Source: an uncultured Gammaproteobacteria bacterium (GTDB lineage Bacteria; Patescibacteriota; Patescibacteriia; SG8-24). Taken from it: 64,000 nucleotides of DNA. The stretch is taken from contig CAZVED010000005.1 in assembly GCA_964626205.1 (NCBI GenBank), positions 31,603 to 95,602 on the forward strand, in the 5' to 3' direction. Within the stretch, counting starts at the first letter, position 1. The number at the start of each line of letters is the position of its first letter. Below are positions 1 through 64,000 of this stretch, piece by piece. Made by a program: the position numbers and the translations under genes. The notes beneath the pieces are model-generated. The model saw only the letters and a program-made list of their open reading frames with translations, made no database searches and was not told the DNA's origin.

Positions 1-1096
1 ACCGCCACTGATTGCAGCAAACCGATCATCACGAACTTCGTGAGCAGCGACGAACCTCCGTAACTCACGAACGGCAGCGTGACGCCGGTGACCGGCAACA
101 TGCGGAGGTTGCCGCCGAGGTTCGTGAACATCTCGACGGCAATGGCGATGGCGATGCCTATCGCGAAGAACAGCGTGAAGTCGTCATGTGCGCGCTTCGC
201 CAAGAGATAACATCGATGGAAAAGCGTCCCGAACAACACCATGAGCATGACGACGCCAAAGAAGCCGAGCTCCTCCGCGATGACCGCGAAGATGAAGTCC
301 GTCTGACGCTCCGGAAGGAAGCGCAGCTGGCTCTGTGAACCGAAGCCGAGGCCCCGCCCGATGACCTGCCCGGACCCGATGGCGATGACGGATTGCGTGA
401 CGTTATATCCTCTGCCGAGCGGGTCGGAGTCAGGATCCATGAAGACGGTGATGCGGTCCTTCTGGTACGGCTTCAGCACGAAGATCCACGCCACCGCAAT
501 CGCGACAACGGCAGCGGCGACCATGATGAGGAGGTACGACCGCTTCACGCCAGCGAGCAACACCATGCCTCCCCACACGGACATGAGCAGGAGCGCGGAA
601 CCGAGATCCGGCTGAAGCATGACGAGCCCGACCACTACAGCCAACGCAAGACCGGAGCCGACCACATGCTTGAGACCACCCGGATGCCGCGCGTAGTCGC
701 TGAAGAAGCGCGCGAAGTAGACAATCATGAACAGCTTCACGAGCTCCACCGGCTGGATACCGAGCCCCGCGATGACGAACCAGCTACGCGAACCGCGCAC
801 GGTCGCACCAAAAAGCAGGACGGCGAGAAGGAGCACGATGGAGACGACGAGAAGCGGACGCGCCAGACCAGAGAGCTGACGATAATTGAACATCGGCAAG
901 GCAAGCGCGATGGCCGTACCGAACGCGGCAAAGAGAATCTGCTTCCGGAAGTTCCCGAAGTCCCCTGTCACACCTTCCGCACCAGGCATACCGAGCGATG
1001 TGCTGTAGAGCGCTGCGAGCCCGAAAGCGACGAGCAACAAGCTCGTTCCCAAAAGCACCCAATCGTACCGACGGAGATATCCGATATTCAACGACA
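1..1096 (-). CDS. SEDS-family peptidoglycan glycosyltransferase (RodA/FtsW), C-terminal part runs off window start
   Basis: Minus-strand translation gives MSLNIGYLRRYDWVLLG... and the C-terminal SEDS motif GVTLPFVSYGGSSLL. ATG at 1094-1096. Not in the ORF track because the ORF leaves the window. Confidence 0.8.
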
Positions 1097-1191
1097 TGCC
1101 GTCATGCTACGGCATGGAACGATGTGGGACAAGATGCGAAAACGCGATGTATCAAAAAAGTATTCATATGAAAAAACGATACCTTCTCTCC

Positions 1192-1236
1192 TGTCATTGC
1201 GAGGGTCGACGTACTCGTCGGTCCGCGGCAATGACA
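1192..1236. repeat. Palindromic element E1: TGTCATTGC-GAG-[GTCGACGTACTCGTCGG hairpin]-TCCGCG-GCAATGACA. Short member of the TGTCATTGCGAG family
   Basis: 9-bp terminal inverted repeat tgtcattgc/gcaatgaca enclosing an inner cgacg-tact-cgtcg hairpin. Shares the TGTCATTGCGAG end and the tcg-tact-cg hairpin with E3 (63485-63578). Confidence 0.55.
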
Positions 1237-1249
1237 AAATGGGTATCGT

Positions 1250-2143
1250 TTATCGTCCGGGAGCGATGTACACCGACAGGTCGAGGATGTTGATATCCGG
1301 CATGACTTCGATGCGCGTCACGGTCGGCAGCGGCGTGAACCAAGACGCCTCCACGGCACGACGTTCTCCTGCCATGAGACGGCTGATGGTGACATACTGC
1401 ACGCCAACGGCCTGCTGACCGGCGTAGGCGGTGACAAAAAACCCGGCGGAGTAGTAGCTGAAGGCCGTACGATTCACGACCGTGAACGACGCGCGCCCGA
1501 CCGACGACGCCGCGTCCACTGCTGGCGGAACAAAGACCGCGCCTTCGATGCCGATGTCGAGGCGGCGTGCGGCCCAGTCGCGGTATCCCGGAAAGACGAG
1601 ATGCGGATCGACACGTTCCCACCGCAGATTGCTGATGACGGTCCGCGCAGATGACGGACGCGCCTCCGCACGGACGCCGAGCGCATGGATGCGCTTGGTC
1701 TCTCCCGGAAGGAGGAAGCCGCGCTTCGCCGGAACGGTCATGCCGGGAGCGTCGAAGTGGTAGTCGAATGTCGCCATCCAGTTCTCGTTCGGATTCGTCG
1801 CGCGTGCGAAGAGATCGTAGCGCCCATCACCGGACGGCAGGATTGTCGCGTCCTCGAACAGGAGAGCCGTCTTGGCGCCGTACTGACGGAACGTCTCGAC
1901 CGGCACGCCGATGTGGCGGATGGTCGCGGCATCACGACGCTCCTGCACGCCGGAGACGAAGAACCAGTCGATGAACCCCCACGACGCGTACGCGAAGAGC
2001 GAGCCCGCGACGATACCGAGCAGGACGGTACCGACCTTCCTGACCAGCACCTGATGGGTCACCCACCAGTACCCCAATGACAGCTGTCCTTCATCAAGCT
2101 TTTCTCCTGTCGGATCGAATGCCATATAAAGGAAGTGTAGCAT
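1250..2143 (-). CDS. hypothetical protein with N-terminal transmembrane segment (start possibly at internal Met ~2125)
   Basis: 297-aa ORF. Hydrophobic segment VGTVLLGIVAGSLFAYASWGFIDWFFV near the N-terminus. No recognisable family. Confidence 0.45.
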   Translation of the reverse strand: MLHFLYMAFDPTGEKLDEGQLSLGYWWVTHQVLVRKVGTVLLGIVAGSLFAYASWGFIDWFFVSGVQERRDAATIRHIGVPVETFRQYGAKTALLFEDATILPSGDGRYDLFARATNPNENWMATFDYHFDAPGMTVPAKRGFLLPGETKRIHALGVRAEARPSSARTVISNLRWERVDPHLVFPGYRDWAARRLDIGIEGAVFVPPAVDAASSVGRASFTVVNRTAFSYYSAGFFVTAYAGQQAVGVQYVTISRLMAGERRAVEASWFTPLPTVTRIEVMPDINILDLSVYIAPGR

Positions 2144-2240
2144 TTTTTAAGGTCGTCGGCAACGCGCATCTTCCGACATTGTGAGCATTGACGAGTCGCT
2201 TCCTTCGTGCTAGGTTCGCCTCACGAAAGGAGTTGTTCCT

Positions 2241-2720
2241 ATGACGACCACTCCGACCGTTCCTTCCGAAACCGCGACACAGCTCTCCTTCGGCAAGTAC
2301 GTCCTGCACGCATTGCTCCCACTCCTCTTCACGTTGGGTGGAGCATGGGTCCTGAGCTTCTGCATCACGTACGTCACCGATGCGCCCCTGCAGCAGATCG
2401 ACCGCATCCAGGTCCTCGCGTTGACTGCGCTCCTCCTGTTCACGCAGGTGCTCATGAACGCGCATATCTATCGCGGTGTGCCGGCGGAGCAGGATGTCGC
2501 GATGTATGGCAGCCTCATCGCCCTCATAGGGGCGCTCGCGCTGTTCATCATCCTTGCCGGCGAGACAATTTTGCTGCTCTTCGCGCTCATCATCACGTAC
2601 GGCATACTAACCTTCGTGTCCGCGAGTCGCCCAAGAGTCTCTGTGAGGTATCTCCTCCTGCAGGGCGGCGCCGTGATGCTCCCAATCCTGCTTCTCCTCC
2701 CCCGCATCCTCGGCCTCTGA
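2241..2720 (+). CDS. hypothetical polytopic membrane protein
   Basis: 159 aa, 4-5 hydrophobic helices. RBS aaaggag upstream. Followed by a terminator. Confidence 0.5.
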   Translation: MTTTPTVPSETATQLSFGKYVLHALLPLLFTLGGAWVLSFCITYVTDAPLQQIDRIQVLALTALLLFTQVLMNAHIYRGVPAEQDVAMYGSLIALIGALALFIILAGETILLLFALIITYGILTFVSASRPRVSVRYLLLQGGAVMLPILLLLPRILGL

Positions 2721-2728
2721 GCCGCAGA

Positions 2729-2758
2729 CCGCCCTCCTCTGGGGGCGGTTTTCTTTTT
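2729..2758 (+). terminator. rho-independent terminator (CCGCCC-loop-GGGCGG + T-run)
   Basis: ccgccctcctctgggggcgg followed by ttttcttttt directly after the stop at 2718-2720. Confidence 0.7.
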
Positions 2759-2804
2759 AAGGACCCCATGCTACGGTCGAACCGTCACCGAAAAGGAGGC
2801 GCCA

Positions 2805-3235
2805 TGGACCATGACGGACCGTTTGCGCGCGCAATTCGCCGTTCGTTCATCCTGTACTCGTTCGTCTTGCCCGTCGCGCTCGGCCTCGTCGGTGCACTCT
2901 CTCCGAATGGACGAACGCTCATCATGAGCGGTGCGGACCTGCTCATCGGCATCCTCATCATCATCCTGCCGATGCTCCAGCGGAGCCGGTGCCCAGAGTG
3001 CTTCTCGGCGCTGTTCCATGTCGGCAACATGGGCTACGTGGCATTGCTCTTCTCGCGTTCACTCATTCTGGACCAGCCGAGAGCCTTCCTCCTCGCCTTC
3101 CTCTGGTCTGTCGTGACCATCGTCATCTCCCTGCGGAACGGCTTGGACCGCTACGTCCATCTCTACGCCCTGATCGGACAGATGATCGCCTTCGTCGCGA
3201 CGGTCCACCTGATCCTTCTCTGGATCCATGGCTGA
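2805..3235 (+). CDS. hypothetical membrane protein (143 aa)
   Basis: ATG at 2805 preceded by aaaaggagg. Several hydrophobic helices. The longer 2207-start ORF in the track is a GC-rich N-terminal extension. Confidence 0.5.
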
Positions 3236-3240
3236 CTCCT

Positions 3241-3272
3241 GCCCTCCGGCTTTTCGGAGGGCGTTTTCTTTC
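3241..3272 (+). terminator. rho-independent terminator
   Basis: gccctccggcttttcggagggc followed by gttttctttcc after the stop at 3233-3235. Confidence 0.65.
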
Positions 3273-3318
3273 CCGCGCTGTCCATCTCCCGCTCCCCTGC
3301 TTTTTCCGTTGCTCATAG

Positions 3319-5394
<2,076 letters not shown>

Positions 5395-5396
5395 CA

Positions 5397-5433
5397 AAAG
5401 AAAAAACGCCACCTCAACCGAGGTGGCGTTTCG
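5397..5433. terminator. bidirectional terminator (A-run, GCCACCTC-loop-GAGGTGGC, T-run)
   Basis: aaaagaaaaaacgccacctcaaccgaggtggcgttt lies between convergent gyrB (+) and the 5444-5920 gene (-). Confidence 0.7.
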
Positions 5434-5443
5434 TTCGTGGCGT

Positions 5444-5920
5444 TCACCAGCGGACCGGCGAAGCCTTGAAGCAGCGTTCGATGAACAATTCCGTGACGCG
5501 ATACTTGCCGTCGTCGCCACGACGAACGAGCAAGCCTTCTTCGGGGCTCAGCCAGTAGAACCGGAACGTGTCGGGAGCGGTCACCGACCACGTCGGCGCT
5601 TCACGATCCGACATGAACAGCCCATAGGCATCGATCGTCTTTGTTCCGACGCGTCCACCCGGACCAACAGGGCCGAGAAGATCCCATGCCTGGTACGGAA
5701 ATGTCCGTCCGGCGGCGCGTGCCGCACGGAAATGTCCCGTCAATTCAGCCTCGGTGAACGTTGCCCACTCGCCCTTGTCCTGACAGAACAGGACGAGACC
5801 GAGCGCGACCTGCTCCACTTCCGCCTGTCCGAATGCGGAGAGGAACTTCTTCGTCGCATCGATGTCCGACGGCATGATGCGGTACGACCCAACGACCGTC
5901 GGCGTTTCCAAAGAGCTCAT
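5444..5920 (-). CDS. hypothetical protein (159 aa)
   Basis: Start MSSLETPTVVGSYRIM preceded by GGAGG. The longer 211-aa ORF in the track is an N-terminal extension. No family recognised. Confidence 0.45.
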   Translation of the reverse strand: MSSLETPTVVGSYRIMPSDIDATKKFLSAFGQAEVEQVALGLVLFCQDKGEWATFTEAELTGHFRAARAAGRTFPYQAWDLLGPVGPGGRVGTKTIDAYGLFMSDREAPTWSVTAPDTFRFYWLSPEEGLLVRRGDDGKYRVTELFIERCFKASPVRW

Positions 5921-6024
5921 GGGAACCTCCTGTTGCTCCCCCACCCTACTATGCCTAGACAGCTCTTTCAACCGGAATAAAAATGGGGGTCGGCAAGCTG
6001 CCGACCCCGCTACTCGTTTTCTCG

Positions 6025-6540
6025 TCATGCGCTCGGCAACTCCGCAGGAAGCCCACCGAACGCACCAAGGTGTTCGCATGCCTGCCCTGCAAGCTCTGGC
6101 ACCCGCGCCACAATAAGTCCAAGCTCGTCATCCTTGGGAGCGTCCGCGAGAAGCCGCGTCGCGGCCTCATGCGCGTGCCCGTTCGAATACGTGATGATCT
6201 TCACGAGAGCCTTGCGTGACGGCGGGTCCTTTCGTACCAGAATCTGCCGCGCGGCTTCATCCGCATGCTCAGGCACGAATGCGAGGATGCACCGAAGCGT
6301 CGTCTCGCTCAGGTACGCCCTCGGATCCGTGAGCAAGCGCTCCGCGGCGATGCGCGCATGCGCGTCGGACGCGTAGATGATGACCATGCAGAGATCGTCC
6401 TCCGACGCATCTTCAGCGAACAAACGTCCGAGCAGTGCGTCGCAGAGCTTGATGGCGACCGGAAGCGCCTCACGGACGTGGTCGTTCGAGAACTCGCCAT
6501 TTTCGACCGCATCGAGAAAGAACTGCAATCGTGCGTGCAT
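6025..6540 (-). CDS. hypothetical protein, helical-repeat like
   Basis: 171 aa. GGAGG RBS before ATG at 6540. Composition is repeat/helix-like. No family recognised. Confidence 0.4.
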   Translation of the reverse strand: MHARLQFFLDAVENGEFSNDHVREALPVAIKLCDALLGRLFAEDASEDDLCMVIIYASDAHARIAAERLLTDPRAYLSETTLRCILAFVPEHADEAARQILVRKDPPSRKALVKIITYSNGHAHEAATRLLADAPKDDELGLIVARVPELAGQACEHLGAFGGLPAELPSA

Positions 6541-6659
6541 GACGTCCTCCGAAGTACTCCGTCACCGGAATGTGACACTTCAGCCTTACCGCATCCGAAG
6601 CCGTTTGTCAACGGTCGCGACATGAAAAAAACAGGGCCATCAAAGGCCCTGGTACGGAA

Positions 6660-7244
6660 CTACGCCTTGTCGCCTTCGACGGCGCCAGTCGCGCGAGCGC
6701 GGTACATGCTATGAATGAGATCGACCGCCTTGTGGCAGGTCATCGCGAGCGAGTCACAGAACTCCGGCGGCGCGGCACCGATGGCGCGCGCCTCTTCCGT
6801 CATGTCGTGCTTGAGGTAGCGCTGGCCCGAGAACGCAGTGTCGAATCCCGCGACCATCCTCCCGCCGAGCAACACGAACCGCATGGCCTGCTTGCCGAGC
6901 TCGTAGCGAGTGGTCTGCGCGAACGGTCGTCCGCAGTGGTGCGTTTCCTCGTTCGCGCACCAGAACAGCGTGACGCCGTACTTCGCGGCGTAGGCGAGAT
7001 ACCGACGCTCCCAGTCGTATTGCACGACGCGCTCCTCGTCCGTCAGGTCGACGAACCCACCAAGTCGGCGCGGTGACGCGATGTGGATGTCGCCATCGAT
7101 GGCACGGATGAGGTCGCGAGCTTCCGCCTGCCAATCCGGCGCGCCTTGGATGGGGCCGGCCAGGAAGATGAGCGGATCGTTCGGCCATGTCGGGCCACCG
7201 ATGTTCAAGCGTGTCGGAGGGGTGAAAAACGTACCTGGGAACAT
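6660..7244 (-). CDS. nucleoside 2-deoxyribosyltransferase / DNPH1(Rcl)-like Rossmann protein
   Basis: N-terminal IFLAGPIQG motif and the catalytic-Glu motif TRYELG (D/T-x-[FY]-E-x-G), both typical of the PF05014 family. RBS gaggagg before ATG at 7244. The 221-aa track ORF has an N-terminal extension. Confidence 0.5.
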   Translation of the reverse strand: MFPGTFFTPPTRLNIGGPTWPNDPLIFLAGPIQGAPDWQAEARDLIRAIDGDIHIASPRRLGGFVDLTDEERVVQYDWERRYLAYAAKYGVTLFWCANEETHHCGRPFAQTTRYELGKQAMRFVLLGGRMVAGFDTAFSGQRYLKHDMTEEARAIGAAPPEFCDSLAMTCHKAVDLIHSMYRARATGAVEGDKA

Positions 7245-7319
7245 GCTGCCTCCTCGAAAAGAGCGTTGTCGGGTCGCGCCGAGCTTGTCACGGAAAAAGC
7301 TCCGTGTCAAGGCGCGTAT

Positions 7320-7348
7320 TGACAACGGCGAGACAGTGCTGTACAGTC
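7320..7348 (+). promoter_or_regulatory. sigma70-like promoter TTGACA-17-TACAGT upstream of secE-nusG
   Basis: ttgaca at 7320-7325, a 17-nt spacer, tacagt at 7343-7348. Followed by a leader hairpin cccccgcctccgggcgg + T7 at 7365-7390, then secE. Confidence 0.5.
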
Positions 7349-7409
7349 ATCTCAGTCAGTTCCCCCGCCTCCGGGCGGTTTTTTGAAACCATTAAAACTC
7401 GGCCCCACT

Positions 7410-7622
7410 ATGGCCAACTTCTCTCTCTCGGACAACGCACTCGTCAACTATATCCGCGCCTCGCGCGAGGAACTCGGCAAGGTCGTCTGGCCGCCGCGCG
7501 CCAAGGTCGTGAAGCATACCGCGATCGTCGTCGCGCTCTCGCTCCTCGTCGGTGCGTTCTTCGGCGCGTTGGACTTCGGCTTCAGCACCGGCCTGCAGCG
7601 TGTCATCGAACTCGCGCAGTAA
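7410..7622 (+). CDS. secE: preprotein translocase subunit SecE
   Basis: MANFSLSDNALVNYIRASREELGKVVWP followed by a single C-terminal TM helix. Immediately upstream of nusG. Confidence 0.85.
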   Translation: MANFSLSDNALVNYIRASREELGKVVWPPRAKVVKHTAIVVALSLLVGAFFGALDFGFSTGLQRVIELAQ

Positions 7623-7633
7623 CCTTCGGAACT

Positions 7634-8179
7634 ATGGCCAAACAGACAGCCCAACTCGGCCGCCGTTGGTACGCCATCCATACGTACTCCGGCTACGAGG
7701 AGAACGTGAAGTACAACCTCGAGCAGCGTATCGAGTCGCTCGACATGAAAGAAAAGATCTTCGCCGTCCTCGTCCCGAAGGAGAAGAAGATCAAGATCAA
7801 GAACGGCAAGCGCAAGGTCGTCGAAGAGAAGATCTTCCCCGGCTACGTGCTCGTGGAGATGGTCGTGGATGACGCGTCCTGGTACGTCGTGCGCAACACG
7901 CCGAACGTCACCGGATTCATCGGCACAGGGACCATCCCGACACCGGTCTCCGACACGGAAATCAAGTCGCTCCAGAAGCGCATGGGTGTGGACGAGCCGG
8001 AATACAAGATCGACGTGGAGGTCAACTCCGCGGTCACCATCAGCGACGGTCCGTTCAAGAACTTCGAAGGCAAGGTCGCCGAGATCGACGAGGCTCGCGG
8101 AAAGATCAAGGTCCTCGTCAACATGTTCGGTCGCGAAACGCCGGTGGAGCTGGACTTCTTGCAGGTCAAGAAAGTCTAA
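7634..8179 (+). CDS. nusG: transcription termination/antitermination factor NusG
   Basis: MAKQTAQLGRRWYAIHTYSGYEENV (NGN domain) and a C-terminal KOW (GPFKNFEGKVAEIDEARGKIKVLVNMFGRETPVELDF). Confidence 0.92.
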   Translation: MAKQTAQLGRRWYAIHTYSGYEENVKYNLEQRIESLDMKEKIFAVLVPKEKKIKIKNGKRKVVEEKIFPGYVLVEMVVDDASWYVVRNTPNVTGFIGTGTIPTPVSDTEIKSLQKRMGVDEPEYKIDVEVNSAVTISDGPFKNFEGKVAEIDEARGKIKVLVNMFGRETPVELDFLQVKKV

Positions 8180-8196
8180 ATGACGGAATAGCGGCC

Positions 8197-8255
8197 ATCT
8201 CGGGGTACAACTTTTTGTCGAGCCATAGTCTCGCCAAAAAGTGTACCCGTCGTGC
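8197..8255. repeat. 59-bp palindromic element, copy A (inverted partner at 16307-16365, 58/59 identical)
   Basis: atctcggggtacaactttttgtcgagccatagtctcgccaaaaagtgtacccgtcgtgc. Itself an imperfect hairpin (ggggtacaactttttg / caaaaagtgtaccc) with inner stem cgag-ccatagt-ctcg. Confidence 0.85.
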
Positions 8256-8413
8256 CCGCCCCTATCCGTCACACTTCTACCTCAACGTCACCTGAGCACG
8301 TCGAACCGAAAGCGACCGATATCGAAAAGCGCATCCATGCGGGTGCGCTTTTCGCATTGACGGAAAACGCTTCTCATGCCCAAGATACGCACGCACCGCA
8401 AGGAGGTCTTTCC

Positions 8414-9832
8414 ATGACACATGTCCAGCAGGTCCGTTCCCCTATCGACGGGGAAGTCTGTTTCGAGCAGCAAAAGACGTACACCGCGACAGCCACCGGC
8501 ATGGGCACCCTCGCCGAGCGTACGTTCCGCGACTGGCGGCTCGTTCCCGCGCCTGTGCGCGGCGAGCTCGTCCGTCGCTTCGGTGAAAAGCTGCGCGCGC
8601 ACGAAGACGTGCTCGCGGCGGTCATCACCCGCGAGTCCGGCAAGCTCCTTTCGGAGGCGCACATCGAAGTCCGTAAGATGGCCGACATGTGTGACTTCGC
8701 AGCCGGACTCTCGCGACAGCTCCACGGCATCACCATGCCGTCGGAACGCGCACGTCACCGGCTCATGGAGCAGTGGCATCCGTTGGGGCCCGTACTCGTC
8801 ATCACGTCATTCAACTTCCCGGCAGCGGTCTTCGTCTGGAACGCCGCGCTCGCACTCGTCTGCGGCAACCCGGTCATCTGGAAGCCGTCGGAGAAATGCC
8901 TCGGTACTGCCGACCTCTGCACGCGCCTCTTCCGCGAGGCCGCGACGGAAGTCCCCGGCTGCATTGGGCACCGTCTCCTGCAAGTCGCCGTCGGCGGCGC
9001 GGACGTCGCGAAAGCGCTCGTCGCGCTCCCGTATGTCCGGCTCGTCTCCGCCACGGGCAGCTGCGCCATGGGTCGCGATATCGCGGCACGGTGCGCACCG
9101 GACCTCGGCAAGCGCATGCTCCTCGAACTCGGCGGCAACAACGCAAGCATCGTGACACCGTCCGCCGACCTCGCCTCAGCGGTTCCGGCGATCGTCGCTG
9201 CCGCGACCGGCATGGCCGGGCAACGCTGTACGTCGCTGCGACGCCTCATCGTGCATGAGTCCGTCCGTGACGCGCTCGTCGAGCGCCTCGAAGCCGCGTA
9301 CGCCGCACTCGTCGTCGGCGACCCGCGCATCGCGGGAACGCACGTCGGCCCGATGATCGACGCCGCAGCATCGCTCCGTATGACGATCGCGCTCCAGCGC
9401 GCCGCCAAGGAAGACGGCACGGTCGTCTATGGCGGCAAACGCGTGGCCGTGCCTGGATGCGACGGCGGCTACTACCGCCACCCCGCGCTCATTACGATGC
9501 CGAGCCAGACGGAGATCGTCCGCGAAGAAACGTTCGCACCGATTCTTTACGTCATGACGTATCGGTACTTCGACGACGCCATCGCGATGCAGAACGGCGT
9601 CGCGCAAGGGCTTGCTTCCTCCATCTTCACGAACGACGTGCGCGAGGCGGAAGCGTTCCTCTCGGCGGCTGGCTCCGACTGCGGCGTCGCTGCAGTGAAC
9701 ACCGGCCCCGCGCTCGGCGACATCGGTGGCGCGTTCGGCGGTGAAAAGGACACGGGCGGCGGCCGCGAGTGCGGCTCCGATGCCTGGCGGCAGTACATGC
9801 GACGGTCCACACAGGTCGTGAACTTCGGTTAG
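8414..9832 (+). CDS. aldehyde dehydrogenase, ALDH7/AASADH (piperideine-6-carboxylate dehydrogenase)-like
   Basis: ALDH motifs (SFNFPAAV, ELGGNNASIV, catalytic-Cys region GQRCTS, EETFAPILYV) and the ALDH7-specific C-terminus IGGAFGGEKDTGGGRECGSDAWRQYMRRST. RBS aaggagg before ATG at 8414. The track ORF from 8252 starts inside repeat A. Confidence 0.8.
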   Translation: MTHVQQVRSPIDGEVCFEQQKTYTATATGMGTLAERTFRDWRLVPAPVRGELVRRFGEKLRAHEDVLAAVITRESGKLLSEAHIEVRKMADMCDFAAGLSRQLHGITMPSERARHRLMEQWHPLGPVLVITSFNFPAAVFVWNAALALVCGNPVIWKPSEKCLGTADLCTRLFREAATEVPGCIGHRLLQVAVGGADVAKALVALPYVRLVSATGSCAMGRDIAARCAPDLGKRMLLELGGNNASIVTPSADLASAVPAIVAAATGMAGQRCTSLRRLIVHESVRDALVERLEAAYAALVVGDPRIAGTHVGPMIDAAASLRMTIALQRAAKEDGTVVYGGKRVAVPGCDGGYYRHPALITMPSQTEIVREETFAPILYVMTYRYFDDAIAMQNGVAQGLASSIFTNDVREAEAFLSAAGSDCGVAAVNTGPALGDIGGAFGGEKDTGGGRECGSDAWRQYMRRSTQVVNFG

Positions 9833-9838
9833 GCTCTC

Positions 9839-9870
9839 TGACGACCCTCTCTTCTGGGGGTCATTTTTTG
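9839..9870 (+). terminator. rho-independent terminator after the ALDH gene
   Basis: tgacgaccctctcttctgggggtca followed by ttttttg. Confidence 0.6.
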
Positions 9871-9900
9871 TATGAAAAAACCGACAGCAGATGCCGTCGG
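9871..9900 (-). terminator. rho-independent terminator for the convergent minus gene
   Basis: The minus strand reads ccgacggcatctgctgtcgg followed by ttttttcat. Confidence 0.6.
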
Positions 9901-9902
9901 CT

Positions 9903-10469
9903 TCACGTAGGAAAGAAGAGAATCGTCATCCCGAACACTGCACGTGACGCACGGAGGAACTGCCCCCATGAACGGACCTGTACCTCGCTCTGTGCCGGAT
10001 CGAGATACCACACCCTACGATGCGATGCCGCCACAAGAACGACGTAATGTGGCTCTGGTGACGACTCCTCGTTACCATGCAGGACGTTCACGTCGACGCT
10101 GGCAATAACCGGTCTGCGCGCGGAAAGCTCTCGCATGACCATCGGACGCGTGAGCGTTCCGGATACGACCGTGCCGCCGACATCGACGTACGCGGACGAA
10201 AGCGCTTTAACGATGCTATATGCATCCTTCGACGCCTGCAGACGCACCTCGGTCTTCACGCCACAGCTCGCAAGCCACGCGGCGATGTCGAACGGAGAGC
10301 ACCCCTGCCAACCGGTCGACGTCGTGTTCCAAGAGAACTCCTTCGCGATATCCGCAAGCGGAACCTCCGCTCCGGTCAGGTAAGCATTCACCATGCCTGC
10401 GCACGCAGGCCCACACCACCGCGAGCTTTCTGGCTGCATGAGCAAAGGGATAGAAAGGAACGTCGGCAT
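9903..10469 (-). CDS. papain-like cysteine peptidase, C39-like (Peptidase_C39_2) domain protein
   Basis: Candidate catalytic Cys in SRWCGPACAGMVNAY and His in EPHYVVLVAAS, with the spacing and context typical of C39-like peptidases. Confidence 0.5.
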   Translation of the reverse strand: MPTFLSIPLLMQPESSRWCGPACAGMVNAYLTGAEVPLADIAKEFSWNTTSTGWQGCSPFDIAAWLASCGVKTEVRLQASKDAYSIVKALSSAYVDVGGTVVSGTLTRPMVMRELSARRPVIASVDVNVLHGNEESSPEPHYVVLVAASHRRVWYLDPAQSEVQVRSWGQFLRASRAVFGMTILFFPT

Positions 10470-10644
10470 TCACCACCTCCTTCAAGGGTCGAGTGAAATG
10501 ACTGCCTTTTTTATCATGAAAGGAGCTTATCGTCAAGCTCAAGACCACCTCTTTACAACCTCCAACCCATACGGTAAGGTGTCGCGGTAACGGTGGACCC
10601 CATTTAAGCCGGGGCGCTTCTCTCCGTTGCCTAACGACGGTTCT

Positions 10645-11070
10645 ATGGCAAAGGCTATCAAGGCCCTTATCAAACTCCAGATCCCGGCAGGCAAGGCGAA
10701 TCCTGCGCCGCCAGTGGGTCCCGCGCTCGGCCAACACGGCCTCAACATCGCGGAATTCTGTCAGAAGTTCAACGCCGCGACGCAACAGCTCGGCGGCGAC
10801 ATCACCCCGGTGGTGATCACGGTGTACGATGATCGCACCTACGACTTCATCCTCAAGACCCCTCCGGCCTCCGTCCTCATCAAGAAGGTCGCAGGCATCG
10901 AGAGCGGCGCGAAGAATCAACTCACGGACACGGCTGGCAGCCTCACGAAGGCGCAGGTCCGCGAGATCGCCGAGAAGAAGCTCCCGGATCTCAACACCAC
11001 GAACATCGAGTCCGCCATGCGCATCATCGAAGGCACGGCTCGGCAAATGGGCGTGAAGATCAAACCGTAA
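10645..11070 (+). CDS. rplK: 50S ribosomal protein L11
   Basis: [35 protein letters not shown]... Confidence 0.95.
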
Positions 11071-11136
11071 GGATTACGAAACTATTCATGTGGGAGGTCC
11101 GCACGCGGACCGCAAACACCACGTAAACCGAATACT

Positions 11137-11817
11137 ATGGCACACGGAAAGCGCTACAACGAACTCGCGAAACTTGTCGACCGGACCAAGACCTACTCCG
11201 TCGAAGAGGCGGTCGCTCTCGTGAAGAAGACCTCCACCACCAAGTTTGATGGCTCCGTCGAAGTCCACGTCCGTCTCGGTATCGACCCGAAGAAGTCCGA
11301 CCAGCAGGTCCGCTCCACAGTGAGCCTTCCGCACGGTACGGGTAAGACGAAGAAGATTGCCGTCTTCACGGGCGGTGACAAGGAAAAGGAAGCGACGGAT
11401 GCGGGTGCGGACATTGTCGGCGGCGAAGAACTTATCGGCGAAATCGCCAAGTCCGGCAAGATCGACTTCGATGTCGCAATCGCAACGCCGGACATGATGC
11501 CGAAGCTCGCAAAGGTCGCAAAAATCCTCGGTCCGCGCGGCCTCATGCCGTCCCCGAAGAACGACACGGTCACCACGAACCTGACGAAGACCATCGAAGA
11601 GCTCAAGAAGGGTAAGGTCGCTTTCAAGACCGATGACACCGCCAACGTCCACCAGATCGTCGGCAAGGCATCGTTCTCGGAGGCCCAGCTCATCGAGAAC
11701 CTCACCGCGTTCATGGACGCGCTGAAGCGCAACAAGCCGTCGTCCTCCAAGGGCGTCTTCATCAAGAGCGTCACCCTGACCTCCACGATGGGCCCTGGTA
11801 TCAAGGTCGCAGCATAA
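11137..11817 (+). CDS. rplA: 50S ribosomal protein L1
   Basis: MAHGKRYNELAKLVDRTKTYSVEEAVALVKK... The intergenic hairpin ggtccgcacgcggacc at about 11089-11110 may be an L1 autoregulatory site. Confidence 0.95.
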   Translation: MAHGKRYNELAKLVDRTKTYSVEEAVALVKKTSTTKFDGSVEVHVRLGIDPKKSDQQVRSTVSLPHGTGKTKKIAVFTGGDKEKEATDAGADIVGGEELIGEIAKSGKIDFDVAIATPDMMPKLAKVAKILGPRGLMPSPKNDTVTTNLTKTIEELKKGKVAFKTDDTANVHQIVGKASFSEAQLIENLTAFMDALKRNKPSSSKGVFIKSVTLTSTMGPGIKVAA

Positions 11818-11834
11818 GCGAACAGACCCGGAAA

Positions 11835-11865
11835 GACCGCCCTGCAACGGGCGGTCTTTCGTTCC
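11835..11865 (+). terminator. rho-independent terminator after rplA
   Basis: gaccgccctgcaacgggcggtc followed by tttcgttcc. Confidence 0.65.
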
Positions 11866-11902
11866 TTGAAACGGCTTCCCTTTTCCGCTACGCTTCCGCC
11901 AT

Positions 11903-12481
11903 ATGATTCTCTCCGACAAGGACATCAAGCAAGCGCTCGCCGATGGACGGATTTCCATTGATCCGTACGACCCGTCATACGTGCAGCCGGCCTCCGTGGA
12001 CCTCCGCCTGGACCGGACGTTCCTTATCTTCGACACGGTGAATCACTACGTCATCGACGTCCGCAAACCGGCGGACGACCTTATGCGCAAAGTAGTCATC
12101 AAAGATGATGAGCCGTTCATCCTCCATCCGGGCGAGTTCGCGCTCGGCGCCACCTTCGAAGAGGTCGGTGTGGGCAACGACATGGTCGGCCGCTTGGAGG
12201 GAAAAAGTTCGCTCGGCCGGCTCGGCATCATCATCCACGCCACCGCCGGCTACCTCGACCCAGGCAACAAACTCAAGATGACGCTCGAACTCTCCAACAT
12301 CGGCTCGCTTCCGGTGAAGCTCTATTACAAGATGCCGATCGCGCAGATGTCCTACTCCCCGCTTTCGAGCGTCTGTGAAAATCCGTACGGCAGCGGAAAA
12401 CTGCACTCCAAGTACTACGGCGCCCAGGAACCGCAAGCATCGCAGATGTGGAAAAATTTTGAAAAAAAGGATACTGAATGA
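11903..12481 (+). CDS. dcd: dCTP deaminase
   Basis: MILSDKDIKQALADGRISIDPYDPSYVQPASVDLRLDRTF... typical Dcd N-terminus and length. Its stop overlaps the next start (ATGA). Confidence 0.85.
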   Translation: MILSDKDIKQALADGRISIDPYDPSYVQPASVDLRLDRTFLIFDTVNHYVIDVRKPADDLMRKVVIKDDEPFILHPGEFALGATFEEVGVGNDMVGRLEGKSSLGRLGIIIHATAGYLDPGNKLKMTLELSNIGSLPVKLYYKMPIAQMSYSPLSSVCENPYGSGKLHSKYYGAQEPQASQMWKNFEKKDTE

Positions 12482-12879
12482 TCCGTATGGTGCTCCGCTC
12501 CCGCAACTCCATGGCCGCAACCGTCGCAGCAATCGCTGTCGGCGTGTTCGGCGCGCTACCAACGTTCGCGCAAACAACGATGGATTACGGCATGGACTAC
12601 GCTGAGGGTATCGGCCTCCCATCCGCACCGTTGCAGACCATCATCACCGGCTTTCTCCGCGCAACCCTCGGCTTCGTCGGCTTCGCCATGGTGCTCCAGA
12701 TCATGTACGCCGGCTACCTCATGATGACCCACGGCGACAAGGAAGAAGCGCGCGAGAAGGCCGTCGCCGCGCTTACGCAGAGCGTCGTCGGCTTTCTCAT
12801 CATCGCCACCGCCACCTCTACCGCGAAGTTCGTCGTGAATGCGGTGGTGAACGCGCAGAACGGCGGCTTCTACTCCTAG
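12478..12879 (+). CDS. TrbC/VirB2-like T4SS pilin family protein (signal peptide + two hydrophobic helices)
   Basis: Signal peptide ending ALPTFAQ, then helices LQTIITGFLRATLGFVGFAMVLQIMYAGYLMM and SVVGFLIIATATSTAKFVVNAV. RBS aagga. ATGA overlap with the dcd stop, and dut starts 5 nt after its stop. Confidence 0.65.
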   Translation: MIRMVLRSRNSMAATVAAIAVGVFGALPTFAQTTMDYGMDYAEGIGLPSAPLQTIITGFLRATLGFVGFAMVLQIMYAGYLMMTHGDKEEAREKAVAALTQSVVGFLIIATATSTAKFVVNAVVNAQNGGFYS

Positions 12880-12883
12880 CACC

Positions 12884-13318
12884 ATGAACCTCCGCATCAC
12901 CCGCATCGACAAGGGGCTCCCGCTGCCGAAATACGAAACGTCCGGCGCCTGCGCGTTCGATGTCTTCGCGCGTGAAGAGGTGGTCGTGGCGCCAAAGTCC
13001 CTCGGCATGATTCCGACCGGCCTCGTGGTCTGCGTACCTAGCGGCCACACACTTCTCCTCGCCTCGCGCTCCTCCACCCCAAAAAAGAAAGGCTTGCTCA
13101 TCCCCCACGGCATCGGCATCGTGGATCAAGACTACTGCGGCCCGGAGGACGAGATGAAAGTGCAAGTCTGGAACTTCACCGATGAGCCAGTTACCGTCAC
13201 ACGTGGCGAACGCATCGCTCAAGCCATGCTCGTCCCCATCGTCCGTGCAGAGCTCGTCGAGACAGAGGCTGGCACACTGCAAGAAAAAAGTCGTGGCGGA
13301 TTCGGAAGTACAGGATGA
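12884..13318 (+). CDS. dut: dUTP diphosphatase
   Basis: dUTPase motifs GIGIVDQDYCG and the C-terminal RGGFGSTG. Confidence 0.9.
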   Translation: MNLRITRIDKGLPLPKYETSGACAFDVFAREEVVVAPKSLGMIPTGLVVCVPSGHTLLLASRSSTPKKKGLLIPHGIGIVDQDYCGPEDEMKVQVWNFTDEPVTVTRGERIAQAMLVPIVRAELVETEAGTLQEKSRGGFGSTG

Positions 13319-13350
13319 AAAAATGACCCTCTGCTGAGAGGGTCATTTGC
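13319..13350. terminator. bidirectional terminator between dut (+) and gmk (-)
   Basis: gaaaaaatgaccctctgctgagagggtcatttgcg (A-run, hairpin, T-run). Confidence 0.7.
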
Positions 13351-13360
13351 GTTGGAGAAG

Positions 13361-13957
13361 CTACTCCTTATCTGCAACCGGCGGAATGTCGTCACGTCGC
13401 TCCACGATGGCAAGCAGTTCCTCGACCGTTGCCTTGAGCATTCCGTCGCGGTTCGTAATGACGCTGCCGAACTCGTGTGCCGCGGCGACCTCCTCACGTG
13501 CGCGCTGCATGCGCCACTCGACGTCCTCCTTGGACCGCTGACGCGCTTCATGCCGCTTGCGAAGCTGCTCCAGCGACTCCGGCCGGATGAAGATGGACCG
13601 TGATTCAGGGAACGCAGCAAGAGCCTTGCGTGCGCCATTCACGTCGATGACCGCGAAAACGACATCGTAGTCGTGCAGCATCTGTTCGATGACGACACGG
13701 GAAGAACCGTACAGGTTCCCGTCGAACTCGTTGTACTCAAGGAACTCTCCGCGCTCGATCCTGCGCTCGAACTCCTCACGATCAATGAAGTGATAGTCTT
13801 CTCCATCGACCTCTCGGTCCCCTTTCGGACGCGTCGTCGTCGTGACCAGGCGCGCAGCAGAAGGCAGGCGCGCGATCGCCTCTTCGACAATGGTCGTCTT
13901 TCCGCCCGCGGACGGACCGATGACGACGACCAATTCACCGTGCTTGCCATGCTCCAT
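13361..13957 (-). CDS. gmk: guanylate kinase
   Basis: MEHGKHGELVVVIGPSAGGKTT (P-loop), TTTRPKGDREVDGEDYHFI. Alternative upstream start at 13996 (MVATMEL...). The 276-aa track ORF is over-extended. Confidence 0.85.
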   Translation of the reverse strand: MEHGKHGELVVVIGPSAGGKTTIVEEAIARLPSAARLVTTTTRPKGDREVDGEDYHFIDREEFERRIERGEFLEYNEFDGNLYGSSRVVIEQMLHDYDVVFAVIDVNGARKALAAFPESRSIFIRPESLEQLRKRHEARQRSKEDVEWRMQRAREEVAAAHEFGSVITNRDGMLKATVEELLAIVERRDDIPPVADKE

Positions 13958-14051
13958 AGGATCTCCATTGGATGGAAGCTCCATGGTAGCAACCATCCCC
14001 GTGGCGGGCAAGTACGAAAAGCCGGCCCGAAACATCGGGCCGGTACGGGAA

Positions 14052-14837
14052 TCAGACCTTGCGGTATGCGGGAACGTACGACGGAATGCCGTTGATGTCC
14101 TGGATGTCGTACCCTTGGAAGAAGTTCGGGTACCGTTCTGAGACCGTCGCAGCGACCTCCGCGAAGACGAGACGGATCTCCTCCTCTGCACCCTCGGACG
14201 TGCGCATCTCGATCACGTGCCGCAGCGCGCGGGCGTTGGCAGACCAGCCAATGGTCGTCGCGAGCCCTTCGGGCGCGAGACGGCGCATCGCCGACGTGAC
14301 CTCCTTCTTCTTGGCGAACGGCAGCGCGCCCTCGTCGAGCTTGAAGTGCGCGGCCAGCGTGCGCTGCATGTCCTCCAAGATCTCGACGGTCGAAGTGACG
14401 AGCTCGCAGACGACCTCATCTTCCGCGAAGCAGACCGGGAGCCAGAAGCCGATGTCCGTGAGACGCACGTACCGGAGGCTCTCCTGGGAGATGGCCGTGC
14501 CGGCACGGTGCCGGACGAGCTCGTGCGTGAACACGCGCGAGACGTCCGCGAAGACGAAGTTGAACTGGGGATGCTCGAGCACGGAGCCGTGCGCCGACTT
14601 CAGGATGTTCTCGAGGTACAGCGCATTGCCCTCGCGGATCTTCGTCACGTTCGGATTCAATCCGACTTCGAAGCTCCGGTAACACAGGCGACCGTAGAAC
14701 TCAGCGAGCTTCTCGGCGTCAGAGCCTGCATCCGTCGACCAGTGCGGGATGCCGAGATGCTTAAGATACGCCTGCAGGCCGTCGGGGACGATTCGTGTCT
14801 CCCCGATAAGGAAAACACGTGGAGTGACTGAACGCAT
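14052..14837 (-). CDS. thyX: FAD-dependent thymidylate synthase ThyX
   Basis: ThyX motif ELVRHRAGTAISQESLRYV (RHR...S). RBS aaggagg before ATG at 14837. Confidence 0.9.
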   Translation of the reverse strand: MRSVTPRVFLIGETRIVPDGLQAYLKHLGIPHWSTDAGSDAEKLAEFYGRLCYRSFEVGLNPNVTKIREGNALYLENILKSAHGSVLEHPQFNFVFADVSRVFTHELVRHRAGTAISQESLRYVRLTDIGFWLPVCFAEDEVVCELVTSTVEILEDMQRTLAAHFKLDEGALPFAKKKEVTSAMRRLAPEGLATTIGWSANARALRHVIEMRTSEGAEEEIRLVFAEVAATVSERYPNFFQGYDIQDINGIPSYVPAYRKV

Positions 14838-14962
14838 CGGATACCTCCTTGCTTGAACGCTGCTGCAGTATACACGTAGGCCAACTCCGGTCAACCGCAC
14901 CGTCCACCTGGCCCGCTTGCGATGAGATTCTCGGCATGGCAAGCTCCTTGCGGGAGGATCTT

Positions 14963-15691
14963 ATGACCCACGGCAAACTCATCGTCATCGAAGGTTCCGA
15001 CGGATCCGGCAAGGCCACGCAGACGAAGCTGCTTGCCGAACGAATCGGCCAAGACGTCGCGACCTTCGCCTTCCCCCGCTACGGCATGCCCGCAGCACAC
15101 CTGCTGCAGCGCTACCTCGGACGGAACATGGACCGCTACGCGCGGACCCTCACGCCGTACCAGGCCTCGTTCACCTACGCCGCAGACCGGCTCGACTGGG
15201 CTGTCACGGAAGGTTACGCGCTGCTGGAAAGCGGTGCGAACGTTCTCCTGGACCGGTACGTCCTGTCAAACCTGGCGCACCAAGGCGCCCGCATCCCGAA
15301 CTTCGAGATGCGACGCCTGTTCTACGACTGGTGCCTCGGGTTCGAATTCATGGACCTTCAGCTCCCTCGCCCGGACCTCACCGTCCTGCTCCACGTCGCA
15401 TCGGAAGTGAGCATCGCGCTCATCGAGAAACGCGGCGCAACGACGGACGCGCATGAGGCCGACCATAGCCACCTGCGCGCAGCGGAAGCCGCCTACCTCG
15501 AGCTCGCAGACCTCCTCCCCGGCCTCGGCCACAAAGTGCGCGTCGTGGAATGCATGCGCAATCCCGACATGTCCCCCGAGGACATCCGCACAGCACTCGC
15601 GGATGGCGGCATCGGAGCCGTCCTCCTCACGGAAGCGGAAATCCACGAGTGCGTCTGGGAGGCTGTCCAGCCGACCATCCTCGCCTCATGA
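14963..15691 (+). CDS. tmk: thymidylate kinase
   Basis: MTHGKLIVIEGSDGSGKATQTKLLAERIG. RBS gggagg before ATG at 14963. Track ORF extended from 14849. Confidence 0.88.
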   Translation: MTHGKLIVIEGSDGSGKATQTKLLAERIGQDVATFAFPRYGMPAAHLLQRYLGRNMDRYARTLTPYQASFTYAADRLDWAVTEGYALLESGANVLLDRYVLSNLAHQGARIPNFEMRRLFYDWCLGFEFMDLQLPRPDLTVLLHVASEVSIALIEKRGATTDAHEADHSHLRAAEAAYLELADLLPGLGHKVRVVECMRNPDMSPEDIRTALADGGIGAVLLTEAEIHECVWEAVQPTILAS

Positions 15692-15699
15692 ACCGCACG

Positions 15700-15730
15700 C
15701 CCCGCATCATCACGATGCGGGGTTTTTCTT
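15700..15730 (+). terminator. rho-independent terminator after tmk
   Basis: ccccgcatcatcacgatgcgggg followed by tttttcttg. Confidence 0.7.
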
Positions 15731-15816
15731 GTCCATAGACTTGACCGTACCGGCAAGCCATGCTACCCTCATCGGTCCGCCTCACTGCCAAACCGAGAGC
15801 GGAAGAGGGGTACGTC

Positions 15817-16197
15817 ATGAAGGACATGTACCAACAACCGGAATTCGAAGAACGGAAGTACGGATGGAACAGCGCCCTGCAACTCGGCTATCGGAAGACC
15901 GCGGCACTCATCGCGGACCGGAGTCATTGCTACACGGAGATCATGAACGCGCTTGCCGAAGAGGCAGGCATCGAGACCGCATTGGCGCACCTTGAGACGA
16001 TTGGCTATGCCCGATGGGCCTACCGTTTCGCGCGCCACGTCGCAGGACTCACCCCAGCGCAGCACAACCGCCTCATCGCCATCGTCACGGCCTCTGGCAG
16101 CATCGAGTACGCAACCTGGTACTTCGAAGATGTCGCTGACCTCACAGAAGATCATCTGTCACAGCTCCGTGCCGCCGCGTTACGGAAAGCCGCCTGA
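15817..16197 (+). CDS. hypothetical protein (126 aa)
   Basis: MKDMYQQPEFEERKYGWNS... Followed by a strong terminator. No family recognised. Confidence 0.4.
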   Translation: MKDMYQQPEFEERKYGWNSALQLGYRKTAALIADRSHCYTEIMNALAEEAGIETALAHLETIGYARWAYRFARHVAGLTPAQHNRLIAIVTASGSIEYATWYFEDVADLTEDHLSQLRAAALRKAA

Positions 16198-16204
16198 ATC
16201 GACC

Positions 16205-16245
16205 CCGGCACGACGTGTGCCGGGGTTTTTCTTTAAACATCAGCC
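16205..16245 (+). terminator. rho-independent terminator
   Basis: accccggcacgacgtgtgccggggt followed by ttttctttaaa. Confidence 0.7.
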
Positions 16246-16306
16246 AGCAAAACAAGTTCGGGAGTTCTCGTAGAATATGGCACGCGCGTCCGATATGAGG
16301 AGGTGA

Positions 16307-16365
16307 GCACGACGGGTACACTTTTTGGCGAGACTATGGCTCGACAAAAAGTCGTACCCCGAGAT
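16307..16365. repeat. 59-bp palindromic element, copy B (reverse complement of copy A at 8197-8255, one mismatch)
   Basis: gcacgacgggtacactttttggcgagactatggctcgacaaaaagtcgtaccccgagat is the reverse complement of copy A except for a T/C at one position. Confidence 0.85.
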
Positions 16366-16411
16366 GCTCACCATTCCTCCCCAAAAGACACTCGTGCTAT
16401 ACTATTTCCAT

Positions 16412-17167
16412 ATGCGTGAACTCATGAGCGCCACGGACCTCATCGTCGGGTCGTGGGAAAACCTCAAAAAGCACCTTTCTTCTTACCTCGGTTACGTGGT
16501 CTGGTTCATGGCGCTCGCGTTGGTGCAGTGGATCCTGCTCATCGTGACGCGCAACCTCATCGACGACGCCATCGTACGGACCATGGTCCACGCCCTGATA
16601 ACGCTCCCCGTCACGCTGATGGCCGCCGTCGTGAGCGTCGGCGTGACCCATATGACCGCCGAAACGCTTCAAGGCCGTCGTCCGGATCCTCGCGCGTCGT
16701 TCACGGTCGGCATCCACAAGCTCGTCTCCTTCATCTGGGTCTCGTTCCTCGTTGGCCTCATCCTCTTCTTTGGCGCGATTCTCCTCGTCGTTCCGTTCAT
16801 CCATTTCTTCGTCGCCTTGAATTTCGCAACGCTCTACCTCATCGTCGATGACGTCCGTGGAACTGCCGCACTCCGCGCGAGCCGCGACCTCGTCGCCGGA
16901 CGCTGGTGGCCGGCCATGTGGCGCATCGCGATTCCGCTCCTCTTCTTCAACGTCGCCGCCGCGCTCGCTATTTCGTTGCTCTACCTCGTCATCGGCGCCT
17001 TCTTCGGCGATCCCCGCATCTTCTTCCAGGATGTCACCAGCGTCTACGACATCTCCAACGCGCAACTCCTCGTGACCACCGTCCTTCCCCAGGTCATCGC
17101 CGGCTTCATGCTTCCGCTCTACGCTGCCGCGGAGCTACTGCTCTGGTTCGACATGAAACGGGGGTAA
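16412..17167 (+). CDS. hypothetical polytopic membrane protein
   Basis: MRELMSATDLIVGSW... with six or more hydrophobic helices. TATACT -10-like hexamer 12 nt upstream. The track ORF from 16325 starts inside repeat B. Confidence 0.5.
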   Translation: MRELMSATDLIVGSWENLKKHLSSYLGYVVWFMALALVQWILLIVTRNLIDDAIVRTMVHALITLPVTLMAAVVSVGVTHMTAETLQGRRPDPRASFTVGIHKLVSFIWVSFLVGLILFFGAILLVVPFIHFFVALNFATLYLIVDDVRGTAALRASRDLVAGRWWPAMWRIAIPLLFFNVAAALAISLLYLVIGAFFGDPRIFFQDVTSVYDISNAQLLVTTVLPQVIAGFMLPLYAAAELLLWFDMKRG

Positions 17168-17193
17168 CCGTGCCTTGAACGGAACCCTCCCGT

Positions 17194-18741
17194 ATGGGAG
17201 ACTACAGGGGTCATCAACCCCTTTTTATGCGCCTCGAACCCGTCATCGGGCTGGAGATCCACGTCCAGCTCAAGACCAAGTCCAAAATGTTCTGCTCCTG
17301 TTCCAACAGGGGCGAATTCGAGTCGCCCAACGTCACGGTCTGCGAGATCTGCCTCGGCCACCCCGGCACCCTCCCGGTCGTGAACGCTCAGGCAGTCCGG
17401 TTCGGCGTGCTTGCCGGCCTCGCCTTTGGCGGCACCATCGCCGGACACTCCAAGTTCGACCGCAAGAACTACTTCTACCCAGACCTCCCGAAGGGGTACC
17501 AAATCTCCCAGTTCGACCTGCCCATCGTCTCCGGTGGCGTCTTGCAGTTCACCGTGAAAGACGAGAATGGGAACGAGATCGTCCGCGAATGTCGCATCAC
17601 CCGCCTGCACCTCGAAGAGGACGCGGCGAAGCTCTCCCATTCCCCGGACGGCGGCTCTTCCTTGGTGGATTACAATCGCGCCGGCACCCCGCTCGCGGAG
17701 ATCGTCACGGAGCCCGACCTACGCTCTCCTGCCGAAGCCAAAGCGTTTCTGCAGGAGCTCCGTCTCCTCATGCGCTACGTCGGCGTTTCGGATGCAGACA
17801 TGGAAAAAGGCCACCTCCGTTGCGACGCCAACGTCTCCTTGCGCGAGGCGGGCAGCGACCGCCTGTACCCCAAGACTGAGGTAAAGAACATCAACTCGTT
17901 CCGCTCAGTGGAGCGCGCCTTGGATTATGAGATCAAGCGCCAAACCAAGCTCTGGCTCGACGACAAGCCGCCGATGGACCTCACGACACGCGGCTGGGAC
18001 GACACCAAGGGCATCACGGTCGAGCAGCGCACCAAGGAGGGCGCGAGCGACTACCGCTACTTCCCGGAGCCCGACCTCCCTCCCCTGCACCTCACCGAGC
18101 TCGGCGAAGAGCTCCGCGCAAAGGTTCCTGAGCTTCCCACAGCACGGCGGGCGCGTTTCATGGACGAATACGGCTTCTCCAAGGACGATGCCGCGACCAT
18201 CTGTGACGACCTCGCCCTTGCCGCCTATGCCGAGAAGGTCTTCAGCGAGCTCCAGGAGTGGGCCTCGACGCAAGCAAAGGCTGACGGCAAGGCGTTCGAT
18301 TGGGATACTGAGCGTCCCGCATACAGTCGCCTCGTTGCTGGCTGGCTCCTCACCAAGCTCCGCGGCGTCATGGCCGAGCACAAAATCGACATCCGTACGC
18401 TGAAAATCCTCCCTGAGAACTTTGCTGAGCTCATCGTCATGATCGCGCAAAAGAAGGTCACGGGTGCAAACGGCCTCGTCATCCTCACTGAGATGGCCAT
18501 GTCCGGTGCAGATCCGTCCATTATCATGGAAGAAAAGAACCTCGGCGCCATCGAGGACTCCGGCGAATTGGAGCTAGCCGTGAAGAACGCCATCGTCGCT
18601 AACGAGAAGTCCGTCGCGGACTACAAGGCTGGCAAAGAAGCCGCCATCATGTTCTTGGTCGGCCAAGTCATGCGCCTTACCAAGGGCAAGGCGGATCCGG
18701 AGACCGCGAAGGAACTGCTCAAAAAAGAGCTCGCAGGGTAA
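17194..18741 (+). CDS. gatB: aspartyl/glutamyl-tRNA(Asn/Gln) amidotransferase subunit B
   Basis: EPVIGLEIHVQLKTKSKMFCSC, the GatB/YqeY C-terminal domain. The start may be the Met at 17227. No gatA/gatC adjacent. Confidence 0.9.
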   Translation: MGDYRGHQPLFMRLEPVIGLEIHVQLKTKSKMFCSCSNRGEFESPNVTVCEICLGHPGTLPVVNAQAVRFGVLAGLAFGGTIAGHSKFDRKNYFYPDLPKGYQISQFDLPIVSGGVLQFTVKDENGNEIVRECRITRLHLEEDAAKLSHSPDGGSSLVDYNRAGTPLAEIVTEPDLRSPAEAKAFLQELRLLMRYVGVSDADMEKGHLRCDANVSLREAGSDRLYPKTEVKNINSFRSVERALDYEIKRQTKLWLDDKPPMDLTTRGWDDTKGITVEQRTKEGASDYRYFPEPDLPPLHLTELGEELRAKVPELPTARRARFMDEYGFSKDDAATICDDLALAAYAEKVFSELQEWASTQAKADGKAFDWDTERPAYSRLVAGWLLTKLRGVMAEHKIDIRTLKILPENFAELIVMIAQKKVTGANGLVILTEMAMSGADPSIIMEEKNLGAIEDSGELELAVKNAIVANEKSVADYKAGKEAAIMFLVGQVMRLTKGKADPETAKELLKKELAG

Positions 18742-18743
18742 CG

Positions 18744-18775
18744 AAAAATCCCGCCGAACGGCGGGATTTTTCTTA
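18744..18775. terminator. bidirectional terminator (gatB + / small zinc-ribbon gene -)
   Basis: aaaaatcccgccgaacggcgggatttttc. Confidence 0.7.
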
Positions 18776-18789
18776 GACCTTTTACGGTC

Positions 18790-18960
18790 TTATGCCTTCT
18801 TGCTCGGCAGGATCTTGAACATGCCCGTTCCGCAGACAGAGCAGACGCCTTTCATGGCCGGGCGCGTTCCGCCGCCCTTGGCCGGCATCGCAACTTCGGC
18901 AGCGTCCTTCATGGCACGCTTGTCCTTGCACTTTACGCAATAGCCGATGACCTCTTCCAT
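18790..18960 (-). CDS. small zinc-ribbon protein, 56 aa (CxxC...CxxC). Below the 60-aa cutoff of the ORF track
   Basis: Minus-strand translation MEEVIGYCVKCKDKRAMKDAAEVAMPAKGGGTRPAMKGVCSVCGTGMFKILPSKKA. Sits in a protein-free gap flanked by a terminator. Resembles small Cys4 ribbon proteins (DUF5679-like) from memory only. Confidence 0.45.
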   Translation of the reverse strand: MEEVIGYCVKCKDKRAMKDAAEVAMPAKGGGTRPAMKGVCSVCGTGMFKILPSKKA

Positions 18961-19048
18961 AGTAGGATGAAGCTTAAGAGTTCTGCATACAGTTTAGCAT
19001 AAATAAGGCTGGCTGGCTAGGACGTGCACCCTTATTGTGAAGCATAAA

Positions 19049-19063
19049 TGGCTTATTTTGGCT
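19049..19063 (+). repeat. 15-mer TGGCTTATTTTGGCT, copy 1 (AT-rich island downstream of miaA)
   Basis: Exact 15/15 match to 20079-20093. Tandem TGGCT half-sites. Nearby ggctggctggct at about 19025. Confidence 0.6.
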
Positions 19064-19114
19064 CAATAGAGCAAAAATAAGGTTATGCAAAAGAGCGTAA
19101 AAAATGAGCCTATT

Positions 19115-20038
19115 TCAAGCAAGGAACCTTTGTACGTCTCGCGTCGCTTGCCCGACCGTCCGCACCCACACGATGCGCTTATCGCGCCGAAACCAAGTCA
19201 TTTGCCGCTTCGCATACCTCCGCGTTTCGCGCTTGATGCGCTCGACCGCTTCCTCAAACGATACTTCTCCGCGCAAAAACTGCCCCAACTGCCGATGACC
19301 GAGCGAGGAAAGCACCGGATGCTCCCATCCGTACCGCTTACCGAGCCGCTCCGACTCCTTAAGGAGACCGGCGCGCAGCATAAGGTCGACCCGTCGGTCG
19401 ATTCGCCGGACAAGCTCGCTGCGTTCACGCGTGACACCAAGCTTCAAGGCGTCATATCGTGGCGTTCCTCGGCGCTGCAGTTCGGAAAACGGCTTCCCTG
19501 TCGCATGAATGACCTCCAACGCCCGCGTGATGAACCGCCGGTTCTGCGGAGTGATACGCGCGGCATACACCGGGTCCAACCGGACAAGCTCTGCGAACAA
19601 GTCATACGTTTCACGACGCTCTAATCCCTTTCGCACAGCCGGATTCGCCACAACCTTGGGAATGGAGAAGTTCTCCACGACCGCATCGACATATAAGCCT
19701 GTTCCGCCGACAAGGATCGGTACATGCCCGCGTTTCACGATTTCCCGCACCTTGCGAGTGACCATGCGCTGAAACTGCGCGGCTGTCACCTGCGCAGACG
19801 GCGCACGGAACGCCATTAGATGATGCGCGATGCCGTCGACCCAATAGGCGCGGACACCGCGCTTCGTCGCCCATTCCCCCTCCGGTACTGCCGCCCCGAT
19901 GCTCATACCGCGATAGAACTGCCGCGAGTCCGCAGAAATGACCTCGCCCTTAAACCGCTTCGCCAACGCCAAAGAAAGATCCGTCTTTCCGGACGCTGTA
20001 GGACCGACAATGACGATAAGTTTAGGCAGCTTCTGCAT
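19115..20038 (-). CDS. miaA: tRNA dimethylallyltransferase
   Basis: P-loop IVIVGPTASGKTDLSLALA. A TTGTCA-17-TATCGT promoter-like sequence lies immediately upstream on the minus strand. Confidence 0.9.
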   Translation of the reverse strand: MQKLPKLIVIVGPTASGKTDLSLALAKRFKGEVISADSRQFYRGMSIGAAVPEGEWATKRGVRAYWVDGIAHHLMAFRAPSAQVTAAQFQRMVTRKVREIVKRGHVPILVGGTGLYVDAVVENFSIPKVVANPAVRKGLERRETYDLFAELVRLDPVYAARITPQNRRFITRALEVIHATGKPFSELQRRGTPRYDALKLGVTRERSELVRRIDRRVDLMLRAGLLKESERLGKRYGWEHPVLSSLGHRQLGQFLRGEVSFEEAVERIKRETRRYAKRQMTWFRRDKRIVWVRTVGQATRDVQRFLA

Positions 20039-20069
20039 ATACGACGCACGATAGCATCATGCTTTCACG

Positions 20070-20098
20070 TTGACAATTTGGCTTATTTTGGCTATGGT
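20070..20098 (+). promoter_or_regulatory. sigma70-like promoter TTGACA-17-TATGGT. Its spacer is the TGGCTTATTTTGGCT motif (copy 2, 20079-20093)
   Basis: ttgaca at 20070-20075, 17-nt spacer atttggcttattttggc, tatggt at 20093-20098. Drives the 20118-20657 gene and is divergent from the miaA promoter. Confidence 0.6.
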
Positions 20099-20117
20099 TC
20101 ATCCATACCTTACGCAT

Positions 20118-20657
20118 ATGGCACTCGGAGAAATGAACCCATCCAACGAGCAATGGACTGAACGCGCTCAACGAGAAACCGTCGCTGCGCGCGAAGTACG
20201 TCGTCAGGAATCCCCCGAGCGCGCGGCAGCCGCCAATGCTCCAGAGCAAACAGAGGATGAAAGGCTCGAGGAATTCGTCGCGACACTCACGCCGGAACGT
20301 CTGCGCGCGGAAGAAGCTCGGCTCGAAGACTTCATCAAGGCATTCCAAAAGGATCTTGGCGACCTCATGGATCTTGCTCCGGAATCTACCGCGCTCGCGC
20401 AAGAGCTTGTCGCCGGAGACATGAAAATGCTCCAGGCCATCCAGCTGCAGCGTGGGCGCCTTGGCGACGGCCGCATGGAGATTCCGCGTGCACCGAAGGT
20501 TGCTGCGGAATACGCACAAACCATGCGCCCGGAAGAATTCACGGAAGCGCAAAAAGGCTCATCCGCGACCGTTCCACCTCCGGCGCGACGGAAACGGCCA
20601 GCGCAGGACATCAGCAACGCCCCGACGGAATTCCCCAAATCCGACCTTCCAAACTGA
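20118..20657 (+). CDS. hypothetical acidic protein (179 aa)
   Basis: MALGEMNPSNEQWTERAQRE... downstream of a consensus-like promoter and followed by a terminator. Alternative start at 20133. Confidence 0.45.
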   Translation: MALGEMNPSNEQWTERAQRETVAAREVRRQESPERAAAANAPEQTEDERLEEFVATLTPERLRAEEARLEDFIKAFQKDLGDLMDLAPESTALAQELVAGDMKMLQAIQLQRGRLGDGRMEIPRAPKVAAEYAQTMRPEEFTEAQKGSSATVPPPARRKRPAQDISNAPTEFPKSDLPN

Positions 20658-20670
20658 CTATTCGACAACA

Positions 20671-20698
20671 ACGACCGGCTGCCACCGGTCGTTTTGCA
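20671..20698 (+). terminator. rho-independent terminator
   Basis: acgaccggctgccaccggtcgt followed by tttgcatt. Confidence 0.6.
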
Positions 20699-20822
20699 TT
20701 CCCTGCCATACGACGCGGCCCCATTGACAAACCGCCGGAAATCCCCTATAGTCACGTGTTCGTCAAAAGACGAAAGATGCCTTGGTTTTTCCACGGCATC
20801 TCAAACACAAGGAGCTTGCCGT

Positions 20823-21225
20823 GGGAAACCACAACGTTATCGATCTTTTCGCAGGAAAGCGCGCACAGCAGCGCCTTCGTCATCTGTTCGGAAGCTTCGT
20901 GGGGACCTACGACAACCCGGCGATTCGTGGAGGAAGGCTCGCCTTCGTGCTCTACGCGCCCGGCAGCGCCGCCGACCCGTCCTTGCTCCGTTCCCTCATC
21001 GCCAAAGTCACGCTGCCCGGCAGCGACATGGTGCACGAAGCGCGCATCACGGAGGTCGAGCACGACCCCGAGCGCGGCCTCTACTGGCTCTACACCGCAC
21101 CTGGCTCCCTGCCCGTTCCGGATACCACCGGAGCGATGCAGCTGGCGCTCCGAAGTTCGTGCGGCAAGCACTGTTTCGAAGGCGTCCCAACGATTCCATC
21201 GAAGCGAGCCACCGAAAAATCCTGA
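20823..21225 (+). CDS. hypothetical protein (GTG start, 134 aa)
   Basis: aaggag 6 nt before GTG at 20823. Terminator directly after the stop. No homology recognised. The overlapping minus ORF looks like a GC artefact. Confidence 0.35.
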
Positions 21226-21229
21226 CTCC

Positions 21230-21257
21230 AGCTCCTGTCATACGGGAGCTTTTTTTA
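21230..21257 (+). terminator. rho-independent terminator
   Basis: agctcctgtcatacgggagct followed by ttttttt. Confidence 0.7.
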
Positions 21258-21273
21258 TCCATCCAAGTGTCCA

Positions 21274-21777
21274 TTGCGATTGACAAAACCGCTCATTTCT
21301 GCTATATTTCTTGGTAGCAACCTAACCATGAACAGTATGGGGAAACCCGAAATGCTGTGGGGAAACGCGCCGGACGCACCCGAGCTCCACGACGACGAGT
21401 CGCCGGAAGCCAAGCTGCAGCGCGAAGAAAATGAGCGCGCCAAGGACCGCCTGAACGCGGCGTCGTTCACGGAAGAGCTCGAGAAGACACCAAGCGAGCG
21501 CATGCACGAAAAGCTCGACGCAGAATCCTTCACTCAGGCATTGGAGATCGCACAAGCCGCAACACTCAACGACATCGACCCGCTCATCCGCGAACTCAAC
21601 AAGAAAGCCAGCGATCTCGACACCTACCGTAAAGGTATGGATGACGACTCGGAGCTCGCAAGCGAACTCGACAAGGATCTCGCGCGCCTCACCTCCTTGC
21701 TCGAGGCCGCAACAAACCGACGCCGGGATCTCCTCAAGACTATGCCGGTCAGCGACGACGAAATCGAGTCCATCTAA
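21274..21777 (+). CDS. hypothetical acidic coiled-coil protein (start possibly 21328)
   Basis: Rich in E/D/K/L: EAKLQREENERAKDRLNAASFTEELEK... No family recognised. Confidence 0.4.
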   Translation: MRLTKPLISAIFLGSNLTMNSMGKPEMLWGNAPDAPELHDDESPEAKLQREENERAKDRLNAASFTEELEKTPSERMHEKLDAESFTQALEIAQAATLNDIDPLIRELNKKASDLDTYRKGMDDDSELASELDKDLARLTSLLEAATNRRRDLLKTMPVSDDEIESI

Positions 21778-21792
21778 CCTCACGCCACGCAT

Positions 21793-22677
21793 ATGCCACG
21801 ACACGAAACACTCAGGCCATCCGGAATGGAACATCCTGAGGACTCGCACTCCGGTGCCCCGGAACTCGGTGCAGGAGACGCCCCTGCAAAAAAGATCGAC
21901 TCCAAGGAAACACGCGATTCCGGTATTTGGAAGAAAGGCGAGGACTCTGACGAACTCATCTCCCCTGAGGAAGAGGCGCGCTTGGAAATGAAGCGCGCGG
22001 AAACGAAGCAGGCCGTGCAGGACGAAGCTGCCATTGCGCAGGCCCGCATGGAGGCCAAAATGGCCGATCGCGGCCCAGGCAGCCTTGAGACGTCCGCGGC
22101 GATGCATGAAGCCGTCGGCGCTTCTGCGGAAGCCTTGCAGCGCAAAGAGAGCGAGGCGGTTGCCAAGGGAGTCGAATACCGCAGCACGCTTCTCCCCGAG
22201 AACGCCGGTAGCTTCGAGGGTGAAGAAGAGATCGAGGTAACAGACGACATGCTCACGGAGATTCAGACCGGAGCGCATGTCGACGCGGAAGCAGCAAAGA
22301 CCCGCCTCGTCGCGGCCGAAGCCCGTCTTGCAGAGCTGAACGGCGCCGGTGGCGTTGATGCGCTCGAGAAGTCCCTCAAGGACAAGTACGGCTACGATGT
22401 CACGAACGTCGTCGGACGCTCCGGCATCATGGGCAAAATGAAGATGGGCTTCAAATCCCTGCTCAGCCCTGGTTTCAGTGCCATGAAGAAGACCTACGAG
22501 ATGCGCCTCACCGAAAAGAACGCGCTCCAGGAGCAAGTCGCCATGGACAAGGCCATCGTCGCGGATCCGGAAGGGTTCGCCGCGCGCTCCAAGGCGAAGG
22601 CATCCGAACGCCGCATGAGCCGCCCGACAAAGGGCTCCTCTGGCAGCATGGGTATCGGCCGCAAGGGTCCGCAGTAA
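21793..22677 (+). CDS. hypothetical acidic protein (294 aa)
   Basis: A long ORF in the only protein-free frame region, followed by a terminator. No family recognised. Confidence 0.4.
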   Translation: MPRHETLRPSGMEHPEDSHSGAPELGAGDAPAKKIDSKETRDSGIWKKGEDSDELISPEEEARLEMKRAETKQAVQDEAAIAQARMEAKMADRGPGSLETSAAMHEAVGASAEALQRKESEAVAKGVEYRSTLLPENAGSFEGEEEIEVTDDMLTEIQTGAHVDAEAAKTRLVAAEARLAELNGAGGVDALEKSLKDKYGYDVTNVVGRSGIMGKMKMGFKSLLSPGFSAMKKTYEMRLTEKNALQEQVAMDKAIVADPEGFAARSKAKASERRMSRPTKGSSGSMGIGRKGPQ

Positions 22678-22692
22678 CCCGCCAGCAATACG

Positions 22693-22726
22693 AAAACCGC
22701 CCCTTACGGGGCGGTTTTCTGTTTTC
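22693..22726. terminator. bidirectional terminator between the hypothetical gene (+) and thrS (-)
   Basis: aaaaccgccccttacggggcggtttt. Confidence 0.7.
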
Positions 22727-22737
22727 AGAACACGTGT

Positions 22738-24561
22738 CTACAGTTCCATCTTGCGCTCCCGAATACCGGTCGCGACGTGGACAATGAAGTCTTCAAGCTT
22801 CATAGGGACCTCTTCCTCCTTGCCACGGATGCGAATCATCATGTCGTCGAGCGCAGCTTCCTTTTCGCCGACCACGATCATGTACGGCACCTTGAGCTTC
22901 GCGGCGTTGCGAATCTTCTTACCGACCGTGTCGTCGGAGGCGTCCACGGCGGAACGGATACCTGCGGCAAGAAGCTTCGCATGAAGCCGTTCAGCAATCT
23001 CCACATGGTCGCGACCGACCGGCACTACTTGCACCTGCGTCGGTGCGAGCCAGACCGGGAACGCGCCAGCAAAGTGCTCGATGAGGATGGAGAGGAAACG
23101 CTCCACGGAGCCGAGGATGGCGCGGTGAATCATGACTGGGCGGTGCTTCACGCCGTCGTCGCCCATATAGGAAAGATTAAAGCGCTCCGGAAGGTTGAAG
23201 TCGAGCTGGATGGTGGCAAGCTGCCATTCACGGCCGATGGCATCCGTCGCGATGAAGTCGATCTTCGGGCCGTAGAACGCGGCTTCCCCAACGCCCTCGA
23301 CATACTGCTTCTCCCGCTTCTCGAGCAGCGCCGCGAGTGCGGATTCGGCTTTCTCCCACACCTCGTCGGAACCGAGGTAGGCACCGGGGTTCTTCGGGTC
23401 GCGAACAGAAAGACGAATGCGGAGTGGCATACCGAAACCAGCATAGAACTTCTCGATGACGTCCAAGACGCCGTTGGCTTCGTGCTCGATCTGGTCCGGT
23501 CGGCAGAAGACATGCGCGTCATCTTGCGTAATGGCACGGACGCGAGAGAGGCCTTGCAACTGCCCGGTGTTCTCGTCGCGGTAGACGGACGTGACTTCCG
23601 AGAAGCGCAGTGGAAGGTCGCGGTAGCTACGCGGCTGGGAGTCGTAAATCTGCGTGTGGTGCGGGCAGTTCATCGGCTTCATCACGAAACGCTCGTCCGT
23701 CTTCTTGCTGGAGACGTAGAACAGGTCGTCCTCGAACTTCTCCAAGTGGCCGGAGGTGGCGTAGAGGTCGGTCTTGGTGATGTGCGGAATCCACACCGGC
23801 GTGTAGCCGAGCGGAACCTGCAACGCCTGCACGAACGCTTCGAGCTCGCGGCGGAGTAACGTGCCGCGCGGGGTAAACATCGGGAGCCCCGGACCGACGA
23901 GATTGGAGAACGTGAAGAGGTCGAGCTCTTGGCCCAGCTTGCGATGATCGCGCTTCTCGGCTTCCTCCAACATCTTGAGGTGCGCTTCGAGTTCGTCCTT
24001 GGTAGGGAAAGCGAAGCCGTACACGCGCTGCAGCTGCGCGTTCTCCTGGTTGCCGCGCCAATACGCACCAGCGACGGACTTGAGCTTCACCGCGCCGATG
24101 AGCTTGGACGACTCCACGTGCGGGCCACGACAGAGGTCCACAAACTCGCCGGTGCGGTAGATGCTCGCGATGTCCGGCTTGGCAGTATCGAACTCCCCTT
24201 CCTCTTCCTCGCTCACGACCGCGGTCGTACCGCGCGTCTTCAAGTCGGTAAGGAGCTCCACCTTGAAGTCCTGTCCCTTCTCCTTGAAGAACGCGATGGC
24301 ATCATCGATCGGCATCTCTTCGCGGACGAACGGAAGGTCACGCTGCATGATCTTCTCCATGCGCTTCTCGATCTTGGCGAGGTCGAGCGGCGTGAGCTTG
24401 TGCTCCATCGCGATGTCGTAAAAGAAGCCGTGCTCGATGACCGGGCCGACGCCGAGCTTTGCATCCGGCCACAACTCCAAGACCGCGGCTGCCATCACGT
24501 GGGCTGCGGAGTGGCGCATGCTGTCGGTTTGGGTGAAATCTTGGGGCTTGATTGCTGCCAT
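22738..24561 (-). CDS. thrS: threonine--tRNA ligase lacking the N-terminal TGS domain
   Basis: Begins at the editing-domain HxxxH region (RHSAAHVMAAAVLELWPDAKLGVGPVIEHGFFYD). Class II motifs, RDHRKLGQELDLF and an anticodon-binding domain are present. 607 aa against about 640 for full-length enzymes. Confidence 0.92.
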   Translation of the reverse strand: MAAIKPQDFTQTDSMRHSAAHVMAAAVLELWPDAKLGVGPVIEHGFFYDIAMEHKLTPLDLAKIEKRMEKIMQRDLPFVREEMPIDDAIAFFKEKGQDFKVELLTDLKTRGTTAVVSEEEEGEFDTAKPDIASIYRTGEFVDLCRGPHVESSKLIGAVKLKSVAGAYWRGNQENAQLQRVYGFAFPTKDELEAHLKMLEEAEKRDHRKLGQELDLFTFSNLVGPGLPMFTPRGTLLRRELEAFVQALQVPLGYTPVWIPHITKTDLYATSGHLEKFEDDLFYVSSKKTDERFVMKPMNCPHHTQIYDSQPRSYRDLPLRFSEVTSVYRDENTGQLQGLSRVRAITQDDAHVFCRPDQIEHEANGVLDVIEKFYAGFGMPLRIRLSVRDPKNPGAYLGSDEVWEKAESALAALLEKREKQYVEGVGEAAFYGPKIDFIATDAIGREWQLATIQLDFNLPERFNLSYMGDDGVKHRPVMIHRAILGSVERFLSILIEHFAGAFPVWLAPTQVQVVPVGRDHVEIAERLHAKLLAAGIRSAVDASDDTVGKKIRNAAKLKVPYMIVVGEKEAALDDMMIRIRGKEEEVPMKLEDFIVHVATGIRERKMEL

Positions 24562-24733
24562 ATGCTGCTGACTACAGGCTTAAAACCGCTTTCCATGGTA
24601 CGCCGTCTACCATTGGACGGCAAGGGCCGAAAGAGTGCCAGTGACCACTTGACCGAAACGGGTATATACGGTAAGAAGCGCTGGCAACGTCCCTTCACAA
24701 CCCACATCGGATCACCATGAAAGGGGGCGAACA

Positions 24734-25456
24734 ATGCCCATCCTAGAGTACCTGCTCGCCTTCGAGAACTTCCCTTTCCTCTTTGCCTTGCTGATGGGCA
24801 TCATCTTCACCGTCGGCTCGGCCATCGGCATCGGACATACGGACGTCGACGTGGATGCGGACGCACACGCCGACATCGACACCGACCACTCCGTCGCGCA
24901 TACCCACGAGATCCCGGGGCATGACCAACACGGCGGGAACCCGCTCGACACGCAACCGGACCAGCACCTTCGCTCGCGAACGATGCGGGTGCTGTCCTTC
25001 TTCGGCATCGGGAAGGTCCCCTTCTCCGTCATCCTGACCACCGCGTGCTTCCTCTTCGGCATCACCGGCATGGTCGCAAACCAGTTCTTGGCGCCCGTCT
25101 TCAAGATCGGCGCCATCTACGGATGGATGTCGCTGGGCGCCGCGCTGTTCGTCACGATCGCGCTCACTGGCCGCTTCGCGCGGCTCGTAAACCGCATCAT
25201 GCCGAGCACCGAAACGTACCCCACGCACGAAACCGACCTCGTCGGCTGCGTGGGTACCACCGAACTAACGACGACCGAGACGTTCGGCCGCGCGAACGTG
25301 CGGAGCCCCAACGGGGACCTCCACACGATCGCCTGCCGTACGGAAAGCGGTTCGATCCCTTCGGGGGCCGAAGTGTATGTCGCCGGCTACGACGCGGCGA
25401 CGCGGACCTACCTCGTCTCGACGGAAAACGCAACCCTTCGCTTGCTTGCAGACTGA
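24734..25456 (+). CDS. NfeD-like membrane protein (membrane N-terminus + C-terminal OB-fold)
   Basis: Hydrophobic N-terminal half, His/Asp-rich loop, C-terminal beta-rich GRANVRSPNGDLHTIACRTESG...VYVAGYD. Directly upstream of a flotillin gene, the classic NfeD-SPFH pairing. Confidence 0.55.
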   Translation: MPILEYLLAFENFPFLFALLMGIIFTVGSAIGIGHTDVDVDADAHADIDTDHSVAHTHEIPGHDQHGGNPLDTQPDQHLRSRTMRVLSFFGIGKVPFSVILTTACFLFGITGMVANQFLAPVFKIGAIYGWMSLGAALFVTIALTGRFARLVNRIMPSTETYPTHETDLVGCVGTTELTTTETFGRANVRSPNGDLHTIACRTESGSIPSGAEVYVAGYDAATRTYLVSTENATLRLLAD

Positions 25457-25492
25457 ACCATCACACGGAACGAAAGGTACAGGTACGAAACA

Positions 25493-27370
25493 ATGGCCAT
25501 CATTCTCGGATTACTCCTCTTCGGCATCGCGATGATCGTCGCGGGTGTCGGCATGAACGCCGCCGGCATGGAGATCGGGGCACTCGCCACGAGCTTCCTG
25601 CTCGGCGGCGGAGGCCTCTTCGCCATCGGCAGCTCGACGCTGCTCATCTTCCAGAAGCTGTACGTGAAAACGACCGCCAACATGGCCTTCGTGCGTACTG
25701 GCACAGGCGGCTTCAAGGTCGTCATGGACGGCGGTGCGATTGTCATCCCCTTCCTGCACGAAATCATCTTCATCTCGCTCAGCACGCACAAGATCGAGGT
25801 CAGGCGCGAAGGAAAGGACGCATTCCTCACGAAGGATTTCCTTCGCGCAGACGTTCGTGCCGAATTCTACGTAAAGGTACCCGCAACGAGCGAGACCATT
25901 CGAGATGCAGCACGTTCGTTCACGGGCGGCATGCGGACCAGCGCTGACCTGCAAGTCCTCGTCGAGGAAAAGGTCGGATCCGCACTGCGTACGGTGGCAA
26001 ACGGCCTCACGCTCAACGAGCTGAACTCGAATCGCGAGCAGTTTAGGAAGACGGTGATGGAAGAGCTCACGGAGACCCTAACGAAGAACGGCCTCACTCT
26101 CGAAGACACGACCATCTCCAAGCTCGACCAGACCTCGCCGGAATTCCTGAGCATGGACAACATCTTCGATGCTCAAGGTCGTCGCGCCATCACGGTGCTC
26201 ACCGAAGCGGAGATGACGAAGACGAACGAGGCTCAAAGGAACGGCGAGCTTGCACGCAAGCAGCGCGACGTCGAGACCAGGAAGCTCCTGCTCGCGCAGG
26301 AGCAGGACCAGCAGATCGCCGAAGCCGAGCAGTCAGCGGCAATCACGCGCGCGAAGGCTGAACGCGAAGCCGAGGTGAAGAAGTCCGCAGCTGAACAGGA
26401 GCGCATCGCACGCGAGAAGCAGATCGAGACGCAGCGTCTCGTCCAACTTGCGGACGTGAAACGGCAGCAGGAGATCGAAGTCGCGGAACAGACGCGCCAG
26501 CAAGCCGTCGCCGTCGCGGCAGAGGCCCAGAAACAAGCCGTCGTCGCGGCGCAACAGCAGGTGGAAGTCGCCGAGCGCGCCAAGGAGCAGGCCATCGCGG
26601 TAGCTGAGACCCAGCGTACCCAGGCGGAGACCGAGCGCGCGGAGGCGGAAGCCAAGCGTGAAGAGGCCCGCCAGGCCATCACCACCGTCGAACAGGTCGC
26701 AGCAGCGGAGCGCGAGAAGAAGCGCGCCGTCATCGCAGCAGAAGGCGAGGCGGAGAAGCGCTACATCGAACAGAAGCGTACCGCGGACGCCAACGCCTAC
26801 GCCAAGACGGCCGAAGCCGACGCCGACAAGGCGGCGGCACAAGCCAGCGCGGCAGCGACCGTCGCCAAGGCGAACGCCGACCGTGACGCGCAGATCGCGC
26901 GCGCGGAAGGTCTCAAGGCCGAGGCCATGGTCCCCGTCGAGGTCAAGCGCAGCGAGGTCGAAGTCGACCGCGACCGCGTCGAGACCGTGCTCAAGCCCGA
27001 GCTCGCCGCGCGCGAGCAATCCGGCAAAATCGCCCAGGAGTTCGAGCTGGAGAAGCTGCGCATCGCCGCGATGCAGGTGGTCAAGACCGCCGTCGCCGAG
27101 CACTCCAGCAAGATCTTCCACGGCATGAACGCCAAGCTCTTCGGCACCCCCGACGACGTGGCGCGCGCCTACAAGAGCTTCCAGGACGGCAATGCCGGCA
27201 TGGAAGTCCTGAACGGCGTCATGGCCGCGCTGCCTCCGGCGGCGCAGGCGCAGGTCCAAGCGACGATCGCCGCCCTCGCGAAGAAGATCGGTGTCGAGCT
27301 GCCCGAGGCGACGCAAGCGCCCACCAAGGACGCCAGCGAAGACGCGGGAACCACCGAGAACGCCTCCTGA
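25493..27370 (+). CDS. SPFH/band-7 flotillin-like protein
   Basis: N-terminal TM helices, an SPFH domain, then a long Ala/Glu/Gln-rich coiled coil (EAEQSAAITRAKAEREAEVKK...), the typical flotillin (FloT/YuaG) architecture. Confidence 0.8.
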   Translation: MAIILGLLLFGIAMIVAGVGMNAAGMEIGALATSFLLGGGGLFAIGSSTLLIFQKLYVKTTANMAFVRTGTGGFKVVMDGGAIVIPFLHEIIFISLSTHKIEVRREGKDAFLTKDFLRADVRAEFYVKVPATSETIRDAARSFTGGMRTSADLQVLVEEKVGSALRTVANGLTLNELNSNREQFRKTVMEELTETLTKNGLTLEDTTISKLDQTSPEFLSMDNIFDAQGRRAITVLTEAEMTKTNEAQRNGELARKQRDVETRKLLLAQEQDQQIAEAEQSAAITRAKAEREAEVKKSAAEQERIAREKQIETQRLVQLADVKRQQEIEVAEQTRQQAVAVAAEAQKQAVVAAQQQVEVAERAKEQAIAVAETQRTQAETERAEAEAKREEARQAITTVEQVAAAEREKKRAVIAAEGEAEKRYIEQKRTADANAYAKTAEADADKAAAQASAAATVAKANADRDAQIARAEGLKAEAMVPVEVKRSEVEVDRDRVETVLKPELAAREQSGKIAQEFELEKLRIAAMQVVKTAVAEHSSKIFHGMNAKLFGTPDDVARAYKSFQDGNAGMEVLNGVMAALPPAAQAQVQATIAALAKKIGVELPEATQAPTKDASEDAGTTENAS

Positions 27371-27396
27371 TCCGAGTGCGGAAGTAACTGACGTAC

Positions 27397-27427
27397 CGCT
27401 CCCCGAGCTTTCGGGGGGCGGTTTTTT
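27397..27427 (+). terminator. rho-independent terminator after the flotillin gene
   Basis: ccgctccccgagctttcggggggcgg followed by ttttttc. Confidence 0.65.
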
Positions 27428-27437
27428 CATGCTCAAC

Positions 27438-27467
27438 AAAAAAAGACCGCCCTAGAAGGGCGGCCGC
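27438..27467 (-). terminator. rho-independent terminator for the minus-strand gene ending at 27471
   Basis: The minus strand reads gccgcccttctagggcggtc followed by tttttttg. Confidence 0.65.
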
Positions 27468-27470
27468 AAC

Positions 27471-28166
27471 TCATTCGTCATCCGACAGGACGGCATGCAG
27501 TCGCTTGAGGCGTTCCTCGCCGCCGAAGAACATGGCGGTGACCTCGTCGGTCGTGGCGAGCGCGGCATACTCCTTGAGACGCGGCTCGAACTCCTTGTCC
27601 GTACCGCTGCGGCGATACGCGACTTCGTGGACCATACGGCGCACGATGCGTGTGCCGTCGCTCGGCATCACCGCGTTGGTGCCCGAGTGGTCGGCATCGT
27701 ATGCGGTACGGCCGCAGACCACGCACCCGGCCTTGCCAGGGTAGCCTTCGTCGTCCGGACTGTTCCGTCCGTCGTAGCCGTCGGTGCGAAGCACGAACGG
27801 GTGCGGACACTCGCCCTGGAACTTCTCCCGCTCCGTCGCAAGACGTTTCCGCAACGCTTCGGCCTTGGCGACGGTGATGTTCCGCTTCGCAGCATCGCGT
27901 TCTAGGCGCTGCACGGCGGCGCGCGCCTTGCGCAAAGGCGCGTCGATTGCGGATCGGATGAACGCTGCTTCGTTCAGAACCTTGGCATAGCGCTCGAGCT
28001 CCCTCGCTTCTTCCTGCAGCTCGTTGATGCGCGTCTGACGTGGTCGCACGAAATCATCGATCTCTGTCTGCAGCAACGCTGCTTCGTCCTTGCAGCGGGA
28101 AACTTCTTGGTCACGCGTCATGCACGCGTCGATAAGCTGCTTTGCCGTGAAATCCAGGAACCGCAT
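27471..28166 (-). CDS. hypothetical protein: coiled-coil N-terminus + Cys/His zinc-ribbon-like C-terminal region
   Basis: Start MRFLDFTAKQ... with RBS aggaggg. ECPHPFV...GCVVCGRTAYDADHSG Cys/His cluster. The 344-aa track ORF is over-extended. Confidence 0.4.
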   Translation of the reverse strand: MRFLDFTAKQLIDACMTRDQEVSRCKDEAALLQTEIDDFVRPRQTRINELQEEARELERYAKVLNEAAFIRSAIDAPLRKARAAVQRLERDAAKRNITVAKAEALRKRLATEREKFQGECPHPFVLRTDGYDGRNSPDDEGYPGKAGCVVCGRTAYDADHSGTNAVMPSDGTRIVRRMVHEVAYRRSGTDKEFEPRLKEYAALATTDEVTAMFFGGEERLKRLHAVLSDDE

Positions 28167-28257
28167 ACGCCCTCCTCTGCCGGTACGAAAAAGACCAGGC
28201 TGCGGACAGCCTAGCAGAAACGGCCTTCCTCGGCAACCCTCCCCTCTTCTACCGGAC

Positions 28258-29406
28258 TCAGCGTACCTCCACCGTAATATGATCCGCCACGGTCGGCATG
28301 CGATTGGACCAGAACGGCGAGGTGGAAACGGACGACGACGAGACGCCGTCGATGCTCTCCAAATAGGTCTCCGCGGCGGAGACCGAAATGCCGACGAGCT
28401 TCTGCGGGGAAAGCGCCGGGGCTTCCGCCGACAGGATGGCGACGCCGCGGACCTCCACGCGCATGTTCGCTCGACCGACGGAAACGTCACGCTTCTCAAT
28501 GACACGCGCTTCTGGGTCTTCCGTCACGGACACGAGCGCCTGATCGAATCCGATGAGGTCCTTCAGCCGCGCAGCGACACGAGCGCTGAACTGTGTCTCG
28601 TCGAAATACGTGCCAGTCGCACGGACCGTCACTGTCATGTCGAATTCCGCGATCTCGGTACCGACCTTCGCAGACGACGTCTGCGAAGTCACATCGATTG
28701 TCACCGCACGTGCAACGCTTTCGGGATCAAGACCGCGTTCACGGACCTTTGCATCGAGCGCGACTTCCAGCTTGGGAGCGAGCTCCTTCCGCACCTCAGC
28801 GACCGCACCATCGACGTCTTCCTGCGTGACCGCCTGTACCATGCGCTCGCCGCCAGTGAACGGTGCGACCGTCGTGACCGTGAAGAACGGCTGCGATGAC
28901 GGATTGAGTCCGGGGATGATGAACGTTGCGTCGGCGGTCTCCCCTACCGCACCGAGCACATCGGCATAGGCCTCGACCTCCACCGACCCGTTAGCAGGGA
29001 CGGTCACCGATTCGCTGATGCGGTACAGCGCTCCGTCCGACGTCTGCAGGCGCGTCGTGGCGACGAGCGGTTGTGCACGGGACAGCGTGCTCGTGATGCG
29101 TACCGTACCGGTCGCGCGCGCCTCCACGGTCGCCGACGAGGTCGCGGGGAACGACCGCGTCACGGTCTCCGACACCTCCGCGACATCGCCGCGAATCTCG
29201 CCCGGACCTGGATCGCGAGCGATATCAACGAGGAAATCCGACCGGACATCCTCCTGGTGCGAGAGCACGACGACCTTCGCGCGAGCGAAGACGATGTATG
29301 CCACAAGGACGGCGACGACCGCCGTGAGCACCAAGAACACCACCGCGATACGGCGATACACGGAAAGCGAGTGCTGAACGGCCTGTTGATCCTGAGGGAG
29401 TGCCAT
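28258..29406 (-). CDS. hypothetical secreted/membrane-anchored protein (382 aa), downstream of dnaE in the same orientation
   Basis: N-terminal TM helix RRIAVVFLVLTAVVAVLVAYIVF, then a T/V/S-rich beta-type sequence. No family recognised. Confidence 0.45.
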   Translation of the reverse strand: MALPQDQQAVQHSLSVYRRIAVVFLVLTAVVAVLVAYIVFARAKVVVLSHQEDVRSDFLVDIARDPGPGEIRGDVAEVSETVTRSFPATSSATVEARATGTVRITSTLSRAQPLVATTRLQTSDGALYRISESVTVPANGSVEVEAYADVLGAVGETADATFIIPGLNPSSQPFFTVTTVAPFTGGERMVQAVTQEDVDGAVAEVRKELAPKLEVALDAKVRERGLDPESVARAVTIDVTSQTSSAKVGTEIAEFDMTVTVRATGTYFDETQFSARVAARLKDLIGFDQALVSVTEDPEARVIEKRDVSVGRANMRVEVRGVAILSAEAPALSPQKLVGISVSAAETYLESIDGVSSSSVSTSPFWSNRMPTVADHITVEVR

Positions 29407-29444
29407 AGTGTGGTCAGTATACCACAGCCTTCAGCGAGCCTCTG

Positions 29445-32400
29445 TTACGCCAACACCGCGCCCTTTCCCACCACCTTCTCGATGGCCGCGATGGTGTCAC
29501 CGTCGCAGGAAACGGAGAATTTCGTGGAAATGCGCTTACCGGAACCATCGTTCACGACGAGGAAAACGCGGCGCGTGCCCGGATTCTCGCTGAAGACGCG
29601 CTGGAGTTCCGTGACGAAAGACTTCGGTAGGACAGGCGGGACGCTCACGCAGAGAATCTCGTCATTCAGGGAAACGGCACGTGCCACGCTGGCAGCCGGA
29701 CGGTTCGCACCAGAACCGCCGCCAGCATACGCGAGCATGCTCCGTAGCTGCTCGATGTTCTCCGCCGTGATCTCCTGCCCCTTTTCGCACAGCACGTTTA
29801 ATTCACCTTCACGCTCCTGGAGCTTTCCTTCGATCATGACGAGGCGGTCCTTGGTCCAAAGGTCCGGCGACTGCTCATAGACAGACGGAAACACCACGAC
29901 CTCGATGCCGCCAGAGACGTCCTCTACCTTGGCGAACGCCATGGGCTGCCCTTTCTTGGTGATGATCTTCCGCAGATCCATGATGACACCGCCCATGCGC
30001 ACGAGGCCGGAGTGCCCACGCTTCGTCGGCAAGGAGGCGACGTCCGTCAGTGCGCCGTCAAAATACTCCGCGAACTCCTTGTAGGGATGCTCGGAGACGT
30101 AGAGGCCGAGGAGCTCTCGCTCCCATGCGAGCTTCTCGCGCTTCGTTGCTGGCGGAACTTCCCGCAATACGATCTCTGAGGTCTTCGTGGCCAACCCCTT
30201 GCCGAGCACCGGAATCGCCGCGAAGAGCGAGTCCTGGCCCATGGAACGGTCCTTGGACGCCTTCTTGTGATGCGCGAGGATGGCATCGAGGTTGCCGAGC
30301 AGCTGATTGCGCTCGCCGAGCGAATCCATCGCTCCGGACTTCACAAGCGCTTCCAGCGACTTCTTGTTGAAGTTCTTGGAATCGATACGGTCGGCGAGGT
30401 CCGTTACGGAGACGTACGGACCGTTCTTCTCACGCTCCTCGATGAGCGCGGTGATGATGTCCGCGCCGAGGTTCTTGATGGCGAGCAAGCCGAAACGGAT
30501 CGTCTTGTCGTCGATGTACGTAAAATTGAGCCGCGACTCATTAATATCCGGCGGAAGCACTTCGATACCGAGGTGCGCACACTCCCCGACCGCGACCGCG
30601 ATACGGTCCGCGTCACCCGCATCCGCCGTGAGGACGGCCGTCATGAACTCGCAGAGATAGTTCGCCTTGAGATAGGCCGTCTGGTACGCGACCATGCCGT
30701 AGCTCGCCGCGTGCGCCTTGTTGAAGCCGTATGCCGCGAACGGCTCGATAAGCGCCCAGAGCTGGTTCACCACCGCCGGTTTCATTCCGCCCTTGATGCA
30801 GCCGCTGATGAACTTATCCTTCTGCTTTGCCATCTCCTCCGGAATCTTCTTGCCCATCGCCTTACGGAACTTGTCGGCTTCCTCCCAGTTGTAGCCCGCC
30901 AGGTCGATGGCGGCGAGCATGATGTCATCCTGGTACGTCAAAATGCCGTACGACTCCGAAAGGATGCTCTTGAGTCGCGGGTCGAGGTACGTCACGAGCG
31001 ACGGGTCGTGCTTGCGCCGAATGAACTCAGGAATGGATTCCATCGGCCCCGGACGATACAGCGCCACCATGGCCATGATGTCCGTGATCTTGGACGGCTT
31101 CAGTTCCTTGAGATAACGCGTCATGCCGTCGCCGGACAGCTGGAAGACACCCGTCGTATCGCCTTCGCCGAGCATCTTGTACGTCTTGGCGTCATCGAGC
31201 GGGATGTCGTAGACATCGATGTCCACGCCTTTGGTGAGCTTGATGGTCTCGATAGCGCGACCGAGAATGGAAAGGTTCTTGAGGCCCAAGAAGTCCATCT
31301 TCAAGATACCAGCGTTCTCGATGGCCTTCATTTCGTACTGCGTGATGAGCTTGCCGCCGCCAGCTTCGGGCTGCAGCGCGGTGTACTCCACGAGTGGCCG
31401 CGGCGCGATGACGACGCCGGCCGCATGCACGGAGACGTGGCGCGCGGAGCCTTCCACCTTGCGGGAGAGGTCCAGGAGGCGCTTCACCTTTGGATCCTCG
31501 TCAGCGAGCTTCTTGAGCTCTGGAGTCTCGTTGACCGCACGTTCGATGGTCATCGGGAAACCTTGAGCACCCATGGGGATGAGCTTCGCCACACGGTCAC
31601 AAAAGGCATATGGATAATCGAGCACGCGCCCGACGTCACGGACAGCGCCGCGCGCCTGCAGGGTGCCGAACGTACCAATCTGGGCCACCTTGTCCTTACC
31701 GTATTTCTCCGTCACGTAGGCAATAACCTCGTCGCGACGGGAATCTTCGATGTCCGCGTCGACGTCGGGAGGGCTCGGACGAAACGGGTTCAGGAAGCGC
31801 TCGAACGGTAGCTTGTACGTGAGCGGGTTCACCGGAACGATGCCGATGGAATACGAAACGAGCGAGCCGGCTGCGGAGCCTCGCGTCGTGGTGACGATTT
31901 TCTGCCTTCGACACCAACGAAGATAGTCCGCGACGACCAAGAAGTACGGCGCATAGCCCTTCGCGTTGATGACACTGAGCTCGTACTCGATGCGCTCGCG
32001 CATTTCGTCGGTCACCTCCTTTTCGCGCTTCGCGATGCCGGTGTACACCTCATCACGCAACTCAGTTTCGTAGGTCTTCCCTTCCGGAATCTTGTAGTCC
32101 GCGAAATACCATTTACCGAGCTCGATACCCGCATCGCACCGCGCGGCGATCTTGGCGGTGTTCTCGATAGCTTCCGGACAATCTGCGAATGCCTTCTCCA
32201 TGTGCTCGCCAGAGACGAACGAATAATCCGCATCCGTCATGCGAAGACGGTTCTCCTGGTGCACGACCTTGCCTTCACCGATACACAGCAGGATATCGTG
32301 AGCTTCGGCGTCTTCGGAGTTGAGATAATGGATATCCTTCGTTGCCACGAGCGGAATACCCGTCTCCTTGGACAGTTTTTTTAAGTCTGCGTTGCGTGCC

Positions 32401-32957
32401 TTCCACTCGTCGAGTTCCGGATGGTCCTGCATCTCGAGGAAGAAATTCCCCTCGCCGAAGATATCGCGATATTCCAACGCGAGCTCCTTTGCCTTGGCGT
32501 AGTCGTCCATGGTGAGCGCACGACAAATGTCACCACGCAAACCGCCAGAGAGGCCAATGAGCCCTTTCGCGTGTATACGCAACACCTCCTTGTCCATGCG
32601 CGGCTTGTAGTAGAAACCCTCGCAATGCGCGACGGTCGTGAGCTGTAGGAGATTCTTGTAGCCTTCATTCGTCTCCGCGAGTAGGACGAGCTGGTTCTGT
32701 CGGTTGTCGATGCGAGCGCGCTTGTCCGTCAGCTTGTCGACGGCCATGTACGCACACTGCCCGATGATAGGGCGGACGCCTTCCTTGAGACACGCTTCGG
32801 TGAATTCCACGGCACCATACATGGCACCGTAGTCCGTCAGTGCCAACGACGTCATGCCGAGCGACTTCGCGCGCTTCACCAGCTGCTTAACCTGAGGCAA
32901 CCCCCCGAGCAGGGAGTAATGGCTGTGCGTATGGAGGTGGACGAAGTTGGATGGCAT
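29445..32957 (-). CDS. dnaE: DNA polymerase III subunit alpha
   Basis: MPSNFVHLHTHSHYSLLGG (PHP domain) and polymerase core motifs. 1170 aa. RBS GGAG before ATG at 32957. Confidence 0.95.
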   Translation of the reverse strand: MPSNFVHLHTHSHYSLLGGLPQVKQLVKRAKSLGMTSLALTDYGAMYGAVEFTEACLKEGVRPIIGQCAYMAVDKLTDKRARIDNRQNQLVLLAETNEGYKNLLQLTTVAHCEGFYYKPRMDKEVLRIHAKGLIGLSGGLRGDICRALTMDDYAKAKELALEYRDIFGEGNFFLEMQDHPELDEWKARNADLKKLSKETGIPLVATKDIHYLNSEDAEAHDILLCIGEGKVVHQENRLRMTDADYSFVSGEHMEKAFADCPEAIENTAKIAARCDAGIELGKWYFADYKIPEGKTYETELRDEVYTGIAKREKEVTDEMRERIEYELSVINAKGYAPYFLVVADYLRWCRRQKIVTTTRGSAAGSLVSYSIGIVPVNPLTYKLPFERFLNPFRPSPPDVDADIEDSRRDEVIAYVTEKYGKDKVAQIGTFGTLQARGAVRDVGRVLDYPYAFCDRVAKLIPMGAQGFPMTIERAVNETPELKKLADEDPKVKRLLDLSRKVEGSARHVSVHAAGVVIAPRPLVEYTALQPEAGGGKLITQYEMKAIENAGILKMDFLGLKNLSILGRAIETIKLTKGVDIDVYDIPLDDAKTYKMLGEGDTTGVFQLSGDGMTRYLKELKPSKITDIMAMVALYRPGPMESIPEFIRRKHDPSLVTYLDPRLKSILSESYGILTYQDDIMLAAIDLAGYNWEEADKFRKAMGKKIPEEMAKQKDKFISGCIKGGMKPAVVNQLWALIEPFAAYGFNKAHAASYGMVAYQTAYLKANYLCEFMTAVLTADAGDADRIAVAVGECAHLGIEVLPPDINESRLNFTYIDDKTIRFGLLAIKNLGADIITALIEEREKNGPYVSVTDLADRIDSKNFNKKSLEALVKSGAMDSLGERNQLLGNLDAILAHHKKASKDRSMGQDSLFAAIPVLGKGLATKTSEIVLREVPPATKREKLAWERELLGLYVSEHPYKEFAEYFDGALTDVASLPTKRGHSGLVRMGGVIMDLRKIITKKGQPMAFAKVEDVSGGIEVVVFPSVYEQSPDLWTKDRLVMIEGKLQEREGELNVLCEKGQEITAENIEQLRSMLAYAGGGSGANRPAASVARAVSLNDEILCVSVPPVLPKSFVTELQRVFSENPGTRRVFLVVNDGSGKRISTKFSVSCDGDTIAAIEKVVGKGAVLA

Positions 32958-33097
32958 GGGCTCTTTTTCTCCCCAAAGTGTACCTCGGCGCACCCCCTCG
33001 GAAAAGGCCGTTTTTCCTTGATTTTCCTGTCTCCGCCGACCCCCTTGTACCCATGGCCTGTGTCGTGAGCATCTCAGTGGATACCGTCAACACCGGC

Positions 33098-33130
33098 ATG
33101 AAAAAACCGCCCTCCGAGGGAGGGCGGCGT
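33098..33130 (-). terminator. rho-independent terminator after the HslV-like gene
   Basis: The minus strand reads acgccgccctccctcggagggcgg followed by ttttttcatg. Confidence 0.7.
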
Positions 33131-33138
33131 ACGTACGG

Positions 33139-33870
33139 TCACCGGGAACGTCGGCGATGGACAGGAACCTTGCGGCGTGCCTTGTGAGAGACCGACTGTT
33201 TCGTCGTCTGCCGCTTGGCCGCCTTCTTTGCCGGCGGATCCTTCAGCGATTCCGAGTCCCCCATCAGCAGGTACGGGCCCTGCACGGAGGAAGAGAACGT
33301 CGCCGCAGCCTCGAGCGCGATGAGCGCCCTTTTCGGGGCAGGGACCTGGTCGTCGATGCCCGCGAGCTCGAGCGCGGCGAGCGCGCCGTACGCGAACATC
33401 TGTCCGGAACCGATGGCGATGTAGTTTCGCGCCACCTCGACGACCGCGCCATCGAAGCTGACGACGAAGATCTTGCCACGATACGCGACGATGAGCGTCA
33501 TGTTCGGATCGTCATCGCGGTCATGATCGTGATGATCGTGCACGTCGCAGTTGCGGTGACGCTTGCGCTTTCCGCCACGGGAACGCTCCCCGCGTGACGG
33601 TCCGTTGAAGAACCTCGAGAGCGCGGGAACCATCTCCTGGACCATGAAGACGTAGGCGTCCTTCTGTGCCGGCTTCTGCCTTGGCGGCCGAAAGCCCGTC
33701 AAGATTCGCTGAATAGGCAGGAGCTCACCGGCACCGCCGATGAGCATCTCACCGACCTGTACGATTTTCGGGACCGCGAGCTGCTGAACCATGTCGCCAG
33801 CGGAGACGGCGCTATCCGCGCCCATCACCACGCCGCCGTGACCGTCCTTGATGGCTACGATGCAGGTCAT
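33139..33870 (-). CDS. HslV/ClpQ-like proteasome-type Ntn hydrolase with a His/Asp-rich insertion and a basic C-terminal tail
   Basis: MT(C)IVAIKDGHGGVVMGADS (Thr1 after Met), Lys33 in VPKIVQV, GSGQ. Insertion GPSRGERSRGGKRKRHRNCDVHDHHDHDRDDDP and tail KKAAKRQTTKQSVSHKARRKVPVHRRRSR. RBS taggagg. No hslU adjacent. Confidence 0.6.
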   Translation of the reverse strand: MTCIVAIKDGHGGVVMGADSAVSAGDMVQQLAVPKIVQVGEMLIGGAGELLPIQRILTGFRPPRQKPAQKDAYVFMVQEMVPALSRFFNGPSRGERSRGGKRKRHRNCDVHDHHDHDRDDDPNMTLIVAYRGKIFVVSFDGAVVEVARNYIAIGSGQMFAYGALAALELAGIDDQVPAPKRALIALEAAATFSSSVQGPYLLMGDSESLKDPPAKKAAKRQTTKQSVSHKARRKVPVHRRRSR

Positions 33871-33967
33871 AAAGAACCTCCTATCCACTGGACCGTAGCA
33901 TGGATGAACATCCTGTCAAGGTATCGAGGCAACGAAAAACGCCACCGGGTTCCGATGGCGTTCCGAC

Positions 33968-34348
33968 CTACTTCTTCTTGCTTTTGGAGGCCGCCGGCTT
34001 CTTCCCTGCCCGCTCCTTGATGCCCCAGACCACGAGCTCCTTCACCGCCTGCGCGATGAGGGTGAACGACGCGGCCGAGCGTTCCATCTTCTCGTGCGCG
34101 GCGTTGGCCAGCTCGTCAATCTTCATCACTGCATTCTTGATCTGGCGGATGAGCATTTCCGTGTCGCGGACGATGGCGATGAGATAGTACAACAGCCACG
34201 ACAGAAAAATCGTGAGCCACAGCACACTGAAGGCCAATACCACGAACAGGACGTCTTTGCTGGTCTCGAAGAAAGGCATGGCAATGATGGCTTCGCGCAA
34301 GGATAGCTCTGTGCCCCTCGCACCTTGATTACGCCCCCAGTATAGCAC
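33968..34348 (-). CDS. small membrane protein (start possibly Met at about 34279)
   Basis: One TM helix (VLFVVLAFSVLWLTIFLSWLLYYLIAIV), then a helical region and a lysine-rich tail. Confidence 0.4.
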   Translation of the reverse strand: MLYWGRNQGARGTELSLREAIIAMPFFETSKDVLFVVLAFSVLWLTIFLSWLLYYLIAIVRDTEMLIRQIKNAVMKIDELANAAHEKMERSAASFTLIAQAVKELVVWGIKERAGKKPAASKSKKK

Positions 34349-34378
34349 GGGGGTGACAGGGGTGCCTAGGGTGCCGCC

Positions 34379-36790
34379 TCAACCGCGCACTGTCGCGCCG
34401 ACAACAGCAGCGAGTTCGGCGGTGACCTTGGTCATTTCGACATCCACGTCTTCGGAACGCAGCGTCCGGTCCGAAGCGCTGAATGCAAGATGGACAGCGA
34501 CGGACTTCTTCCCTTCCGGGAGTCCCGTGCCGTGATAGACATCGAACAATGTAACATCAGTCAACAACGGCGATGCGGAACGGGCCGCTTCTTCGATGCG
34601 CCCGTATTCCGTGCCCATGTCCACCACGACGGCAAGGTCGCGGAAGATGGACGGGAATTGCGGCACCGGCGCATACACATGGCTGCGGCGACCAGCTGCG
34701 AGCACGTTCGCAAGAAGAAGCTGGCAGACCACCACACGACTACGGATACCGAACGCCGAGACGATATCTGGGTGTACCTCGCCGAGCTTGCCGAGCACCG
34801 TGCCACCGAACGAAACCTCCACCGTGCGTCCTGGGTGCCACTTCGCGTCATCCGTGACGCGACGGTATACCAACCCATGCATACCCTCCCCTGCGGCGTA
34901 CGTCTCCAACACGCCTTTCAGTTTGCGGAAATACCGATCTCCGTCCTCTGGTCCGTAAGCCACGGCAATCATGCGCGGCTGTTCTTCCGGAAGGCCGTCC
35001 GTTCGTTTCTTGTATGCGTTCCCGATCTCGAAACATTCCCCCTCCGGGAACAAGCCCTCGTTCTCCGCAACGGCCGTAAGAACGCCCGGAACGAGACAGT
35101 TGCGCATCACTTCGAAATCCTTGGAAAGCGGGTTCGCGACGGCGAGCACCTCATCACCCATGCGAAGCGACTTCTCGAGCGTCTCACGTGCGACGAACGC
35201 GTACGTCATAAGCTCGGTGAAACCGGCGCCTTTGAGCATGGAGCGAACGCGGCCTTCGGCCTCGAAAAGCGGGTCCGGCGCGACCGCAGGAAGCGTGCCG
35301 GTCGGCAAAACGGCTGGAAGGTTGTGGTAGCCGTAAATACGCGCGATTTCTTCCGCGAAGTCGCGTTCATCTTCGATATCGTTCGCGCGCCAGAACGGCA
35401 CGGTCACCTCGTAGGCACCCTTCTTCCCTTCGAGCGTGAAGCCGAGCGCTTCCAAAATTGCGACCATGCGCTTCTCCGGGATGGTGACGCCGATGATTTC
35501 CTCGGCCTTTGCCGTACGGAACGGGAAACGGAGCGGCGCGCGCCCTGTCGCATGGTCGTCGATACCCTCGCTCACGACTTCGGCGCCGCAGATTTCCTGA
35601 GCAAGTTCGACAGCACGAGCGAGCGCGAAAGCCGTCTGCTCTTCAGGAAGCCCTTTCTCGAAGCGAAGGGAGGAATCGCTGTGGAGATTCAAAGCGCGGC
35701 CTGTGCGGCGCACGGAAACCGCATCGAACGTGGCGGACTCGAAGACGACGGTCGTCGTCGATGCCGTCACACCGGTCTCCTCGCCGCCCATGATGCCAGC
35801 AACGGCAATCGGGCGTTCCGCGTCGGCGATGATGAGCTGACCGGAAGAGAGCTCGTACTCCTTGCCATCCAAAGCGAGGAGCTTCTCGCCGTCAGCAGCC
35901 ATGCGGATGACGATGCCGTTGCCGCGAAGCTTGTCGTAGTCGAAGGCGTGCATCGGCTGGCCGAGTTCGAGCATGACATAGTTCGTGATGTCGACGAGCG
36001 CGTTGATGGGGCGGATACCGGCCATGCGTAAACGGTTCTTGATGTGCCACGGCGACTCCCCGACCGGATGCGAAAGCGACATAACGACGGCCTGATATCG
36101 GGTACACAGTTCCGGAGAGCGGTTGTCGAAGGACACGTCCTTGCGATCGCCTTTCGGCTTACCTGGCTCCTTGGACGGCTTCCAGATGAACTTGGCGTCC
36201 AGAATGGCGGCTGCTTCGCGTGCGAGACCGACCATGGAGAACGCATCTGGGCGGTTCGTCGTCACCTCGATGTCGATGACCGTATCCTCCAGCTGCAACG
36301 CCTCTGCGATGCTCGTGCCTGGTTTCGCCTTAGTCCACGAAAGGTCGAGGATCTCTTTCTCCGCGTGCGGAAAGACCTCGCCAAGACCGATCTCGTTGGC
36401 GCCGCAGACCATACCCGCGGACTTCACGCCCTGAATCTCTGCCTCCGCGAGTTCAATAAGGTCGCCCTCACCATGCCAGCGCACCTTGGAACCCACGAGC
36501 GCAACGGCAACGAGCATTTCCGGCTCGAGGTTGGAACCGCCGCAGACAAGCTCAAGACTCCCCTGCGCGCCAAGGTCCAGCGCCACGATGCGGAGCTTCG
36601 TAACCTTCGGATTCGGATGCGCCTTCACCTCGACGATACGGCCGACGACCATCTTGTCGAACAGCGGCGCCTGCGGATACAGACGTTCGGCACCCGGGCC
36701 GCACAACGCGATGCGCTTCGCGAACTCACGAGCATCGAGGTCCGTGGCGACGAATTCCTTGATCCAGTTGTAAGAGGCTTGGATGTTCAT
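34379..36790 (-). CDS. pheT: phenylalanine--tRNA ligase beta subunit
   Basis: 803 aa. N-terminal tRNA-binding domain (MNIQASYNWIKEF...), B3/4, B5 and FDX-ACB domains. Downstream of pheS. Confidence 0.95.
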   Translation of the reverse strand: MNIQASYNWIKEFVATDLDAREFAKRIALCGPGAERLYPQAPLFDKMVVGRIVEVKAHPNPKVTKLRIVALDLGAQGSLELVCGGSNLEPEMLVAVALVGSKVRWHGEGDLIELAEAEIQGVKSAGMVCGANEIGLGEVFPHAEKEILDLSWTKAKPGTSIAEALQLEDTVIDIEVTTNRPDAFSMVGLAREAAAILDAKFIWKPSKEPGKPKGDRKDVSFDNRSPELCTRYQAVVMSLSHPVGESPWHIKNRLRMAGIRPINALVDITNYVMLELGQPMHAFDYDKLRGNGIVIRMAADGEKLLALDGKEYELSSGQLIIADAERPIAVAGIMGGEETGVTASTTTVVFESATFDAVSVRRTGRALNLHSDSSLRFEKGLPEEQTAFALARAVELAQEICGAEVVSEGIDDHATGRAPLRFPFRTAKAEEIIGVTIPEKRMVAILEALGFTLEGKKGAYEVTVPFWRANDIEDERDFAEEIARIYGYHNLPAVLPTGTLPAVAPDPLFEAEGRVRSMLKGAGFTELMTYAFVARETLEKSLRMGDEVLAVANPLSKDFEVMRNCLVPGVLTAVAENEGLFPEGECFEIGNAYKKRTDGLPEEQPRMIAVAYGPEDGDRYFRKLKGVLETYAAGEGMHGLVYRRVTDDAKWHPGRTVEVSFGGTVLGKLGEVHPDIVSAFGIRSRVVVCQLLLANVLAAGRRSHVYAPVPQFPSIFRDLAVVVDMGTEYGRIEEAARSASPLLTDVTLFDVYHGTGLPEGKKSVAVHLAFSASDRTLRSEDVDVEMTKVTAELAAVVGATVRG

Positions 36791-36892
36791 AGGGGTGTCA
36801 TTGCGAGGGCCTTTAGGCCCGAAGGCCGGGCCACTATCTTTTTTCTAACGTAGCCCGGCACCCCGCCCTTAGGCGGGTCAATCCCGTTGGTA
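36791..36892. repeat. Structured element E2 of the TGTCATTGCGAG family, filling the pheS-pheT intergenic spacer
   Basis: tgtcattgcgag + gggcctttaggccc hairpin + gccgggc...gcccggc hairpin + cccgcccttaggcggg hairpin. About 24 nt (ttgcgagg-gcctttaggcc-cgaagg) nearly identical to E3. Confidence 0.55.
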
Positions 36893-37951
36893 TCAGAATT
36901 GTTTCAAAAACCGGAAGTCGTTCTTATAGAGGTCGCGGATGTCGTCGATCTTGAGACCGGACTTCATCATCATCGTGCGCTCCACACCCCAACCGAACGC
37001 GAACCCGCCCCACTCCTCCGGATCGATGCCGCCGGCCTTGAGGACGTTCGGGTGCACCATGCCGGCGCCACCAAGCTCCAACCAACCGTCCTTGCAGAGG
37101 CGGCACGCACCGGAGTCGGTCGCACCCGTGCCATTACACACACCGCAGGAAATATCGACCTCGAAACTCGGTTCCGTGAACCGGAAGTGGTACGGCCGCA
37201 GGCGCGTCACGCGTCCTTTGCCGAAGAACGATTCCGCGAAATAGTCGAGCACGCCCTTGAGGTGCGTGACGGAGACGCCCTTATCGATGAGCAGCCCTTC
37301 GAACTGGTGGAACATCGGCACGTGCGAAACGTCGATCTGGCGGCGGTAGCACTTGGAAACGTTCACCATGCGGATGGGAAGTTTCCCCTTCTCCATTTCG
37401 CGCACCTGACCGGAACTCGTGTGCGGGGTCAGTACCATGCGGCCGTACTTCTCGGACGCCGGAGCATCCATGAAGAACGTCTCCCATTCGTCACGAGCCG
37501 GATGATCTGATGGCATGTTGAGCCCCTCGAACGCATACCATTCCCACTCGACCTCCGGATGCCGCACGCGGTTGAATCCGATACGCGAAAGGATGCCGAC
37601 GATTTCCTCGACAGCCTGATTGACGAGATGAACGCTCCCTTCCGGCGGACGCGCACCCGGAAGCGTGACGTCAATCCACTCGGTCTCCGCAAGCGCACCA
37701 CGCGCGGCACTCTTAAGCGCGCGGGTCTTTTCCGCGACCGCAGCGTCGAGCTCTTCCTTGATGGCATTGGCATGCGCACCGGCCTCTTTGCGCTCCTCCG
37801 GCGCCAAAGCTCCGAGGCCCTTGAGCGCGACGTTGAGCTCGCTCTTGCGGCTCAGGTGCTCCAAAGAGAACGCGTCGAGCGCATCCAAAGAATCCACGCC
37901 GGCAAGCGCGTCGAGAATCTGCTGTTTGATGGCATCAAGTCGGTCTTTCAT
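36893..37951 (-). CDS. pheS: phenylalanine--tRNA ligase alpha subunit
   Basis: 352 aa. Class II core (FRPSYFPFTEPS, GWGFGIERL-type motifs). Confidence 0.95.
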   Translation of the reverse strand: MKDRLDAIKQQILDALAGVDSLDALDAFSLEHLSRKSELNVALKGLGALAPEERKEAGAHANAIKEELDAAVAEKTRALKSAARGALAETEWIDVTLPGARPPEGSVHLVNQAVEEIVGILSRIGFNRVRHPEVEWEWYAFEGLNMPSDHPARDEWETFFMDAPASEKYGRMVLTPHTSSGQVREMEKGKLPIRMVNVSKCYRRQIDVSHVPMFHQFEGLLIDKGVSVTHLKGVLDYFAESFFGKGRVTRLRPYHFRFTEPSFEVDISCGVCNGTGATDSGACRLCKDGWLELGGAGMVHPNVLKAGGIDPEEWGGFAFGWGVERTMMMKSGLKIDDIRDLYKNDFRFLKQF

Positions 37952-37956
37952 AGGTA

Positions 37957-39069
37957 TCAGGCGCCGATAGCGGTCATCATGGCGTTCCAGATGGCATCGC
38001 CGTAGCGGACGAAGTCCCTATAGGTAATCACGACGATGAGCAAAAGCAAGAGGCTGAACCCGATGTTGTGGGCGGCAATCTCGACCTTGCGGTTCACCTT
38101 GCCGCGACGGACCCACTCCATGAGGAGGAACGCGAATCGTCCGCCGTCGAGCGCGGGAATGGGCAGGATGTTGATGACCGCGAGATTGATGGACAGAAGC
38201 GCCGTGAACTGGAGAAGGTGGCGGAACCCCTGCGCTGCGACCTCGCCGGTGATGACCGCGATGCCGAGCGGTCCGGAGAATTCCACGCCGACCGGACGCG
38301 CGGAGAACAGGTTCACGATGATACCGGCGAACGCGGAAAGAATCTGCGTGGTGAGTCCGTAAACGGCATAGGCTCCTTGGATGGGTGCATACCAGATCGG
38401 GTACGACACCATGCCCGTCTGAACGAGCGCGATACCGATACCCGGCTGCGACAATCCTTCGAGCGATGCAGGGACGACATCGAACGACTGCCGCTCCCCC
38501 GCGCGATCCAACGTGACGTTGATAGGGACGTCGAGGTTCGCGGCCGTGTGCTCGCGGAACGCGTCCACTGACGCGATAGGAGCACCGTCGACCTCAAGAA
38601 CCGTATCGCCCGCTTGGAACCCTGCTTCCGCGGCAGGAGACTCCGGCAGCACTTGCATCACCTGCAGACGCGCATCGCGCACGCGCGCGACACCAGGCAA
38701 GTCTTCCGCTACCTGAGGAAGGCCGATGACGTACCCGAACGACAGGAGCATCCATGCGAACACGATGTTCATGACGACGCCCGCCGTGAGCACGATCGCG
38801 CGCACGCCGACACCTTTCGCCGCAAAGCTATCCTTGTCTTCCGCGTCGTTCCCCGACTCCCCCTTGATACGCACGAAGCCTCCGAGCGGAATCCAGTTGA
38901 TGGAATACAGCGTGTCGCCACGCTTCACGCCGAACAGGCGCGGCGGAAAACCGAACCCGAACTCGTCGACGCGAATGCCGTGCCGCTTCGCCGCGAAGAA
39001 ATGCCCGAACTCATGCACGAAGATGAGTAGGCCGATGACAATGATGAACGTGAGTGCTGTAGTGATCAT
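37957..39069 (-). CDS. rseP: RIP site-2 metalloprotease (RseP/M50 family)
   Basis: HEFGHFFAAK (HExxH in a TM helix), PDZ region, LDGG motif. Polytopic. Confidence 0.88.
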   Translation of the reverse strand: MITTALTFIIVIGLLIFVHEFGHFFAAKRHGIRVDEFGFGFPPRLFGVKRGDTLYSINWIPLGGFVRIKGESGNDAEDKDSFAAKGVGVRAIVLTAGVVMNIVFAWMLLSFGYVIGLPQVAEDLPGVARVRDARLQVMQVLPESPAAEAGFQAGDTVLEVDGAPIASVDAFREHTAANLDVPINVTLDRAGERQSFDVVPASLEGLSQPGIGIALVQTGMVSYPIWYAPIQGAYAVYGLTTQILSAFAGIIVNLFSARPVGVEFSGPLGIAVITGEVAAQGFRHLLQFTALLSINLAVINILPIPALDGGRFAFLLMEWVRRGKVNRKVEIAAHNIGFSLLLLLIVVITYRDFVRYGDAIWNAMMTAIGA

Positions 39070-39851
39070 TCGAGCCGTGTTTCGATGAGCGTTATGTCGT
39101 CGGAAAGCCAGCGCGCGGCGATGTCGGCGAAGGGGCCGCTGGCGTCGCTCACGACGTACCGTCGGGAACCATCGCCGCGGAGCCCGGCCTCTGCTTCAGG
39201 ATGCGCGAGAATCCATTGTCGGAACTCCGCGACCGTCTCCCGAGCCGGGTCGACGATAGTCACATCGGGCCCGACAATCTCGCGCAACAGGGGCTCTAGG
39301 AACGCATAGTGCGTGCAGCCCAAGATGAGCGTATCGATGTCCCGTAAGAGTAGCGGTTTAAGGTAGGTCGTGGCAATGGAGCGGGCTTCGGCGGAGTCGT
39401 GCCACCCCTCCTCCACGAGCGGGACGAACAGTGGGCATGCCTGCGCATGCACGGCAACTCCAGGGGCTTCCCGTTCCATAAGGCGGGCGTAGACACCGCT
39501 CCCCACAGTGCCGCGCGTTCCAATGATGCCGACAGAACCACGCGTGACCTCAGCAGCCTTTCGTACTGCTGGAGCGATGACGTCGAACACCGGCACTGAT
39601 GACGTCGCAGCGAGGTCCTCCCCCGCGAATGCCGAAGCGGTGTTACAGGCAACAACGACCGCCTGCGCACCTTGTTCGACGAGGAACTGCGTATTTTGCC
39701 GCGCAAACCGTTTTACCGTCTCTGCGCCCTTGGGACCATACGGTGTACGCGCGGTATCGCCGAAATACGTAAAACCGTAGCCCGGCATCTGCGCTAAGAC
39801 TTCACGCACGACGGTGAGGCCACCGAGGCCAGAGTCAAAAATGCCAATCAT
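39066..39851 (-). CDS. murI: glutamate racemase
   Basis: MIGIFDSGLGGLTVVREV, VVACNTASA, ILGCTHY motifs. ATGA start/stop overlap with the upstream PGM gene. The 302-aa track ORF is over-extended. Confidence 0.88.
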   Translation of the reverse strand: MIGIFDSGLGGLTVVREVLAQMPGYGFTYFGDTARTPYGPKGAETVKRFARQNTQFLVEQGAQAVVVACNTASAFAGEDLAATSSVPVFDVIAPAVRKAAEVTRGSVGIIGTRGTVGSGVYARLMEREAPGVAVHAQACPLFVPLVEEGWHDSAEARSIATTYLKPLLLRDIDTLILGCTHYAFLEPLLREIVGPDVTIVDPARETVAEFRQWILAHPEAEAGLRGDGSRRYVVSDASGPFADIAARWLSDDITLIETRLE

Positions 39852-41269
39852 ACCTTCGCACGGATGATCGCGAGCAGTTCCTCGCGCTTCTCCTCCATGA
39901 GCGCCAAGTCGCGCGCCTCGAGGCACAAGCGCAGCAACGGTTCGGTGTTGGACGCGCGCACACTGAACCACCACAGGAAGGATCCGTCGGCGTCGGGGAT
40001 GTCCACGCGCACGCCATCGATGTCGGAAACGGTCGCGCCAGGAAGCGCGCCATACGTTTCCCGCAGCGTCGCCATGACACCATCCTTATCCTCCACTTCG
40101 GAATTAATTTCTCCGGAGTGATGGTATCGGCGCAACGGCGCGACGAGCTCGGAGAGCGGTTTACCTGTCACGGACAACATTTCGAAAACGAGCAGGAGCA
40201 CGAGGTCCGTGGAGTCCGCATTGAAGACGTCACGGAAGTAGTAGTGCATGGAAAGCTCGCCACCGAGCACTGCGCCGTGCTTGCGCATGAACGGCTTAAT
40301 GAGCCCGTGCCCTACCTTATACATGAGCGGCTTACCACCGGCCTCCTCGATTGCCTCGGGCACCGCGTGCGAGCAGCGGACATCATACACTACTGCCGCG
40401 CCTGGAGCATCGCGGAGCAGTCGCGGCGCGAGCAGGGCAAGCAGGAGGTCGCCTGGAATCGGCTCACCCTTCTCATCGACGAAACCGACACGGTCGCCGT
40501 CGCCATCATAGGCAACTCCCACATCCGCACCGATCTCGCGCACCTTGGCGCATAACGTATCCAACGTCTCAACCTTAAGCGGGTTCGCTTCGTGATTCGG
40601 AAACCTGCCGTCCAGCTCCTTGAACAACGTCGTGAGTCGCATCATCGGCATGCGCGCAAAGATATCGTCCACGAGCGCACCCTCCATGCCGTTCGCCGTA
40701 TCCACCGCGACAGTGAGACCACGAAACGTCGACGTGTCAACGAGCGAGAATACCTTATCGAGATACGCGGTTTTGATGTTCAACTCACTCGCTCCCCCGC
40801 GTGCTTCTGCATCTGGCAGCCGCCCTGCGAGCACGATATCGCGAATCTCCTTCATGCCGGTCTCCGCGCCAATGGGCGACGCGTCGCCGTAGCAGAGCTT
40901 CATACCATTGTACTGCGACGGATTGTGCGATGCCGTCACCATGATACCGGCCTCGTGTTCCGAATACGCTCCGGTCGCGAAGTAGATCATCGGCGTCGTG
41001 AGCAGTCCGCCAACGAACACGGCGTCCGCGCCCTGCGAGCGCACGCCGTCCATCACTGCTTTCGCGAGCTCAGGCGACGTTTCACGCATGTCATGACCAA
41101 CGGCGACGGTCTTCGCCTTGGTGAGTCGCACCATTGCCTGCCCGACACGGAACGCCACCTCCTCGGTAACCTCCTGTGGCGCCAATCCGCGGATGTCATA
41201 TGCCTTGAAGATGCCTGGAGAAATAGTCATGATTTTCGCTTTAATTGAGTACTTACCCCCCTTTATCAT
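39848..41269 (-). CDS. phosphoglucomutase/phosphomannomutase family protein
   Basis: GIFKAYDIRG, active-site TASHNP, GDGDGDR metal-binding loop. The start may be the Met at 41230. Confidence 0.85.
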   Translation of the reverse strand: MIKGGKYSIKAKIMTISPGIFKAYDIRGLAPQEVTEEVAFRVGQAMVRLTKAKTVAVGHDMRETSPELAKAVMDGVRSQGADAVFVGGLLTTPMIYFATGAYSEHEAGIMVTASHNPSQYNGMKLCYGDASPIGAETGMKEIRDIVLAGRLPDAEARGGASELNIKTAYLDKVFSLVDTSTFRGLTVAVDTANGMEGALVDDIFARMPMMRLTTLFKELDGRFPNHEANPLKVETLDTLCAKVREIGADVGVAYDGDGDRVGFVDEKGEPIPGDLLLALLAPRLLRDAPGAAVVYDVRCSHAVPEAIEEAGGKPLMYKVGHGLIKPFMRKHGAVLGGELSMHYYFRDVFNADSTDLVLLLVFEMLSVTGKPLSELVAPLRRYHHSGEINSEVEDKDGVMATLRETYGALPGATVSDIDGVRVDIPDADGSFLWWFSVRASNTEPLLRLCLEARDLALMEEKREELLAIIRAKV

Positions 41270-41273
41270 TCCT

Positions 41274-41309
41274 CGAAAATCGGCTATACTTCAGTATAGA
41301 CGAAAATCG
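41274..41309. promoter_or_regulatory. operator-like element in the AT-rich divergent region between the PGM gene and lemA
   Basis: cgaaaatcg-g-CTATACttcaGTATAG-a-cgaaaatcg: direct repeats flanking a 6-bp-arm palindrome. The TATACT-like hexamers could double as -10 elements. Confidence 0.4.
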
Positions 41310-41339
41310 CCTCCACTAACTATCATCACTTCTCTTTTT

Positions 41340-41900
41340 ATGGAAGTCACCATGTTCCTCTGGGTCCTGCTCGGCGCCGTCATCGTTGCCGTGCTCTGGG
41401 TCGTCGCCCTCTATAACGGTCTCATCACGCTCCGAAACCGCGTGGACGAAGCCTGGTCTGACATCGACGTACAGCTCAAACGTCGCTACGACCTCATTCC
41501 GAACCTCGTCGAAACGGTCAAAGGCTACGCCACGCACGAATCAGCGACGATGGAGAAAGTCATTCAGGCGCGCGCTGCAGCCATGGGTGCCGGCAACGCG
41601 CACGACAAGGCTGCCGCGGAGAACATGCTCACCGGCGCGCTGAAGTCCCTCTTCGCCATCTCCGAAGCATACCCGGACCTCAAGGCATCGCAGAACTTCA
41701 TGCAGATGCAGGACGACCTCAAGGACGCGGAAGACAAGATCCAGGCCGCCCGCCGCTTCTACAACGCCAACGTCCGCGACTTCAACACGAAGATCCAGGT
41801 CTTCCCGAACAACGTCATCGCCGGCAACCTGAAGTTCTCCAAATACGAGTTCTTCGAGGCTGAGGAGGGCGAGCGCGCAAACGTGGCGGTGAAGTTCTAA
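41340..41900 (+). CDS. lemA: LemA family protein
   Basis: N-terminal TM helix, then LITLRNRVDEAWSDIDVQLKRRYDLIPNLVETVKGYATHE, typical LemA. Confidence 0.85.
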   Translation: MEVTMFLWVLLGAVIVAVLWVVALYNGLITLRNRVDEAWSDIDVQLKRRYDLIPNLVETVKGYATHESATMEKVIQARAAAMGAGNAHDKAAAENMLTGALKSLFAISEAYPDLKASQNFMQMQDDLKDAEDKIQAARRFYNANVRDFNTKIQVFPNNVIAGNLKFSKYEFFEAEEGERANVAVKF

Positions 41901-41915
41901 GCCGGTTGGGCACCT

Positions 41916-42341
41916 ATGCCCACAAACGACATTGCACCAGATACCGCAAGCGCGGCGCCATCGTTCCAGAAGCGTCGTAGTTGGGGCGCATACCGCAACA
42001 TCATCATCTGGGAGGCGCTCTTCATCGGCCCAATGCTCTACATCGGATTCCTCAGCGCAAGAATATCTTTTCTCTGGATCCAAGCGGATTCACCCGCAGG
42101 CGCTCCCATGCTGTATGATTTGCTCTTGAACTTCGCCATCCTTCCAATCGTCTGTGCCTTTGGAATCGCACGTCTATTCCCAGACGCGCTCCAAGAGGCG
42201 CTGGTACGCATGCCCGGCGCTGAACATGCGACGACACGCGCCAAGATCTTTAGCGGATTGGCGATTCTTGGGGCGAGCGTAGGTGTCGCAGCACTGATTG
42301 CATGCATTCCTACGAAACCACGGTCATACAGACCCTATTAG
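41916..42341 (+). CDS. hypothetical membrane protein (141 aa) between lemA and htpX
   Basis: Three or four hydrophobic helices. No family recognised. Confidence 0.4.
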   Translation: MPTNDIAPDTASAAPSFQKRRSWGAYRNIIIWEALFIGPMLYIGFLSARISFLWIQADSPAGAPMLYDLLLNFAILPIVCAFGIARLFPDALQEALVRMPGAEHATTRAKIFSGLAILGASVGVAALIACIPTKPRSYRPY

Positions 42342-42357
42342 GTAACGTATACAGACC

Positions 42358-43260
42358 ATGACTACCTACGACTTCGTTGCTGCCAACAAACGGAAGAGCG
42401 CGATGCTCATCGCGTTCTTTGTCGTATTCGTCGTCGGTCTTGGCTGGCTCATCGACGAAGCCTACGGCGCAGGCGGCAGCATCCTCACGATTGCCGTCAT
42501 CTACTCCCTCGTGACCGCGCTCGTGAGCTACTACTCCGGCGACAAGGTCGCGCTCGCCTCCACTGGCGCGCGTCCGGCAACCGCAGAGGCAGACAAGTAC
42601 GTCGTCCGCATGGTGGAAAACCTCTGCATCACGACCGGCACGCCGATGCCGAAGGTGTACATCATTGAGGACGACGCCATCAACGCCTTTGCCACGGGCC
42701 GTGACCCGGAGCACGCAAGCATCGCGGTCACGACCGGCGCTATCCGCAAGCTGGAGAACGAGGAGCTGGAGGGCGTCCTCGCCCATGAGCTCTCGCACGT
42801 GCGCAACTACGACATCCGCGTCATGACCATCGTCATCGTGCTCGTCGGCATCGTCGCCATCTTGGGCGATCTCGTCTTCCGCATGTCCTTCCACAGCCGC
42901 CGTGGGAACAGCGACAACAAGGGCCATGGCGCCATCATGATTGTCGGACTCGTGCTCCTCATCCTCGCACCCGTCGTCGCACAGCTCATCAAGCTCGCGG
43001 TCTCCCGCAAGCGCGAGTTCCTCGCGGACGCGTCGGGGGCGCTCATCACCCGCTACCCGGAAGGGCTCGCTCGCGCGCTCGAGAAGATCGCCGCGGATGC
43101 TCGTCCGATGACTCGCGCATCGGCAGCAACATCACACCTCTTCATCGCGAATCCATTCTCCGGCAAGGCGCTCGCTAGTATGTTCTCTACGCACCCGCCG
43201 GTCGAAGCACGCGTCGCCGCGCTCCGAAAGATGGGTGGCCTCGCACAGGAACAGGCCTGA
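42358..43260 (+). CDS. htpX: zinc metalloprotease HtpX (M48)
   Basis: HELSHVRNYD (HExxH), TM helices, FSTHPP C-terminal motif. Confidence 0.9.
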   Translation: MTTYDFVAANKRKSAMLIAFFVVFVVGLGWLIDEAYGAGGSILTIAVIYSLVTALVSYYSGDKVALASTGARPATAEADKYVVRMVENLCITTGTPMPKVYIIEDDAINAFATGRDPEHASIAVTTGAIRKLENEELEGVLAHELSHVRNYDIRVMTIVIVLVGIVAILGDLVFRMSFHSRRGNSDNKGHGAIMIVGLVLLILAPVVAQLIKLAVSRKREFLADASGALITRYPEGLARALEKIAADARPMTRASAATSHLFIANPFSGKALASMFSTHPPVEARVAALRKMGGLAQEQA

Positions 43261-43275
43261 GCTTATCCGCACCAA

Positions 43276-43305
43276 AGAAGGCGCCCAGAAAGGGCGCTTT
43301 TATGG
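43276..43305 (+). terminator. rho-independent terminator after htpX
   Basis: aaggcgcccagaaagggcgctttta. Confidence 0.6.
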
Positions 43306-43347
43306 TAGTCTTAAGCGAGAAGTTATCCCCCATTCACCTCGAAAAGC

Positions 43348-45948
43348 ATGTCCGCTGATATCCTCGACAAATTCACCTCGCATCTCAAGCAAGTCCTCGC
43401 CAAATCCTACTCCCTCGCCGCGGAGACGGATTCCGCCACCATCGAACCGGAGCACTTGCTTCTGGCATTGCTACTGCAAAAAGGCAGCATTGGCGGCGAA
43501 ATCTTGAGGAAGGCGAACATGAGTCACGAGGAAGTCCGCCGTACGCTCCGCATGACTGGCACCGGAACGACGATACCAAAGAAGAAAAGCGTCGGCTCGG
43601 CAGCAAAACTCTCCACGGACTCGAAGCGCGTCATCGAAAAGGCCGTCCTCACCGCAAACACCAACCGGCACAAGTACGTCGGCACCGAGCACCTGCTCTC
43701 CGGCCTGCTAAAGATCGACTCCCCTGTGATCTCCGCGCTCATGACGGAACAGCTCATGGATGTCGCGGACCTCAAGGTGCAGGTCGAGACCATCCTCAAG
43801 AGCACGTCGAAGTTCCCGGAAATTACCGAGACCTTTGAGGTCGGCAAAGTACCGAAAGGCGGCGTCACCGAAGAAGACGCCGCGGAAGTTGACCTCATGG
43901 CAGAAAAGAAGCCAGAGCGTGCACAGAGCAAAAACCCAAAGTCCCCTGCCCTCGACTTCTTCTCCGTCGACCTCACGGACCCGGAGGTACAGAAGAACAT
44001 CGACCCGGTCATCGGTCGCGACAAGGAGGTGGAGCGCATGATCCAGATCCTCTCCCGCCGCCAAAAGAACAACCCGGTGCTCTTGGGCGAGCCGGGCGTA
44101 GGAAAGACTGCCATCGTGGAAGGTCTCGCCAAGCGCATCGTGCAGGGCGACGTGCCGGAAGTGCTCAAAAAGAAGCGTATCGTTTCGCTCGACCTCGGAC
44201 TCATGCTTGCAGGCACTATCTACCGCGGTGAATTCGAAGGTCGCATCAAACAGGTCGTCGACGAGGTGAAGAACGACCCTGACCTCATCCTCTTCATCGA
44301 CGAGCTCCACAACATCATGGGTGCAGGCTCCACGTCGGGCTCGCTCGACGCCGCGAACCTCCTCAAGCCGGCGCTCGCGCGTGGCGACATGCGCTGCATC
44401 GGCGCAACGACGCTCGCGGAGTACAAGAAGGACATCGAAGGCGATGGCGCGCTCGAGCGCCGCTTCCAGCCGATTGCGGTGAATCCGCCGACCGCCGAGG
44501 TGGCGAAAATTATCCTTCGTGGCCTCCGCAAGAACTATGAGCAGTACCATGGCGTGGAAATCACCGACGAGGCGATCGATGCCGCGGTCACCATGTCCGA
44601 GCGCTATATCACCGACCGCTTCCTTCCGGACAAGGCTATCGACCTTATCGACGAAGCCGCAGCATGTCTGAAGGTCGCCACGACGACTGACGACGGTTCC
44701 CGCCGCCGCGCGGAAGCGGGCGCGGAACTCGCGGAGCTCCGCACGGAAAAAGAGAAGGCTGTCACCTCCGAGAACTTCATCCACGCACTGGAACTCAAGA
44801 CCCGTGAACGCCATCTCGAGGAAGAACTCGTGCGTCTGGACATCTCCGCTGGCGACGAAGAAAAGAAGGTTCTCGGCCGCATCGACAAGACCGACATCGC
44901 GAAGGTCGTCGCGCGTGCGACCGGCATTCCGGCGCTCGATCTCCTCGCCAAGGAAAAAACGCGCCTCCTTAAGCTCGAGAACGTGCTCAAGGAGCATGTC
45001 ATCGGCCAAGGTGATGTCGTTGCGTCCGTGTCAGAAATCGTCCGGCGCGCGAAGTCGGGCATCTCGAACCCGAACCGTCCGCTCGCCTCCATGCTCTTCT
45101 TGGGTCCGTCCGGCGTCGGCAAGACCGAGCTCGCCAAGAAGCTTGCCGAGATTGTCTTCCAGGATCCTGACGCCTTGGTCCGCATCGACATGTCCGAGTT
45201 CTCCGAAGGCTTCTCCATGACCAAGCTCGTGGGTGCACCCGCCGGCTACGTTGGCTACAAGGAATCCACCAAGCTCACCGACGTCGTGAAGCGCAAGCCA
45301 CACTGCCTCGTACTCTTTGACGAAATCGAGAAAGCGCACGGCGATGTGCACAATCTTCTCCTCCAAGTCCTCGACGATGGCCACATTACGGACGCCACGG
45401 GCCGCAAGATCGACTTCAAGAACACCATCATCATCATGACGTCGAATGTCGGCGGAGCGCACCTGTCTGCAGGCAAGGGTGGCGGCATCGGCTTCTCGAC
45501 CTCCGAAGGCGGCGACCTCACCGAGGAAGAACTCGCGGACCAGCGCGCGGCCATCATGCAGGACGTCGAGCAGTCGTTCCGTCCGGAGTTCATCAACCGC
45601 ATCGACAAGATCTCGGTCTTCCGCCCGCTCGCCAAGGCAGACCTCGCGTCCATCGCGGAGCTCCAGGTCGCCGAGCTCTCCAAGCGTACGGAAGCCGATT
45701 TCGGCGTGACGCTCGGCATCAACCAGAAGGCCGCGGAACTCATCGCGGAAAAGAGCTACGACCCGCGCTACGGTGCGCGTGGCGTGCGGCGGCAGATCCA
45801 GGAACTCATCGAGACCCCGCTCGCCAAGGAGCTGCTGGAGGACCGCTTCGCTCCAGGTGAAACGGTAATGGTCGGCGTCATGGACGACTCCATCGCGTTC
45901 GCTAAACGCAGGACGAATGCCCGCACAAAGCACAAGCAGCAAGCCTAG
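43348..45948 (+). CDS. Clp-family AAA+ chaperone ATPase (ClpC/ClpB-like)
   Basis: Clp N domain repeats (EPEHLLLALL, GTEHLLSGLL), two AAA modules (GEPGVGKTA, GPSGVGKTELAK), sensor-2 GARGVRR. Confidence 0.88.
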   Translation: MSADILDKFTSHLKQVLAKSYSLAAETDSATIEPEHLLLALLLQKGSIGGEILRKANMSHEEVRRTLRMTGTGTTIPKKKSVGSAAKLSTDSKRVIEKAVLTANTNRHKYVGTEHLLSGLLKIDSPVISALMTEQLMDVADLKVQVETILKSTSKFPEITETFEVGKVPKGGVTEEDAAEVDLMAEKKPERAQSKNPKSPALDFFSVDLTDPEVQKNIDPVIGRDKEVERMIQILSRRQKNNPVLLGEPGVGKTAIVEGLAKRIVQGDVPEVLKKKRIVSLDLGLMLAGTIYRGEFEGRIKQVVDEVKNDPDLILFIDELHNIMGAGSTSGSLDAANLLKPALARGDMRCIGATTLAEYKKDIEGDGALERRFQPIAVNPPTAEVAKIILRGLRKNYEQYHGVEITDEAIDAAVTMSERYITDRFLPDKAIDLIDEAAACLKVATTTDDGSRRRAEAGAELAELRTEKEKAVTSENFIHALELKTRERHLEEELVRLDISAGDEEKKVLGRIDKTDIAKVVARATGIPALDLLAKEKTRLLKLENVLKEHVIGQGDVVASVSEIVRRAKSGISNPNRPLASMLFLGPSGVGKTELAKKLAEIVFQDPDALVRIDMSEFSEGFSMTKLVGAPAGYVGYKESTKLTDVVKRKPHCLVLFDEIEKAHGDVHNLLLQVLDDGHITDATGRKIDFKNTIIIMTSNVGGAHLSAGKGGGIGFSTSEGGDLTEEELADQRAAIMQDVEQSFRPEFINRIDKISVFRPLAKADLASIAELQVAELSKRTEADFGVTLGINQKAAELIAEKSYDPRYGARGVRRQIQELIETPLAKELLEDRFAPGETVMVGVMDDSIAFAKRRTNARTKHKQQA

Positions 45949-46054
45949 TGGCGGAAACAACGAGGCGGCATGGTCGCGCCAGCTTCAGCGTGACCGGAAG
46001 CAAGCAAAGCCGTCGGTAAACGCGACGGCCTTCCAAGGAGCACCGTTGCCCGCG

Positions 46055-46549
46055 ATGTCGAGCATGCCGTCATCGACAGAAGACCAAGATGGTCAGCAAG
46101 ACGCCGGTGGTGCGAAACGACGCTCTAGCGGACCCGTCACTGGCGCGCAGGTAAAGGCTGCTGCGGCAGCCTCCGGCGGAACTGCAAAACTAGCGACCAA
46201 AGCCATCGGCGAAGAACGCGTTGCCGCGGTTGCGAATGCCACCATCGGCGAGCTCACCGACCCCATCGGTCGTCAGATCTACTGGCTGCCGATGGCATGG
46301 ATGTGGGGCACGCTCTTCCTCGGCGGTTTCGTCGTCATTCCGCTGCATTGGATCTATATGATCCTCGGCCTCATCGGCGTCCCCCGTTTCAACGCATCGA
46401 TGGTCAAATGGTTCATGTTCATCGTGAACAACTGCATCTTCTTCAGTTTGCTTACCATCGCCTACATCATGATCATGGGGCTCCTCGAAATCACCCGTTG
46501 CGCATCCGACTTCTTCTGCGTCGTCGGCCTCATTCGCGAAGCGATCTGA
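46055..46549 (+). CDS. hypothetical membrane protein (start uncertain; the ORF runs from 45917, overlapping clpC)
   Basis: Hydrophobic helices WGTLFLGGFVVIPLHWIYMILGLIGV and FMFIVNNCIFFSLLTIAYIMIMGLL. First gene of a four-gene plus-strand cluster. Confidence 0.35.
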   Translation: MSSMPSSTEDQDGQQDAGGAKRRSSGPVTGAQVKAAAAASGGTAKLATKAIGEERVAAVANATIGELTDPIGRQIYWLPMAWMWGTLFLGGFVVIPLHWIYMILGLIGVPRFNASMVKWFMFIVNNCIFFSLLTIAYIMIMGLLEITRCASDFFCVVGLIREAI

Positions 46550-46590
46550 CGGCGTTCCGGATACGTCCGGCATAGGCTATACTTCCTCAT

Positions 46591-47817
46591 ATGGACTTCA
46601 AGCGTATCCTCCTCTTTATCGGCTTCACCCTTGCCGTCGGCGGCATGGGTTTTGCGCTCTATTTCTTCTTCTTCCGGACCGCTCCGACCGAGACCGTTCC
46701 GACCCCTCCAGGACAAGAACTCCCTGGCGGCGGAGATGGTCTGCCGAGTGCTGGCGAAGGTCCCGGCACCGGCGTCACACCGACTCCGACACAGCCCCCG
46801 GTCATCGAGCAACCAGGCGGCGCTGCCCAGTTCGCGGACGGCGGCCTGACCCAGGTCCGTACCGTCGCGACATCGTCCACGACTGGTGCCAGCGTCGGAA
46901 CGGACGGCAGCTTGAGCTTCTACAACCGTGGCGACGGTCGCTTCTACCGTATGAGTCCGGACGGCTCCATGATGCAGCTCTCTCCCCAGCAGTTCACGAA
47001 CGTTTCGGACGCCACGTTCTCTCCGCTCGGTACAGACGCCATCCTGGAATACCCCGACGGATCGAATATCTACTACGACTTCCGAACCAACCGACAAGTC
47101 ACGCTACCGAAACACTGGGAGGATTTCGCGTTCAGCGCGGATGGCGACAAGATCGCCGCGAAGAGCATCGGCCTCGACGAGACGAACCGCTTCCTCGTCG
47201 TCTCCGCTCCGGACGGTTCCGGTGCCCGTGCGGTACAGGAACTCGGTAACAACGCGGACAAGGTCACTGTCGCCTACTCTCCCACCGGACAATCCATCGC
47301 CATCTCCGAGACCGGGCGTGCACTCGGCCCGACGTCGCGCGAGGTCTTCTTCATCGGCCAGAACTCGGAAAACCTCCGCTCGATGACCATCGAAGGCGTG
47401 GACTTCCGCCCGTCGTGGTCGCCGGACGGCAGGCAGCTCATGTACAGCACCGCCAGCGCGAACAACGAGTACAAGCCGACACTCTGGATCGTCGATGCCT
47501 ACGGCGACGATATCGGCAGGAACCGCAAAACGCTGAACGTTTCGACATGGGCGGATAAATGCACGTTCGCTGACGCGGCGACGCTCTACTGCGGCGTTCC
47601 ACGCTCGCTCCCGCGAGCTGCCGGTCTGCAACCGTCCTTGTTCGAAGACATTCCGGATGACATCTTCCGTATCGACCTCGCTACAGGGCTCCAGACCCGC
47701 GTCGCGGTTCCGGAAGGGTCCCGTACCGTCGGCAGCATCATGGTCACACCGGACCAAAGCAGCCTCTACTTCACGGACAAAACGACCGGCATCCTGAACG
47801 AGATCCAGCTCCGCTAA
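46591..47817 (+). CDS. TolB-like beta-propeller (PD40 repeat) protein with an N-terminal membrane anchor
   Basis: N-terminal TM helix, Pro/Gly/Thr linker, repeated SPDGS / SPTGQ / SWSPDGRQ PD40 motifs. Confidence 0.6.
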   Translation: MDFKRILLFIGFTLAVGGMGFALYFFFFRTAPTETVPTPPGQELPGGGDGLPSAGEGPGTGVTPTPTQPPVIEQPGGAAQFADGGLTQVRTVATSSTTGASVGTDGSLSFYNRGDGRFYRMSPDGSMMQLSPQQFTNVSDATFSPLGTDAILEYPDGSNIYYDFRTNRQVTLPKHWEDFAFSADGDKIAAKSIGLDETNRFLVVSAPDGSGARAVQELGNNADKVTVAYSPTGQSIAISETGRALGPTSREVFFIGQNSENLRSMTIEGVDFRPSWSPDGRQLMYSTASANNEYKPTLWIVDAYGDDIGRNRKTLNVSTWADKCTFADAATLYCGVPRSLPRAAGLQPSLFEDIPDDIFRIDLATGLQTRVAVPEGSRTVGSIMVTPDQSSLYFTDKTTGILNEIQLR

Positions 47818-47829
47818 CCCTGAACCGTC

Positions 47830-48498
47830 ATGCGGCAATCCTGGCTCGCTCTCGCTTTCCTCATCCTCATCAGCGCGCTCGTGCTGGCGGCATTCGCCAT
47901 CCGCACGCTCCCCGCTCCGCAGCGCGATACCGCGGAAGACGCCTCCGACCTTCCTGCCATCGACGTGCCGAGCGTCGATTTCGCAAACCCGTCCAAAGGC
48001 GCGCTCGATGCCGTTGTGCGCATCGTCCAGTACGGCGACTTCCTCTGCGCCTCCTGCGCACAGCTTGCACCAGACCTCGACCGACTCCTCGAAGACTACG
48101 CCGGCTCCGTCCGCGTCGTCTGGAAGGACTTCCCCAACACCTCCGCACACCCGGGTACGGATACGGCTTCCATCGCCGCACGGTGCGCACAACGCCAAGG
48201 CGCGTTCTGGGAGTATCATGACCTGCTCCTCATCGACCGCATCGCGGTAACGGAAGCATCTCTTGTTTCCGCAGCAGAAGCGCTCGGCTTGGACGCGGAG
48301 AGCTTCCGTACCTGCCTCATCACGAAAGAAACCGTCCCCATGATCGACCGCGACTTCGTGGAGGGGCAGATTCTCCGCGTGGACGGTACGCCGTATCTCT
48401 TCGTGAACGACCGCCGTGTGTCCGGCTCCATCTCCTACGACCAGCTTGCCCAGATCGTGGAGGCGCTTGGTGCGGTTCCTGTCACTCCATCCAACTGA
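47830..48498 (+). CDS. DsbA-like thiol:disulfide oxidoreductase (thioredoxin fold, CxxC = CASC)
   Basis: N-terminal TM anchor, VVRIVQYGDFLCASCAQ, DsbA-like length and C-terminal pattern. Confidence 0.65.
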   Translation: MRQSWLALAFLILISALVLAAFAIRTLPAPQRDTAEDASDLPAIDVPSVDFANPSKGALDAVVRIVQYGDFLCASCAQLAPDLDRLLEDYAGSVRVVWKDFPNTSAHPGTDTASIAARCAQRQGAFWEYHDLLLIDRIAVTEASLVSAAEALGLDAESFRTCLITKETVPMIDRDFVEGQILRVDGTPYLFVNDRRVSGSISYDQLAQIVEALGAVPVTPSN

Positions 48499-48505
48499 TG
48501 CCCGT

Positions 48506-49630
48506 ATGCCGCTCTTCCGCCGCGCTATCGCGACCCTTGCCCTCGCTGTCGTCCTCATGACGGCAGCGTTCGGCGTGCTCGTGCCCACCACACTCGCGCA
48601 GGTGCAGGTCATCGAGCCGACACTCAGCATTCCGATACCAAATCTGAAATTCAGCGACGCCGAGGTCATCGACGCAGCATCCGGAAACGCCGAAGGTCTC
48701 GGCATCTCATGGATTGCAGACTACGTCCAAGCTGTCTACGACTACGCCATCGCCATCGCGGGCGTGCTCGCTGCCACCATGATGATGATTGGCGGGTTCC
48801 AGTATCTCACCGCCGGCGGCGACGGCGGAAAGGTTAGCGGTGCCAAGAAGCGCATCGGTGACGCACTCGTCGGTCTCATCCTCGCGCTCGGAACGTATGT
48901 CATTCTCACGACGGTCAGCGACCGGCTCGTAGCACTCCAGCGCATCGACGTCGAGATGGTTGAGCGGCAAATGTTCGCCGTCACGGACCTGCACGATGCG
49001 GGAGCGATTGCGCCCGATACGGGTGGCGGGGCTGCAGCGAAAGGCAGTCCGGTGTGTACCAACACGGAAACCTGTACCCCGATCTGCAACTTGCCGCGAA
49101 GTCAATGGCCAAAGACGGGAGGGAACGTCTTGCCCGTGGAGCAGACCGTCATCATCGGTCGCTTGCCAGGCATCAGCTCCGGGCATTCCTTGCGTGTCGC
49201 GCCAGAAATGCAGACCGCACTCGAACGCGCTGGAAGAATCGCTCAGCAGCGGGGGTATACGATCAATATCGGATCTGCATACCGCCCGCTGGAAAACCAG
49301 ATAGCAGCGGCGTGCGAAAAGATCAAGCAGGGCTTGGGGGATCAAATCGGTAGCATCGTCGCCCGCCCAGGAACGTCCAATCACGGACATGGTAAGGCGG
49401 TCGATGTCGTGCTCATGCGGGATGGAAAAAAGGTGACGACATCTGCATCCAGCCAGCAATACGACGAGGTCTGGCGTGACCATGCGATGGTTCTCGCGGA
49501 GATCATGGCCGAAGCCGGACTTGTCCGATATAGCCGAGAAATCTGGCATTTCGAGATCCCGACCGGTGAAGCGTGCCGCTGCAAAGGAGCCGCTTGCGCA
49601 TTCCCTCCTCCCAAAGCCCCTAGTTGTTGA
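48506..49630 (+). CDS. fusion protein: TrbC/VirB2-like pilin N-terminal domain + C-terminal M15 (VanY-like) zinc D,D-peptidase domain
   Basis: Signal peptide ...TTLAQ, two pilin-type helices (YAIAIAGVLAATMMMIGGF / ALVGLILALGTYVILTTVS), then the M15 motif SNHGHGKAVDV (SxHxxGxAxD). Eight Cys in the extracytoplasmic part. The track ORF from 48416 has an N-terminal extension. Confidence 0.6.
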   Translation: MPLFRRAIATLALAVVLMTAAFGVLVPTTLAQVQVIEPTLSIPIPNLKFSDAEVIDAASGNAEGLGISWIADYVQAVYDYAIAIAGVLAATMMMIGGFQYLTAGGDGGKVSGAKKRIGDALVGLILALGTYVILTTVSDRLVALQRIDVEMVERQMFAVTDLHDAGAIAPDTGGGAAAKGSPVCTNTETCTPICNLPRSQWPKTGGNVLPVEQTVIIGRLPGISSGHSLRVAPEMQTALERAGRIAQQRGYTINIGSAYRPLENQIAAACEKIKQGLGDQIGSIVARPGTSNHGHGKAVDVVLMRDGKKVTTSASSQQYDEVWRDHAMVLAEIMAEAGLVRYSREIWHFEIPTGEACRCKGAACAFPPPKAPSC

Positions 49631-49672
49631 CGCGCTCTGGATCATTCCAAAAGTTCCTGCTAGCTTTGCGCC

Positions 49673-51085
49673 ATGAAAAACTCCCACCTCTTCGTCTGTT
49701 CCAACTGCGATGCTCAGTCCCCCAAATGGACCGGGCAGTGTCTTGAGTGCGGCAAATGGGGCACCGTGACGGATGCCATGGAAAGCGGCGCGGCGGCGGC
49801 TCCCAAGGCCCATGCCATCGCGGCGGCAACCACGCGCCCGGCGGCCCTGGAGACGCTCAAAGGAAAGACGGCTGGCAACGCTCCCCGCGTCGCCACCGGC
49901 ATCGGCGAGCTTGACCGCGTCTTCGGGGGCGGTGTCATCGCAGGCTCCGTCACGCTCTTGGGTGGCGAGCCGGGCATCGGCAAATCCACTATCTCGCTCT
50001 CTCTCGCCTCACGCTTCGGTGCGCAAGGTAAGGACGTCGTTTACGTCTCCGGCGAAGAGTCCGCCGCGCAGATTGGAATGCGTGCGGACCGTCTTAAGCT
50101 CCCCACGGACCGTGTCTCGTTTCTTTCCCATACCGACACCGACACCGTCATCGCAACGCTCGCCAAGCACAAGCCCGCGCTCGCCATCATCGACTCCATC
50201 CAGACCATGACGGACTCCTCCGTCCCTTCGGCTGGCGGGTCCACTGCGCAGATCCGTACCGTCACCGCCAAGCTCGTCGGTTTCGCCAAGGAAACCGGTA
50301 CCGCACTCATGATCATCGGCCACGTCACCAAGGACGGAACGGTCGCCGGGCCAAAGACCTTGGAGCACCTCGTAGACACAGTCTTCTCTTTCGAAGGCGA
50401 GCGCACGCACGGCCTCCGCGTGCTCCGCGTGCTCAAGAATCGCTTCGGTGCCACAGACGAAGCCGGCATGTTCGAAATGACGGAGGAAGGTCTACGTGAG
50501 GTGAAGAACCCTTCCGCCTACCTCCTGGACGAACGCCAAGGAACAGTCCCCGGCTCCGTCATCACGGCGGTATTGGAAGGTAGCCGTCCGGTACTCGTAG
50601 AGGTGCAGGCATTGGTGCAGAAAACCGGCTTCGGCTTCCCCACACGCCGCGCCAACGGTATCGAGCAGGCGCGCCTCGAGATGCTCCTCGCGGTCTTGAG
50701 CCGTCGTGGCGGCGTCGACCTCTCGCAGTATGATGTCTTCGTGAACGTCGTCGGCGGCATCCGCATCAAGGAGCCTGCGGCGGATCTCGCGGTCGCGGCA
50801 GCACTCGTCTCCGCCTATGCCAACGTCCCCATTCCTGCAGACTCCGCGGCATGGGGTGAAATCGGCCTCGGCGGCGAAGTGCGCGCCGCAGTGGGAGCGG
50901 ACCGGCGTCTCGCGGAAGCCGGCAACCTCGGCATGAAGGACGTCCTCACCTCCCTCCCCCGCAAGGTTCAGCCGAGGCTTCCGAAAGGCATTGGCATCAC
51001 GGACATTCGCTCCGTCGCCGACCTCGCACAGCACATCACCGCAACAACGAAAGCATCCATGGAAAAAAAGAAAGCCGCTGCATGA
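49673..51085 (+). CDS. radA: DNA repair protein RadA
   Basis: N-terminal zinc finger (CSNCDAQSPKWTGQCLECGKWGT), Walker A GEPGIGKST, KNRFG motif, Lon-like C-terminal domain. Confidence 0.93.
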   Translation: MKNSHLFVCSNCDAQSPKWTGQCLECGKWGTVTDAMESGAAAAPKAHAIAAATTRPAALETLKGKTAGNAPRVATGIGELDRVFGGGVIAGSVTLLGGEPGIGKSTISLSLASRFGAQGKDVVYVSGEESAAQIGMRADRLKLPTDRVSFLSHTDTDTVIATLAKHKPALAIIDSIQTMTDSSVPSAGGSTAQIRTVTAKLVGFAKETGTALMIIGHVTKDGTVAGPKTLEHLVDTVFSFEGERTHGLRVLRVLKNRFGATDEAGMFEMTEEGLREVKNPSAYLLDERQGTVPGSVITAVLEGSRPVLVEVQALVQKTGFGFPTRRANGIEQARLEMLLAVLSRRGGVDLSQYDVFVNVVGGIRIKEPAADLAVAAALVSAYANVPIPADSAAWGEIGLGGEVRAAVGADRRLAEAGNLGMKDVLTSLPRKVQPRLPKGIGITDIRSVADLAQHITATTKASMEKKKAAA

Positions 51086-51102
51086 TGCAGCGGCTTTTGC
51101 GT
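51068..51102. terminator. bidirectional terminator between radA and the convergent minus gene
   Basis: aaagccgctgcatgatgcagcggctttt. Confidence 0.65.
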
Positions 51103-51120
51103 ATCAGATGAGCGCGTCGA

Positions 51121-51537
51121 TCAGTCGACCGCTTCGAGCGTGACCTCCGTGAGGCCTGCCTTCTTCGCAAGGCGCCCGATGACGAACTTGTCGGCTCGCA
51201 GCGGAATTGTCGCGAGGAAGAACTCACCGATGGACGCACGGAACATCGCACGCTTCTTCGCGCCACGAGAACCGTCGTCCGCGAGCACGTCGGCGATGAC
51301 CTGTACGAGGTCGCGATGACTGGAATGGACCGTGGTGGCGAGACGCGAGAACCGCTTCGCCGCGATGGCATTCCCGGACGCATCGAGGAACGCCTGCACC
51401 CGTGCAATGACCTCCTTCTTACGGGTCTTCATCATGCACGTCATGTGCCCCACCGTTCCGTCCGGCGATGAGCACCGGTCCGGCGCCTCGCCGGCAACCG
51501 TACGGAAACACCCTGGGCAATACCCTTTCGTGACCAT
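51121..51537 (-). CDS. hypothetical protein with N-terminal Cys-rich zinc-ribbon-like motif
   Basis: MVTKGYCPGCF...C..H.TC. RBS aaggagg before ATG at 51537. Confidence 0.4.
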   Translation of the reverse strand: MVTKGYCPGCFRTVAGEAPDRCSSPDGTVGHMTCMMKTRKKEVIARVQAFLDASGNAIAAKRFSRLATTVHSSHRDLVQVIADVLADDGSRGAKKRAMFRASIGEFFLATIPLRADKFVIGRLAKKAGLTEVTLEAVD

Positions 51538-51647
51538 GTAAGCCTCCTTCAAGCCGACCACCCTGATCGGCCACGCTCCGCACATAGCGGAAGCGCCTCC
51601 ACCGTAGCGGATAGGGCGAAAAAGGTCAATGGTGGCGCTGGGGTGCC

Positions 51648-53312
51648 TTACGCGCTTTTTACCGTCGGAAGCACCACGTGGAAGGTCGTCCCCTTTCCCT
51701 CCTCGGAATCAAACCATACGCGACCATCATGCTTCTCCACGATGGATTTCACGATATACAGACCAAGGCCGGTCCCTTCGACCCCTTCCGCGGCGTTCGA
51801 TGCACGGAAGAACTTACTGAACATCTTCGGCTGCTCGTCCTTAGGAATCCCCATTCCAGCGTCCTTCACGAAGAGCTGCAGCACTCCATCGACCGTCTCC
51901 AATCCGACCTCCACCTTGCCGCCGTCCCGCGAGTATTTCACCGCATTGCCAATCAGGTTCGAGAACACCTCCCTGAACTTGTCGGTATCCACATCGAGCA
52001 TGAGCGAGGCAGGAAGCGTCGGCGATGCCAGCACGACCTTCTTTTGTGTCGCTGCGGGCACGAAGTCCGTGAGGATCGACGCGAGCACCGGAACGACATC
52101 GGTAGGCTTGCGGACCAAGTTGAACTTCTTGCCAGTCTCGATACGCGACACGCTCAGCAAGTCGCCCACCAAGCGCAATAGCCGATCCGCGATGGATTCG
52201 ACCTGCGACACGGGCTGATGCTGCTCTGCCGAAATCTTGCCGAAATCGCCGCCAAGGAGCGCTTCTACCGTCCACTTGATGCTGGTGAGCGGAGTCTTGA
52301 GCTGATGACTGGCGAGCGAGACAAATTCCGTCTTCATCTGGTCGATCTCGTGCTCTTTCGTCATATCCTCATATACGGAAACCGCACCGTTCACGCTGCC
52401 ATCCGCGCCTCGCACCGGCGCCGCAACAACACGGAGAACGATACGTCCGCCATCAGGACGATTCACAAAGATATCGGACTTGGTGACCGTCTCCCCCGAC
52501 TTGAGTGCCATCGATGTCGGAAGCTCTTCCGGCGGATAGGGTGATCCGTTCTCTTTGCTGACATGAAATCGAGCCGTATACTTGGCAATGTTCAGCATGG
52601 ACTCCGGTTCACGGCCAGCGATACGTATCGCGGCGCCGTTCACCGCAAGTGTCTCACCTTGCGCATTGACCATGATCGCGCCGACCGGAAGGTTCTCAAG
52701 CAATACACGCAAACGCTCACGCTGCTCGACGACGACACGCCGCGCCTTGTCCCAACCGCTTTCTGCGACGTACCCAAGCAAGTTCAACAGGAGCAGCGAC
52801 GACCATACTTGCCTCAATTGATCGTATTCGTAATAGGACGCCACGGCACCCTGTCGCACAGCAAGCGCATAGGCAACGTGCGAGACGAAAAATGCGGCAT
52901 TGTACCAGTTACCGAGCCTCACCCCTTGGAACAGGTACGTCGTGCTCGGGAATACGAGTGACCAATAGATGCCTGTGCCATTAATGCCACCGCTCTCGAG
53001 AATGACGAGCAAAAGCACACCCGAACAAATAGTGATTGCTGGTTTGGCGAGCGCAATCCGCTTGTGCCACTTATACAGGAACCAGTTCACGACTTCGATG
53101 ACACCGAGCCCGATTTCCAGAAGCCCGAGGCCGATGTCACCCTGACTCAACCGGTACGCGCCATACGCAAGCAAGTAGGGCGCCAGTAGCCACGTAAAAA
53201 GGTTCAGCATCCGTTGCTGACGCCTCTCTTCTGCGGCCTCGGCGGTCGTTTGCTCGAAAAACAAGCTCGTATTCACAGCATTTTTTTGGTCCATATCCTC
53301 ATATTTTAGCAA
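51648..53312 (-). CDS. sensor histidine kinase (polytopic membrane N-terminus, PAS, HisKA, HATPase_c); no response regulator adjacent
   Basis: H-box LASHQLKTPLTSI, N-box NLIGNAVKYS, G-boxes DAGMGI and GTGLGL, PAS-like segment. Confidence 0.85.
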   Translation of the reverse strand: MLKYEDMDQKNAVNTSLFFEQTTAEAAEERRQQRMLNLFTWLLAPYLLAYGAYRLSQGDIGLGLLEIGLGVIEVVNWFLYKWHKRIALAKPAITICSGVLLLVILESGGINGTGIYWSLVFPSTTYLFQGVRLGNWYNAAFFVSHVAYALAVRQGAVASYYEYDQLRQVWSSLLLLNLLGYVAESGWDKARRVVVEQRERLRVLLENLPVGAIMVNAQGETLAVNGAAIRIAGREPESMLNIAKYTARFHVSKENGSPYPPEELPTSMALKSGETVTKSDIFVNRPDGGRIVLRVVAAPVRGADGSVNGAVSVYEDMTKEHEIDQMKTEFVSLASHQLKTPLTSIKWTVEALLGGDFGKISAEQHQPVSQVESIADRLLRLVGDLLSVSRIETGKKFNLVRKPTDVVPVLASILTDFVPAATQKKVVLASPTLPASLMLDVDTDKFREVFSNLIGNAVKYSRDGGKVEVGLETVDGVLQLFVKDAGMGIPKDEQPKMFSKFFRASNAAEGVEGTGLGLYIVKSIVEKHDGRVWFDSEEGKGTTFHVVLPTVKSA

Positions 53313-53339
53313 AAAAATGACCCGCTGTATAGCGAGTCA

Positions 53340-55472
53340 TTACTCCACATGCGCCGACTCCACGGCGACACGAACCTGCTCGGCAAGGAGCGGGTACCCG
53401 GCGAGCGTGGGGTCTTCCGCAAGGATGCGCTGAGCGGCTTCTTTGGCAGTGCGGACGAGGCTCATGTCCGCAATACTCGCGAATCGGAGCTCCGGGAACC
53501 CGGACTGAGCGTCACCCAGCAGGTCGCCGGGACCGCGCAGCTCTAGGTCTTTTTCCGCGAGCGTGAACCCGTCCTTGTGCTGCACTACCGCCTTGAGCCG
53601 CGCCTTTTCGCCGTCCGTATCCTTCGTGGGGAACAGGAAGCAATACGACGCATGCGCTCCCCTACCGATACGCCCACGGAACTGATGGAGCTGCGCGAGA
53701 CCGAACCGCTCCGCACCCTCGATGCACATCACGCTGGCATTCGGCACGTCCACGCCGACTTCCACGACAGAGGTCGCCACAAGCACCTGCGTCTCGCCCG
53801 CAACGAACCGTCGCATGACCTCTTCTTTCTCCGCAGAGGAGAGCTTCCCGTGAAGCATGCCGACCGTATACCCCTTCAACTCCCCCTTAGCGAGTTTCTC
53901 AAAAAGTTCGGTCACGGATGCTGCCTCCACCATGTCGGAACGGTCGATGAGCGGACAGACTACGAACGCCTGCCGTCCTTGGTCGAGCTGACCGCGCACG
54001 AACGCGAATGCCCTCTTGCGGCCGACCGGCATGACCAGTTTCGTTTCGATATCCTTGCGCGCTGCCGGTTTCTCCTTGAGGAGCGAGAGGTCGAGGTCGC
54101 CGTATGCCGTGAGCGCCAACGAGCGCGGAATCGGCGTTGCAGTCATAGAGAGCAAGTGCGGCTCCGTCCCAACATCACCGCTCTTGGCACGGAGGAGCTT
54201 GCGCGTCCGTACGCCGAACCGATGCTGTTCGTCCACCACGGCGAAAGCAAGGTCGTGGAAACTGAGCGCGTCATAGACGAGCGCATGCGTGCCGATGATG
54301 ATATCCACGCGTCCTTTGGCGATTTCCTCGCCGAGCGCAGCAACCTCCTTTTTCCCTTTCGCTTCGATCTCTTTGCCACCCCGCACCGAACGACGATGCG
54401 CATTGGTCCAGAGCACGATGGTCACATTCTTCTCGCTGGCGAACGTGCGTGCGAACGTGCCGAAGTGCTGCTGCGCGAGAATCTCCGTCGGTGCCATGAC
54501 CGCAACCTGACGACCTGCCGCAACGACGTTCCGTGCGGCAATCATCGCGACCGCGGTCTTGCCAGTACCTACGTCCCCGTCCAAAAGCCGCGCCATGGGA
54601 ATATTCCTGCCCATGTCCTGCATCGCCTCCCACGCTGCGACACGCTGATCCTTGGTGAGGGGGAACGGCAACGACGCCACGAACGCTTTCACGATGTCCT
54701 CGGCAAACGGCACTGGCGCCGCAGTCGCCTTCTCGCGATATGCGCGCATCCTACCGACGGCGATTTGCAGCCGCAGAAGCTCGTCAAACGCCAGGCGGTG
54801 ACGAGCGCGGTCCGCACTGCCCTCAGCTGTCGGAAAATGCGCCTCGCGGAGAGCGGCGGCGAGAGGAAGGAGCCCATACTCCGTGAGTAGCGGCTCCGGG
54901 AGCGGGTCCGGTAAAAGGTCGATGACCGACGCGCACTTTGCCACCGATACCCGCACCGCGCGCTGCGTCAGCCCGATGGTGAGCGGATACACTGGCATGA
55001 CCTCGCGTACGGAGGTGTCGTTTGCCGCGCTCGCAGCAGGCGTCACGACATCCAGAGAACCGACGCGTTCGAACTGCGGATTGATGAGCTTCTTCCCGAA
55101 CTTGGACAGCTTCACCTTTCCCGCGAACCGATATGCATTTCCCACGACGAGCGTCTTCACGAGGTATGGTTGGTTGAACCAGATCGCGCCAATCTCGTCC
55201 GTGCCATCGGAGAGTACAGCCTCGGTCATGGTCATGCGCTTGCGGAAGCTGCGCTTGTTCTGGAGCGCTGTCACCTGCAACGTGAGTGCGACGTTCGTTT
55301 CTGGTATCGCCTCCACCAACCCGCCGCTACCGTACGTTTCGTAGCGAAACGGAAGGTGCAGAAGCAAGTCCCGCACGGTCACAAGGCCGATACCCGAAAA
55401 AACCGGGCATAGCCGTTTGACGATGCCAGGAACATCTTCGAGCCGCGTATCCGGCGTGATCTGCCGTTTCAT
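53340..55472 (-). CDS. recG: ATP-dependent DNA helicase RecG
   Basis: Wedge domain, helicase motifs DVGTGKTAVAM, DEQHRFG, SMTATPIPRS, QFRGRIGRG. Confidence 0.93.
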   Translation of the reverse strand: MKRQITPDTRLEDVPGIVKRLCPVFSGIGLVTVRDLLLHLPFRYETYGSGGLVEAIPETNVALTLQVTALQNKRSFRKRMTMTEAVLSDGTDEIGAIWFNQPYLVKTLVVGNAYRFAGKVKLSKFGKKLINPQFERVGSLDVVTPAASAANDTSVREVMPVYPLTIGLTQRAVRVSVAKCASVIDLLPDPLPEPLLTEYGLLPLAAALREAHFPTAEGSADRARHRLAFDELLRLQIAVGRMRAYREKATAAPVPFAEDIVKAFVASLPFPLTKDQRVAAWEAMQDMGRNIPMARLLDGDVGTGKTAVAMIAARNVVAAGRQVAVMAPTEILAQQHFGTFARTFASEKNVTIVLWTNAHRRSVRGGKEIEAKGKKEVAALGEEIAKGRVDIIIGTHALVYDALSFHDLAFAVVDEQHRFGVRTRKLLRAKSGDVGTEPHLLSMTATPIPRSLALTAYGDLDLSLLKEKPAARKDIETKLVMPVGRKRAFAFVRGQLDQGRQAFVVCPLIDRSDMVEAASVTELFEKLAKGELKGYTVGMLHGKLSSAEKEEVMRRFVAGETQVLVATSVVEVGVDVPNASVMCIEGAERFGLAQLHQFRGRIGRGAHASYCFLFPTKDTDGEKARLKAVVQHKDGFTLAEKDLELRGPGDLLGDAQSGFPELRFASIADMSLVRTAKEAAQRILAEDPTLAGYPLLAEQVRVAVESAHVE

Positions 55473-55517
55473 TCGATAAGGATAGCAAAAATCCCCGCTT
55501 TGGGCGGGGATCTCTGA

Positions 55518-55594
55518 TGGTGCACCCGGCAGGAGTCGAACCTGCGACCTTCAGCTCCGCAAGCTGACGCTCTATCCAGCTGAGCTACGAGTGC
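55518..55594 (-). tRNA. tRNA-Arg (anticodon GCG as read)
   Basis: The minus strand gcactcgtagctcagctggatagagcgtcagcttgcggagctgaaggtcgcaggttcgactcctgccgggtgcacca folds as a canonical cloverleaf. Anticodon loop tt-GCG-ga; encoded CCA. Confidence 0.8.
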
Positions 55595-55603
55595 GTATGC
55601 GGT

Positions 55604-56113
55604 TTACAGTTTGAGGACGCGACCAATGGCGTCGAGCAGGGGCTCTTCGTCTTTGGTGAGATCTTCGACGACGAACGCGGCCAAGACTTCGCGGACTTCG
55701 TTGGGGTTTTGATCGCCCAAGCCGATGATGACACGCGGCTTCCACGGCTCCTTGAAGTCGAGGTACAGCTGCTTCACGACCGGTGGTTCGTAGACGAACC
55801 AGAAGTGGCTGATTTCCTGGTAGCCGTAGAACGCACCTCCGACCTGGATGCCCCGGTCATCGATGGTTACGACGGATTCCGTGACAGCCTGGATCGACGA
55901 GAGGTAGATCACGAGGCCGAACATGATGATAATCAGCGCAAAGAGGAAGTTACCAGAAGCCAGCGCATAAAGCAAGAGTCCAAGGCCCACGGCCCCCATG
56001 GCGAAATACCACCGCCCGCCCCGGTCATACCGGTCGGCCTCGGAGTACTCCCAGCTCACAATCATGTCGCGTTCGTCTTCCATAGGTGATTCCTCCCCGC
56101 TACTATAGCGCAT
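55604..56113 (-). CDS. hypothetical membrane protein (169 aa)
   Basis: Two adjacent TM helices (WYFAMGAVGLGLLLYALASGNFLFALIIIMFGLVIYL). No family recognised. Confidence 0.4.
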   Translation of the reverse strand: MRYSSGEESPMEDERDMIVSWEYSEADRYDRGGRWYFAMGAVGLGLLLYALASGNFLFALIIIMFGLVIYLSSIQAVTESVVTIDDRGIQVGGAFYGYQEISHFWFVYEPPVVKQLYLDFKEPWKPRVIIGLGDQNPNEVREVLAAFVVEDLTKDEEPLLDAIGRVLKL

Positions 56114-56356
56114 TTAAGGCCAGGGGGCCAATAGGGGTATTCACAAACCCGGGGGTTTCCTATACTGTAACGGGGTTCGGAAATGAACCGACCGGATGGC
56201 CATAGGGAGCCGTCGGAGTATGAGAAGGCCTTTCAGACGGGATGCGATTCGGGATGCTGGCGTGGACCGCAGCCGTGAGGCCTACTCCCTGTAGGCCGGA
56301 ACGGGGCGGGCCGCGTCAGTGCCCGAAGCGCGCCCGGCTGTAAGGCCGAACCGTAA

Positions 56357-56445
56357 GGAGGGCTGCGCCGAATGGTAAGGCACCAGTTTGCTAAACTGTG
56401 ACGCCGCAAGGTGTCTTCTGGGTTCGATCCCCAGGCCCTCCGCCA
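56357..56445 (+). tRNA. tRNA-Ser (anticodon GCU), class II with long variable arm
   Basis: ggagggc acceptor, anticodon loop tt-GCT-aa, variable arm tgacgccgcaaggtgtcttc, T-arm ctgggttcgatccccag, 3-prime gccctcc-g-cca. The spurious antisense ORF translates to the classic GIEPRR artefact. Confidence 0.8.
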
Positions 56446-56528
56446 TGAATCGCTCACCCCGCAAGGGGTGGGCGCTTTCATATGAGGTCATGGCCCGAAG
56501 GGGTCGGGAATGGTATTTTAATGGACAT

Positions 56529-56616
56529 GGAGGGGTGGCCGAGCGGTTGAAGGCACCGGTCTTGAAAACCGGCAGGGCGCAAGTCCTCGTGAGTTCGAAT
56601 CTCACCCCCTCCGCCA
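56529..56616 (+). tRNA. tRNA-Ser (anticodon UGA), class II
   Basis: ggaggggtggccgagcggttgaaggcaccggtcttgaaaaccggcagggcgcaagtcctcgtgagttcgaatctcaccccctccgcca. The antisense ORF gives the GVRFELT artefact. Confidence 0.88.
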
Positions 56617-56656
56617 CGACAATTTCTTATCGGATGAGACTCACGAACCTCAAATA

Positions 56657-56684
56657 GTAGGTGCTTGTCGCAACAACAAAACGC
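56657..56684 (+). terminator. rho-independent terminator after the tRNA-Ser pair
   Basis: aaaacgccccggaaggggcgtttt followed by gttg. Confidence 0.7.
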
Positions 56685-56739
56685 CCCGGAAGGGGCGTTT
56701 TGTTGTAAGATTAAAGCACTATTCTGAAGCAAGTCATCT

Positions 56740-57294
56740 ATGAGAAAAATGATTGTGTGGAATGTAATTACACTCGACGGTCGTTTTGAGGGCGAGAAAC
56801 CATGGGACCTATCCTTCCATAATCTCGTCTGGGGGCCAGAACTACAGTCGCTAAGCCTCAATCAGTTACAGGAAGCGGACATGCTCGTTTTTGGAGAAAA
56901 TACCTACAAGGGCATGGCAGACTATTGGCCGAACGCAAAAGAGCAAGAAGCTGCTCTCATGAACGGTATCGCGAAGGTGGTATGTTCCTCCTCACGTAAA
57001 AATGCGGAATGGAATAACACAACCATTGTCCGCGACGCAGTACCTGCTCTGACGCAGCTTAAAGAACAAGGAGATAGACCGATGTATATCTTTGGGAGCG
57101 GAAACCTCATCCAATCTCTCATGAATGCCGGAATGATCGATGAGATCCGCTTGTGCGTTGCGCCAATTATCTTAGGGAAAGGTCGTCGATTGTTCACCGA
57201 AGAACATTCGACGCGCAACCTCAAGTTGCTGGAATCTCGGTCGCTTCAAAGCGGTGGCGTCATTCTTCGATATGAAGTAAATAACGCGCTATAA
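56740..57294 (+). CDS. RibD C-terminal / dihydrofolate-reductase-family protein, in a low-GC islet
   Basis: MRKMIVWNVITLDGRFEG...ADMLVFGENTYKGM...MYIFGSGNLIQSLMNAGMIDEIRLCVAPIILGKGRRLF, the RibD_C (YwjB/YyaP-type) pattern. Local GC is about 47 % against more than 60 % elsewhere. Confidence 0.75.
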   Translation: MRKMIVWNVITLDGRFEGEKPWDLSFHNLVWGPELQSLSLNQLQEADMLVFGENTYKGMADYWPNAKEQEAALMNGIAKVVCSSSRKNAEWNNTTIVRDAVPALTQLKEQGDRPMYIFGSGNLIQSLMNAGMIDEIRLCVAPIILGKGRRLFTEEHSTRNLKLLESRSLQSGGVILRYEVNNAL

Positions 57295-57402
57295 GGGTCA
57301 CCACGATGACATCCGTCGTCCTCTAGTACGACTAAGAGGCACCTCTCGACATCTGAAGAGAGCATTTGACATAATGAAGGCACTAATCACCTTTCCTCAC
57401 CT

Positions 57403-57822
57403 ATGGAGCTCAATTACGTCACTATTCTTCTCGCCGCAATAGCCCAGTTCATCGTCGGAGCCATCTGGTACACCCCAGTTTTCGGTCCGCTCTGGGGCAA
57501 GATTCACGGGTTCGACATGGTCGCCCCGGAACGGCAGAAGGAGATGATGAAAGAGATGATGCCGATGCTGGGCATCCAGTTCCTACTCGGCCTCCTTACG
57601 GCCGGTGTGCTCGGCATGTTCGTCGCTACGATGCCAGAGGGCTGGCACGCGTTCGGCATCGCTGGCTGGATGTGGCTCGGTTTCATGCTGCCGACCAACG
57701 TGAGCGCTGTTATCTTCGGTGGTACCAAGCCGGAATGGGTGAAGGCGAAGATTCTCGTCTCCGCTGGCGGCTCGCTCGCCTGCATGATGGCTGCGGCAGC
57801 GGTGTTCTTCTTCATGGGGTGA
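57403..57822 (+). CDS. DUF1761-like small membrane protein
   Basis: MELNYVTILLAAIAQFIVGAIWYTPVFGPLWGK... Four hydrophobic helices. The pattern resembles DUF1761 proteins (from memory). Confidence 0.45.
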   Translation: MELNYVTILLAAIAQFIVGAIWYTPVFGPLWGKIHGFDMVAPERQKEMMKEMMPMLGIQFLLGLLTAGVLGMFVATMPEGWHAFGIAGWMWLGFMLPTNVSAVIFGGTKPEWVKAKILVSAGGSLACMMAAAAVFFFMG

Positions 57823-57826
57823 ATCC

Positions 57827-58147
57827 ATGCCTCAGCAGCCCCTCTTCAGCCAGCGCGTCGTGAAGCTCGCGCTCTCCATCCCACCCGGTAAGGTGACGAC
57901 GTATGGCCGCCTCGCGCGCGCCGCAGGCGGCGGCGCCATGGCCTCGCAAAGCATCACCGCAATTCTCTGGAAAGCGGAGCAGCGCGGCGTCACCGGCATC
58001 CCCTACCACCGCATCGTCTACGCCGACGGCAGGGTCTGGATCGACGCCACGCATCGCAAACAACGCCTCGCGCTCTACAAAAAGGAAGGAATCGCCTTGG
58101 ACAAGGACGACTACGTCATCGATTTCAAAAAGAAGTTGGTGGGGTAA
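57827..58147 (+). CDS. alkyltransferase-like (ATL) protein: MGMT/Ogt DNA-binding domain with Tyr in place of the catalytic Cys
   Basis: VVKLALSIPPGKVTTYGRLA...GIPYHRIVYADGRV aligns to the Ogt C-terminal domain, where the motif is PCHRV. Here it reads PYHRIV. Confidence 0.65.
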   Translation: MPQQPLFSQRVVKLALSIPPGKVTTYGRLARAAGGGAMASQSITAILWKAEQRGVTGIPYHRIVYADGRVWIDATHRKQRLALYKKEGIALDKDDYVIDFKKKLVG

Positions 58148-58217
58148 CCTCCGGCTAGACCATACTCTCACCCGATGGTATGGTTTTTTCGTCATCCTTG
58201 CAGAAAAGGAGGAGACG

Positions 58218-58829
58218 ATGTCCTTCAAGAGTTGGTACTACACGCATCTTTCCTGGCGGATCTGGCGACTGCGCTACCGCGTCCGTGGCGTCCGCGACAA
58301 GCTCGACCTCGCCCGACGCATGGGTCTGCGAAGTGCTCTCCGGGGATGGCGGGCGCACCGAGCTGCCTACACCCATGCTCGCGCGCAGTACGGCGACCGC
58401 GCAAAACGCGGCAGGCTCGAAGCCTTCGCGGAGACCGGAACCGAAGGGTTCTGCTGGATGGTCCTCGAGGACGGCAAGACCGGCTACGAAAGCCTCATCG
58501 ACCTCGCGAACGGCGACCATCTCATCATCTTCTTCCATGACGGTACCGTCGCCTTCGATGGTATCATCGACCACGACCGCGAAGCCGGCTACCAGTCCTA
58601 TCCCCTGAACCCTGCATACGGTCAACCCTGCGCGTTCGGCTGTTGGATCCACTGGACCCAACGCGGCTGGACCCCAGAGGACTGGGCCGCGTTCTTCTTC
58701 CACAGTATCTTCACCCGACGCAAAGACAAACCTCCCATCCACCCGCTCCTCGACTGGGGTACTGATCGCGTCCCCTATCGCGCGGTCGTCGTGAAATCCG
58801 ACCGCCCCGAGACGGATGAGGACGACTAA
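58218..58829 (+). CDS. hypothetical protein (203 aa)
   Basis: RBS aaaggaggag before ATG at 58218. Trp/His-rich. No family recognised. The track ORF from 57903 is an extension. Confidence 0.4.
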   Translation: MSFKSWYYTHLSWRIWRLRYRVRGVRDKLDLARRMGLRSALRGWRAHRAAYTHARAQYGDRAKRGRLEAFAETGTEGFCWMVLEDGKTGYESLIDLANGDHLIIFFHDGTVAFDGIIDHDREAGYQSYPLNPAYGQPCAFGCWIHWTQRGWTPEDWAAFFFHSIFTRRKDKPPIHPLLDWGTDRVPYRAVVVKSDRPETDEDD

Positions 58830-58835
58830 CAACGT

Positions 58836-58862
58836 AAAAACCGGCATCTGCCGGTCTTTTTT
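58836..58862. terminator. bidirectional terminator (hypothetical gene + / comF -)
   Basis: aaaaaccggcatctgccggtctttttt. Confidence 0.75.
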
Positions 58863-59674
58863 CATCCCCGCAACACCGTCACGGCCGTCACACGAAGCGC
58901 TCCGGCATCCCGGAGCGCTTTTGCGCATGCCGCGAGCGTCGACCCTGTCGTCATCACATCGTCCACGATGACGCACGACTCCGGCGCCGCGCGCAGGGAC
59001 GTGACCGCGCCACGGACGTTCTCCGACCGCAACACGCTCTCCCCCATCTCTACCTGCGTCTTGCTCGAGTACGCACGCCGGAGCAATGTGCGGTCCACAG
59101 CATGGCCGGTCGCGGCAGCAAGCGTCTCCGCGAACACGTCCGCCTGATTGAACCCACGCATCCGAAGCCTCAATGGATGCAACGGTGACGGCACAATGAC
59201 CGCCTCTGTGTCTCCCAACGTGCGAAGCTCCTCACCACGCCCGGCAAGGAACGCGGCGAACAGGTCCGCAAGCGCCGTCCCAGCCTCCTCGATGCCCTCA
59301 TACTTGTAGGCCTGTAGCAGTTCGCGTAGCAGCGGGTCGTTGTAAGGAGCCATGCAAAGGACACCATCTAGGCCTTCCACGTGAACAAGAAATGGTGTCG
59401 CGTTGCGTTCCAGGCCAGGCCCCTCCGGGGAGGCTAAAGTCGGAGCCGCCTCCCCGGAGGGGCCTGGCCTGGGGCGTAAGGCACCGTCAAGAGATAACGA
59501 AAAGCCTCCGATGGTGGAGGCTTTTTTTATCTCGAGACACGCAGCGCAGAGCAGAGATCCTTCCATGCGGCACCCCAGGCAAAAATGCGGAAATAGCACC
59601 GGACCGGCGGATGCAACCGCCGTCCGTACGATCCTTATTGCCGTGGTTGCCACTCCGCGGAATCCGCCATCCAT
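58862..59674 (-). CDS. comF: ComF family phosphoribosyltransferase-domain protein carrying an in-frame palindromic insertion
   Basis: N-terminal LFPHFCLGCRMEGSLLCAACLEI (ComF zinc finger), LDGVLCMAPYNDPLLRELLQAYKYEG, PRT motif VIVDDVMTTGSTL. The start codon is uncertain and overlaps the upstream gene. Confidence 0.8.
   Translation of the reverse strand: MDGGFRGVATTAIRIVRTAVASAGPVLFPHFCLGCRMEGSLLCAACLEIKKASTIGGFSLSLDGALRPRPGPSGEAAPTLASPEGPGLERNATPFLVHVEGLDGVLCMAPYNDPLLRELLQAYKYEGIEEAGTALADLFAAFLAGRGEELRTLGDTEAVIVPSPLHPLRLRMRGFNQADVFAETLAAATGHAVDRTLLRRAYSSKTQVEMGESVLRSENVRGAVTSLRAAPESCVIVDDVMTTGSTLAACAKALRDAGALRVTAVTVLRG
59410..59472. repeat. perfect inverted repeat (24-bp arms, 15-nt spacer) embedded in frame inside comF
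   Basis: ccaggccaggcccctccggggagg-ctaaagtcggagccg-cctccccggaggggcctggcctgg. Translated as ALRPRPGPSGEAAPTLASPEGPGLER in ComF. Confidence 0.8.
59498..59528. other. terminator-like hairpin (A-run, GCCTCC-gatggt-GGAGGC, T7) located inside the comF reading frame
   Basis: aaaagcctccgatggtggaggcttttttt on the plus strand. The minus strand also has an A7-hairpin-TTTTCGTT. It encodes KKASTIGGFS of ComF. Confidence 0.6.
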
Positions 59675-60267
59675 TCGCCGTTCGTCTTGATGAGTTCGAG
59701 GATGATGTCCTGATAATACACCTCGGCGGCCGTGGTGCCGGACGCATCCTGGCGGCGCTGGGTGCTGACGCGCACCGTAGCAGTCCCCGCATCTTCGTCA
59801 AATGTCACGATGGTCGGAGCAAGCGCGCGGGTCGTGACACCGTAATGGACTGTAGTGTCGCCGGAGGCGGCCCGTGCGTCCGCCACATACTGGTCGGCCC
59901 ACGCCTGCATGGACGGGGTCATGACCGTCCGTAAATCCGTGATGTTCACGAAGTCCGTCTGGTTGGAGAAGCTGCCGAACCGTTCGGTGAATGCCGCCGC
60001 GAAACGCAGGATGGCTGATGTGTCGTCCGGCGGCGCCGTCGGCGCCGTTTCGGTCGGGGCTGGCTGCACCGGAGCCGGAGTCGCTCCGCGATTAGGATCG
60101 TTGGCTTCCGGAAGCCCTGTCGTCGACTGCCCGTTCCCCTGCGCCGTGACATCCACGACCGGAACCGTCGGAGCAGGACGCTGCATCAGGAAGAACAGGG
60201 CGATAGCCAACAAGAGGAGGATGAGCGCGATGGCGATACCAAGAAGGACTTTCTGTCGTCGTGTCAT
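59635..60267 (-). CDS. membrane-anchored protein downstream of VirB4 (possible VirB8/TcpC-like periplasmic domain)
   Basis: N-terminal TM helix (LLGIAIALILLLLAIALFFL), Pro/Thr/Ala-rich linker, C-terminal domain of about 120 aa. Position in the T4SS-like operon. Confidence 0.4.
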   Translation of the reverse strand: MTRRQKVLLGIAIALILLLLAIALFFLMQRPAPTVPVVDVTAQGNGQSTTGLPEANDPNRGATPAPVQPAPTETAPTAPPDDTSAILRFAAAFTERFGSFSNQTDFVNITDLRTVMTPSMQAWADQYVADARAASGDTTVHYGVTTRALAPTIVTFDEDAGTATVRVSTQRRQDASGTTAAEVYYQDIILELIKTNGEWMADSAEWQPRQ

Positions 60268-60276
60268 AGGCGTCGG

Positions 60277-62226
60277 TTATGCGGTAGGTGGTGTTCCGGC
60301 TGGGGCAGCTCCTTTAGCAGCGGCGTTCGCAGCATCCTGCCGTGCGATCTCGGCTTCGTACTCCTTCTTTGCCTCCGCGATCTCGATGAGCTGTTGCGGG
60401 TTCGTGGTGACGATCTGGTCTTCGGTGTAGCTCGCCACGACCTTGATGGCCGCGTGCTTATTGCCAGCGAAGAAGATACCTTCGCCGACACCACCCTCGA
60501 GGAGAAGGAACTTCTCGCCCTCCGTGAGAAGGAACGTCTTGGCGACGTTGTCGATGGCCGCCGGCGACTGCTTGAGCAGCATCTGCATGGCGGAGTTCGT
60601 CACGATGGCCTGGCCGTAGGGCGAACGCAGGAAGTCGTTCACGTCCTGGGTGATCGTCGTGACACCGAGGAAGTACTTACGGCAGCGCTTCACGAGCGCG
60701 AAGATGAACTTCGCCGAGTCCTCGTGCTGCATGAGCCACCATGCCTCGTCGATGACGAGAATGCGCTTCTTCTTCTCCGAACGGACGACGTTCCAGATGT
60801 AGTTGACGACCGCGTAGATGGCGAGTGGGCGAAGTTCGTCTTCCAAGTCACGGACGCAGAACGTGACGAGCAGGTTATTCATCTGCACGGTCGTCGGCGA
60901 GTTGAAGAGACCGGCGAACGTACCTTCCGTGAACTTCTTCAGCTTGATGACGATGTCCTTGGTGCCTTCCATGCCATCGAGCACTTCCACGAAGTCCTGC
61001 ATGACCGGCGCTTCGACCTGCGAAAGATCGGCATCGGCAGTGATGTCCTTCTTGGCGTAGGTTTCAAGCAGCGCACGGTCGAGGACGGAGTCTTCCTGCG
61101 GCGTGACGGTGCCGAGCATGATGCGGAGCAAACCCTTGGTCGTGATGACCGCCGAGCGGATGATGTCTTCGGTGGATACCTCCTCGCCCACCGCGCGCGG
61201 CAGGTCGAACGGGTTGATCTTAGCGTCCGACGCGAGCGAGAGGTTCACGTACGTGCCGCCGACGGCATCCGAGAGGTGCTTGTATTCCTGTTCCGGGTCG
61301 ATGACGATAACGTCGGTCCCCAGCATGAGCGACCGCAAAATCTCGAGCTTCACAGTGTACGACTTACCCGCACCGGAGGTCGCGAACACGATGTAGTTCG
61401 CGTTCTGCATGGAGAAGCGGTCGAAGAGGATGAGGCTGTTGTTGTGGCGGTTGATGCCGAACAAGATGCCGTTCTCGGACGTAAGGTCCGCGGAGATGAA
61501 CGGGAACGACGACGCAATCGGGCTCGAGTTCATGTTGAACGTCGTCATGAGCTCGTCGTTACCGATCGGTAGCGTGGAATTGAAGCCCTGCTCCGCCTGA
61601 TAGAATACGCGCTTCGTGTAGATGAGCTTTGACCCGAAGACGGACTCCACTTCCTCGCTGAACTTATCGAGGTCTTCCTTGGTCTTTGCGTACATCGTGA
61701 CGTACAACGCAAACTGGAAAAAGTGCTCCGTCCCCTGGGAGAGCGTGTCACGCAGCCATTCGATGTCCTGGAGCGCCTGTTCACGGATGGGGTCGCGTGG
61801 CTTTCCGGACTCCGAATCCGAAACGATCTGCGCTTCGAGCGTACCGACCTTCTTCTGCAACTGCTTCAGGATGACATTAGCCTTGACCGGGTAGAAGAAC
61901 ATCGCCACGTCGATGGTCTTGTTCATGTTGATGACCGGCGTGAACCAGCCGAGCGACAGGTGGCGCGGATAGGACACGACGAACACCGTCCGAACGAAGC
62001 TCTCACCGAGCTGCAAGAACGTCGGCTGGATCTGCATCCCTGCGGGCGAGATGAGATCCTTGATGGAGACGACGCCTTTGCGATAGATGCGCTCCTCTTC
62101 GAGCAACGTCTTCTGTTCCGCGAGCTTTGTCTGCTCTTCTGCCTGCTTCTTCCCCTTCCCCGAAAGGTCCTTCGGGTCTTTGGGGACGCTGACCTGTGTG
62201 CCGAGTTGTTGCGGTGTGAACGCCAT
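60277..62226 (-). CDS. virB4: VirB4/TraC/CagE-family T4SS ATPase, C-terminal 650-aa portion (linker + ATPase)
   Basis: LISPAGMQIQP...VRTVFVVSYPRHLSLGWF, Walker A FATSGAGKSYT, Walker B RILVIDEAWWLM. Start MAFTPQQ at 62226; the 703-aa track ORF is over-extended. Confidence 0.88.
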   Translation of the reverse strand: MAFTPQQLGTQVSVPKDPKDLSGKGKKQAEEQTKLAEQKTLLEEERIYRKGVVSIKDLISPAGMQIQPTFLQLGESFVRTVFVVSYPRHLSLGWFTPVINMNKTIDVAMFFYPVKANVILKQLQKKVGTLEAQIVSDSESGKPRDPIREQALQDIEWLRDTLSQGTEHFFQFALYVTMYAKTKEDLDKFSEEVESVFGSKLIYTKRVFYQAEQGFNSTLPIGNDELMTTFNMNSSPIASSFPFISADLTSENGILFGINRHNNSLILFDRFSMQNANYIVFATSGAGKSYTVKLEILRSLMLGTDVIVIDPEQEYKHLSDAVGGTYVNLSLASDAKINPFDLPRAVGEEVSTEDIIRSAVITTKGLLRIMLGTVTPQEDSVLDRALLETYAKKDITADADLSQVEAPVMQDFVEVLDGMEGTKDIVIKLKKFTEGTFAGLFNSPTTVQMNNLLVTFCVRDLEDELRPLAIYAVVNYIWNVVRSEKKKRILVIDEAWWLMQHEDSAKFIFALVKRCRKYFLGVTTITQDVNDFLRSPYGQAIVTNSAMQMLLKQSPAAIDNVAKTFLLTEGEKFLLLEGGVGEGIFFAGNKHAAIKVVASYTEDQIVTTNPQQLIEIAEAKKEYEAEIARQDAANAAAKGAAPAGTPPTA

Positions 62227-62227
62227 A

Positions 62228-62923
62228 CTAGATGCTGTTCTGGTTATCCGACACGCGCAAGTCGCCGACGTCGCGCATCTTCTGCGAGTCGAGGAGTTCC
62301 GGGTTGTACGCGCGATAGTAGAGCTCGATGAGGCTCTGCGTGTCGAGCATGACAGACTTGAGTCCCATGGACTGAAGATTGCCAGCAATGCCGTTCACAC
62401 GCGACAGCAGCTGTTCCTTGCGGTCACGGAAACGCTTCTCCGCGAGCTTCACGATAGCGGCCGGCTGGAACGCCTCGCTCAGACGCGCCCAGAAACCCTT
62501 GGACTTGTCCGACAGCGGATTATACGGCACGACGACGAAGAACTGCTTCTGCATGATCTGTCCGATATCAACGAGTTCCGAGACGAACCCACGATAATCC
62601 GCGATCTGCAGCTTGAGCAGTTCGTTCTTCTGGTTCTTCTGCGCCTCAGCAAGCCGCTCCATATACGCCTCGATGTTGAGACGGCGTGACTGAATGACGA
62701 TCTGCAACGGGAACTCGAGCGAGTTCATGAAGCTGATGTACTGCTGGATAATGGCATTCTGCTCGTCTTCGGACTTGAGCGCAAAATTGATGGATGCCAC
62801 GAGCAAAACCGCGCGAAGCGTGCCGTCTTTCATGACGACGACGTCTTCGCGGACTTCCGCGATGTCGAGATACCGTTGTGTCGCAGGTCCCGGTTTCGGT
62901 CCCGCAAGTTTCTTCGACTGCAT
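62228..62923 (-). CDS. VirB4 N-terminal domain encoded as a separate 231-aa ORF (split gene or frameshift)
   Basis: DIAEVREDVVVMKDGTLRAVLLVASINFALKSEDEQNAIIQQYISFMNSLEFPLQIVIQS matches the N-terminus of Gram-positive VirB4 homologs (PrgJ/TraE type). Stop TAG, 1 nt, then the ATG of the ATPase ORF in the +1 frame. Confidence 0.7.
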   Translation of the reverse strand: MQSKKLAGPKPGPATQRYLDIAEVREDVVVMKDGTLRAVLLVASINFALKSEDEQNAIIQQYISFMNSLEFPLQIVIQSRRLNIEAYMERLAEAQKNQKNELLKLQIADYRGFVSELVDIGQIMQKQFFVVVPYNPLSDKSKGFWARLSEAFQPAAIVKLAEKRFRDRKEQLLSRVNGIAGNLQSMGLKSVMLDTQSLIELYYRAYNPELLDSQKMRDVGDLRVSDNQNSI

Positions 62924-62925
62924 GG

Positions 62926-63357
62926 CTATGCTTCAGGGTTATAGACGCCGCCCGTGTTGACGATCATCGTCAGCTCGGAGAGCTTGGAGGCTTCCACGCG
63001 CGCCTTGAGCTTTCGCGTGGGTGGGGGCGGAGGCGGGGGCTCATTGAGAATCGCCTTGAGCTCCGCGTCGGTAAGGTCCTTGTCCCAAACGCGGCGTGGC
63101 GGCTTCCTCCATGTCTGGATGAGGTTCAGCAGGAAAAAATGGAACGGCTGACCGTTGATCTTCGTGAACGCGAGAATACCGCCGAGCGCGAGCTCGATGA
63201 CGCCGACCGTGATAAACAGCGCGAAATCGAAAAGCTGAAACGCGATAAACATGAACATCGCCGTGACGAGCAGAATGACGAACTGCCGCGTCGTGATAGG
63301 ACCGATGATCTTATCTTCGACGTCGATGAATTGCGGAACAACGTATTTCTGCGCCAT
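62926..63357 (-). CDS. PrgI family (VirB3-like) small membrane protein
   Basis: MAQKYVVPQFIDVEDKIIGPITTRQFVILLV matches the PrgI-family N-terminal signature. Two TM helices, poly-Pro C-terminal part. Its stop is 2 nt before the VirB4 N-domain start. Confidence 0.7.
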   Translation of the reverse strand: MAQKYVVPQFIDVEDKIIGPITTRQFVILLVTAMFMFIAFQLFDFALFITVGVIELALGGILAFTKINGQPFHFFLLNLIQTWRKPPRRVWDKDLTDAELKAILNEPPPPPPPTRKLKARVEASKLSELTMIVNTGGVYNPEA

Positions 63358-63371
63358 ACATCAGTGTTTCC

Positions 63372-63410
63372 AGTATAGCACAGAAATAAGCTCAGCATGC
63401 TGAGCTTATT
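63372..63410 (-). promoter_or_regulatory. TATACT -10-like hexamer plus a perfect 26-bp palindrome AATAAGCTCAGCATGCTGAGCTTATT (operator-like) upstream of the T4SS-like operon
   Basis: The minus strand reads ...aataagctcagcatgctgagcttatt-tctgtgc-TATACT-ggaaacactg-ATG (PrgI-like gene). The palindrome spans 63385-63410. Confidence 0.5.
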
Positions 63411-63484
63411 GCCGTTCAAATCCACCCATCCCAGAAAGGCGGAAAATCTTATCCACAACCGTCCAGGAAACCACGGAGCGAGCT

Positions 63485-63578
63485 GTTTTTTGCGAGGCCT
63501 TTAGGCCGAAGCAATCCCGTGCGATTTCAAGACGGGATTGCTTCGGGGGTCGAGTACGACCCCACTCGCAATGACAAA
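63485..63578. repeat. Structured element E3 of the TGTCATTGCGAG family: a four-way junction closed by TTGCGAG/CTCGCAA and ending in CTCGCAATGACA
   Basis: ttgcgag-[gcctttaggc]-c-[gaagcaatcccgt gcgatttcaag acgggattgcttc]-g-[ggggtcg agta cgacccc]-a-ctcgcaatgaca. Confidence 0.6.
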
Positions 63579-63625
63579 GTCAGAACAGTCGCGCCTACCC
63601 TCCCCACGATGACACGATAGTGCAA

Positions 63626-63988
63626 TTACCCGAAACGCAAGTCCCTATTCAGTTCCATAATCGCGTCGAACTCTTCCTTGGTCAGCACAGGCTGATTGGC
63701 ATTCTGTAACTTCGCGATGACCTGCGGAAGCGGTTCGCCTTCGAGACTCGTGCGAAGCATGGAAAGATACGTCCTGTTGGCTTCCGATGCCTGCCATGCC
63801 TTGATGCCTTCGGTCTTTCGTTCGAACGATTCCTCGGCAAGAAGATCGATCTTGTCCTTGATCTTCAGCGTCGCTTCCTTTGGTGTCTTGGAAAGGCGGC
63901 GGAAATCGACGATGGACATGGACCGCAATGCATCTGTTGGACCGGTGAGTTTCGGTGCAGTGGTGACATCAGAGACTACCGGCTTCAC
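63626..63988 (-). CDS. hypothetical protein (120 aa; the 5-prime end may extend beyond the window)
   Basis: ORF on the strand of the downstream T4SS-like genes. No family recognised. Confidence 0.3.
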   Translation of the reverse strand: MKPVVSDVTTAPKLTGPTDALRSMSIVDFRRLSKTPKEATLKIKDKIDLLAEESFERKTEGIKAWQASEANRTYLSMLRTSLEGEPLPQVIAKLQNANQPVLTKEEFDAIMELNRDLRFG

Positions 63989-64000
63989 CGGAGCTGGTGG

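What the first reader, a model, noticed from the sequence alone, without database searches (positions are those of the whole stretch)
59410..59528. comF reading frame runs in frame through a perfect 24-bp-arm palindrome and a terminator-like hairpin
ComF retains its N-terminal CxxC...CxxC zinc finger and its PRT domain. The linker, where homologs usually carry a second Cys pair, is instead encoded by gcctccgatggtggaggc+T7 (a textbook intrinsic terminator shape on either strand) and by a perfect inverted repeat ccaggccaggcccctccggggagg / cctccccggaggggcctggcctgg. These translate to KKASTIGGFS and ALRPRPGPSGEAAPTLASPEGPGLER, and LDG occurs on both sides (SLSLDGA ... EGLDGV). This looks like in-frame insertion of a palindromic mobile or repeat element into a tolerant linker. 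Alternatively the DNA hairpins serve a function such as attenuation or stabilisation of competence-gene transcripts.
Basis: partly seen in the sequence, partly recalled or inferred. Interest (0 to 1): 0.65.

Follow-up and report, generated by a model that had tools for sequence, protein, structure and literature searches.

The report
Terminator hairpin and palindrome inside comF
Inside the DNA-uptake gene comF of an uncultured bacterium, one hairpin is a conserved terminator-like signal written into the coding sequence, and the other is a single-copy 25-bp palindrome in a degenerate, dispensable zinc-ribbon loop, with no sign that it is a mobile element.

Summary
comF (58862-59674, minus strand, 270 aa) reads in frame through a terminator-shaped hairpin (59500-59525) and a perfect palindrome (25-nt arms 59410-59434 and 59448-59472, 13-nt loop).

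The two hairpins are different things.

Hairpin 1 is not an insertion. It encodes the family motif A-x3-G-x-F. A stem plus U-tract sits at the same codons in 7 of 10 orthologs, and an eighth has a G.U-rich version. The stems covary, and codon choice favours the structure far more than the amino-acid sequence requires. It equals comF's own 3' terminator in strength. I read it as a leaky ORF-internal terminator or attenuator ending the upstream T4SS-like operon. No expression data test this.

Hairpin 2 lies in the remnant of ComF's second zinc ribbon. All four Cys are lost, the segment is 19 aa longer than in the family, and AlphaFold confidence is low. Its 5' arm, loop and first 6 nt of the 3' arm recur in relative L013, and the 5' arm recurs in L012. 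The nearest full ortholog, L014, has deleted the segment. No other copy was found in any collection searched. A mobile element is therefore unsupported. A local inverted duplication by template switching is the best guess for its origin. Its function is unknown.

The parts
58862..59674 (-). comF (ComFC-family) coding sequence, 270 aa. It runs continuously through both hairpins.
   Evidence: ORF list. PF00156 hit. ComF-family hits. 69% identity over 236 aa to the L014 ortholog.
59537..59581 (-). Retained first zinc finger, codons 32-46 (C32, C35, C43, C46)
   Evidence: These columns are invariant in alignments A1 and A3. AlphaFold pLDDT is 93-95. It is equivalent to the essential 4-Cys finger of H. 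pylori ComFC.
59500..59525 (-). Hairpin 1 core: AAAAGCCUCC-ACCAUC-GGAGGCUUUU. It encodes K50-F58, the family motif A-x3-G-x-F.
   Evidence: -15.6 kcal/mol. A hairpin at the same codons in orthologs. Covariation. Synonymous-recoding null.
59486..59538 (-). Extended quasi-palindrome around hairpin 1. The outer stem is GAGAUAA/UUAUCUC. The 3' side covers the U-rich tail UUUUCGUUAUCU and the degenerate knuckle 3 (LSLD in place of CPxC, 59486-59497).
   Evidence: I3. Fold. Codon alignment.
59448..59472 (-). Palindrome 5' arm in mRNA sense (P68-A76)
   Evidence: Homologous DNA in L013 and L012.
59435..59447 (-). Palindrome loop GGCUCCGACUUUA (A76-L80)
   Evidence: 12 of 13 nt are identical in L013. 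No other copy in the window.
59410..59434 (-). Palindrome 3' arm in mRNA sense (A81-E89, includes ASPEG)
   Evidence: The first 6 nt are visible in L013 before the contig ends.
59400..59482 (-). Whole hairpin 2 including the imperfect outer extension: 35-nt arms, 89% complementary, -68.5 kcal/mol
59372..59500 (-). Degenerate second zinc ribbon, codons 59-101. All four Cys are lost, it is 19 aa longer than in the family, and it is a low-confidence loop.
   Evidence: Alignments. AlphaFold. The segment is deleted in L014.
59635..60267 (-). Upstream 210-aa gene, whose stop lies 40 nt inside comF and 110 nt upstream of hairpin 1. It is the last gene of the PrgI-like / TraC-like / VirB4-like cluster before comF.
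58838..58862 (-). Ordinary terminator at the 3' end of comF, used as the yardstick for hairpin 1 (-14.7 kcal/mol, same A-tract/stem/U-tract build)

Best explanation
The finding contains two unrelated hairpins.

(1) Hairpin 1 (59500-59525 plus a U-rich tail) is an evolutionarily conserved, intrinsic-terminator-like element embedded in the comF reading frame, 110 nt after the stop codon of the upstream gene. It is written into the codons of the family motif [NK]-A-x3-G-[VIF]-F, which links the two zinc ribbons. It most likely works as a leaky terminator or attenuator. It would end most transcripts of the upstream T4SS-like operon and let only a fraction continue into comF. Read-through would plausibly be favoured when a ribosome translating comF follows the polymerase closely and stops the stem from forming. 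What is shown: conservation of position, stem covariation, a U-tract, and codon bias toward the structure. What is inferred: that it terminates transcription, and that read-through is coupled to translation.

(2) Hairpin 2 (59400-59482) is a clade-specific, single-copy palindrome inside the remnant of ComF's second zinc ribbon. This accessory sub-domain has lost all four cysteines here and is predicted to be a disordered loop. The palindrome most likely arose locally, as a reverse-complement duplication by replication template switching within a GC-rich coding stretch. It persisted because the loop tolerates it. Its arms have stayed perfectly paired either through repeated arm homogenisation or through selection on the RNA or DNA hairpin. 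It can be lost without destroying the gene, as in L014. What is shown: uniqueness, presence in relatives, and its location in a degenerate ribbon. What is inferred: the mechanism of origin and how the pairing is maintained.
For: Hairpin 1:
- With a strict definition (stem >= 6 bp, >= 4 G-C pairs, loop 3-8, >= 5 U in 8) there are 14 distinct sense-strand hits in 34 kb of orthologous loci. Seven of them fall at this one site, in 7 of 10 orthologs. L001 has a sub-threshold G.U version.
- The stems differ completely between orthologs. The window has GCCUCC/GGAGGC, L014 has ACCCCGCCCUU/AAGGGCGGGGU, L007 has AGCACCCCG/CGGGGUGUU, and L011 has AAACGCCUC/GAGGCGUUU.
- 80.4% of cells are paired against 69.0 +/- 2.6 in shuffles (0 of 500 reach the observed value). 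There are 11 double-change cells against 3.6 (0 of 500). Slid controls give 45-58%.
- Given each ortholog's own amino-acid sequence and codon usage, only 2-19% of synonymous recodings give a terminator-like hairpin.
- T at third codon positions after the stem is 23 of 48 against 7.5 expected.
- Its energy and build equal comF's own 3' terminator: -15.6 against -14.7 kcal/mol.
- ORF-internal 3' ends from premature termination are documented in E. coli (PMC7815308).

Hairpin 2:
- Only the two arms match each other in the window.
- GTDB, JGI and IMG/VR scans give only single-arm chance hits or none. Plasmids give nothing and phages give only a marginal 36-nt hit. There is no Rfam family.
- Family members have CPxCGxxSPxGxxC-x4-C where the window has LSLDGAL...SPEGPGLERNAT plus 19 extra residues.
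- pLDDT is 44-58 over residues 61-100.
- L013 carries the homologous 5' arm, loop and start of the 3' arm. Its peptide GPSGKAAPTLAS matches 11 of 12 residues. One pair has switched G-C to C-G and one is an A.C mismatch. L012 carries the 5'-arm homolog. Both contigs end at the palindrome.
- L014 is 69% identical in ComF and is closest to L013 in the neighbouring protein. It lacks the whole segment.
- The corresponding region in non-clade orthologs shows no unusual structure, with z between -1.1 and +0.3.
- Template switching is a documented way to create and re-perfect hairpins, including in coding DNA (PMC8794818 and PMC8604942).
Against: - There are no expression or 3'-end data, so termination is not shown.
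- The window's U-tract is interrupted (UUUUCGUU), which predicts at best partial termination.
- Part of hairpin 1's pairing follows from complementary codons: Asn/Lys-Ala against Gly-Val.
- MFE-based recoding tests were only suggestive. Z-scores ranged from -3.9 to +2.0, and site rank was not significant when combined.
- Two orthologs, L006 and L009, lack hairpin 1.
- The ten sequences are related, and the tested structure came from one of them.
- For hairpin 2, no ancestor or intermediate was recovered.
- About 20 nt of the extra segment (the loop and flanks) are not explained by a simple reverse-complement copy.
- The 3' arms of L012 and L013 are unseen, because the contigs end there.
- The branching order that makes L014 a secondary deletion rests on 119 aa of one protein plus 58 aa of ComF, and the two give partly conflicting signals.
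- Only 64 kb of the source genome could be searched for further copies.
Confidence: 0.55

Rival explanations
1. Both hairpins are functionless by-products. Hairpin 1 simply reflects a conserved peptide whose codons happen to be self-complementary, with Phe/Val/Leu codons giving the T-run. Hairpin 2 is a neutral template-switch scar in a decaying loop.
For: The motif [NK]-A...G-[VI]-F pairs AAC/GTT and GCC/GGC by the nature of the code. MFE z-scores against synonymous recodings are mixed, and the site rank combined across orthologs is not significant. L006 and L009 do without the hairpin. L014 does without the palindrome.
Against: Only 2-19% of synonymous recodings of each ortholog's own peptide give a terminator-like hairpin, yet 7 of 10 have one. 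The stems differ even where the amino acids differ, for example TPPFAKGG in L014 against KKASTIGG in the window. Double-sided changes exceed all 500 shuffles. U-rich and rare codons such as TTA, TTT and GTT are used in GC-rich genes. The window's palindrome arms are 25 of 25 paired, although the 5' arm differs from L013's at about 4 of 25 positions.
Confidence: 0.25
2. The palindrome is an in-frame insertion of a miniature mobile palindromic element (RPE-, REP- or MITE-like).
For: It is a compact 63-83-nt palindrome in a coding region with the frame preserved. A TTA occurs on both sides of a possible 45-nt unit, which could be read as a target duplication.
Against: No second copy was found with up to 3 mismatches or by sensitive blastn in 64 kb. 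None was found in 185,579 GTDB species genomes, JGI metagenomes or IMG/VR beyond single-arm chance hits, and none in plasmids or phages. Where seen in relatives, it is at the same site only. A 3-nt flank match is trivial by chance.
Confidence: 0.1
3. The comF ORF is not one functional gene. The N-terminal zinc finger is a relic, hairpin 1 is the true end of the upstream transcription unit, and the PRT domain is made from an internal start at M108.
For: A terminator-shaped hairpin sits between the two parts. Some library proteins of 162-164 aa begin at the Met equivalent to M108.
Against: The start codon, its 40-nt overlap with the upstream gene and the MxxGF N-terminus are conserved in all orthologous loci. 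The finger residues are invariant. The frame is maintained across the linker in the window and in L014 despite a 33-residue length difference. No Shine-Dalgarno-like sequence precedes M108. The short proteins have no genomic context and may be truncated gene calls.
Confidence: 0.07
4. The palindrome is an assembly or sequencing artefact of the metagenome-assembled contig.
For: The source is a single MAG contig, and hairpins are hard to sequence. Two short-read contigs of relatives break exactly there.
Against: The 5' arm, the loop and the start of the 3' arm are found independently in a different sample, L013 from SRR22388331. The 5' arm is found in a third sample, L012 from SRR22000202. Both carry their own substitutions. 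The flanks continue in the same orientation and frame on both sides, which foldback chimeras do not produce.
Confidence: 0.03

Closest known systems
ORF-internal intrinsic terminators and premature termination sites (for example E. coli 3'-end mapping, PMC7815308; Borrelia, PMC10319736)
   Same: A G+C-rich stem followed by a U-rich tract inside a reading frame, downstream of an operon's last upstream stop. It is comparable in energy to a bona fide terminator in the same genome.
   Different: Here it is inferred only from sequence conservation. It is conserved across orthologs 40-77% identical and is superimposed on a conserved peptide motif between two zinc ribbons. No 3' ends have been measured.
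Template-switch (quasi-palindrome) mutations that create or perfect hairpins (PMC8794818), including in coding DNA (PMC8604942)
   Same: A perfect reverse-complement repeat of adjacent sequence, single-copy, within a gene. The arms have stayed homogenised while the sequence diverged from relatives.
   Different: At 25-bp arms it is much longer than typical events. The ancestral state and the four switch points could not be reconstructed. About 20 nt of the gain are not accounted for.
Rickettsia palindromic elements (RPE) and other in-frame MITE-like insertions
   Same: A palindromic DNA segment carried in frame within a protein-coding gene, in a surface or loop region tolerated by the protein.
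   Different: RPEs are multi-copy families of 100-150 bp scattered over many genes. This element is 63-83 bp and has no other copy in any collection searched.
ComFC of Helicobacter pylori and the ComF family with a double zinc ribbon (PF18912) plus a PRT domain (PMC9005727)
   Same: An N-terminal 4-Cys finger and a C-terminal PRPP-binding phosphoribosyltransferase-like domain, with all invariant family residues present.
   Different: The second ribbon, present in most close relatives, has lost all Cys and carries the palindrome-encoded 19 extra residues. H. pylori ComFC has no second ribbon at all.

Membership tests
ComF/ComFC family | N-terminal 4-Cys zinc finger (CxxC-x7/8-CxxC) | tested here: met
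   C32, C35, C43 and C46 are invariant in A1 and A3. pLDDT is 93-95. This matches the C3/C6/C15/C18 finger of H. pylori ComFC.
ComF/ComFC family | C-terminal phosphoribosyltransferase-type domain with a PRPP loop (VDDVxTTGxT) | tested here: met
   PF00156, E = 3e-7, 30.3 bits against a cutoff of 26.3. D238, D239, V240, T242, G244 and T246 are invariant. PDB profile hits fall on PRT enzymes only.
ComF/ComFC family | Second zinc ribbon (double zinc ribbon, PF18912). Present in many members, not all. | tested here: not met
   No PF18912 hit. CPxC...C...C is replaced by LSLD...L...T. The feature is also absent in H. pylori ComFC, P0101, P0110 and L014, so it does not define the family.
ComF/ComFC family | Role in uptake and handling of transforming DNA | not testable with these tools
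   Context only: the gene follows a PrgI-like / TraC-like / VirB4-like cluster.
Intrinsic (Rho-independent) terminator | G+C-rich stem, short loop, U-rich tract directly 3' of the stem on the transcribed strand | tested here: met
   10 pairs (5 G-C), 6-nt loop, tail UUUUCGUUAU. -15.6 kcal/mol, against -14.7 for comF's 3' terminator.
Intrinsic (Rho-independent) terminator | Conserved presence at the same position in orthologs, beyond what the protein sequence requires | tested here: met
   7 of 10 orthologs. Covariation. The recoding null gives 2-19% per ortholog.
Intrinsic (Rho-independent) terminator | RNA 3' ends or termination at the U-tract | not testable with these tools
   No transcriptome data. 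In vitro or Term-seq assays are needed.
Mobile palindromic repeat (RPE / REP / MITE-like) | Multiple related copies in the genome or in related genomes | tested here: not met
   Limited to 64 kb of the source genome plus the public collections.
Mobile palindromic repeat (RPE / REP / MITE-like) | Target-site duplication or an empty site in close relatives at the insertion point | tested here: inconclusive
   Only a 3-nt TTA on both sides. L014 lacks the element but through a larger deletion of the whole ribbon remnant.
Template-switch-derived inverted repeat | New sequence is the exact reverse complement of adjacent sequence | tested here: met
   25 of 25 complementary arms 13 nt apart.
Template-switch-derived inverted repeat | Outgroups lack the repeat, and the event can be placed on a branch with its switch points | tested here: inconclusive
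   Non-clade orthologs have an ordinary ribbon coding sequence without unusual structure. No close ancestor-like allele was recovered, and the 3' arms of L012 and L013 are missing.
Any Rfam RNA family | Score at or above the gathering threshold | tested here: not met
   Only tRNAs pass in the window. The region gives only far-sub-threshold matches to eukaryotic miRNA-precursor hairpins.

The most novel reading that the evidence does not exclude
Hairpin 1 is a translation-sensitive attenuator that ends the T4SS-like operon inside comF. Over evolutionary time it has dictated the amino-acid motif joining ComF's zinc ribbons, so that stretch is truly dual-coded. In the window's clade, a 25-bp perfect stem placed just downstream is kept paired by selection. 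It acts as an RNA processing site or roadblock, for example an RNase III target, that further lowers ComF dosage. Together they would form a two-hairpin regulatory module hidden in a protein linker of a competence gene.
Probability: 0.15. Interest if true: 0.6.

Novelty: new member of a known kind. Interest (0 to 1): 0.4.

Why it matters
If hairpin 1 really terminates transcription, it is a clean natural example of a regulatory RNA signal and a protein motif sharing the same nucleotides. It has been conserved across a poorly known lineage in which genes overlap and leave no intergenic room for terminators. It also warns annotators that the conserved A-x3-G-V-F motif in these ComF proteins may reflect RNA constraints rather than protein constraints.

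The palindrome is a well-documented case of a long perfect hairpin tolerated in frame within a decaying zinc ribbon. It is useful as an example of how local inverted duplication, rather than a mobile element, can add peptide sequence.

Neither point changes how competence or ComF is understood.

Tried and rejected
1. Frameshift-plus-compensation idea. DNA similarity to L001 (TTTTCGTT...) and MAFFT's 1-nt offset suggested that the knuckle-3 codons are read out of frame. I rejected this once closer relatives showed the same in-frame replacements, C to L and C to D in the window and L013, and identical TTTTCGTTATC in frame in L012.

2. '3' arm is ancestral because ASPEG matches the family SPxG.' The spacing fits, but [ST]-P-x-G in a P/G-rich 43-aa stretch has roughly a 0.1 chance, and R67-P68 aligns equally well. 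I kept this only as a weak hint.

3. 'Recent singleton insertion.' This was my working view. It was overturned by L012 and L013.

4. MFE z-scores against synonymous recoding in sliding windows were suggestive, but not significant when combined. I replaced them with a direct terminator-occurrence null.

5. Search for a nearby template of the 13-nt loop: none found.

6. Restriction-site-like content of the arms (CCWGG, GGCC, CCGG): not unusual for this genome.

7. The A7 run directly before hairpin 1 resembles a -1 frameshift or slippage site. The -1 frame stops after 13 codons. The run is absent in L012, L013 and L014, so I treated it as chance.

8. Rfam and PDB by sequence gave nothing specific.

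9. DNA for the informative relatives P0097 and P0303 could not be fetched because the sample files were too large.

More distant ComF hits are labelled Patescibacteria.
Full report
**Observation**

The minus-strand ORF 58862-59674 encodes a 270-aa ComF-family protein. It reads through two hairpins.
- The first is a terminator-shaped hairpin, AAAAGCCTCC-ACCATC-GGAGGCTTTT, at 59500-59525. An imperfect outer stem extends it to 59486-59538.
- The second is a palindrome whose perfect arms are 25 nt (59410-59434 and 59448-59472) around a 13-nt loop. It extends imperfectly to 35-nt arms at 59400-59482.

The arm has no other match in the window even with 3 mismatches, against 0 expected in shuffles. 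It is the longest inverted repeat in the 64 kb. As RNA, the 83-nt element folds at -68.5 kcal/mol (z = -8.7) and the 181-nt region at -109.8 kcal/mol (z = -11.1).

**Protein context**

A first search found only one distant ortholog, P0002 at 40% identity, in a syntenic PrgI / TraC-like / VirB4-like / 218-aa / ComF locus. An exhaustive HMMER search then revealed a family: P0097 at 52-57% identity and about 25 others at 36-50%.

The family consensus after the first zinc finger is x5-A-x3-G-[VI]-F-x-CPxCGxxSPxGxxC-x4-C-x4-LDG. In the window:
- K50-F58 (KKASTIGGF), the peptide encoded by hairpin 1, matches the conserved A-x3-G-x-F motif. G56 is invariant. Hairpin 1 is therefore not an insertion.
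- The CPxC...C...C of the second ribbon is replaced by LSLD...L...T.
- The segment is 19 residues longer than in the family.

AlphaFold gives pLDDT of 93-95 for the first finger and above 90 for the PRT domain, but only 44-58 for residues 61-100. H. pylori ComFC has a single essential 4-Cys finger and no second ribbon (PMC9005727). Some family members (P0101, P0110, P0248) lack the second ribbon by deletion. The palindrome therefore lies in a dispensable, already degenerate sub-domain.

**Is the palindrome a repeat element?**

A 20-mer from the arm gave the following results:
- Three single-arm hits in unrelated GC-rich genomes among 185,579 GTDB species genomes.
- One single-arm hit in the JGI metagenomes, with no palindrome at that place.
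- No hits in IMG/VR.

Sensitive blastn of the whole 151-nt region found nothing else in the window, nothing in plasmids, and only a marginal 36-nt hit in one Streptomyces phage genome. Rfam has no matching family. There is thus no evidence for a multi-copy or mobile family. The caveat is that only 64 kb of the source genome was available.

**Closer relatives change the picture**

Searching with the upstream 210-aa neighbour found relatives at 55-77% identity.
- L013 (70%) carries, at the same place in comF...CACTCCGGCCAGGGCCCCTCCGGCAAGGCGGCCCCGACTTTAGCCTCG, and then the contig ends. This is homologous to the window's 5' arm, loop (12 of 13 nt) and first 6 nt of the 3' arm. It encodes GPSGKAAPTLAS, against GPSGEAAPTLAS in the window. 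Of the six visible pairs, five pair. One has changed on both sides relative to the window (G-C to C-G) and one is A.C.
- L012 (77%) carries a homolog of the 5' arm and ends inside it.
- Window and L013 share the same in-frame replacements of the knuckle-3 cysteines, C to L and C to D. The ribbon had therefore already decayed in their common ancestor.
- L014 is the closest near-full-length ortholog: 69% ComF identity, and 85% identity to L013 in the neighbour protein. It has only 10 residues between G-G-V and LDG, where the window has 43.

The most parsimonious reading is that the palindrome-bearing segment is ancestral to this small clade and was deleted in L014. This rests on short sequences with partly conflicting identities. 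The window's 5' arm differs from L013's at about 4 of 25 positions, yet the window's arms are 25 of 25 complementary. The arms must therefore have evolved in concert, by homogenisation or by selection, in at least one lineage.

In non-clade orthologs the corresponding coding region shows no unusual folding, with z between -1.1 and +0.3. Replication template switching is a documented way to create perfect reverse-complement repeats in one step and to re-perfect them, including in coding DNA (PMC8794818 and PMC8604942). I take it as the most likely origin. I could not reconstruct the event, and about 20 nt of the gain (loop and flanks) are not explained by a simple copy.

**Hairpin 1 is the more significant result**

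In the codon alignment, orthologs have their own hairpin at the same codons, with different sequences. Each is followed by a U-rich run.

| Ortholog | Stem-loop-stem | Tail |
|---|---|---|
| L014 | ACCCCGCCCUU-CGCG-AAGGGCGGGGU | UUUGCUU |
| L013 | AAGCCCC-GCUGA-GGGGCUU | UUUGCUU |
| L012 | AAGCCCC-CACAA-GGGGUUU | UUCGUU |
| L007 | AGCACCCCG-UUG-CGGGGUGUU | UUUUUGUGU |
| L011 | AAACGCCUC-GAUGA-GAGGCGUUU | UCUGUU |
| L010 | ACGCCC-GGAUGAA-GGGCGU | UUUCUCAU |

The supporting tests are as follows.
- With a strict terminator definition there are 14 distinct sense-strand hits in 34 kb of these loci. Seven sit at this one site, in 7 of 10 orthologs. L001 has a G.U-rich sub-threshold version.
- On the alignment, 80.4% of cells pair against 69.0 +/- 2.6 in shuffles (0 of 500). 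Double-sided changes number 11 against 3.6 (0 of 500). Slid controls give 45-58%.
- The obvious confound is that Asn/Lys-Ala and Gly-Val codons are complementary and Phe supplies U's. I addressed this by recoding each ortholog's own peptide with its own codon usage. Only 2-19% of recodings yield a terminator-like hairpin.
- T is strongly enriched at third codon positions after the stem, 23 of 48 against 7.5 expected. This test is partly circular.
- MFE-based versions of the recoding test were only suggestive.
- Hairpin 1 matches the genuine terminator after comF in build and energy, -15.6 against -14.7 kcal/mol.

The upstream gene's stop lies 40 nt inside comF in every locus, so there is no intergenic space. 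L009, which lacks hairpin 1, has a terminator-like hairpin about 10 nt after that stop. L007 has one there too, in addition to hairpin 1. I therefore interpret hairpin 1 as a leaky ORF-internal terminator or attenuator for the upstream T4SS-like operon that also sets comF transcript levels. Coupling to comF translation is my inference. ORF-internal termination is a known phenomenon (PMC7815308), so this is a new member of a known kind.

**Verdict**

The 'in-frame mobile palindromic element' interpretation is not supported.
- Hairpin 1 is old, conserved and probably functional.
- Hairpin 2 is clade-specific, single-copy, dispensable, and of unknown function if it has any.

No expression data exist. 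The key experiments are 3'-end mapping and recovery of the full L012 and L013 alleles.

Noticed in passing
window 63380-63415: Near-perfect palindrome TAAGCTCAGCA|TGCTGAGCTTA directly upstream of a -10-like TATACT and of the start of the PrgI-like gene (62926-63357, minus strand). It could be an operator for the T4SS-like operon or the terminator of the gene upstream.
   Followed up: no
window 63506-63575: Two further hairpins lie in the intergenic gap 63358-63625: a 15-bp perfect inverted repeat with an 11-nt loop (63506-63546), and GGGGTCG-TAC-TCGACCCC just upstream of it.
   Followed up: no
window 58862-63357 (minus strand); L001, L007: The gene order PrgI-like / TraC-like / VirB4-like ATPase / 210-aa protein / ComF is conserved. 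The comF start overlaps the preceding gene by 37-49 nt in every orthologous locus.
   Followed up: partly
L009 1260-1279; L007 6050-6070: A separate terminator-like hairpin lies about 10 nt after the upstream gene's stop, inside the first 25 codons of comF. L009 lacks hairpin 1, so the position of the embedded terminator seems to move between lineages.
   Followed up: partly
L012 end (1290); L013 end (1377): Both short-read (Logan) contigs of the closest relatives stop inside the palindrome. This suggests the hairpin breaks assembly or coverage in those samples.
   Followed up: no
window 59519-59525 (minus strand, AAAAAAA): An A7 run lies immediately 5' of the hairpin-1 stem and resembles a -1 frameshift or transcriptional slippage site. 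The -1 frame would stop after 13 codons at 59487-59489. The run is absent in L012, L013 and L014, so it is probably chance.
   Followed up: partly
window 59482-59491 and 59362-59371: Direct repeats CTTGACGGTG and CTAGATGGTG (the two 'LDG' codon groups, 8 of 10 identical) flank the ribbon remnant and the palindrome. Recombination between them would give an L014-like short linker.
   Followed up: no
window 57827-58147 (+): A 106-aa protein consisting only of the DNA-binding domain of O6-methylguanine-DNA methyltransferase (PF01035, E = 1.2e-11). This makes it a possible alkyltransferase-like protein.
   Followed up: no
window, whole: GATC is under-represented, 241 observed against 364 expected from a maximal-order Markov estimate.
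   Followed up: no
proteins P0121, P0124 (library only): ComF relatives of 162-164 aa begin at the Met equivalent to window M108. They are either truncated gene calls or finger-less ComF variants. No genomic context is available.
   Followed up: no
window 55518-56616: A tRNA cluster: Arg-GCG on the minus strand, and Ser-GCT and Ser-TGA on the plus strand. Strong hairpins sit between and after them (56451-56474, 56673-56706).
   Followed up: no

What the first reader, a model, noticed from the sequence alone, without database searches (positions are those of the whole stretch)
60277..62923. VirB4 ATPase split into a 231-aa N-domain ORF and a 650-aa ATPase ORF separated by TAG + 1 nt (+1 frame)
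The upstream ORF ends ...DNQNSI-TAG and the next begins 1 nt later with MAFTPQQ in the +1 frame. Together they reconstitute a full-length Gram-positive-type VirB4 (N-domain with INFALKSEDEQ...FMNSLEFPLQIVIQ; linker; YPRHLSLGWF; Walker A/B). This is either a genuine split gene, a pseudogenising frameshift or stop, or an assembly error. Which one determines whether the T4SS-like apparatus is functional.
Basis: seen in the sequence. Interest (0 to 1): 0.55.

Follow-up and report, generated by a model that had tools for sequence, protein, structure and literature searches.

The report
Natural two-gene VirB4 (TrsD plus ATPase)
The "split" secretion-system ATPase is the normal, conserved two-gene form found in ultra-small Patescibacteria; it is not a broken gene or an assembly error, and the arrangement is already described in the literature.

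Summary
On the minus strand a 231-aa ORF (62923..62228) ends in TAG. One T follows, and then ATG starts a 649-aa VirB4-type ATPase ORF (62226..60277).

It is not a defect. In 78 of 78 related species with readable downstream DNA (80 loci fetched; Uhrbacteria and other Patescibacteria), the same two genes are separate. Spacers range from 1 to 182 nt, in all three relative frames and with all three stop codons. Thirteen species have the same stop+T+ATG junction. The closest independent metagenome assembly has the identical TAG-T-ATG. None of the 120 best homologues of either ORF is fused. Both ORFs are under purifying selection (dN/dS 0.14 and 0.07).

The small ORF is the TrsD/"TraC-like" protein, a free-standing homologue of the VirB4 N-terminus. 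It occupies the same position as trsD in trsC-trsD-trsE of staphylococcal plasmid pSK41. Quiñonero-Coronel et al. 2025 report TrsD as the most abundant T4SS component in Patescibacteria, usually next to virB4, and list it as essential in Southlakia epibionticum.

The locus reads prgI (VirB3-like), trsD-like, virB4, virB8-like, comF-like. This is an ordinary member of a known system, so interest is low.

The parts
62926..63357 (-). prgI-like gene (VirB3-like small membrane protein, 143 aa). Its stop lies 2 nt before the ORF1 ATG.
   Evidence: Pfam PF12666 PrgI, E 4.6e-8, 33.9 bits against a cut-off of 27. The same gene precedes the TraC-like gene in relatives L081, L082, L084 and L085.
62227..62227 (-). 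1-nt spacer (T) between the TAG of ORF1 and the ATG of ORF2.
   Evidence: Sequence. The identical TAG-T-ATG is present in the independent assembly L081. Stop+T+ATG occurs in 13 of 77 species junctions measured with an ATG start.
60277..62226 (-). virB4 gene (649 aa): short low-complexity N-terminus, second part of the VirB4 N-terminal region, and the P-loop ATPase domain.
   Evidence: Pfam P-loop_TraG 90.5 bits, AAA_10, DUF87. NCBIfam conju_CD1110 331.9 bits against a cut-off of 325. PDB 4AG5 VirB4 C-terminal domain E 7e-47 over residues 249-607, and TrwK. 24% identity, E 1e-44, to pSK41 TrsE. dN/dS is 0.069.
59635..60267 (-). virB8-like gene (210 aa): N-terminal membrane helix, disordered Pro/Thr-rich linker, NTF2-like domain.
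   Evidence: AlphaFold model with pLDDT 82.9. Foldseek PDB hits to TraE pKM101, CagV, TrwG/VirB8, Brucella and Agrobacterium VirB8 and PrgL, probability about 1.0 and E from 2e-3, with generic NTF2-fold proteins scoring similarly. A ~205-210-aa gene follows virB4 in relatives.

Best explanation
[quoted passage not shown] In this system the first ~200-residue sub-domain of VirB4 is encoded as its own protein, called TrsD or 'TraC-like'. Its gene sits between the VirB3-like gene prgI and the gene for the rest of VirB4.

The genes prgI, trsD-like, virB4 and virB8-like lie head to tail with gaps of 2, 1 and 9 nt, and no terminator-like site was found at the trsD-virB4 junction. I infer that they are co-transcribed. 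I also infer that virB4 is translated from its own ATG, probably by ribosomes that have just terminated on trsD (stop and start 1 nt apart).

The two polypeptides most likely assemble non-covalently into a complete VirB4. In that assembly the TrsD-like part would provide the membrane-proximal N-terminal module that docks the ATPase hexamer to PrgI/VirB3 and the VirB8-like protein.

Shown here: the split is conserved, selected and ancient, and a colinear fused relative exists. Inferred: co-transcription, translational coupling, physical assembly of the two proteins, and the docking role.
For: Conservation of the split:
- 80 species loci were fetched. In all 78 with downstream DNA the N-domain ORF stops and a separate ATPase ORF starts. 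The start is ATG with a conserved MAF/MAI-type N-terminus in almost all, and GTG in one.
- Spacers are 1-182 nt (median 5), in relative frames 0/1/2 at 21/26/30, with stop codons TAA 49, TAG 16, TGA 13. Thirteen have stop+T+ATG.
- The best 120 homologues of ORF1 are 226-251 aa, and the best 120 of ORF2 are 571-676 aa; none is fused.
- Of the 150 best 50%-identity cluster representatives of ORF1, only one is 600 aa or longer.

Not an error and not decaying:
- The nearest independent assembly, L081 (84% and 94% aa identity), has the identical TAG-T-ATG junction and the same gene order.
- dN/dS between the window and L081 is 0.135 for ORF1 and 0.069 for ORF2.

The two ORFs add up to one VirB4:
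- The fused 898-aa relative P0212 occurs on 5 contigs from 3 sequencing runs. It is colinear with ORF1 (residues 2-225), a Pro/Ala-rich linker, and ORF2 (residues 309-890, 51% identity).

Precedent and literature:
- pSK41 has trsC (135 aa), trsD (227 aa) and trsE (672 aa) in the same order and sizes. TrsE aligns to ORF2 from an equivalent N-terminal point.
- PMC12102498 states that TrsD shares remote homology with the VirB4 N-terminus and is the most abundant T4SS component in Patescibacteria: 2,272 homologues, 1,664 of them next to virB4. It lists TrsD as essential in Ca. Southlakia epibionticum. It also reports that ABY1 T4SS loci commonly include comF and recG. Both are present in this window.

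Expression:
- SD-like motifs are not enriched upstream of ORFs in this window: 6 of 38 against a 15% background. The missing SD before virB4 is therefore not a sign of silence.
Confidence: 0.93

Rival explanations
1. A recent pseudogenising frameshift or stop mutation has broken a once single virB4 gene, so the T4SS is non-functional in this organism.
For: A stop followed 1 nt later by the continuation of the homology in another frame is what a frameshift would look like. A fused 898-aa relative exists.
Against: All 78 comparable species have the split, with many different spacer lengths and frames. No fused form appears among the 120 closest homologues of either ORF. ORF2 starts with a conserved ATG-MAF N-terminus, not mid-sequence. 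The dN/dS values of 0.135 and 0.069 show purifying selection on both parts. Both ORFs are full length relative to their homologues.
Confidence: 0.02
2. An assembly or sequencing error (a 1-nt indel or a miscalled stop) created an artificial split.
For: Metagenome-assembled genomes do contain indel errors, and no reads could be inspected.
Against: The independent JGI metagenome contig L081, from a different organism (84%/94% aa identity), has the very same TAG-T-ATG. Dozens of independent assemblies from NCBI, JGI, ENA and Logan give a 226-251-aa protein ending at the same place.
Confidence: 0.01
3. Programmed recoding (+1 frameshift at AUC-UAG-U, or stop read-through in frame-0 relatives) produces a fused full-length VirB4 in addition to, or instead of, the two separate proteins.
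For: A stop codon in a +1 context resembles prfB-type frameshift sites. Stop+T+ATG recurs in 13 species.
Against: AUC-UAG-U has no slippery codon: tRNA-Ile cannot re-pair on UCU (reasoning from the sequence). Relatives have spacers of 1-182 nt in all three frames, and many carry long hairpin-forming inserts. No single recoding rule could therefore be conserved. A conserved ATG and N-terminus argue for independent initiation.
Confidence: 0.03
4. The TrsD-like protein is homologous to the VirB4 N-terminus but works as an independent factor (for example a regulator or assembly chaperone) and not as a stoichiometric sub-domain of the ATPase.
Against: The gene is strictly adjacent to virB4 in 78 of 78 species. 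A natural fusion with the same order exists. The gene is tightly packed with its neighbours, and sits in the same position in pSK41.
Confidence: 0.1

Closest known systems
TrsD-VirB4 pair of the Patescibacteria-clade T4SS (Quiñonero-Coronel et al. 2025, PMC12102498; Ca. Southlakia epibionticum ML1 system of Wang et al. 2023)
   Same: A free-standing TrsD homologue lies next to virB4 and is associated with a PrgI/VirB3 homologue. The locus is chromosomal. The ABY1-type context with comF and recG is present. Homologues are overwhelmingly from Patescibacteria MAGs.
   Different: Nothing essential differs. This locus also has a recognisable VirB8-like gene directly after virB4. The paper found VirB8 homologues only rarely, and nearly all of them in ABY1.
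trsC-trsD-trsE of staphylococcal conjugative plasmids pSK41/pGO1 (MPF_FATA, pGO1 subclass)
   Same: The order and sizes match: VirB3-like (135 vs 143 aa), TrsD (227 vs 231 aa), VirB4-like ATPase (672 vs 649 aa). The ATPase proteins start at equivalent positions. Profile homology links ORF1 to TrsD.
   Different: Sequence similarity is remote (TrsE 24% identity; TrsD detectable only by profile). pSK41 is a conjugative plasmid with a relaxase and coupling protein, whereas this is a chromosomal system in a conserved core-gene neighbourhood. ORF1 scores below the NCBIfam TrsD/TraD cut-off.
Canonical single-chain VirB4 (TrwK of R388, VirB4 of A. tumefaciens, PrgJ of pCF10, CD1110 family)
   Same: ORF1 plus ORF2 together cover the N-terminal and C-terminal regions of VirB4 profiles (TIGR00929 positions 18-178 and 237-725). 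Walker A and B motifs are present. The solved structures 4AG5 and TrwK match.
   Different: The protein is encoded as two polypeptides. The break falls in a low-complexity linker inside the N-terminal region, not between the N-terminal domain and the ATPase domain.
Fused TraC-like+VirB4 protein P0212 (898 aa, uncultured relative; L086-L088)
   Same: It is colinear with ORF1 and ORF2 (40% and 51% identity) and is preceded by prgI.
   Different: It is a single ORF with an ~80-residue Pro/Ala-rich linker where this window has stop-T-ATG, and its downstream genes differ.

Membership tests
VirB4 / TraC-type T4SS ATPase (ORF2) | P-loop NTPase domain of the TraG/VirB4 type scoring above curated cut-offs | tested here: met
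   PF19044 90.5 bits (cut-off 25.8), PF12846, PF01935. NF045971 conju_CD1110 331.9 bits (cut-off 325).
VirB4 / TraC-type T4SS ATPase (ORF2) | Intact Walker A and Walker B motifs | tested here: met
   The sequence shows FATSGAGKSYT and RILVIDEAWW. These align to the equivalent motifs of TrsE and P0212.
VirB4 / TraC-type T4SS ATPase (ORF2) | Homology to a solved VirB4 C-terminal domain | tested here: met
   4AG5 E 7e-47 over residues 249-607; TrwK 7O41 E 1e-5.
VirB4 / TraC-type T4SS ATPase (ORF2) | Complete N-terminal region in the same polypeptide | tested here: not met
   ORF2 covers only positions 171-730 of 752 (CD1110) or 237-725 of 792 (TIGR00929). The first ~170-230 profile positions are matched by ORF1.
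TrsD/TraD family (NCBIfam NF041427) (ORF1) | Score at or above the curated cut-off of the family model | tested here: not met
   31.3 bits against a cut-off of 200, E 1.6e-7, profile positions 24-143 of 201. This makes it a homologue, not a member of the narrow staphylococcal/enterococcal subfamily.
TrsD/TraD family (NCBIfam NF041427) (ORF1) | ~200-230-aa protein encoded between the VirB3-like gene and the VirB4-like ATPase gene | tested here: met
   Window order is prgI, ORF1, virB4; pSK41 order is trsC, trsD, trsE.
Pfam PF26593 'TraC-like' (ORF1) | Match to the Pfam model | tested here: inconclusive
   Precomputed annotation gives PF26593 for P0001 (identical to ORF1) and for all 120 best homologues. 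The local Pfam copy does not report this model even for the fused P0212, so I could not reproduce the score.
Patescibacteria-clade T4SS (PMC12102498) | virB4 with adjacent TrsD and PrgI/VirB3 homologues in a chromosomal context; in ABY1, comF and recG nearby | tested here: met
   (ComF-like PRTase 58862..59674, RecG 53340..55472). Conserved synteny with relatives.
Patescibacteria-clade T4SS (PMC12102498) | VirB4 falls inside the monophyletic Patescibacteria VirB4 clade | not tested
   No phylogeny was built. The closest 120 homologues that carry a name are Patescibacteria/Uhrbacteria MAGs, with a few evidently mislabelled bins.
Patescibacteria-clade T4SS (PMC12102498) | No relaxase associated with the locus | not tested
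   The rest of the window was not screened for relaxases or coupling proteins, and the upstream part of the locus lies beyond the window end.
VirB8 family (210-aa downstream protein) | Bitopic topology with an N-terminal transmembrane helix and a C-terminal NTF2-like domain, encoded in a T4SS locus | tested here: met
   The AF2 model (pLDDT 82.9) has helix 3-28, a disordered 37-61 and an alpha+beta NTF2-like domain. Top Foldseek hits include TraE, CagV, TrwG, VirB8 and PrgL. No sequence-profile hit except a weak SnoaL_4 match.

The most novel reading that the evidence does not exclude
Encoding the VirB4 N-terminal module separately may be functionally exploited and not neutral. The TrsD-like subunit could be made in a different amount from the ATPase, or be exchanged. 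The junction would then act as an evolutionary and regulatory control point. Two observations fit this: relatives repeatedly carry 80-180-nt hairpin-forming inserts exactly at this junction, and at least one lineage has re-fused the genes. This would make the docking of VirB4 to PrgI/VirB3 a regulated step in the epibiotic T4SS.
Probability: 0.1. Interest if true: 0.35.

Novelty: already known. Interest (0 to 1): 0.1.

Why it matters
Annotation pipelines and curators who see a "frameshifted VirB4" in Patescibacteria, or in pGO1/pSK41-type plasmids, should recognise the trsD-virB4 pair as the native state. Beyond that it adds only one more example to a system described across more than 2,000 genomes.

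Tried and rejected
- **Exact-sequence contig look-ups.** Look-ups for ORF1 and ORF2 found nothing on record, so the source contig beyond the window end could not be fetched. I used relatives instead.
- **Sequence search of ORF1 against solved structures.** The ORF1 profile gave no meaningful hit in the PDB.
- **Local Pfam scan of ORF1.** It gave nothing, because the local copy does not report PF26593.
- **First junction script.** It mis-scored L006 and L077 as possibly fused, because tblastn alignments ran through the stop codon. Re-scoring from inside the hit showed both are split. In one search the negative spacers for L007 and L056 are artefacts of an upstream in-frame ATG; the conserved ATG-GCG-ATT and ATG-CCT-ATT starts lie 4 and 10 nt after the stop.
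- **ORF1 structure.** The AlphaFold model is low confidence (pLDDT 62), so the fold matches are only supporting evidence.
- **Promoter and terminator scan.** No promoter-like site was found anywhere in 58500-64000, and no terminator-like site at the junction.
- **Literature.** A search for TrsD+TrsE+VirB4 returned nothing. The main text of Guglielmini et al. 2014 does not mention TrsD by name, so the statement on TrsD-VirB4 homology is cited from PMC12102498.
- **Programmed +1 frameshifting.** Considered and rejected; see the rival explanations.
Full report
**1. The observation**

On the minus strand, a 231-aa ORF (62923..62228) ends ...DNQNSI-TAG. One T follows at 62227. ATG GCG TTC... (MAFTPQQ) then opens a 649-aa ORF ending at 60277, in the +1 frame relative to the first. 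The quoted motifs are present. A longer TTG-initiated reading of ORF2 (703 aa, overlapping ORF1) is listed mechanically. The conserved MAF/MAI start in relatives identifies the ATG at 62226 as the start.

**2. What the two ORFs are**

ORF2 is a VirB4-type ATPase.
- Pfam P-loop_TraG scores 90.5 bits, with AAA_10 and DUF87 also matching.
- NCBIfam conju_CD1110 scores 331.9 bits, above its cut-off of 325.
- The solved VirB4 C-terminal domain 4AG5 matches at E 7e-47 over residues 249-607, and TrwK of R388 also matches.

ORF1 has no hit in the local Pfam copy. It matches the N-terminal positions of several VirB4 models: VirB4_plasma 112-220 of 894, TIGR00929 18-178 of 792, and CD1110 5-89 of 752. 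It also matches the stand-alone TrsD/TraD family NF041427 at E 1.6e-7.

ORF2 picks up the same VirB4 models from position ~171-290 onward. Together the two ORFs tile a VirB4. The break lies inside the N-terminal region, because ORF2 residues ~50-248 are still N-terminal-region sequence.

**3. Is the split real and stable?**

Homologue lengths:
- ORF1 has 6445 homologues, and the best 120 are all 226-251 aa.
- The best 120 homologues of ORF2 are all 571-676 aa.
- In an exhaustive search of 50%-identity cluster representatives, only one of the best 150 matches to ORF1 is 600 aa or longer.

Junctions in other species:
- I fetched 80 loci, one per species, from Patescibacteria genomes and measured the junction.
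- In all 78 loci with downstream DNA the N-domain ORF terminates and a separate ATPase ORF begins. The start is ATG with a conserved MAF/MAI-type N-terminus in almost all, and GTG in one.
- Spacers range from 1 to 182 nt, with a median of 5.
- The relative frame is 0/1/2 in 21/26/30 loci.
- The stop codon is TAA in 49, TAG in 16 and TGA in 13.
- Thirteen species have the same stop+T+ATG as the window.

The closest independent assembly is JGI contig L081, at 84% (ORF1) and 94% (ORF2) amino-acid identity. It has the identical ...TAG T ATG GCG TTC... and the same gene order. This excludes an assembly artefact.

dN/dS between the window and L081 is 0.135 for ORF1 and 0.069 for ORF2. It is 0.21 for prgI and 0.31 for the downstream gene. 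Both halves are therefore under purifying selection.

**4. A fused relative shows what the two halves add up to**

One representative, P0212 (898 aa), is a single chain.
- Residues 2-225 match ORF1 at 40% identity.
- Residues ~226-308 are a Pro/Ala-rich low-complexity linker.
- Residues 309-890 match ORF2 residues 35-614 at 51% identity.

P0212 is found on five contigs from three sequencing runs, again directly after prgI, so it is probably real.

Other stand-alone ORF1 homologues carry long low-complexity C-terminal tails. The split therefore lies in a variable, disordered linker. That is the place where a protein can be cut or joined without harming either fold.

**5. Precedent and literature**

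Staphylococcal plasmid pSK41 encodes trsC (135 aa, VirB3-like position), trsD (227 aa) and trsE (672 aa, DUF87 ATPase) in the same order and sizes.
- TrsE aligns with ORF2 at 24% identity, E 1e-44, and both proteins start at an equivalent point.
- The ORF1 family profile aligns with pSK41 TrsD at hhalign probability 77%, E 2e-5.

Quiñonero-Coronel et al. 2025 (PMC12102498) surveyed 3,035 Patescibacteria genomes. They report the following.
- Most VirB4 proteins form a Patescibacteria clade nested within MPF_FATA.
- A TrsD homologue next to virB4 in Ca. Southlakia epibionticum ML1 is listed as essential.
- In class ABY1, T4SS loci commonly include comF and recG.

The window matches that description. 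A ComF-like phosphoribosyltransferase lies at 58862..59674 and RecG at 53340..55472. The finding is therefore a regular instance of a published arrangement.

**6. The locus**

The order on the minus strand is as follows.
- The C-terminus of a large conserved protein without Pfam domains. It runs off the window end at 64000 and is homologous to the 508-805-aa proteins that precede prgI in relatives.
- A 268-nt gap.
- prgI (63357..62926).
- A 2-nt spacer.
- The trsD-like gene.
- A 1-nt spacer.
- virB4.
- A 9-nt spacer.
- A 210-aa gene (60267..59635).
- The comF-like gene, overlapping the previous gene by 40 nt.

The same block occurs in L081, L082, L084 and L085.

The 210-aa protein has an N-terminal membrane helix, a disordered linker and an NTF2-like domain (pLDDT 82.9). 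Its best PDB matches include VirB8-family structures: TraE of pKM101, CagV, TrwG, Brucella and Agrobacterium VirB8, and PrgL. Generic NTF2-fold proteins score similarly. I read it as the VirB8-like component.

**7. How it most likely works**

No promoter-like site was found in 58500-64000, and no terminator-like site lies at the trsD-virB4 junction. The short gaps suggest one transcript.

SD-like motifs are not enriched upstream of ORFs in this window: 6 of 38, against a 15% background. The lack of an SD before virB4 is therefore normal for this genome. With stop and start 1 nt apart, termination-reinitiation coupling is the simplest reading (inference).

In species with 80-182-nt spacers, often forming long hairpins, the ATPase must be initiated independently. 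Coupling is therefore not obligatory across the family.

PMC12102498 summarises that VirB3 interacts with VirB4 and anchors it to the inner membrane. From my own knowledge of the R388 structure, that contact is with the VirB4 N-terminal domain. On that basis I infer that the TrsD-like protein supplies the module that docks the ATPase to PrgI and the VirB8-like protein. This has not been shown for any TrsD.

**8. Rival explanations**

- **Pseudogene.** Rejected by conservation of the split, selection on both parts and the conserved start codon.
- **Assembly error.** Rejected by the identical junction in independent assemblies.
- **Programmed +1 frameshift.** There is no slippery site, and junction geometry varies across relatives, so this is unlikely.
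- **Independent, non-stoichiometric role for the TrsD-like protein.** This cannot be excluded and is the main open point.

**9. Verdict**

The "genuine split" option is correct and the other two are refuted. The arrangement is already known, so interest is low.

Noticed in passing
window 59635-60267 (-): The 210-aa gene directly after virB4 has no sequence-family hit apart from a weak SnoaL_4 match. It nevertheless models confidently (pLDDT 82.9) as a membrane helix plus an NTF2-like domain. Its best PDB fold matches include VirB8-family proteins (TraE, CagV, TrwG, PrgL). The 2025 survey found VirB8 homologues only rarely in Patescibacteria, mostly in ABY1.
   Followed up: yes
L071:2217-2359, L072:5691-5835, L011:2382-2547, L039:5703-5784, L008:5682-5800, L073:870-976 and others: In about 16 of the 78 related species the trsD-virB4 spacer is 49-182 nt long. 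In 9 of those 16 it folds into a long hairpin (MFE z of -4.4 to -11.8 against mononucleotide shuffles). In L011 and L071 parts of the spacer recur elsewhere in the same locus, which suggests REP/MITE-like intergenic repeat elements landing at this junction.
   Followed up: partly
L086:6001-8697, L087:1431-4127, L088:1431-4127: A rare natural fusion (898 aa) joins the TraC-like domain and VirB4 through an ~80-residue Pro/Ala-rich linker. It was seen in three sequencing runs. It follows prgI but has different downstream genes (465-aa and 1428-aa proteins, then an SLT-like gene).
   Followed up: partly
window, whole (38 ORFs of 200 aa or more): Shine-Dalgarno-like motifs are no more frequent upstream of long ORFs (6 of 38) than at random positions (15%). 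This genome appears to make little use of canonical SD-led initiation. None of prgI, trsD-like, virB4, virB8-like or comF-like has one.
   Followed up: partly
window 59635-59674 and 59500-59525 (-): The comF-like ORF, read from its first ATG at 59674, overlaps the virB8-like gene by 40 nt. The same 40-nt overlap is called in L084. A perfect 10-bp GC-rich hairpin (AAAAGCCTCC-ACCATC-GGAGGCTTTT) lies inside the N-terminal part of the comF-like ORF. At 270 aa it is 20-28 aa longer than the ORFs called in relatives, so its true start is uncertain.
   Followed up: no
window 63626-64000 (-): An ORF running off the window end is the C-terminus of a large protein (508-805 aa in relatives, no Pfam domain) that always precedes prgI. 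One or two further large unannotated proteins lie upstream in relatives (L082, L084, L085). These are candidates for the missing VirB6-like or surface components.
   Followed up: partly
record titles (e.g. L002, L004, L010, L016): Many of the related genomes are deposited as 'uncultured Gammaproteobacteria bacterium' (binchicken and SRP co-assemblies), and some proteins as Eisenbacteria or Binatia. They carry the Patescibacteria-type locus, so these are probably placeholder or wrong taxonomic labels.
   Followed up: no
window 55518-56616: tRNA-Arg(GCG) lies on the minus strand, and tRNA-Ser(GCT) and tRNA-Ser(TGA) lie on the plus strand, between recG and the RibD_C-domain gene. No other Rfam family reached its gathering threshold in the window.
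   Followed up: no
tool note (vs 5, 25): The local Pfam-A copy does not report PF26593 'TraC-like', even on the fused protein. The precomputed annotations list it for every homologue, so ORF1 looks domain-less in a fresh hmmscan.
   Followed up: yes

What the first reader, a model, noticed from the sequence alone, without database searches (positions are those of the whole stretch)
63485..63578. Four-way-junction palindromic element with TGTCATTGCGAG / CTCGCAATGACA ends (E3, most complete member of a MITE/BOX-like family)
E3 folds as three hairpins (3-bp, 13-bp and 7-bp stems) enclosed by a 7-bp closing stem ttgcgag/ctcgcaa, giving a cloverleaf-like junction whose arm lengths are unlike a tRNA. 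Its ends and internal modules recur in E1 and E2. E1 (1192-1236) has the same tgtcattgcgag start, a tcg-tact-cg hairpin and the gcaatgaca end. E2 (36791-36892) shares 24 nt, gcgagg-gcctttaggcc-cgaagg. Terminal inverted repeats with modular, variable interiors are the hallmark of MITEs or BOX/Correia-type elements. E3 lies between a hypothetical gene and a palindromic operator plus the T4SS-like operon. All three copies sit in minus-strand transcription units at gene boundaries. I do not recognise this family from any described element.
Basis: seen in the sequence. Interest (0 to 1): 0.7.

Follow-up and report, generated by a model that had tools for sequence, protein, structure and literature searches.

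The report
REP-type palindromic repeat dimer, CGTC family
The "four-way junction" is a head-to-head pair of small hairpin repeats of the already described CGTC/TGTC-tagged REP superfamily; here it sits in a tiny Patescibacteria genome, where close relatives show it was inserted between genes, and nobody yet knows what moves these repeats.

Summary
One detail is wrong: E3's left end is TGTTTTTTGCGAG, not TGTCATTGCGAG.

The basic unit is one hairpin: Y-GTC tag, ATTGC, GA, G, variable apical hairpin, C, GAA, GCAAT, tail C-Y. E1 is a single unit. E2 is a single unit with 54 nt inserted in its 3' arm. E3 is two unlike units with their tags pointing outward.

It occurs in at least 12 bacterial phyla. 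Compensatory changes support the hairpin.

The elements are insertions. The closest relative has pheS-TGA-t-ATG-pheT where the window carries E2. Many relatives have about 10 nt where E3 lies, and one carries an independent dimer at that junction. There are no target-site duplications and no associated transposase.

Tag, AT-start stem, tail and dimer layout match the CGTC-tagged REP superfamily (Di Nocera 2013). That paper also found no dedicated transposase. The interrupted stem and variable apex do not fit its four families as the text describes them.

Verdict: a real repeat of a known kind, in a new variant and a new host group. It is not a MITE and not a dedicated RNA gene.

The parts
63484..63520 (+). 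E3 left unit, tag decayed. Layout: TGTTTT in place of TGTCA, then TTGC-GA-G (63490-63496), apical hairpin GCCTTTAGGC (63497-63506), 3' arm CGAAGCAATC (63507-63516), tail CCGT (63517-63520).
   Evidence: Sequence. CGAAGCAATC is exact at 63507. Its apical hairpin is the same module as in E2.
63521..63531 (.). E3 central spacer loop, GCGATTTCAAG.
   Evidence: Unpaired in the minimum-energy fold on both strands. Spacers vary across family members.
63532..63576 (-). E3 right unit, intact when read on the minus strand. Layout: T-GTC-ATTGC-GA-G, T, apical hairpin GGGGTCG-TACT-CGACCCC, then CGAAGCAATC and tail CCGT.
   Evidence: Exact TGTCATTGCGAG at 63565-63576 on the minus strand. Exact CGAAGCAATC at 63536-63545 on the minus strand. 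The TACT-loop apical hairpin resembles that of E1.
1192..1236 (+). E1, a single unit. Layout: TGTC-ATTGC-GA-G, apical hairpin GGTCGACG-TACT-CGTCGGTC, then the variant 3' arm CGCGGCAAT. The stem is extended to 9 bp (TGTCATTGC/GCAATGACA).
   Evidence: The variant arms CGCGGCAATC and CGTGGCAATC are common in the family.
1168..1251 (-). Outer 10-bp inverted repeat AAACGATACC (1174-1183) / GGTATCGTTT (1242-1251) enclosing E1. On the minus strand it is followed by a run of six U. Together this looks like a terminator with E1 in its loop, lying between ORF 1250-2143 and the RodA/FtsW-like gene.
   Evidence: (I1) and the fold (-38.6 kcal/mol, z = -5.9). The consensus terminator scan does not list it because the loop is too long. 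The terminator reading is inferred.
36791..36892 (+). E2, a 102-nt filler of the pheS-pheT junction. It is a single unit: tag and 5' arm TGTCATTGCGAG (36796-36807), apical hairpin GGCCTTTAGGCC (36808-36819), CGAAG (36820-36824), a 54-nt foreign two-hairpin insert (36825-36878), then CAATCCCGT (36879-36887).
   Evidence: Sequence. After the insert, 9 nt are identical to E3. The insert has no other copy in the 2.8 Mb examined. Empty site TGA-t-ATG in L247, and a 1-nt pheS/pheT gap in the P0003 contig.
63372..63415 (-). Not part of the repeat. This is an 11-bp-stem palindrome AATAAGCTCAG-CATG-CTGAGCTTATT followed by TG-n-TATACT, an extended -10-like motif, 15 nt upstream of the PrgI-like start codon.
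   Evidence: I1; -19 kcal/mol, z = -3.3. GCTATAAT or GCTATAGT is conserved at the same place in L251-L254. The consensus promoter scan finds nothing because there is no -35.

Best explanation
E3 is a head-to-head heterodimer (tags outside) of two REP-type hairpin units. The units belong to a pan-bacterial family whose architecture is that of the CGTC/TGTC-tagged REP superfamily.

Each unit is a short imperfect palindrome. It has an unpaired Y-GTC tag, a 5-bp lower stem ATTGC/GCAAT, a conserved purine internal loop (GA opposite GAA), a G-C pair, a freely variable apical hairpin, and a C-Y tail. E1 and E2 are single units.

The elements are non-coding, non-autonomous selfish DNA. They insert into very short spacers between co-directional genes, and occasionally in frame inside genes, without duplicating the target.

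Shown here:
- the anatomy of the unit;
- family membership of E1, E2 and E3;
- compensatory changes in the hairpin;
- the very wide distribution;
- insertion polymorphism, with one exact empty site;
- absence of target-site duplications;
- absence of a linked transposase in the loci examined.

Inferred:
- Movement happens as a folded single strand, handled in trans by a hairpin-recognising enzyme of the HUH/Y1 type or an unknown equivalent. The basis is that an unpaired tag plus an imperfect hairpin is the substrate form used by REP-associated and IS200/IS605 tyrosine transposases.
- Once transcribed within an operon, the copies act at most as incidental RNA structures. E1 could be part of a terminator-like hairpin. 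E2 breaks the TGA-t-ATG junction of pheS and pheT. E3 forms a -54 kcal/mol block in the 3' UTR of the gene upstream of the T4SS-like operon.
- E3 itself is probably no longer mobile, because its left tag has decayed.
For: **Family and anatomy**
- The exact 12-mer occurs 3 times in the window.
The 80 rows shown cover at least 12 phyla, including Patescibacteria.
- The flank logo bounds the unit at Y-GTC...AATC-Y.
- 234 distinct apical inserts are hairpin-prone. 33% have a closing stem of 4 bp or more, against 4% after shuffling.

**Structure**
- 32 two-sided changes keep Watson-Crick pairing within a unit and 9 do not, where 33% pairing is expected by chance. Several pair types occur at three positions.
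- In mixed dimers, 13 keep pairing within each unit while the pairing between units is broken. The reverse is seen in 6.
- The tails of the two units covary with each other in 11-18 of 67 sequences.

**Insertion**
- pheS-TGA-t-ATG-pheT in L247, whose PheS is 87% identical. The P0003 contig has a 1-nt gap.
- The spacer before the PrgI-like gene is about 10 nt in L257, L259 and L295, against 268 nt in the window. L281 carries an independent dimer of the same family there.
- L328 has dimers at two junctions of the operon that are tight in the window.
- No target-site duplication.

**Known kind**
- PMC3733652 defines CGTC/TGTC-tagged REPs by these same features and reports no associated transposase.
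- Classical CGTC-1 and CGTC-3 units co-occur in my loci, including loci from relatives of the window's organism.
- One classical unit sits at the site orthologous to E1 in L331.
Against: - No mobilising enzyme was found. There is no Y1 transposase in 2.8 Mb of element-bearing loci or in the window.
- No gene recurs between units except phage structural genes.
- Three RAYT genes from Chloroflexota and cyanobacterial plasmids are flanked by GTAG-type REPs, not by this family.
- The unit does not meet the published CGTC description of uninterrupted 8-9-bp stems and 4-5-nt loops. None of the REP-encoded peptides in that paper's Additional file 3 decodes to it.
- Near-identical cores in a dozen phyla are hard to reconcile with ordinary lineage-specific co-evolution between REPs and their transposases.
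- Only one exact empty site was obtained. A precise deletion in the relatives is formally possible, though it is less parsimonious.
- Gene context and orientation counts rest on crude ORF calls.
Confidence: 0.75

Rival explanations
1. A MITE or BOX/Correia-like element. It would be a deletion derivative of an insertion sequence, with TGTCATTGCGAG/CTCGCAATGACA as terminal inverted repeats recognised by a DDE transposase.
For: The ends are inverted repeats starting TGT...ACA. The interiors vary and the copies lie at gene boundaries.
Against: No target-site duplication of any length from 1 to 8 nt above control in 123 dimers. Single units lacking a second 'end' are common (146 of 346), and E1 and E2 are of this kind. 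The conserved core lies inside each half and forms its own hairpin with compensatory changes. No transposase with matching ends was seen in 2.8 Mb.
Confidence: 0.04
2. A selected structured RNA. The dimer or unit would be a cis-acting element in the operon transcript, such as a 3'-end stabiliser, a processing site or a terminator module, kept because of that role.
For: All three copies are inside minus-strand transcription units. The folds are very stable. E1 lies in the loop of an outer stem followed by U6. Copies are depleted between divergent genes: 22, against 170 tandem and 50 convergent. REPs in general are proposed mRNA stabilisers (PMC3733652).
Against: Single units occur in both orientations relative to the flanking genes, 34 sense and 20 antisense. 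Orthologous junctions in close relatives lack the element and are tightly coupled. E3 has no U-run after it on the transcribed strand and no terminator-like site is called. There is no Rfam match. Conservation sits in the stems and the tag rather than in unpaired positions, and copy number varies widely between genomes.
Confidence: 0.12
3. A double-stranded DNA site for a chromosomal protein, for example a gyrase- or nucleoid-protein-type site as proposed for BIMEs, or a recombination site.
For: Sequence rather than only structure is conserved across phyla. The 3' arm is interrupted repeatedly at one position, CGNNG^CAATC, which could mark a defined break-and-join point.
Against: Compensatory changes argue for pairing within one strand. 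No universal protein is known to have this specificity (own knowledge). The family is absent from many genomes, and I did not test the E. coli collection.
Confidence: 0.06
4. Three chance hairpins sharing a short motif.
For: None beyond the small copy number in the window.
Against: Three exact 12-mers against about 0.008 expected. Hundreds of copies elsewhere share the same architecture.
Confidence: 0.01

Closest known systems
CGTC-tagged REPs (Di Nocera, De Gregorio and Rocco 2013, BMC Genomics 14:522, PMC3733652). The superfamily includes Neisseria dRS3 and Rickettsia RPE-4 and RPE-6.
   Same: Shared features are the unpaired CGTC or TGTC tag at one end, a stem that begins A-T then T-A, a short tail (family consensus C-C/T-A; CCA in the paper), and mostly tags-outside (HH) dimers with 20-100-nt spacers that have complementary ends. 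Both lie between unidirectional or convergent genes and occasionally sit in frame inside genes. Neither has a linked transposase. Classical units with ATTGCCGGG-CTTGA-CCCGGCAAT share the ATTGC/GCAAT stem base.
   Different: The published families have uninterrupted 8-9-bp stems and 4-5-nt loops. This one has a 5-bp lower stem, a conserved GA/GAA internal loop, and an apical hairpin of 3 to more than 40 nt with at least 234 variants. The paper reports the superfamily in 5 phyla. Here it is in at least 12 phyla plus viral contigs. I could not read the paper's Figure 2, so whether this exact family is listed there remains open.
GTAG-type REP, REPIN and BIME elements with their RAYT transposases (E. 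coli, Pseudomonas).
   Same: Both are imperfect hairpin units of 20-40 nt with an unpaired 5' tetranucleotide, inverted doublets that can fold as one long hairpin, heterodimers of unlike units, an extragenic location and no target duplication.
   Different: The tag is Y-GTC, not GTAG. No RAYT is linked to this family. RAYT loci in Chloroflexota and cyanobacterial plasmids carry their own GTAG REPs. GTAG families are typically lineage-specific (own knowledge), whereas this core is near-identical across phyla.
MITEs such as Correia/NEMIS, RUP and BOX.
   Same: They are small, non-coding, palindromic, dispersed at gene boundaries, co-transcribed, and have modular interiors.
   Different: MITEs have transposase-derived terminal repeats and target-site duplications. 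Here there is no duplication, and the unit is a single hairpin that also occurs alone.
Small dispersed repeats (SDR) nested in cyanobacterial hairpin elements (Elhai et al. 2008, recalled from memory and not read here).
   Same: They are very small hairpin repeats found nested inside other hairpin elements.
   Different: This is a lead only. The sequences were not compared.

Membership tests
CGTC-tagged REP superfamily (PMC3733652) | Unpaired terminal tag CGTC, often changed to TGTC or CCTC | tested here: met
   TGTC is present in E1, E2 and the right unit of E3. Across 346 units, position -3 is C in 53% and T in 41%, and GTC is at least 97% conserved. The left unit of E3 has lost the tag.
CGTC-tagged REP superfamily (PMC3733652) | Stem begins with complementary A-T residues at positions 1 and 2, and the unit ends in a short unpaired tail close to CCA | tested here: met
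   The stem is ATTGC/GCAAT. After the stem the tail is C, then C or T (53% and 43%), then A or C. In E3 the tail region reads CCCGT.
CGTC-tagged REP superfamily (PMC3733652) | Uninterrupted stem of 8-9 bp with a loop of 4-5 nt | tested here: not met
   This family has a 5-bp lower stem, a GA/GAA internal loop, one G-C pair, and then an apical hairpin of variable length. The paper itself notes that bulged repeats may have escaped its detection.
CGTC-tagged REP superfamily (PMC3733652) | Mostly dimers with the tags outside (HH), spacers of 20-100 nt with complementary ends | tested here: met
   200 of 346 units have an inverted partner downstream, and the median dimer is 84 nt. E3 has this layout. 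The spacer-proximal tails covary between the two units.
CGTC-tagged REP superfamily (PMC3733652) | No flanking or dedicated transposase gene | tested here: met
   No Y1 transposase in 2.8 Mb of loci or in the window. No recurrent gene lies between units. This agrees with the paper.
REPIN/RAYT system (GTAG REPs) | GTAG tag and a RAYT gene flanked by the same REPs | tested here: not met
   The tag is Y-GTC. Three RAYT loci examined carry GTAG REPs of other sequence. No RAYT homologue lies near any copy. The RAYT content of whole carrier genomes could not be examined.
MITE (Correia, BOX or RUP type) | Terminal inverted repeats bounded by a target-site duplication, derived from an insertion sequence | tested here: not met
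   Direct repeats of 1-8 nt at the two flanks are no more frequent than in shuffled pairs of flanks. No parent insertion sequence was found.
Any Rfam RNA family, including tRNA | Match to a covariance model | tested here: not met
   No hit at E1, E2 or E3 at gathering score. The only hit at E <= 10 around E3 is a chance microRNA match at 18 bits against a cut-off of 70. There were no hits in 18 element-bearing loci.

The most novel reading that the evidence does not exclude
A REP family with no transposase of its own is still gaining copies in minimal Patescibacteria genomes and is carried on phage contigs, with the same 21-nt core in a dozen phyla. This would imply a very widespread mobilisation route that has not been identified. 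It could be a small unrecognised enzyme or a housekeeping replication or repair activity. It would act at fixed positions of the hairpin, and the recurrent break at CGNNG^CAATC would be one of them.
Probability: 0.2. Interest if true: 0.7.

Novelty: new variant of a known kind. Interest (0 to 1): 0.4.

Why it matters
**The open question.** How CGTC-type REPs spread has been unresolved since they were described, because no transposase is linked to them. This window places a member in a Patescibacteria genome with very few genes. It also gives a base-exact empty site in a relative whose PheS is 87% identical. The search space for whatever moves these repeats is therefore small. Comparing gene content with element gains across the many available Patescibacteria genomes is now a concrete test.

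**Local consequences.**
- In relatives pheS and pheT are joined as TGA-t-ATG. Here 102 structured nucleotides separate them.
- The T4SS-like operon junctions are recurrent landing sites for several kinds of small elements.

**Practical point.** These repeats create spurious small ORFs and can sit in frame inside real genes, which matters for annotating metagenome-assembled genomes.

Tried and rejected
**Literature string searches.** DNA, RNA and peptide forms of the motif gave only primer hits or nothing. The relevant paper was found only by searching for the concept CGTC/GTAG.

**Rfam.** Nothing was found in the window, around E3 at E <= 10, or in 18 element-bearing loci.

**RAYT association.**
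- E. coli RayT run by tblastn against plasmids gave 32 records. None was in Novosphingobium, although one Novosphingobium plasmid carries at least 40 copies.
- Three RAYT loci had GTAG REPs instead of this family.

**Guilt by association.** ORFs lying between neighbouring units clustered only into phage structural proteins.

**Annotated context.** The copy-rich Novosphingobium record carries no annotation in the collection, so gene context rests on my own crude ORF calls.

**Exact-protein look-ups.** Look-ups of the window's own PrgI-like and PheS proteins found no contig on record, so the rest of the source genome could not be searched.

**Other dead ends.**
- The first regex used to find dimer partners mis-registered many 3' arms. 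Mismatch-bounded searches replaced it.
- E2's 54-nt insert has no second copy.
- The consensus promoter and terminator scans call nothing at E1 or E3.

**Considered and dropped without a dedicated test.** These were integron attC sites, k-turn motifs, self-cleaving ribozymes, parS-like universal sites, and oriT or replication-origin hairpins. None fits the conserved bases or the dispersed copy pattern.

Full report
**1. The observation**

- The closing stem is TTGCGAG/CTCGCAA, 7 bp (63490-63496 with 63565-63571).
- The central stem is 15 bp and perfect (63506-63520 with 63532-63546).
- There is a small GCC-TTTA-GGC hairpin and a 7-bp GGGGTCG/CGACCCC hairpin.
- The fold is far more stable than shuffles on both strands: -55.3 and -52.2 kcal/mol, with z near -8.

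One detail of the title is wrong. Only the right end is CTCGCAATGACA. The left end reads TGTTTTTTGCGAG.

The exact 12-mer TGTCATTGCGAG occurs three times in the window, where about 0.008 would be expected. So E1, E2 and E3 are related beyond chance.

**2. Genomic setting**

The window is chromosomal DNA of a Patescibacteria (CPR) bacterium.
- It carries pheS, pheT, dnaE, a ClpB-type chaperone gene, three tRNAs and a T4SS-like operon with a PrgI-like protein and a VirB4/TraG-type ATPase.
- The nearest named PheS relatives are Parcubacteria and Uhrbacteria at 65-72% identity. The identical protein sits on a 96-kb NCBI contig.

All three copies lie between co-directional minus-strand genes.
- E1 lies between ORF 1250-2143 and a gene that starts near 1097 and runs off the window. 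I read it as RodA/FtsW-like. The gene in the same position in L333 hits Pfam FTSW_RODA_SPOVE.
- E2 fills the pheS-pheT junction.
- E3 lies 47 nt after the stop of an unnamed gene and 128 nt before the PrgI-like start.

**3. What the repeat is**

Searching public collections for the two conserved modules changed the picture.
About 8 matches are expected by chance in 596 Gb.
- The 80 titles shown include Alpha- and Gammaproteobacteria, Chloroflexota, Desulfobacterota, Bacteroidota, Ignavibacteria, Cyanobacteria and Melainabacteria, Zixibacteria, Latescibacterota, Planctomycetota, Firmicutes, Helicobacter, and Patescibacteria (Doudnabacteria and others).

From 346 copies the unit is: Y-GTC, ATTGC, GA, G, variable insert, C, GAA, GCAAT, C-Y.
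- The insert is most often CGNAG. With its neighbours this makes the GC-GNA-GC mini-hairpin.
- It can also be any of at least 234 different sequences of 3 to more than 40 nt.
- These inserts form hairpins far more often than shuffled versions do.
- Units occur alone (146) or with an inverted partner downstream (200). The median dimer is 84 nt.

On this reading:
- E1 is a single unit with the common variant 3' arm CGCGGCAAT.
- E2 is a single unit whose 3' arm is split, CGAAG / 54 nt / CAATCCCGT.
- E3 is a dimer. Its left unit shares its apical hairpin with E2. Its right unit shares its TACT-loop hairpin with E1. Two sub-lineages of this genome are therefore joined in one heterodimer.

**4. Which helices are supported**

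Within units:
- 32 two-sided changes keep Watson-Crick pairing and 9 do not, where one third would pair by chance.
- Several pair types are seen: T-A to C-G or G-C, G-C to C-G or A-T, and the closing G-C to A-T, C-G or T-A.

In dimers whose halves differ:
- 13 keep both unit hairpins while the pairing between halves is broken. The reverse is seen in 6.
- L281, L288 and L328 show ATCGC/GCGAT in one half and ATTGC/GCAAT in the other.

Between units:
- The three positions after the core and the flanking Y/R position covary, with 11-18 of 67 sequences changed on both sides.
- So the long central helix is also a family feature.

As one strand, E3 prefers the four-way fold (-54 kcal/mol) to two separate hairpins (-32 kcal/mol). 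The junction is thus a natural consequence of a tags-outside dimer of bulged units. Nothing indicates that the junction as such is selected.

**5. Evidence that the copies are insertions**

At the E2 site:
- The closest relative found (PheS 87% identical) reads ...cagttcTGAtATGaacatc... at the pheS-pheT junction.
- A second relative (80% identical) has a 1-nt gap by its gene calls.
- The window has 102 nt there, a net gain of 101 nt.

At the E3 site:
- The four-gene block (unnamed gene, PrgI-like, 231-aa gene, VirB4-like) is conserved in more than 60 related metagenome loci.
- The spacer before the PrgI-like gene is about 10 nt in L257, L259 and L295, but 268 nt in the window.
- L281 has an independent dimer of the same family exactly there, flanked by 6 and 8 nt.
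- L328 has dimers at the next two junctions, which are tight in the window.

At the E1 site:
- A 71%-identical relative carries a classical perfect-stem unit, TGTC-ATTGCCCGG-CTTGA-CCGGGCAA.

Across 123 dimers there is no target-site duplication. Symmetry extends exactly one base beyond GTC...GAC (83% complementary, 51% in controls). About 12% of dimers lie inside an outer inverted repeat of 7 bp or more, against 3% in controls. E1 is one of these. It sits in the loop of a 10-bp stem followed by U6 on the transcribed strand.

**6. What moves it**

This was not resolved.
- There is no tyrosine (Y1) transposase in 2.8 Mb of element-bearing DNA or in the window.
- No gene recurs between units apart from phage structural genes.
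- RAYT genes on Chloroflexota and cyanobacterial plasmids carry GTAG REPs of their own.
- With crude ORF calls, copies lie mainly between tandem (170) and convergent (50) genes, and less often between divergent ones (22). Single units occur in both orientations, 34 to 20. This argues against an orientation-dependent RNA function.

I infer transposition as a folded single strand by a trans-acting enzyme that recognises hairpins. The reason is that an unpaired tag next to an imperfect hairpin is the substrate form of REP-associated and IS200/IS605 tyrosine transposases (established knowledge). This step is not shown.

**7. Comparison with what is known**

Di Nocera et al. 2013 (PMC3733652) defined a superfamily of REPs tagged by CGTC, often TGTC.
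- Stems start A-T then T-A.
- Tails are close to CCA.
- Dimers with tags outside predominate.
- Units occasionally sit in frame inside genes.
- No transposase is associated.
- The superfamily was reported in five phyla and includes Neisseria dRS3 and Rickettsia RPE-4 and RPE-6.

Decoding their REP-encoded peptides gives perfect-stem units such as GTC-ATTCCCGC-GAAG-GCGGGAAT-C and GTC-ATTGCCGGG-CTTGA-CCCGGCAAT-CCA. Such units also occur in my loci, including loci from relatives of the window's organism.

The present family meets the tag, stem-start, tail, dimer and no-transposase criteria. It does not meet the criterion of an uninterrupted 8-9-bp stem with a 4-5-nt loop. None of their peptides decodes to it. 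I could not read their Figure 2. I therefore file it as a variant within that superfamily, not as a MITE and not as a new kind of element.

A search for papers combining REP or REPIN terms with Patescibacteria or Candidate Phyla Radiation listed nothing, among the 12 papers shown, that is about REPs in that group.

**8. Verdict**

The finding is real and well observed, and the element type is known.

New here:
- the bulged architecture with a hypervariable apex;
- the breadth of distribution (at least 12 phyla plus viral contigs);
- its presence and recent insertion in a Patescibacteria genome;
- the repeated interruption of the 3' arm at one position.

Interest is moderate.

Noticed in passing
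window 36820-36887; L328 (two units); L240, L127, L113: The 3' arm of the unit is repeatedly split at the same point, CGNNG^CAATC, by unrelated hairpin-forming inserts of 14-54 nt. Of 31 units lacking an adjacent CAATC, 12 have it 15-95 nt downstream. No permuted control 5-mer reaches more than 5, setting aside AATCC, which overlaps CAATCC. This could mark a defined break-and-join site. It remains unexplained.
   Followed up: partly
L328 2085-3470, compared with L329 2601-3785: The gene upstream of the PrgI-like gene reads straight through two repeat dimers in frame, giving peptides such as VIASMAKQSQ...GLAMT. The 44%-identical homologue in L329 has alignment gaps at those places. A third dimer lies inside ORF 157-1251 of L328. 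This resembles the in-frame Rickettsia RPEs.
   Followed up: partly
window 63372-63415: An 11-bp-stem palindrome lies directly upstream of a TG-n-TATACT motif, 15 nt before the PrgI-like start codon. GCTATAAT or GCTATAGT is conserved at the same place in L251-L254. It is either a terminator for the upstream gene or an operator, together with an extended -10 promoter for the T4SS-like operon.
   Followed up: partly
L252 3593-3825; L265 2734-3027: In other relatives the same junction before the PrgI-like gene is filled by clusters of a different palindromic repeat, with GTAGC...GCTAC ends, which looks like a GTAG-type REP. The junction is a hotspot for several element types.
   Followed up: no
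L263, L288 and L322, at the spacer before the PrgI-like gene (about 440-480 nt): An extra small ORF of roughly 120 aa is inserted at the same junction, flanked by short AT-rich tandem motifs. Its family was not checked.
   Followed up: no
L248 5064-5426; L249 and L250 equivalents: In PheS relatives of 72-73% identity, a 120-122-aa ORF with no Pfam hit sits between pheS and pheT and starts at the TGAtATG junction. From its sequence I read it as a hydrophobic membrane protein. The pheS-pheT junction is variable in this clade.
   Followed up: no
L331 1650-1699: At the site orthologous to E1, a relative with 71% protein identity carries a classical perfect-stem CGTC-3-type unit (TGTC-ATTGCCCGG-CTTGA-CCGGGCAA) instead of the bulged unit.
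   Followed up: partly
L127 1372-1506; L048 2697-2818; L020 30-101: Units also occur as head-to-tail tandem arrays with periods of about 50, 33 and 43 nt and pyrimidine-rich linkers.
   Followed up: no
phage records BK070053-BK070057: In the curated phage collection, the only records with units are five Helicobacter canis phage or prophage records, with 1-4 places each. By contrast, uncultured viral contigs carry many: L015 has 6 and L037 has 5.
   Followed up: no
NZ_CP017076.1 (Novosphingobium resinovorum pSA1, 1.76 Mb): One megaplasmid holds at least 40 places matching the alphaproteobacterial dimer consensus. It would make a good test bed for a census, but the record has no annotation in the collection.
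   Followed up: no
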